From the IMG/VR virus record IMGVR_UViG_3300028914_000084: DNA of 20,000 nucleotides; one strand, given 5' to 3'. The notes beneath the pieces were generated by a model. The model ran no database searches. It worked only from the letters and a program-made list of their open reading frames with translations, and was not told the DNA's origin. Positions 1 through 20,000 of this stretch are shown here, piece after piece; positions within the stretch are counted from its first letter, which is position 1; each line of letters begins with the position of its first letter. Source of the stretch: an uncultured virus (IMG/VR IMGVR_UViG_3300028914_000084) (taxonomy: Duplodnaviria > Heunggongvirae > Uroviricota > Caudoviricetes). The position numbers were made by a program, and so were the translations under genes.

Positions 1-240
1 GACATAGAAAAGGTAATCTATGAGTTTATCCCATTTCATACCTTTCTTTTGTTCTTGATTATCTAATTTAGATTCTATTTTTTCTATTCTATCTTTCAAA
101 TCTTTTATATCTTCTTTATTTTGTCTTGATAAGGTTAATGCTACACTAGCGTCATCTTTTACTCTACCGTAATCTTTAATCATTTCTTTGATACTAGCTA
201 GTTCAGTTAATACTTTTATTTCAAAATCTTTAGTCTCCAT
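1..240 (-). CDS. XhlA-like/holin-associated small coiled-coil protein, 3' end truncated by window edge
   Basis: Not in ORF track. Hand translation from ATG at 240: METKDFEIKVLTELASIKEMIKDYGRVKDDASVALTLSRQNKEDIKDLKDRIEKIESKLDNQEQKKGMKWDKLIDYLFYV..., open to position 1. SD AGGTGGTGAT at 246-255. Coiled coil, then KW and the start of a hydrophobic stretch, located right after the fibre genes. Confidence 0.7.
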   Translation of the reverse strand, partial: METKDFEIKVLTELASIKEMIKDYGRVKDDASVALTLSRQNKEDIKDLKDRIEKIESKLDNQEQKKGMKWDKLIDYLFYV

Positions 241-255
241 ATTCTATCACCACCT

Positions 256-3200
256 TTATTCAAACACATCTTTTAAACTTCTAATAACTTCTGCATATAT
301 AATAAATGTCTTGTCAGTATTAGTTTGAGATATGTTAGTTTGTGTGTCATAAGAATATGTTTTTTTAATGTTGTTAAGTTGAGTAATAAGAGTAGTATCA
401 GTTATTTGTGTGTCAGTTGGTGTTGCTAATTGATAGTAAACTGAAACATTATTATCTTCTAACCAGTCAGTATATTCTTGTTTAGTAGTGAAACCATCGA
501 TTTTAAATGTCATTTTTTTACCACTATTCCATCCGAATTCTCCACTTTGAATGTTTGTAGTTATACTTGTTGCATAATAATGATATTCAAAATGGCTAGA
601 ATAAGCACTCATTGTTGCTCCAATTGCTCTAATGTCATTTGGCATTTCATTTGTACTTTGTAAAACATTATTTGTTAATGTCCAATCTTCAGTACCATTT
701 AATACTACTTTACCAATTTCACTATGTTTGTACCAATTACCATTACTTTCATATATGTAATCTTGATATGTTCCTATTTTACATAATTCCATACTACCTA
801 AATTGATAGGGAATACTTGACTTTCAGTATTATCACTATTTGATATTGTTATTGTGTTGTTTCCACTTACTACATTTACTTGACTAGGTCTACTTGGACT
901 TGGACTTGGTGTTACAAAGTTGTAATGTAAATCTATATAAGGTAGTAAATTACTTGTATCAGTGTTTATATTTGTTATAGGGTAGATAGTTGCATTATAT
1001 AAAGCATTTAATTGATTTACTAGTGTTGTATCAGTTATTTCAGTTGTTGTTGGTGTAGCATAAGGGTAATATACTATTACATTATTTTGAGATAACCAAG
1101 TTTGGAATTGTTGTGTTGTCATTTCTTTTGTAGCATTGTAATAAAAACCAAATGAGTTATATGAAAATATTGCATTTGTAGGATATATACAATCTTGTAA
1201 ATACCAAGCTTTGCTTCGACTACCACTTACAAATTTATTGCAGTAAAAAGGTGCATTTTCTTGTGTTGCATCAGTTGAATATATATTTGTACCAATATCT
1301 ATTGAAAAACTATAATAACCAGTAGCGCTTGTTGCTTTTCTTGCTATTGGCTCAGTACCATTTAAAACAACCTTACCAATTGTTTTATATAAATACCATT
1401 TATTATTTTGTTTGTATATTCTGTCTTGATATGTACTTATTTTGCATAATTCCATATTACCTAGATTTATTGGATATGTTGTACTTTGAGTATCATCACC
1501 GTTTGTAATAGTTATATTTTGTGTTCCTGTTACTATATCAATGTTACTAGGTCTTTTAGGTGATGGCGAAGGTGTTACCACATTATAATGTAAATCTATA
1601 TAAGGTAGTAGGTTAGTTGTATCAGTGTTTATATTTGTTATAGGGTAGATAGTTGCATTATATAAAGCATTTAATTGATTTACTAGTGTTGTATCAGTTA
1701 TTTCAGTTGTTGAAGTCTGCTGAGGATAATATACATTAGTATTATGTGTTCCTAACCAAGTTGTCCAATTCCCTACACTTGTTTCACTAGAATTAAACAT
1801 TATTGAATTTCCACCATCACGAATGGCAAATAATCCTGCCCTATTACTAGGGTATGATTTGGCATTTATAAAATAATTTGACAAAGCATCTATATAATTT
1901 GAAATAGAATGTATTATATTAGTATTAATATAATAATTACCTGATGTATCACTGCCTTTATACCACCCTGTTTCACTACCATTTAAAGTGATTTTACCAA
2001 TATTTTTTTCTAAATACCACTTATCATTTCTCTTGTAGATTCTATCTTGATAAGTTGATATTTTGCATAATTCTATATTGCCTAAATTTACTTGATATGT
2101 TGTTCCTTGAAATGTTTCGTATGTTGTAGCTATGTTATTTTTTTCAACTTGAATTGTTCCAGCTATTTCTTGTAATGTTTTTGCTGGGTTTGTATCATTA
2201 GCTTTTATAAACATATATAAATATTTTGCATTAGGGCTTGTTGTCAAAGTTAATGAAGTAGCACTATTATAACCACTTCGTTGTCCTGCATAACTTAAAG
2301 CATAATCTCCAATAACAGCAATATCTTCAGTATCGAATATACAAAATCTATCATTACCAAATAGTTCAGTCTTTGATACAGTGTAAGTCGTATTAGGTTG
2401 ACAAGGTATATAAATACAACCCCTACCTACGTTTGTTTCGGTTATTTTATTTGAATTTGATAAATAAATATTTTGGGTATTTATATTATTCTTATCTAAT
2501 AAGTTTTTACCACATACTTTAACATTTTGTGTTCCTGTTACTACCTCTATATTTTGTGGATAACTTGGGTTAGGTATACTTGCTACACTATCGTAAATGA
2601 ATGCTCCAGTCCCTTGATTAATGTAGAACACATTGTTTACCAAATCATATAGACCAATTTCATTATCACTATTTCGATAGCAAGGTATAAAATCTCTTAC
2701 TAATGTTCCATTATAATACATTTTACAAGCCCATAATTTGAATGTTCCTTTATATTGTGTAGCATTTGAATTTCTACCAAACAACCAAAAATTAAGTTCT
2801 ACATTATCAATATTTGTTGGTATTGTTGTAGTAGTTGTATTATCTAAAACTACTTTCCCTTCTGGTACATTTAAGTCCCATAAATGTCTATCTGTGCTTG
2901 CTGAGTTTATTATACCGTAATTTGCATCATTTACCCAAAATGCTATTGAATTTGAACCACTTAAAAGGTGATATCTTTTATTAGGTGTACCTATATTTAT
3001 TGCACCCATTGTTTGATTAGCATTTGTTGGGTTAATAAAAGAAATATCTAAAATAGTTCTTAATTTAGTATCTGCATTTATTCCAGTATCAATATATTGA
3101 CCACCTGTACTTCGAATATAATCAACTTGAGTGTATTCACTTGGTAATATTGCATTTGCTTGATAAGTATTACCACTTATTTCAATAGTATTTTCTTTAT

Positions 3201-5037
3201 TAGTGTTTACATCACTTACATATATGCTTGTGTTTGATACACTTGTTCCTTGTTCTTCTGAAATTGTTTCTTGATAAGTATTACCACTCATTTCAATAGT
3301 ATTTTCTTTATCAGTGTTTACATCACTTATATATATACTAGTATTTGATACACTTGTTCCTTGATCTTCAGGAATTACTACTTGACTTGTATTTCCTTTT
3401 AGGTCTATTTCTCTAAATTTTACTTTTGCGGTATTATTTAACTCTATTGTTGTATCTTCATCACTGACCGTTGGAAAAGCATTATACAACATTTCTAATT
3501 CAGCAAGTTGTTCATTTTGAATCTCTTGTTCATCTTTAATGTCAGAGATGTCATTTTCATTAGTTGTTATTTGTGTTTTTTCTTCTGCCGTAACAAATTT
3601 ATTAGTGTTATTAGTATCATCAACTAAATCACTAGCTAATTTATTATTTTCAGTTATTTCAGATTGTAAACCACTTACTAAATCAGCTACACTAAATCTT
3701 ACTTCTTGCCCATTTTTTAATGTTAATACTATTTCTTTTGTTGCACTATCATAAGCTGCGCCTACTACCATTGTTTCAAGTGGTAGGTCTATTGACTGCG
3801 TACTTAAAACTTGATTATTTCTTGTTTTTAATACAGCTGTCATTATATAAGTTAATGGGTCTATTGTTAAAGTAAGGTTTGAACCTGTCTCAGTTACTAA
3901 TGAAAATCTAGTATCAGCTGCTGTTTTATTATAATAATGTGATAATCCATTAGTATCATTTGTAATAAAACCACTATCGTTTATCAAATCATTAGTTGTA
4001 GTTGGTACAGATATATTAACATTTTTATTAGCATCAATAGGAAGATTAACTCCGTTTTTAGATATACTTCCTACTTTATTAGTCCATGATGTTTTATCAG
4101 AAGATGTTACAAATTTATGTGAGGATTCAGTATCATCAACTAAATCACTAGCTAATTTATTATTTTCAGTTATTTCAGATTGTAAACCACTTATTAAATC
4201 GCCTAATGGTATTTCTATAGTATTACCGTTTTCAAGAGTTAATATAATTTTTTTAGTTTCTGTATCATATGTACCACTAACTACAACACTTTCTAATGGT
4301 AAATCTATAACGTTGGATTCTGATAATAATATATTATTTTTATCGTAAATCATTGCTTTAACTTGATATGTTTGATTGTTTATATCAAGTTTTATTTTAT
4401 TAGCAGTTTCATCTATTGTTGAATATATAGTTAAATCTGGTTTATTTACTAATTCATTATAATCTGTAGTACCTTTATCACCTTTAGGAATACCAAAGTT
4501 AAATATTGGATTTCTTTCAGTACCAACATTTTCTACAGTTGCTTGAGAACCTTCTGGTAAAGTTGTAGTGCTACCAATTTCTATTGTAGGTAGATTATTA
4601 TCTATATAATCTATTAATTCTGGTTTAGCATTGGCTATTAAAGTCTGCATAGATTGATAATATTGTTCAAACTCATCTGGAGTGGGTTGTGTTGGACTTA
4701 TGCTATTTTCTATATAACTACCTTTATTAACATAGAAATGAGTTGGTTCTGGAGAATATCTTAATTTTAATTCATTATCTTCTAATTCATAAGCATAAAC
4801 TCCAAATGTATAAGTCCCTGGATTCTTTAATATATCATATGGTATATTGCATTCATCATTTGCGATAACCATTTCGTAAACAGTTCCATCATTTCCAACA
4901 AACAAAGCTTTCTTAACATAATTATCTATATATTCTTCAGAGAAATCGAAGTAAAACTTATTGATATTATATTCTCCGGAGTTTAATATTACGTCATTTT
5001 GAATCTCACATATATTAGCTGTTACTTTTACTCTCAT
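256..5037 (-). CDS. Giant modular tail fibre/receptor-binding protein with BppU-like N-terminal domain
   Basis: 1593-aa ORF, SD AGGAGGTGAT at 5041-5050. N-terminus resembles baseplate upper protein domains (FDFSEEY...CNIPYDIL..PG.YTFGVY...PTPDEFEQ). Followed by the fibre motif IGSTTTLPEGSQATVENVGT..NPIFNFGIPKGDKG, duplicated shaft modules, and repeated beta-rich domains. Confidence 0.85.
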   Translation of the reverse strand: MRVKVTANICEIQNDVILNSGEYNINKFYFDFSEEYIDNYVKKALFVGNDGTVYEMVIANDECNIPYDILKNPGTYTFGVYAYELEDNELKLRYSPEPTHFYVNKGSYIENSISPTQPTPDEFEQYYQSMQTLIANAKPELIDYIDNNLPTIEIGSTTTLPEGSQATVENVGTERNPIFNFGIPKGDKGTTDYNELVNKPDLTIYSTIDETANKIKLDINNQTYQVKAMIYDKNNILLSESNVIDLPLESVVVSGTYDTETKKIILTLENGNTIEIPLGDLISGLQSEITENNKLASDLVDDTESSHKFVTSSDKTSWTNKVGSISKNGVNLPIDANKNVNISVPTTTNDLINDSGFITNDTNGLSHYYNKTAADTRFSLVTETGSNLTLTIDPLTYIMTAVLKTRNNQVLSTQSIDLPLETMVVGAAYDSATKEIVLTLKNGQEVRFSVADLVSGLQSEITENNKLASDLVDDTNNTNKFVTAEEKTQITTNENDISDIKDEQEIQNEQLAELEMLYNAFPTVSDEDTTIELNNTAKVKFREIDLKGNTSQVVIPEDQGTSVSNTSIYISDVNTDKENTIEMSGNTYQETISEEQGTSVSNTSIYVSDVNTNKENTIEISGNTYQANAILPSEYTQVDYIRSTGGQYIDTGINADTKLRTILDISFINPTNANQTMGAINIGTPNKRYHLLSGSNSIAFWVNDANYGIINSASTDRHLWDLNVPEGKVVLDNTTTTTIPTNIDNVELNFWLFGRNSNATQYKGTFKLWACKMYYNGTLVRDFIPCYRNSDNEIGLYDLVNNVFYINQGTGAFIYDSVASIPNPSYPQNIEVVTGTQNVKVCGKNLLDKNNINTQNIYLSNSNKITETNVGRGCIYIPCQPNTTYTVSKTELFGNDRFCIFDTEDIAVIGDYALSYAGQRSGYNSATSLTLTTSPNAKYLYMFIKANDTNPAKTLQEIAGTIQVEKNNIATTYETFQGTTYQVNLGNIELCKISTYQDRIYKRNDKWYLEKNIGKITLNGSETGWYKGSDTSGNYYINTNIIHSISNYIDALSNYFINAKSYPSNRAGLFAIRDGGNSIMFNSSETSVGNWTTWLGTHNTNVYYPQQTSTTEITDTTLVNQLNALYNATIYPITNINTDTTNLLPYIDLHYNVVTPSPSPKRPSNIDIVTGTQNITITNGDDTQSTTYPINLGNMELCKISTYQDRIYKQNNKWYLYKTIGKVVLNGTEPIARKATSATGYYSFSIDIGTNIYSTDATQENAPFYCNKFVSGSRSKAWYLQDCIYPTNAIFSYNSFGFYYNATKEMTTQQFQTWLSQNNVIVYYPYATPTTTEITDTTLVNQLNALYNATIYPITNINTDTSNLLPYIDLHYNFVTPSPSPSRPSQVNVVSGNNTITISNSDNTESQVFPINLGSMELCKIGTYQDYIYESNGNWYKHSEIGKVVLNGTEDWTLTNNVLQSTNEMPNDIRAIGATMSAYSSHFEYHYYATSITTNIQSGEFGWNSGKKMTFKIDGFTTKQEYTDWLEDNNVSVYYQLATPTDTQITDTTLITQLNNIKKTYSYDTQTNISQTNTDKTFIIYAEVIRSLKDVFE
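908..1712. repeat. Direct repeat pair 908-1049 / 1571-1712 (663-bp spacing) with exact 96-bp core 954-1049 = 1617-1712
   Basis: Aligned by hand: 7 mismatches in 142 bp, none within the 96-bp core. Encodes TTEITDTTLVNQLNALYNATIYPITNINTDT(S/T)NLLPYIDLHYN(F/V)VTP. Confidence 0.95.
3159..3380. repeat. Tandem 111-bp (37-aa) repeat, two copies plus a diverged third unit at ~3381-3470
   Basis: 3159-3269 vs 3270-3380: 12 mismatches in 111 bp. Encodes QGTSVSNTSIY(I/V)SDVNT(D/N)KENTIE(M/I)SGNTYQ. The adjacent unit ends LKGNTSQ at the same period. Confidence 0.95.
3613..4193. repeat. Exact 65-bp direct repeat 3613-3677 = 4129-4193 (516-bp spacing) inside a diverged ~115-aa duplicated module
   Basis: AGTATCATCAACTAAATCACTAGCTAATTTATTATTTTCAGTTATTTCAGATTGTAAACCACTTA present twice. 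Encodes SGLQSEITENNKLASDLVDDT. Confidence 0.95.
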
Positions 5038-5040
5038 TTA

Positions 5041-5050
5041 ATCACCTCCT
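5041..5050 (-). promoter_or_regulatory. Shine-Dalgarno site of the 1593-aa gene
   Basis: AGGAGGTGAT, extended complement of the 16S rRNA 3' end, just upstream of ATG at 5037. Confidence 0.85.
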
Positions 5051-5854
5051 CTATTTATATCCTAATATTTTCATAGGTATACATGTATTATTTTGTGTTT
5101 CTGTAGTCCAACTTTGATCGTTACACCATCTACCAACAGCATCATGTATTAAAAGATGAGTTGAATCTGTAAATACAACAGCTCTCATCGCAATATATAC
5201 ATAATTTTGATTTACAAATAATGCTTGTAGCATTGTTGATTTATTTTTTTCAACTTTACAGCATAACTCTCCTCTAAAATTGGTATCATTATAATTTATA
5301 TAATATATTTCTAAAAAAGAATAATCGTCAGACGATAAAGCTATTGTTTGTCGCGCAAACGTTGAATAAGAATCATTGGTCCATAAAACAACAGGTGCTA
5401 AATCATCAATTCTTTCATTTGTATCTACGATATCAGAATTTATTTCATCGATAGCATCATTTACCGCTTTAACACTTGGCGCATTTGTTTCTGAATCACT
5501 TGTTAAATCTTGTAATATTATTCTACCACAATCTAATAATTTTGTTTCTGTTTCACTATAATAATATAAATTAAAATTACTCATATCCAAATATAAGTGG
5601 ATAGTATCTGGTGCATCACCAACACTACTCCAAGTATCAGTACCAGTAGCTGTATATATTAAATTTGTTAATGTGTTATAATATAAATCTCCTTCAGAAC
5701 ATTCTTCAGGTTCTGTGTCGGTTACTATTAACAATTTTACTAATCCTATTTTATCGTCAACTACTATTTCTATATTATCTTGCATTGCATTAAGATTAGT
5801 AGCATCAATAGGCGTTTGAGTACTAGGTAAATCTTGAAAAGGTATTTTATTCAT
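5051..5854 (-). CDS. Small tail fibre/minor tail protein
   Basis: 267 aa, SD AAGGAG. N-terminal motif FQDLPSTQTPIDATNLNAMQDNIE is typical of fibre attachment segments. Shaft motif DLTSDSETNAPSVKAVNDAI, short coiled coil, then a beta-rich head from VVLWTN to IPMKILGYK. Confidence 0.7.
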   Translation of the reverse strand: MNKIPFQDLPSTQTPIDATNLNAMQDNIEIVVDDKIGLVKLLIVTDTEPEECSEGDLYYNTLTNLIYTATGTDTWSSVGDAPDTIHLYLDMSNFNLYYYSETETKLLDCGRIILQDLTSDSETNAPSVKAVNDAIDEINSDIVDTNERIDDLAPVVLWTNDSYSTFARQTIALSSDDYSFLEIYYINYNDTNFRGELCCKVEKNKSTMLQALFVNQNYVYIAMRAVVFTDSTHLLIHDAVGRWCNDQSWTTETQNNTCIPMKILGYK

Positions 5855-5858
5855 ATAT

Positions 5859-8459
5859 TCACACTCCTTTATCCATATTCATATAACCGAATATATTTAA
5901 TGTTAATCGTCCAGCTCCGCTATACACATTTCCATATGGTTTATCAGCTGGTGTAGCCATAGATGTTTTTACAAATAATTGTCCACGTCCTACTGTTTCT
6001 ATATTTTCTAAATCTACTGGCACTTCAATTGTATCTATATGTCCTGCTTCACTATTTTCAGGTGTATAAGTAAGTTTCTTTCTCTTTGGGTCCAATCCTT
6101 TGACGATTTCAGTACCGCTATATTCCGAATAACTACCCATTAAATCACTGTCCATAACATAAAATAATGAAAAAGTATTATTCTTATCGCCTTTGTACAA
6201 TTTTAAATCTTGACATTTGCCTATTATATCGGAACCATTTAAACCGGAATGAACCGGAGTCGTCTGTAGTACTAAATAAGCGCTAGTTGGTGTAAAATTA
6301 TCTGGTATATAATAATCAACTGCTAAAGATTTCTTAATCAATACGGATGGTCCACTACCCATAGTTGTTGTAAAACCTATAGTATCCCATCCAGAGAAAA
6401 CACCACCACTAGTATATTGTAAATTTGTGAATAATCCTTGACCACCGATTACTTTTTTACCTTCCCCTAAATATATGTCTCCCATAAATTTACCATTATT
6501 AGCTTCTATAGATCCGTCCGGTAGTATTTTAAAATTACCATTAGCCGTAACAGTACCTTCTAATAATATTTGACCCGGTATCAGATTTATTTTAGATATG
6601 ATATTTTTACTAGAAGTGGCATCCATAACATTATTATTAACACTTAATTCTATTTCGCTAGCCGTTTGTTTAATTTTACTAGTTAAATCTAATTGTGTCG
6701 CAAACATGTCTGTGAATTCATTACTTATAGCATAAGTTATGTCCATTGATGAATTATATGGTGAACAACTTAATGTATTGTTACCTTTGTGTAATGGTAT
6801 AGCTAATAAACCACAATCTATAACTTCCTCATTTTGAAGTATGTATTGTTGTCCATCAGAATCTAAACCTATACGTCTAGTAAGAGTTGCTTCACCTAAA
6901 TTATTTAAATCAAATTCATCATATACATTTCCTACTTTACCTAAATAATCAAATGGTAAACGTATTTTATCTTGTTTTTGTATATTATTAACTGTGTAAT
7001 TTACAGTAATATGTGGATAACCAGATGGATATAATGTACTGCTAGGATATACACTTCTTCCAGGAAATGTAGGTATCATTTCCCCAGTTAAATGTAAAGT
7101 TTGTAATGGTCCCTCTGCACAATTAGATAAAGTTACTGAATTTGTACCAGATGTAGACCTAATTAAATCTATAAATCTATCAGCATTTATGTCTAATTTC
7201 CAAGTATCATCATTTGTATCAAGGTAATATTTTATATAATTGTTATTATCACCTATAGCTAACTGACCTGTTGAATCCATAAATATTCCTCTAGAATTAG
7301 CAGATACAGAATTTTTAACACCTGAATAAATAGAGTTAGCAGTTATATGAAATCCACCAATAGTTGCTCCGAAAGCTACTAAATCTGTAACATTTACTTT
7401 ATCTGCTGTTATAGTATGAGCAGTTATAACGCTACCATTTATACTATTATATTGGGTTTGCTCAGATGTTACTGATTCACCATCTGTATTAAGTTTATAA
7501 TATAATCCGTCAGAACCTAATACAACTAATTTATCAGCTTTAATAGTATTACCCTCTATTAAATCACCTTTAATAGTAACACCAACTAATTCACCTGTTA
7601 TATGACCAGACTGAACCACTAGATCATTTATTATACCTGAATCAGCAAATATCTTTTCAACAGCGGCTGTACCTATGTTAGCAAAATCTATTTGTGCATA
7701 ATCGGTTTCTAAAGTATTTGTTTTTAAATCGTTTACAACAATAGAACTCAAACCAGTTAACACTCCATCTTGAATAGTAAAACCAGTATTTAAAATTCGT
7801 ATATCAGAGTCGAATACTTCCAAAGTATTACCCTGTGCATTGATAACATTACCTTGAGCATTTACTGTATTGTCAATAAGACTCATATTATTATTAATAG
7901 CTGTTATGCTATTATTTTGCGAAACAATTGTATCATTCAAAGAAGATATTTGACTTCCTTGTACTGATATTGAACTATTTATTGATGTTATATCAGAATT
8001 TATAGAGCGTATTTCAGAATCATGAACCTGTATTTTGTTATTCTGCGCATCAATAACATTATTATATGAATTTATTATATTATTCTGTTCTTGTATCGAG
8101 TTATTTATTTGAATAATAGAATTTCCTTGCTGAGTTATTGAATTATCCAATTGTCTAATACTATTGCCATTTTGATCAACTGTTTGTGATAGGTCTGTAA
8201 CAGTGGCTGTTCTAGCCATTGGTGAGGAAATGTTATCAGTAACAGTAGCAGTATGGTCTTTTATAAGAACTTCTACACGTTCATCATTCTTTATTTCAAC
8301 AGTAGTAGAAACAGGAGTCAATATGTCAGAACCGTCAAGTTGAACATATTCTGTATTATTTACTATTTTTACAGTACCTTTTAATGTTGTTTCTTTTTTA
8401 GGTTCTTTAGGTGTTGCTAATTTAGCAAATTGTTTTATTAAAGAACTCGATAATGCCAT
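5859..8459 (-). CDS. Central tail fibre/spike-like minor tail protein (~866 aa; start revised to MALSS)
   Basis: SD AGGAGGTGT at 8464-8472 precedes ATG at 8459, so the track start at 8480 is probably too long. Small beta N-domain, long heptad coiled coil, beta-repeat segment (GNTIKADKL, TITADKVNV, GATIGGFHIT), scaffold domain, C-terminal head. Confidence 0.75.
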   Translation of the reverse strand: MALSSSLIKQFAKLATPKEPKKETTLKGTVKIVNNTEYVQLDGSDILTPVSTTVEIKNDERVEVLIKDHTATVTDNISSPMARTATVTDLSQTVDQNGNSIRQLDNSITQQGNSIIQINNSIQEQNNIINSYNNVIDAQNNKIQVHDSEIRSINSDITSINSSISVQGSQISSLNDTIVSQNNSITAINNNMSLIDNTVNAQGNVINAQGNTLEVFDSDIRILNTGFTIQDGVLTGLSSIVVNDLKTNTLETDYAQIDFANIGTAAVEKIFADSGIINDLVVQSGHITGELVGVTIKGDLIEGNTIKADKLVVLGSDGLYYKLNTDGESVTSEQTQYNSINGSVITAHTITADKVNVTDLVAFGATIGGFHITANSIYSGVKNSVSANSRGIFMDSTGQLAIGDNNNYIKYYLDTNDDTWKLDINADRFIDLIRSTSGTNSVTLSNCAEGPLQTLHLTGEMIPTFPGRSVYPSSTLYPSGYPHITVNYTVNNIQKQDKIRLPFDYLGKVGNVYDEFDLNNLGEATLTRRIGLDSDGQQYILQNEEVIDCGLLAIPLHKGNNTLSCSPYNSSMDITYAISNEFTDMFATQLDLTSKIKQTASEIELSVNNNVMDATSSKNIISKINLIPGQILLEGTVTANGNFKILPDGSIEANNGKFMGDIYLGEGKKVIGGQGLFTNLQYTSGGVFSGWDTIGFTTTMGSGPSVLIKKSLAVDYYIPDNFTPTSAYLVLQTTPVHSGLNGSDIIGKCQDLKLYKGDKNNTFSLFYVMDSDLMGSYSEYSGTEIVKGLDPKRKKLTYTPENSEAGHIDTIEVPVDLENIETVGRGQLFVKTSMATPADKPYGNVYSGAGRLTLNIFGYMNMDKGV
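7810..8180 (-). repeat. Protein-level heptad repeat (coiled coil), ~120 aa
   Basis: QNGNSIR QLDNSIT QQGNSII QINNSIQ EQNNIIN SYNNVID AQNNKIQ ... AQGNVIN AQGNTLE. Confidence 0.85.
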
Positions 8460-8463
8460 ATTG

Positions 8464-8472
8464 ACACCTCCT
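8464..8472 (-). promoter_or_regulatory. Shine-Dalgarno site of the 866-aa gene
   Basis: AGGAGGTGT overlapping the TAG stop of the upstream gene, just before ATG at 8459. Confidence 0.8.
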
Positions 8473-9529
8473 ATTTCCAAAGTTTTTTAGTAAATGTAAC
8501 AGTAGTACTTACTGTACATTCTTTATCACATCTTATAGATTGTGAAATTATTTTAGCTTTTATATTATTTAATTCTGCTTTTTTATAGTTCAATCGTACG
8601 CAATCTCCTAATCGTAATGGGTAATATCCATGAGAAATATTCGCCGTATATTCGACAGACGATAGAGATGATAATAATTGTTCAGCATATTCATCAACTT
8701 GTGCTCTTGTTGGTATACCATGTAAATCAGGATTCGTTACTCTATGAGTTATTTTACGACCTCTATTCTGTATAGACGTTGGACTATTAGGGTCTTCGTT
8801 CTTAACTATAGAAGTATATATCTCATTATTAATAGTTGTAATTACTTCGACTACATTAGGTATTCCAAATATATCATGTTTTAGTGATACATCTGGTAAT
8901 AATATAGAGTTATCGTCGTCATTAAAAGTATACACCGGTTGTAAAGACTCAAACTTTTGTATAGGTGAGAATAAAATTTGACCCAATTCGTCTAAACCAA
9001 ATTTATATTTAGCCTGGGATATCAAATCTGATGTAAAATCTAGATAAGTATCTTCTGTATTAGCTACGAAATTCTCAGTTAAAGTTTTATCTGAACTTGT
9101 CTTGACAACCGGTGCTCTACAATTATCTCTTACTATTTGGTAAGCGTTTTCCATTATATCTTCGTTTTTTAATAAAGTATAACCCAAAGGAACTGGATTT
9201 TCTTTTAGTTCAATTAATGGTGAATAAGCAGTCATTGATACTGTTTTTATTTTACCATCAAAGTTAGAAGACGGAGTTTGAACCAAGAAGGTTCCTAAGG
9301 GTAATTTTAAAGTTTCTGTACCTTGAGTTACTATCATATAAATTCTTATATAACATTCACCAAGAGTATTTACTATTTCTATATTAGCCGTTTCTATTGT
9401 GGCTGATTCGTAATCTCTATTTATATCTGAAGAAATTATTCCTTCAATAAGTCGTTTATCTTTCCAAGTGTTTGGGTCTACCTCATAATATTCAAATTTT
9501 CGGACCATACCTTTAGTCCAATCTATCAT
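8471..9529 (-). CDS. Minor tail protein, baseplate hub/Tal-like (~352 aa; start revised to MIDW)
   Basis: SD AAGGAGG then TAA-T-ATG at 9529. Second gene after the tape measure. Motifs LPLGTF, V.MTAYS.LIEL, F..DELGQI.F, YPLRLGDCVRL are typical of hub proteins. Confidence 0.7.
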   Translation of the reverse strand: MIDWTKGMVRKFEYYEVDPNTWKDKRLIEGIISSDINRDYESATIETANIEIVNTLGECYIRIYMIVTQGTETLKLPLGTFLVQTPSSNFDGKIKTVSMTAYSPLIELKENPVPLGYTLLKNEDIMENAYQIVRDNCRAPVVKTSSDKTLTENFVANTEDTYLDFTSDLISQAKYKFGLDELGQILFSPIQKFESLQPVYTFNDDDNSILLPDVSLKHDIFGIPNVVEVITTINNEIYTSIVKNEDPNSPTSIQNRGRKITHRVTNPDLHGIPTRAQVDEYAEQLLSSLSSVEYTANISHGYYPLRLGDCVRLNYKKAELNNIKAKIISQSIRCDKECTVSTTVTFTKKLWK

Positions 9530-9530
9530 A

Positions 9531-12140
9531 TTAGATTCCTCCTTCAACTCTTGTTACATTCATTGTTACTGGTATTATTAAACTATCATAATTAATATTA
9601 TAATTTACACTGATATTAGCCCAGTAACCAGTACCAGATGGTTCTCGAACATATACATCACCTGTCCATTTTGATAATCGTCTTATAGCATATAATGTTT
9701 CTTTATCATCCTTTGGTATTGCAGTTGTCCAAGTAGATGATTCACCTAATTGTGTACCATAATAACTAACTGGATGCGACCTACCAACATATTCTACAAG
9801 ACTCATGTCTATTGAATTATTATCGCTTATAGTTATATTATAAGGTAATCTTAAAAGAGAACCAGACCATGGTTTCTCAACAGCGGCATCTTCACCACTC
9901 TCATCGAAATTAATCCACTTTTCAGCCCATTGAATTATTATAGCAAATTCTCCAAACTTAACAGGTTCTATATCAGCATATGACATAGCGCCAGTTTCAG
10001 ATTCTTTAGCTACAATTCTATAGCGAGCATAATCTAATGTTGGATGAGGGTCTGTTATATATAAACCTTCTTGATTATTTATATCCTTTGCTATCTCTGT
10101 AAAGCTTCCATCATAATTTATTCGATATACAGACATTAAACAATCTGTAACTAATTCTTCAATTATTTCACCATCTATATTAGAAAATTCGTAACATAAA
10201 GGATTGATAGTTGCTTCATATGTTTCAGTATTTAGGTTTATAATGGCTCTAACATCGTAATATTTTTCATCAAAGAAAGCGGAGAATGTTTTACTATTAG
10301 AACCATTTAAACCTGAGTTCATTGCAACTGTACAATTTATTGTATAACTTATTCCTGATTGTAAGTCGATATTACCTGGGGTAAATTCTAAAAGGAAACG
10401 CCAGGCATTCGAAGTAGGGTCGTATGTTTTAGCATATATTATATCACCAGCGTTTATAACTTTTTGATTACCGGTATTGTCTAGTGTAATATAACCTTCG
10501 TTAGCTACAACTTCTACGTAATAACTTATAGGAGTTTGTGCTGGTGGAGTTGCTAACACTGATAAATAAAAAGGAAAACTAGATACTTCATCAATTGATT
10601 CATCAGCATTATTCTTTAAATCCAATGTAACAGTTGGTTGTGCATAGAAATTTATTTCTCTTTCAGTAGAATATTCACTATATTCACTTGTTACTCCAGC
10701 TGTTTGAACTCTCCATTTAATTTTAAACCCTTGTTGTATGAATGTCCATTCAGGGTCTGTACTGTCAATTGTATATGAACTTGTACGATTATTTGCTTCA
10801 TTTTCGACTATTTGATGGTGTATTACTTTTTCAATAACCATAGGAACTGACGATGGGTCTGTTGTATCTATTGCTTCCATATGAAGTCTAGCTACAGTTT
10901 CCACAGAACCATCAGTAGAGTTGTGTGTCCAGTATAAATTTACACTGTTTCCGATTATGACAGAAGTTATAGTAGTCCAAGTAGTAGGAGCAGCAGGTCT
11001 TGTACCTATATTAGTAGACCTAATATCCGTCCATTTTGATTGTCCTTTTTCATTAACTGCATTCACACGGAAAAAGTATTCATGACCTAATTCTATATCA
11101 GTCAATAATGTATGTTCACCACTACTTTTATCAACAGTTACTGATGTTACTCCAGAACCACTGTCAAAATATTCAGGATTTGTAGTGTACTCTATTGTGT
11201 AACTATCAGCTGTATCAACTGGTGACCATTCAATATATATACCGTATGTTCTAGTACCTTGTTCGACTATTGCTTTTGATTCTAGGTTTGTTATTTCTTC
11301 TGGCGCTACAGGAGTGGATTTTTGATTTGTTGTAAAATTAGTCCATCCACCATATATATTACCTCTTATGGCTCTACATCTTATTCTGTATGTATGTCCA
11401 GGGTCTACATCACAAGTATATGATAAAGATAATGTCTCAAAATTTATAGGAACTATAGGTGAATTAAATTTAATAGTATCGTCTTGATATATAGCGATTT
11501 CTATATCAGTTCCATTGATATGCTCGTCTATATTATCCATTGTGACTGTTAATTTATTATACGCGTCTATTTCAAAATATGGATCTGGTGGTAATAATGG
11601 TGGATTATTTCTAAAGTCATATTCCAAATAACCCCAATCAGTATTAGGTAAAGGGTTTCCATCGTTATCAACAGGTCTTACACTGAATCTACATACATTC
11701 CATCCTTCTGTAGAATCTAATGTAAATACAGAAGCTTTATTGTTGACTGATGTGTTGTAATTAGTATTCTGTTCTTTTATCCATAAATGACCTGCGTTAT
11801 CCCATTGTTCCCATCTGTACCAATAATGATTAGAATAATCATAAGCCCAAATAGCTTCCATAGTTCTATCAGAACCTGCTTGTAATTTAAGCCATTCTAT
11901 TCTTGGTCTATCTGGCGATGGAGCTGAAGGGGAAGCATTCGGATTGCTCCCTCCCCCATATCCAGGTGTAATACCAGGAAGTGCTAATAATTGATTTGGA
12001 TAAATTATACCACTGCTTTGTGGAATCCCGTTAGCATCTGCTATTTCTCTCCATCTGTATGGATTATTATAGACTGATTGAGCTATATCCCAAAGACAGT
12101 CTCCGGCATATACATGCCATCTATTATTTTCTAAACCCAT
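9531..12140 (-). CDS. Distal-tail-like minor tail protein with N-terminal LysM and fibronectin-III-like domains
   Basis: 869 aa directly after the tape measure. LysM motif HVYAGDCLWDIAQSVY...WREIADANGI...IIYPNQLLALP. Fn3-like ends DPGHTYRIRCRA..G.YGGWT and ELGHEYFFRVNAVNEKGQSKWT. C-terminal Dit-like region (YVGRSHPV...VYVREPSG). Confidence 0.8.
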   Translation of the reverse strand: MGLENNRWHVYAGDCLWDIAQSVYNNPYRWREIADANGIPQSSGIIYPNQLLALPGITPGYGGGSNPNASPSAPSPDRPRIEWLKLQAGSDRTMEAIWAYDYSNHYWYRWEQWDNAGHLWIKEQNTNYNTSVNNKASVFTLDSTEGWNVCRFSVRPVDNDGNPLPNTDWGYLEYDFRNNPPLLPPDPYFEIDAYNKLTVTMDNIDEHINGTDIEIAIYQDDTIKFNSPIVPINFETLSLSYTCDVDPGHTYRIRCRAIRGNIYGGWTNFTTNQKSTPVAPEEITNLESKAIVEQGTRTYGIYIEWSPVDTADSYTIEYTTNPEYFDSGSGVTSVTVDKSSGEHTLLTDIELGHEYFFRVNAVNEKGQSKWTDIRSTNIGTRPAAPTTWTTITSVIIGNSVNLYWTHNSTDGSVETVARLHMEAIDTTDPSSVPMVIEKVIHHQIVENEANNRTSSYTIDSTDPEWTFIQQGFKIKWRVQTAGVTSEYSEYSTEREINFYAQPTVTLDLKNNADESIDEVSSFPFYLSVLATPPAQTPISYYVEVVANEGYITLDNTGNQKVINAGDIIYAKTYDPTSNAWRFLLEFTPGNIDLQSGISYTINCTVAMNSGLNGSNSKTFSAFFDEKYYDVRAIINLNTETYEATINPLCYEFSNIDGEIIEELVTDCLMSVYRINYDGSFTEIAKDINNQEGLYITDPHPTLDYARYRIVAKESETGAMSYADIEPVKFGEFAIIIQWAEKWINFDESGEDAAVEKPWSGSLLRLPYNITISDNNSIDMSLVEYVGRSHPVSYYGTQLGESSTWTTAIPKDDKETLYAIRRLSKWTGDVYVREPSGTGYWANISVNYNINYDSLIIPVTMNVTRVEGGI

Positions 12141-12143
12141 ATA

Positions 12144-15100
12144 TTACACTCTCCCTTCAATTTCTATTGCTTTAATTAAATCGCTAACTGCTTGTGCAAT
12201 AGGTGTACCATCGTTATATGAAATACCTCCGAAATTATATGTATTACCAGGTGTTTGTTCAGACATTGATGTTTTAAGTTTATCAATAGCGCTAACAATG
12301 TCACTATTAGTTGCCGCATTTTGATTTTGTAATTTCAATCCAGAACTTATAGCATTAATATTAGCACCTATACCGATGTTTTGTCCATCAAATATAGAAC
12401 CTATTCTAGTAGCGCCAGATTCTATATTACTTAAATCTAGAACTGGTGTTATAGTAGGACTCATATCTGATTCAGAATTTATAATATCAGTTATTTTTCC
12501 TAATGCATCTGACATTCCTAATTTAGCAGTTTCGCCAACATCATTGGATGCACTATATACATTTCTAGCATATTCAATTATACCGTTTACTAAACCTAAA
12601 TCAAAGAATTTACCCATTTCATGAGTTGCTTTAGAAGGTGATTTTTCCTTTAATGCATCTTTAGCGGCTTGTAATGCTCCTTTACCTAGTTCAGTACTGG
12701 CATTTATTACTAAATATTGGTTATCAGCTATTCCGTTTGCTAAACCTCTAACAAAGTTTTCACCTAATTTATTAGCTGAATCCTTCCCCATTTTAGCCTT
12801 TACACCTTCTATAGCTGATTTAGCCATTGCTTTAGAAGCATTATTTAATTTAGTTTTAGTATCTTGATTTTCAAAACTAGATAATAAACCCTTAATGCCT
12901 TTATCACCTAAATCTTTTAAGGCTGTAGATAATCCAGTTATAGATTTTACATCAACTGTTTCGAAACTTTTAACAAATTTAACCACATCAGTTACATTTC
13001 CTAACGCTGCTAAAATAGTAGAACTATCTATCACTGCTATACTATTCATGAAATCTGCTATAGATGATCCTAAACTTTTTAAATTTATAGATTGAGATAT
13101 GATTTCTTTTAGTCCTTTTCCTTTTAAAGATTTTAACAAATTAATAACACTATTTATAATAGTAGATACAGTTGTTATTCTTTCATCCTCTATATCACCA
13201 AAACCAGTTACAAATCCGGCAATACCTACTGCTAATTCTGGTAAACTTCTGCCAAATGATGTAAAATCATTTTCTCCAACTAATTTACTTAGTAATCCTC
13301 CAGCATTAGGTATGTCTTGCGCTACTTTTGTAAGTTGTTTTATAACTGAACAAGCTACTTTAACACCGCCAACACTATCTTCTGTTATGCCATTTTGATC
13401 AAGTATGTGTATAAAAGACGCTAATCCGTTTGCTACAGATGGTAAATTTACAGAAAATGAATACATATCATTATCGCCAACTAATGCACTTAGTAATCCG
13501 CCAGCGTTAGGTATCTCTTGTGATACTTTGGCTAATCGTTTTATAGCTTCACATGCAACTTTAACAGGAGCAAGGCTATCTTTTGTTATGCTTGCTTGGT
13601 TTAGGTTATCGATAAATCCTACTAATCCACTGGCTACAACTGGTAATGTTGATGCAAATTCATCTGGGTCATTGTTGCCTAATAGAGCTCCAGCAATACC
13701 TCCTGAATTTGGTATAGTTGCAGCTGCTTCTGAAATTAACTTTAATGCTTCACAAGCTACTTTAACTTTTTCAACATCTTTTATAGGTTTTATATTTTTA
13801 TTAAAATTTGCCAACCCGGTACCCAATTGTGCTAAATTAGTGCCAAACTCTTCGAATGATGTTTTACTAAATATAGATATTGAATCTATAAATTTAGCAC
13901 TAGTTAATGCTAATATCGCTTTTGATAGATTTAACATAGAAGTTGCTACTTCTGGTTTTATATTAGCAGCACCTTTTATAAATGGATCAATAGATATCAT
14001 AAATAATGATAATTCTAATCCGAATTTCGTAAGACTTGTTTTACCAGACATGAGTGACATTATTCCAGAAACTAGCTCAGCTGCTGATAAAATTAATATA
14101 GATGCAGATAATGTTCCTATTCTTTTTATAAGATCACCGTCTATCATTTTAGAACCAGCGAAGAATGGAGTTAGTGATGTCATAAATAATGATAATGATT
14201 GTCCTAAAGCTGGTAATAAAGTTAATAATTCTTTTCCGAAACCAGCAACTATACTACCTGCAAAAGCTCCTATAGCAGTACCGATGGCTGTTAATATAGG
14301 TATTCCTGATTCTAAGAATTTTGCTGCATTTGGGAATAATTTATTCAATCCTCCAAAAGCTAACAATAATACTCCAAATGCACCTATCAAAGCTATTAAA
14401 GAACCAATTCCAACTAATGCTGCTGGACCAGCTAATCCTATTAAAGCTAAGGCACCTAATACAGCAGTCATACTTAATAACATTATGGACACTGAGGTAA
14501 CCATTTTTATAGATTTGTCGGGGTCTAATTTTACTAACGCTGATATTATAAGTACTAACAATGGCAATACTGTAGAAGACATTATTACTAATAAAGCTAT
14601 TCCAGCATATGCATTTTTACCGCCTAATTTAGAAACTAAAGTCATAGCTGCTAAAGTACCAGATAAAGCTATTAGTAACATAGATAATGAACTTGCTGAT
14701 GCTAATGCTCTTTCTGGATCTAATTTAGATAATGAATGTATTAATATTGTCATTATAGCTAAAGTACCCATTAACACTAATGATACTGCTGCTAATGACT
14801 TTATATCTTTACTATTCATTTTCTTAGATGATTGTATTAACAATGATAACGATAATATTATAGCGGTTACAGCAGACGTAGCTGCTAATAGATTTTGTGG
14901 TTTTATTAAACTTAATACTATAACAAAACCTAATAATACGGACATTGCTGCTATTAAACTAGTTAATGTCTTAGTAGCATTGTGTGATTTTGAAGTTGCT
15001 GCTATAAGACCTGAGAATAACACCGCTATTACTGCTATTACTGTTGTACCTTTAACCAAATCTTTTGTTTCCATAGTTGATAATATATACATTATAGCAG

Positions 15101-18100
15101 CTAATATAGCTATTGCACCAGCAACTTCTAGTAACATAACACCTGCTTTTTTAGCATTTTTTCCAGCAAAATGAGATATACCAATTAACATTGATACTAT
15201 TACTCCCATCGCTGCCATTGCTATAGCACCTCTAGTTAAGCCTTCTTTTGGTATTGTGGATAGTAATTTTATAGATGCTACTATTCCAAGCATAGCTAAA
15301 CTGAAGCCACCTATTAATAAAGCAGCCTTGTTTGCATTTTTTCCGGATTTAGATGAGAATGCCATTAATATTCCCATCATTCCCACGACACTAGCTACTA
15401 CTAGTTCGCCTTTAACAACGTCTCTTGGTTTCATCATTGATGCTATTTTTATAACACCTAATAATAACATCATAGAACCAGTTAATGATAATATAAGCCA
15501 AGCGGCTTTATCAGCATTTTTTCCAGCGAATCTAGATAATGCTATAAATGCAGCGAATATGCCACCTGCTAAACTTAGTGAACCAATGGCTTTGTTAACT
15601 TCGTCTTTTGTTATCTTAGATGCTAATTTTATAACTAATAGCATCAACAATAAAGATACTGATATTTTCTTAAGTGACTTTGTTACACTTACTAATTGAT
15701 CTCCAGTTATATTGAGCAACTTAGTTAATCCGCCAATAGCTCCTAATAATACAGTCATAGCCACTATAACAGTTACTAATCCGTTAATTGCGTTTAATAA
15801 CGAATATGTATCTATTCCAGATAACTTCTTTAGAGCTATAGTCATTGCCAATAAAGCTAACGATAAACCAATAATAGGTCCAATATTAAAAGTCGCTTTT
15901 TTAGCTTTTGCATTGATGCTTCCGCCAGCTGTTCCACCTGCACCTGCTAATTTATCAACTACAACAAATAATGCAGTTAATACGGTAAGCATTACGCCAC
16001 ATACTATAACAGCGGATGTTAATCTATCTGGTTCGATTTTAGATATTATATACATAGAAGCAGCAATCATTAATAAACTTAATGCTATACCTTTTATAAC
16101 ACCTTTTATAGCTTCTAATTTCTTAGCAGTTCCCAAATCAACAAGGAAATTCTGTACTCCGGTACCTACCTGTTTCATCATATCACCAAAAGATTTCAAT
16201 GGTGATACTACTGAATTAACTATTCCTACTATTTTATCTGCTGTATCGTTCATTCTTTTTGCTAGATACATCAAACCGCCAGCTAATCCAACAGCGAACA
16301 TTTTTCTATAATCAACACTACTTAATATTTCTGACACATTACTGAAAGAATTGATTATATTATTTTTCATTGTTTTTCCGAAATTTAATATATTATTCCA
16401 GATTGTAGTTTCGACTTTTTGAAGTGGTTTCATTTGCGAAGCCATACCTAATAATAAACCAAGTATTATAAACTTACCTATTTTGAAGAATTCTTTAGAA
16501 GGTGAATGAATATCAAGTACTTTACATACTGTTTCTATTAAACTAGCTGCAAAACCACCCATAAAACTTGTAACTTTAGATGTTCCGCTAACTAATCCAT
16601 TTAGCAATCCACTTATTATATACATTGGTATATTCTTTGTTTTAGCTAATCCGTTTATCCATCCGCTTAAACCACCAAATAAATTACCAAATACTCTTCT
16701 TATTATACCGTCTGAACTGGTTAATTGTTTAACGAAGTTAGATAAACTTACTTTTAAATAGTCTAATATTTTCTTTATATTACCAAGTACTTTTTGTACT
16801 GTTTCATTTGTTGTTATGAATTCTTTAGTTCTTTTAACAACATTTACAATAGCTGGTATAATGGTCTCTGTAACTCTTTTAAAAGTTACATGCTCTTTTA
16901 TCCATTTTCTAGCAGCATTAGTAGCTTCATATAAAATATTACCCCAATGACCTAATACTTCTAGGAATGTTGCACTAGGATCTATGATTAAACCTAATGC
17001 AGTGCCGAGTCCTTTTAATACTATAGTTAAAACACTTTTTATAGAATCTGATACTAAACCAATTACTCCGAATAAACCTTTAAATATACTTACTAAATGC
17101 TCGGCATTAGATACAACGCCATCATGATCATTTATTTCTCCTAAATAATCTTTTAATATTCTTGTTAATTTATAAAAACCAGTTGTAAGATTAAATAACA
17201 CAGTACCAGCCTCTTTTGGAGGAAATACTTCAACCCATGCTTTACCTATTGCATGGAATATTGTTATAATAGTTTTTCCTATATTTCCAAAAGACTCCAT
17301 TAATAGCCAACGACCGTTTATATCATCCATATTATGAAGTAATTCTTTAACAGGCATTGCTAGTCTTTTTGATAATTTAACAATTTGATTAATAGCATCT
17401 TGTTGCTTTTCGGATAATCCGTTATATTCTTCTAAAAATATAAGTTCATCTTGATTTAGTTCTTTTCCTTCTTCTCGCTTCTTGACCGCTTCTGCTATAT
17501 TAGCTATCCAATCTTTAGTAGATTCATTTAATTTATCAGTCGCATCCGCTACAGATTCTGTAGATTCAACATAACTAGTTTCTCTTCGTAAACTAAAACC
17601 CAATCTCTCATTAACGAGATTTTGTGCATGTGCCCAATCATAACCAGCTTCTGATAGCTTATCCCATCTAGCTTGACCGTTACCCCATATACCATTAATT
17701 ATTTCATCTACAACATTAGCATAATCAGCAACTGTTTTTACAGCATCTTTTAAACCTTCAGTAGATTCTTTAACAGAAGAAAATGCTTCTGACATGGCGT
17801 CAAACGTTTTAGTAAATGTTTTGCCTAAGAAACTATTTAAATATTTATTTCTTATAGTAGCGACACTGTCTATTACGGCACCTAATGCATTACTAGCTCC
17901 AGTCCATAATTTTTTAGCCTGGTTAAAATCACCGAATATTATTTGAAAAGATTGTGCCCAACCAGATTGAACTGCTTCTGTTAACGTATCAATTAGCATC
18001 GAAAAAGTTTTTACATCTTGAGCCGCTGCCTTGGCTTTTTGTCCTACTATTGTTTCTTCTGATGAATATTTTTTTAAAGTTGTTATCAATACATCAGAAG

Positions 18101-18917
18101 TCATCCATTGGTCTTTTAATGAATCATTAAAATTAGATATAGCATTTAACGTTTCACCCTCCAATGTTTCATACATATCATCGCCAGTTTTTATAAGCGT
18201 GCCCATTTCGACAGCGGTTTGAATTAATTCATTTTTGAAATCTTTAGTAGCCATATTAGCATTTTCGATAGATTTCCAATCAATTAATTTTACATAACCA
18301 GCTGATAAAGCTTGAGCAAAGTTATACATAGCTCTAGACGCTTCATTAGCATTTGCTCCAGAAAGAGCAGCTTCATTACTTACACCCTTAATAGCTGCTA
18401 CCGCGTCTTCTAACTTAACACCCATATTAGTAAATTTACCAATATTGGTTGTCATGTCTTGAAATGAGTAAATAGTTTGGTCTGAATATTTATTTAACTC
18501 TTCTAAATATTCATTTACTTTTTCTAGACTTTCTCCTGTACCAGACATAATTGTTTGAATTGAGCTCATTTTGAGTTCGTATTCATCAAATCCGGCTTTT
18601 TTAGGATCTATTACTAATTTCTTTCCTAAATTTAGACCAAAATCCATAACTGTATTAGTTATTCGTCTCATAGTTTGGTCTGCTATCGAATACAAAGAAT
18701 TAAATTGTAATCCGACTTGTTCTATTCCTTTTGTTAATGGGTTAAAATTAACACGGTTTGCTGAGGCTGATAGTTCATCGAGTCCTTTTGTCATTCCTGA
18801 GAAATTTAAACTAGATTTTAATTTGTCTATGGTAGATAATGATGTTTTAACATTTTTTTCAAAATTTCTATTATCAAAACTCATCTCGACGACTTTTTTG
18901 TCGACTGTTTTACTCAT
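12144..18917 (-). CDS. Tail tape measure protein
   Basis: 2257 aa, SD AAGGAG. N-terminal tape-measure domain (LEELNKYSDQTIYSFQDMT...AMYNFAQALSAGYVKLIDWKSIENANM), long helical/hydrophobic repeats, SPSK motifs, position after chaperones. Confidence 0.95.
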   Translation of the reverse strand: MSKTVDKKVVEMSFDNRNFEKNVKTSLSTIDKLKSSLNFSGMTKGLDELSASANRVNFNPLTKGIEQVGLQFNSLYSIADQTMRRITNTVMDFGLNLGKKLVIDPKKAGFDEYELKMSSIQTIMSGTGESLEKVNEYLEELNKYSDQTIYSFQDMTTNIGKFTNMGVKLEDAVAAIKGVSNEAALSGANANEASRAMYNFAQALSAGYVKLIDWKSIENANMATKDFKNELIQTAVEMGTLIKTGDDMYETLEGETLNAISNFNDSLKDQWMTSDVLITTLKKYSSEETIVGQKAKAAAQDVKTFSMLIDTLTEAVQSGWAQSFQIIFGDFNQAKKLWTGASNALGAVIDSVATIRNKYLNSFLGKTFTKTFDAMSEAFSSVKESTEGLKDAVKTVADYANVVDEIINGIWGNGQARWDKLSEAGYDWAHAQNLVNERLGFSLRRETSYVESTESVADATDKLNESTKDWIANIAEAVKKREEGKELNQDELIFLEEYNGLSEKQQDAINQIVKLSKRLAMPVKELLHNMDDINGRWLLMESFGNIGKTIITIFHAIGKAWVEVFPPKEAGTVLFNLTTGFYKLTRILKDYLGEINDHDGVVSNAEHLVSIFKGLFGVIGLVSDSIKSVLTIVLKGLGTALGLIIDPSATFLEVLGHWGNILYEATNAARKWIKEHVTFKRVTETIIPAIVNVVKRTKEFITTNETVQKVLGNIKKILDYLKVSLSNFVKQLTSSDGIIRRVFGNLFGGLSGWINGLAKTKNIPMYIISGLLNGLVSGTSKVTSFMGGFAASLIETVCKVLDIHSPSKEFFKIGKFIILGLLLGMASQMKPLQKVETTIWNNILNFGKTMKNNIINSFSNVSEILSSVDYRKMFAVGLAGGLMYLAKRMNDTADKIVGIVNSVVSPLKSFGDMMKQVGTGVQNFLVDLGTAKKLEAIKGVIKGIALSLLMIAASMYIISKIEPDRLTSAVIVCGVMLTVLTALFVVVDKLAGAGGTAGGSINAKAKKATFNIGPIIGLSLALLAMTIALKKLSGIDTYSLLNAINGLVTVIVAMTVLLGAIGGLTKLLNITGDQLVSVTKSLKKISVSLLLMLLVIKLASKITKDEVNKAIGSLSLAGGIFAAFIALSRFAGKNADKAAWLILSLTGSMMLLLGVIKIASMMKPRDVVKGELVVASVVGMMGILMAFSSKSGKNANKAALLIGGFSLAMLGIVASIKLLSTIPKEGLTRGAIAMAAMGVIVSMLIGISHFAGKNAKKAGVMLLEVAGAIAILAAIMYILSTMETKDLVKGTTVIAVIAVLFSGLIAATSKSHNATKTLTSLIAAMSVLLGFVIVLSLIKPQNLLAATSAVTAIILSLSLLIQSSKKMNSKDIKSLAAVSLVLMGTLAIMTILIHSLSKLDPERALASASSLSMLLIALSGTLAAMTLVSKLGGKNAYAGIALLVIMSSTVLPLLVLIISALVKLDPDKSIKMVTSVSIMLLSMTAVLGALALIGLAGPAALVGIGSLIALIGAFGVLLLAFGGLNKLFPNAAKFLESGIPILTAIGTAIGAFAGSIVAGFGKELLTLLPALGQSLSLFMTSLTPFFAGSKMIDGDLIKRIGTLSASILILSAAELVSGIMSLMSGKTSLTKFGLELSLFMISIDPFIKGAANIKPEVATSMLNLSKAILALTSAKFIDSISIFSKTSFEEFGTNLAQLGTGLANFNKNIKPIKDVEKVKVACEALKLISEAAATIPNSGGIAGALLGNNDPDEFASTLPVVASGLVGFIDNLNQASITKDSLAPVKVACEAIKRLAKVSQEIPNAGGLLSALVGDNDMYSFSVNLPSVANGLASFIHILDQNGITEDSVGGVKVACSVIKQLTKVAQDIPNAGGLLSKLVGENDFTSFGRSLPELAVGIAGFVTGFGDIEDERITTVSTIINSVINLLKSLKGKGLKEIISQSINLKSLGSSIADFMNSIAVIDSSTILAALGNVTDVVKFVKSFETVDVKSITGLSTALKDLGDKGIKGLLSSFENQDTKTKLNNASKAMAKSAIEGVKAKMGKDSANKLGENFVRGLANGIADNQYLVINASTELGKGALQAAKDALKEKSPSKATHEMGKFFDLGLVNGIIEYARNVYSASNDVGETAKLGMSDALGKITDIINSESDMSPTITPVLDLSNIESGATRIGSIFDGQNIGIGANINAISSGLKLQNQNAATNSDIVSAIDKLKTSMSEQTPGNTYNFGGISYNDGTPIAQAVSDLIKAIEIEGRV
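13161..13763 (-). repeat. Three 67-aa (201-bp) repeats in the tape measure protein
   Basis: KVAC...IPN(S/A)GG...G.ND...F...LP..A.G...F. The Lys codons at 13761, 13560 and 13359 are exactly 201 bp apart. Confidence 0.9.
15154..15524 (-). repeat. 60-aa (180-bp) hydrophobic repeats in the tape measure protein
   Basis: GCATTTTTTCC (GKNA) at 15154, 15334 and 15514. More degenerate units flank both sides. Confidence 0.85.
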
Positions 18918-18935
18918 ATAAATCTCTCCTTTATT

Positions 18936-19322
18936 TTATTGTCTTTTTGTATTAATTATATAATCCCACGAATCGTCCGCTATCTTCTCAAAAATTGGTC
19001 TAATAGCCGGGTTTATATAATCAATACCTTCTACCCAACCACCGTTCTTAGTAGCATGTCCGAATTGTAGTATAACGGCTATAGGGACTCCTTTATTGAT
19101 ATTTGAATTTAAAAAGGATATTGTTATCAAACCGTTCTGGTTTTTTATATCATAAGACCATGATTCAGAAGTTAACCCTGTATCTTTCGGAGTTGCTTTT
19201 TCTAATCGTCTTATACCTTCATCACAATATTGTTTAATAATTCGCATATTAATAACATTTGTAGCTTTTTTAAAGAAATTATCTAATTTTCCAAAATCAC
19301 CTTTTTGTTTAAATTGTATCAT
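18936..19322 (-). CDS. HK97 gp10-like tail/neck protein
   Basis: 128 aa with TPKDTGLTSESW, ILQFGHATKNGGWVEGIDYINPA motifs characteristic of this family. Confidence 0.7.
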   Translation of the reverse strand: MIQFKQKGDFGKLDNFFKKATNVINMRIIKQYCDEGIRRLEKATPKDTGLTSESWSYDIKNQNGLITISFLNSNINKGVPIAVILQFGHATKNGGWVEGIDYINPAIRPIFEKIADDSWDYIINTKRQ

Positions 19323-19323
19323 A

Positions 19324-19866
19324 CTATCCTCTAGACTTTAATTGTTTTCTTCTAGCTTCATTTAATTCTGAATATTTATTGATTACATCATTTCTGCTCA
19401 TTTTTTTAGAAGGTGAATTCTTTATTTGACAAATTCTAATTAATGTTATTAATCTGTTTAAATGCCACTTTTGATATTCGGCTGGTATATTATACGTAAT
19501 CATCCAATAGTAAATAAGTTCACTAGTTATTGACTCATTAGATTTAGATGTACTATGGTCATTAAAAGTGGTAGCAGTCATTGGATCATTAATATAATTA
19601 GATATTTTATTTATTTCATCTTGTGATAGGTATTTATAAATATTAGGATTAACATTTTGTGTTATAGTCATGCATCTGATATAATCTAAACCCTCCTCTG
19701 TAGAACCGTTTAATTGTTCTTTTAAGAAAGATTTATGCCATTTTGATTCCCATTTTGATAGAGATACTAGAGAATGCTCTAATTGTATCTCAGTTTCTGG
19801 AACTTCTATAAATATTTGTTGTTTTTCATCCCATAACTCTTTACTAGAGATTTTTAATTTAAGCAT
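19324..19866 (-). CDS. Tail assembly chaperone-like protein
   Basis: 180 aa, SD AAGGAG. LEHSLVSLSKWESKW, ITSELIYYWM, KWHLNRLITLIRIC motifs. Position between the first chaperone and the tape measure gene. Confidence 0.6.
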   Translation of the reverse strand: MLKLKISSKELWDEKQQIFIEVPETEIQLEHSLVSLSKWESKWHKSFLKEQLNGSTEEGLDYIRCMTITQNVNPNIYKYLSQDEINKISNYINDPMTATTFNDHSTSKSNESITSELIYYWMITYNIPAEYQKWHLNRLITLIRICQIKNSPSKKMSRNDVINKYSELNEARRKQLKSRG

Positions 19867-19888
19867 TCTCTCATCTCCTTTTTATATT

Positions 19889-20000
19889 TTATTTTTCATT
19901 TAATTTAGGAACTTCGATTCCTAATTCTTTTGCTGTTTCATTTAATTTAGCATCAGAAATATCTATACCTTTAGGCATGATGCCTTTAATAAAGTCTGCA
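19889..20000 (-). CDS. 3' end of probable tail assembly chaperone (5' truncated)
   Basis: Not in ORF track. Hand translation ...ADFIKGIMPKGIDISDAKLNETAKELGIEVPKLNEK* with TAA at 19889-19891. Function inferred from position. Confidence 0.55.
   Translation of the reverse strand, partial: ADFIKGIMPKGIDISDAKLNETAKELGIEVPKLNEK

Follow-up and report, generated by a model that had tools for sequence, protein, structure and literature searches.

We consider it probable that the C-terminal 1070 residues of a large phage tail protein are built from a discontinuous beta-sandwich module (A + L + B) that occurs three times, one copy inside another. The protein (1593 aa; ORF 256..5037 of the ORF list, minus strand) is encoded by an uncultured phage, in a stretch of 20,000 nt that was analysed whole and is called the window here; megablast of the whole window against deposited phages gave no match. 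The gene is flanked by the tail module on one side and an XhlA-like lysis gene on the other; its neighbours encode a tape measure protein (four ORFs upstream), tail proteins and the XhlA-like ORF. It is the terminal gene of the tail module, and its product is a tail fibre or receptor-binding protein. The order of domains along the chain is A1-A2-A3-X-(L3-Y-B3)-(L2-B2)-(L1-B1). The whole protein matched no Pfam family at E<=0.01, neither it nor six pieces of it reached the Pfam gathering thresholds, and the scaffold showed no sequence similarity to solved structures in the PDB.

The simple module, as it occurs in relatives, is contiguous: an N-terminal hairpin ending in GxTxQ (A), then L, a proline linker with two strands (PxPxxP..VVTG), and then B, made up of a core with a hypervariable middle followed by a helix and a C-terminal hairpin. 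If A, L and the C-terminal hairpin pack against each other as we propose, the ends of the module would lie side by side, so that a whole module or another domain would fit in at either of two places, the loop that follows GxTxQ (site 1) or the one that follows L (site 2). The chain would then run out via A1, A2 and A3, pass through X, and run back via L3-Y-B3, L2-B2 and L1-B1.

All parts lie on the minus strand. The putative N-terminal anchor and rod (3472..5037, aa 1-522) ends in a predicted helical stretch directly before A1; this rod, probably trimeric, may attach the protein at the tip of the tail. The outgoing strands are A1 (3382..3471, aa 523-552, ending GNTSQ) for the outermost module, A2 (3271..3381, aa 553-589, ending GNTYQ) for the middle module and A3 (3160..3270, aa 590-626) for the innermost. 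After X (2584..3159, aa 627-818) come L3 (2515..2583, aa 819-841; PNPSYPQNIEVVTG..., the proline linker and strands of the innermost module), Y (2110..2514, aa 842-976) and the B3 core with its C-terminal hairpin (1576..2109, aa 977-1154). The return half of the middle module, L2 (aa 1155-1177) plus B2 (aa 1178-1375), occupies 913..1575, and that of the outermost, L1 (aa 1376-1398) plus B1 (aa 1399-1593), occupies 259..912; the C-terminal hairpin of B1 is of the type found in stand-alone modules. An earlier note on this DNA had described the order A1-A2-A3-X-B3-B2-B1, and both its segments and all of its quoted motifs are present in the translation of ORF 256..5037, with unit coordinates that differ from ours by 1-10 bases. 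Its description of B3 as one long B segment overlooked an inserted domain and a separate L element: the full 'B3' unit (1576..2583, aa 819-1154) exceeds B2 and B1 in length through the extra ~135-aa domain Y, which begins GKNLLD and sits between the PxPxxP..VVTG strands of L and the ..NLG..ELCKI core.

The internal repeats are far above chance level, with E values in tiled self-BLASTP of 9e-34 for B3/B2, 7e-26 for B2/B1, 2e-15 for B3/B1 and 3e-6 for A2/A3. The DNA identities given in the earlier note were reproduced: A2 and A3 agree at 99 of 111 nt (89.2%, stated there as 89%), the ends of B3 and B2 share a longest exact match of 96 bp (aa 1109-1140 vs 1330-1361), and A1 is indeed the odd one out, matching A2 or A3 at only 50-51%. 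Between B3 and B2 the hairpins are 92% identical in DNA and the variable cores 52%. Both A2/A3 and B3/B2 are adjacent tandem duplicates in the DNA. The earlier note had favoured recursive self-insertion over tandem duplication; two matched tandem duplications could equally well have been the evolutionary route to the newest level.

These adjacent duplicates also speak for a different explanation, in which the A hairpins stack into their own stalk while the L-B units, each complete in itself, follow one another in tandem; the two arrays would be independent, their equal numbers coming merely from side-on docking of B units along the A stalk or from shared ancestry. Kinship among the nested proteins and the partly subfamily-level co-variation described below fit it as well. 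We nevertheless regard independent arrays as unlikely, since contiguous A-L-B is the commonest form among relatives and has its guests at fixed sites inside, since no unbalanced complete protein was left after curation, and since A co-varies with the B hairpin rather than the B core. Single-domain structural matches to predicted models likewise begin in A and finish at the matching B hairpin.

The nested-module explanation draws first on the grammar of the family. The motifs of the A-L-B module (an A hairpin ending GxTxQ, then PxPxxP..VVTG, ..LG..ELCKIG.YQD.IYK..W, VYY.LATPT.T.ITD..L..QL and the terminal hairpin) are present in all three copies of the 1593-aa protein, whose L+B units match the module HMM with E values from 1.5e-45 to 3.2e-72. 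A profile search for the module returned 15,529 cluster representatives (50% identity) at E<=1e-3; it seems to be a very frequent family in metagenomes of the gut and the rumen, it has no Pfam model, and tblastn found no match to the module in 50,697 deposited phage genomes. Among 175 single modules, 62 are contiguous, 71 carry a guest at site 2 only, 25 at site 1 only and 17 at both. In the contiguous ones, and additionally in P0126, GNTxQ runs straight into PxPxxP, which speaks in favour of the proposal of the earlier note that A and B form one domain, normally contiguous; P0126 and other short complete proteins read ...GNTSQ-NGTPTPSTP...VVSG...ELCKIG...VYY.LATPT.TEITD... The nested form likewise occurs without a guest, in P0243 (545 aa), where the order is A1(54-80)-A2(81-118)-L2-B2(to 326)-L1-B1(to 545).

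The same note had predicted equal copy numbers of A and B in homologues, and this is what 360 relatives gave: 1:1, 2:2 and 3:3, as in balanced brackets, whether nested or tandem. An HMM-only parse of the 360 assigned 176 to ALB, 35 to AALBLB, 3 to AAALBLBLB, 1 to AAALBBLB and 5 to the tandem ALBALB. As HMMs tend to miss the short A unit and Y and B hits overlap, improved profiles were used and backed by manual checks. The 1593-aa protein itself reads AAA..LB LB LB, with A and B numbers equal. Apparent excesses of A (8 of 360) were rejected as artefacts: in seven, B units were split or lacked the variable middle, and the eighth was a truncated ORF that stops at the next PAPSPK. Apparent deficits of A were mostly missed GxTxQ motifs or N-terminal fragments. 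In the 'LbB' proteins, GxxxQ stands directly before L in 29 of 33, the other 4 being fragments. No A excess was found in 74 complete ORFs from 80 viral contigs, and the motif was found in 17 of the 23 'LB' ORFs among them. After curation, no complete protein with unequal A and B was found.

Co-variation points to the same pairing within the module. When 186 unambiguous modules (Meff 168) were analysed by mean-field DCA, the top 50 pairs included 7 of the A-to-hairpin kind, where 1.5 would be expected, and the top 100 included 12, where 3.0 would be. A-to-core pairs numbered 0 in the top 50 (8 expected) and 3 in the top 100 (16 expected). As read from these alignments, A is coupled by co-variation to the C-terminal hairpin of B and not to the B core. 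Three global shuffles of A left 0 A-to-hairpin pairs, and shuffling A within hairpin subfamilies left 1 and 4 of the top 50, compared with the 7 observed. Because that part of the signal is retained within subfamilies, co-inheritance, and not contact, accounts for roughly half of the A-to-hairpin co-variation.

Which A belongs with which B was addressed with a Potts model trained on single modules. It scored the nested pairing above the parallel one in 36 of the 38 nested proteins, which are related to each other and thus do not represent 36 independent events, and ranked the nested register best of 6 permutations in all three of the three-level proteins. The preference rests mainly on A1-B1, and for the inner assignment in the 1593-aa protein the scores are marginal (339.4 vs 337.4). 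In a comparison of similarity profiles over 176 stand-alone modules, A1 follows the hairpin of B1 (r 0.75) more closely than those of B2 and B3 (0.37), and follows the linker L1 (+0.25) rather than those of the inner units (-0.36/-0.50). A parallel or crossed register, A1-B3, A2-B2 and A3-B1, gains something from the fact that the A2/A3 and B2/B3 hairpins are too similar for sequence to settle the inner register. We judge such a register highly improbable all the same: A1 follows B1 in both the profile and the Potts tests, predicted confidence is above pLDDT 90 for A1 as opposed to ~30 for B3, the structural match ranges in the model of the 1593-aa protein (1..1068/1074 and 38..858) are nested, and insertion into a contiguous ancestor cannot yield a crossed register.

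Those ranges come from AlphaFold2 monomer models of P0243 and of aa 520-1593 of the 1593-aa protein. The P0243 model has a mean pLDDT of 90.6 and a pTM of 0.78, with A1 and A2 at 94 or above. In the model of aa 520-1593, most of A1, A2, B2 and B1 has a pLDDT of 80-97 (A1 and A2 above 90, the return half of the middle module high), and A3 (~35) and B3 (~30) fall in the range of ~30-35; these two also have the thinnest alignment columns. With VIA-align, which gives only the first and last aligned residue as a range, the P0243 model matched the galectin-like domains of five phage Dits with 101-114 residues aligned, an rmsd of 3.3-3.6 A and Z 6.0-7.5, Z values that up to the best of them lie in the grey zone that VIA-align states for Z <8 and that is common for models without a clear match. 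All five cover 85-88..325-327, running from A2 to where B2 ends; the rows that follow them are at Z 4.8. Generic beta-sandwiches (Z 4.0-4.6, 74-99 aligned) cover 46-54..539-545, from A1 to the end of B1. In the model of aa 520-1593, weak matches to the outer module (75-77 aligned, Z 4.2-4.8) span 1..1068, 1..1074 and 2..1068, again from A1 to the end of B1, and one (74 aligned, Z 4.1) spans 38..858, from A2 to the end of B2. Outer-module matches in both models are thus weak, at Z 4-4.8.

The predicted structures are consistent with A1/B1 and A2/B2 each pairing as one domain, and for the outer two levels these match ranges favour the nested register proposed in the earlier note. The A3/B3 pairing we infer. 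Complex prediction of A1+A2 (aa 520-589) with L2-B2-L1-B1 (aa 1151-1593), run without controls, scored 0.73, 0.00 and 0.00, values that weigh neither for nor against the pairing. Foldseek against the PDB found nothing at E<=0.001 for the aa 520-1593 model and nothing usable for P0243, whose top hits had TM <0.15. Tail fibres are usually trimers, and the grammar could be nested while each A completes the B of a neighbouring chain in a trimeric fibre, by domain swapping. The helical stretch ahead of A1 in P0243 (H3-23, H28-48) would suit such a swap, and our models are of monomers only. In those models, however, A is put with B of the same chain at pLDDT >90 and pTM 0.78, and we think a swap improbable.

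Within the nested-module explanation, X and Y are guests of the innermost module, X lying at insertion site 1, where it separates GNTYQ from PxPxxP, and Y at site 2, where it separates L from the B core. X is predicted to be a LamG / ConA-like jelly-roll: over model residues 112-300 it superposes on domains of the LamG and pentraxin types at Z 8.0-9.4, with 135-161 residues aligned and an rmsd of 3.5-4.4 A, and at least 17 entries reach Z>=8 among the matches listed. X had no sequence-level match and no Pfam model, and it is present as tandem arrays in other proteins. Y (GKNL...YE.F), for which Pfam gave no match, is predicted to be a jelly roll resembling a CBM, with VIA-align matches over model residues 324-450 to a Cry protoxin CBM-like domain (Z 6.4-6.8) and to CBM16 (Z 5.6). 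X, Y and the variable B cores may bind cell-wall glycans of Bacillota hosts, which would give up to five binding units per chain.

The predicted fold of the scaffold is similar to that of the galectin-like domain in phage Dit proteins; the top five structural matches are all of this kind (SPP1 2x8k, p2 2wzp, monocin 9j1k, 80alpha 6v8i and TP901-1 4v96). According to the excerpt of PMC7291167, evolved Dits carry one or two carbohydrate-binding modules within galectin-domain loops, and p2 Dit has a long insertion after its first strand. As far as that excerpt goes, these loop insertions parallel sites 1 and 2 of the A-L-B module. Unlike in Dits, the guest in the A-L-B module can be the host domain itself in another copy, with as many as three levels. 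The possibility that the 1593-aa protein is itself a Dit was rejected: it has no Dit ring (hub) domain or Pfam match, and its gene is the last tail gene, whereas a Dit gene directly follows the tape measure gene.

Recursive insertion of homologous small beta domains is shared, on the evidence of the excerpt of PMC13114784, with Si3 of the cyanobacterial RNA polymerase beta' subunit (RpoC2), which has hybrid-motif domains recursively nested to six levels in the form A1-B1-C-B2-A2. Si3 differs in having another fold, a place in a cellular enzyme, a non-adhesion function and no central guest lectin domains; its crystal structure 8emb came fourth among the Foldseek hits for the model of P0243, a weak match (E 1.7e-3, TM 0.09) that is not evidence of homology. 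A literature search for nested or self-inserted domains in phage receptor-binding proteins gave evolved Dits and Si3 as precedents, and the architecture seen here was not described in the excerpts of the papers that it returned.

The proposed out-and-back path of the chain has a counterpart in the tip of the T4 long tail fibre, gp37, where the receptor-binding part is at the far end. The gp37 tip is an intertwined trimeric needle, whereas the A-L-B protein would place nested globular sandwiches in series; no similarity between the two was found.

We lean, with less assurance than for the nesting itself, towards a broader reading, namely that this is a very abundant receptor-binding module of uncultured Bacillota phages whose ends meet, which can act as host and as guest, and which recurs to at least three levels, stacking binding units on each chain. 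Phage host range is set by receptor-binding proteins, and nesting would be an unusual viral way of stacking host-binding units along one chain. Domains normally join head to tail. Should the nested topology hold, new binding domains would here be added inward, with the ends of the scaffold unmoved, and the strict balance of A and B would be a clear structural constraint on repeat evolution. Selection would then purge copy-number changes that leave an A without a B. The result would be a self-similar adhesin scaffold, which gains repeats by another route than tandem arrays do and which could serve as a natural model for designing multivalent binders. For work on phage or tailocin specificity, the scaffold has insertion sites that are fixed and tolerated in nature, and annotation pipelines gain a grammar for parsing long 'hypothetical' tail proteins.

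The N-terminal half gave few matches of its own. PHROGs returned a single match, to a family of unknown function at aa 150-221, and a PDB sequence search returned one weak match, of a hyaluronidase to aa 184-235 (E 0.021). This half also has an internal repeat, aa 203-326 against aa 376-498, with 51% amino acid identity (self-BLASTP E 3e-30).

The 1593-aa product of the ORF at 256-5037 (minus strand) is assembled in the order A1-A2-A3-X-L3-Y-B3-L2-B2-L1-B1, where A is an N-terminal hairpin ending in GxTxQ, L is a PxPxxP linker with VVTG strands, and B is a core with a variable middle and a C-terminal hairpin. Levels 1, 2 and 3 denote the outermost, middle and innermost A-L-B module, and X (aa 627-818) and Y (aa 842-976) are guest domains of level 3. 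Every unit claimed in the earlier note was found, with coordinates off by 1-10 bases, as were the near-identity of A2 and A3 (99 of 111 nt match in the DNA), the odd position of A1 (~50% identity to either) and a 96-bp exact stretch common to B3 and B2; in tiled self-BLASTP, E values among units ranged from 3e-6 (A2/A3) to 9e-34 (B3/B2). The order is nonetheless revised from three A segments, X and three B segments, because each B begins with a separable L (PxPxxP linker and ..VVTG.. strands), and because B3, read as a single segment, has a ~135-aa domain Y (GKNLLD...YETF) inserted between L3 and its core. The N-terminal rod holds a two-copy repeat (window 4060-4431 and 3544-3912, aa 203-326 and 376-498; 51% amino acid and 66% DNA identity, E down to 3e-30), both copies ending in ..SGLQSEITENNKLASDLVDDT...

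A search of short proteins with L1+B1 returned 197 relatives, many of them complete proteins of 245-310 aa. These open with an N-terminal helix, followed by ..EG.s.tL.NT....idLKGNTSQ and.GTPTP..P..V.VV.G, and continue with ..ELCKIG.YQD.IYK.., VYY.LATPT.TEITD and a terminal hairpin; the predicted form in which GNTxQ directly joins PxPxxP therefore exists. The 175 single-module proteins divide into 62 contiguous forms, 71 with a guest only at site 2 (between L and B), 25 with one only at site 1 (between A and L) and 17 with guests at both. The variable middle of B is absent from P0228 (170 aa), P0241 (331 aa) and the last B of P0008, P0027, P0038 and P0040; because some modules lack it, the centre of the B core seems to behave like a third site, dispensable or exchangeable. 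Head-to-tail pairs of complete modules, [A..B][A..B], occur in P0082, P0103, P0110, P0121 and P0250, and the family, judging by its architectures, expands both in tandem and by nesting.

Unit HMMs were run over 360 collected proteins, and from the HMMs alone 176 read ALB, 35 AALBLB, 3 AAALBLBLB, 1 AAALBBLB and 5 tandem ALBALB; 24 are pure X arrays without any unit, and the remaining tail consists of strings that look unbalanced. A exceeds B in 8 strings, all of them artefacts: in 7 a B is split into two matches or lacks its variable middle, and the eighth, P0264, stops exactly at the next PAPSPK and is a truncated ORF. Strings with fewer A than B mostly reflect a short A unit missed in detection. 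GxxxQ stands directly before L in 29 of 33 'LbB' proteins, the other 4 being fragments that begin within a preceding unit; in long 'ALBLB', 'LBLB' and 'LB' proteins the missing GNTSQ or GDTxQ is mostly at its expected place, and in a handful (e.g. P0051, P0060, P0081, P0086, P0102, P0104) no canonical motif was found. In a second, independent set, 80 viral contigs yielded 74 complete module-bearing ORFs (44 ALB, 23 LB, 1 AALBLB, 1 LBLB, others), none with an excess of A; the motif is seen by eye in 17 of the 23 LB ORFs and absent in 6. Across both sets, exceptions curated, A and B agree in number as the earlier note had expected (1:1, 2:2, 3:3), in nested and tandem order alike, and no credible complete protein with unequal A and B was found in them. 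Since the nested proteins are themselves relatives, these matches in copy number are not independent events.

One nested relative is guest-free. In P0243 (545 aa) a helix is followed by A1 (54-80), A2 (81-118), directly NGTPTPTSP..L2-B2 (to 326) and PAPSPQRPS..L1-B1 (to 545). Read from its sequence, this is a complete contiguous module inside site 1 of another, which argues that nesting is no by-product of lectin guests. We read pairing from the spans of single-domain structural matches, a span being the first and last aligned residue only. In the AlphaFold2 model of P0243 (73 rows; mean pLDDT 90.6, pTM 0.78; A1 and A2 at least 94), galectin domains of Dit, the phage distal tail protein, span 85-88 to 325-327, or A2 to the end of B2, and generic sandwiches (CBM35, nucleoplasmin core, glycosidase sandwich domains; 74-99 aligned residues, Z 4.0-4.6) span 46-54 to 539-545, or A1 to the end of B1. 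In the window protein's model (aa 520-1593; 55-row alignment, pTM 0.60), AlphaFold2 gives A1 and A2 pLDDT >90 and B2 and B1 mostly 80-97. Here CUB-type and other sandwiches (75-77 aligned residues) span model residues 1..1068, 1..1074 and 2..1068, A1 to B1, and one match of 74 aligned residues spans 38..858, A2 to B2. Since the alignment of a compact ~100-residue template reaches both termini of the 1074-residue model, the ends would lie within one compact body. The proposed pairing of A with B is thus indirectly supported in the models at levels 1 and 2, level 3 lying at pLDDT ~30-35 (A3 ~35, B3 ~30).

Mean-field DCA on 186 unambiguous modules (Meff 168) placed 7 pairs between A and the C-terminal hairpin of B in the top 50 (1.5 expected) and 12 in the top 100 (3.0 expected); between A and the B core there were 0 (8 expected) and 3 (16 expected), and L positions 14-17 co-vary with the same hairpin. 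When A was shuffled among all sequences, no A-to-hairpin pair remained in any of 3 shuffles. Because shuffles confined to hairpin subfamilies kept 1 and 4 such pairs in the top 50, roughly half of the signal would reflect A and hairpin types being inherited together, and the other half finer co-variation. In both cases A goes with L and the hairpin, not with the variable core, which fits a sub-domain formed by both ends of the module. Trained on single modules, a Potts model favoured the nested register over the parallel one in 36 of 38 nested proteins and, for the three-level proteins, chose the nested permutation in all 3; this preference stems mainly from A1 with the last B, inner assignment being marginal in the window protein. 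Compared across stand-alone modules, the similarity profiles of A1 and the B1 hairpin correlate at 0.75 and those of A1 and L1 at +0.25; A1 does not track the inner units (B2/B3 0.37, L2/L3 -0.50/-0.36). The sequences of A2 and A3, and likewise of the B2 and B3 hairpins, are too alike to fix the inner register, which we therefore argue from the 38..858 match and chain topology.

Levels 2 and 3 share 89% DNA identity in A, 92% in the hairpin, 84% in the preceding strand and helix, 77% at the start of the core, 61% in L and 52% in the variable core. Because the parts presumed to touch are equally high in identity, the pattern fits a scaffold duplicated in matched fashion or homogenised, with a binding core that diverged or was exchanged. 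The third level may have arisen by one insertion of a module into site 1, or by tandem duplication twice, once of A and once of L-B, with selection removing unbalanced intermediates, and we cannot tell these routes apart.

For the pieces of the window protein, Pfam gave no family above threshold, a sequence search of solved structures no match, and Foldseek against the PDB no useful match. As modelled in aa 520-1593, X can be superposed on jelly rolls of the LamG, pentraxin and ConA-like types (Z 8.0-9.4) and Y on CBM-like ones (Z 5.6-6.8). The scaffold fold was identified from the model of P0243, not of the window protein; the top five structural matches to it are, without exception, C-terminal Dit domains of galectin-like fold (SPP1, p2, a monocin, 80alpha, TP901-1; Z 6.0-7.5, next rows Z 4.8). 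Because these Z values are modest by the tool's calibration, we hold the predicted likeness to be resemblance, not membership. The LamG-like X also stands alone, in tandem arrays of 3-10 copies in proteins without A, L or B (P0026, P0053, P0076, P0041, P0066 and about 20 others).

The window is rich in AT (GC 27-34%). Its sequence occurs unchanged within a 33.2-kb uncultured viral record whose completeness is put at 51%; megablast against 50,697 deposited phage genomes gave no match. Its tail module, on the minus strand, comprises the gene for a 2257-aa tape measure protein (12144-18917), another four tail ORFs, the 1593-aa ORF and an XhlA-like lysis ORF that extends past the window edge. By this position, therefore, the 1593-aa protein is a distal tail fibre or receptor-binding protein. 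We hypothesize that its N-terminal anchor and repeat rod (aa 1-522) would end in a helical stretch, from which the chain would run outward via three A hairpins, form X, and come back via Y and three B units, closing a galectin-like sandwich at every level. The product would be a sandwich stack bearing X, Y and three hypervariable B cores, most likely candidate glycan-binding units for the wall of a Bacillota cell; we infer that they bind, as well as their ligands and the trimer state.

Both ingredients are already known. In evolved Dits, CBMs are inserted into loops of the galectin-like domain (PMC7291167), a parallel to sites 1 and 2 here, and in the Si3 region of cyanobacterial RNA polymerase homologous domains are nested recursively (PMC13114784), as is proposed for the window protein. 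A limited literature search found neither self-nesting described for a phage receptor-binding protein nor an account of the A-L-B module family.

This family is large and unannotated: at E<=1e-3 a minimal-module profile matches the representatives of 15,529 clusters (made at 50% identity), and at E<=1e-30 those of 3,787, there is no Pfam model for it, and tblastn of L1+B1 and of P0126, a contiguous single module, against the 50,697 phage genomes gave no match. The genome matches (17 loci) come from MAGs of gut and rumen that bear the labels Bacilli, Clostridia, Erysipelotrichaceae, Lachnospiraceae and Ruminococcus, with a few in Saccharibacteria bins. The four module-bearing contigs in bins labelled Candidatus Saccharibacteria (loci L002, L009, L011, L014) could be mis-binned, or could be phages of that group.

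Elsewhere in the tail module, the tape measure protein has a CW_7 repeat at aa 401-439 (E 2.3e-10) and PHROG matches of endolysin type at aa 392-440, which suggests a cell-wall-binding or lytic segment. Directly after its gene, an 869-aa ORF (9531-12140, minus strand) has a fibronectin type III domain and a LysM match of 19.9 bits, under the Pfam cut-off of 20.9, with no Dit-type Pfam match found. An antisense 589-aa open frame inside the tape measure gene (13405-15174, plus strand) is probably a composition artefact.
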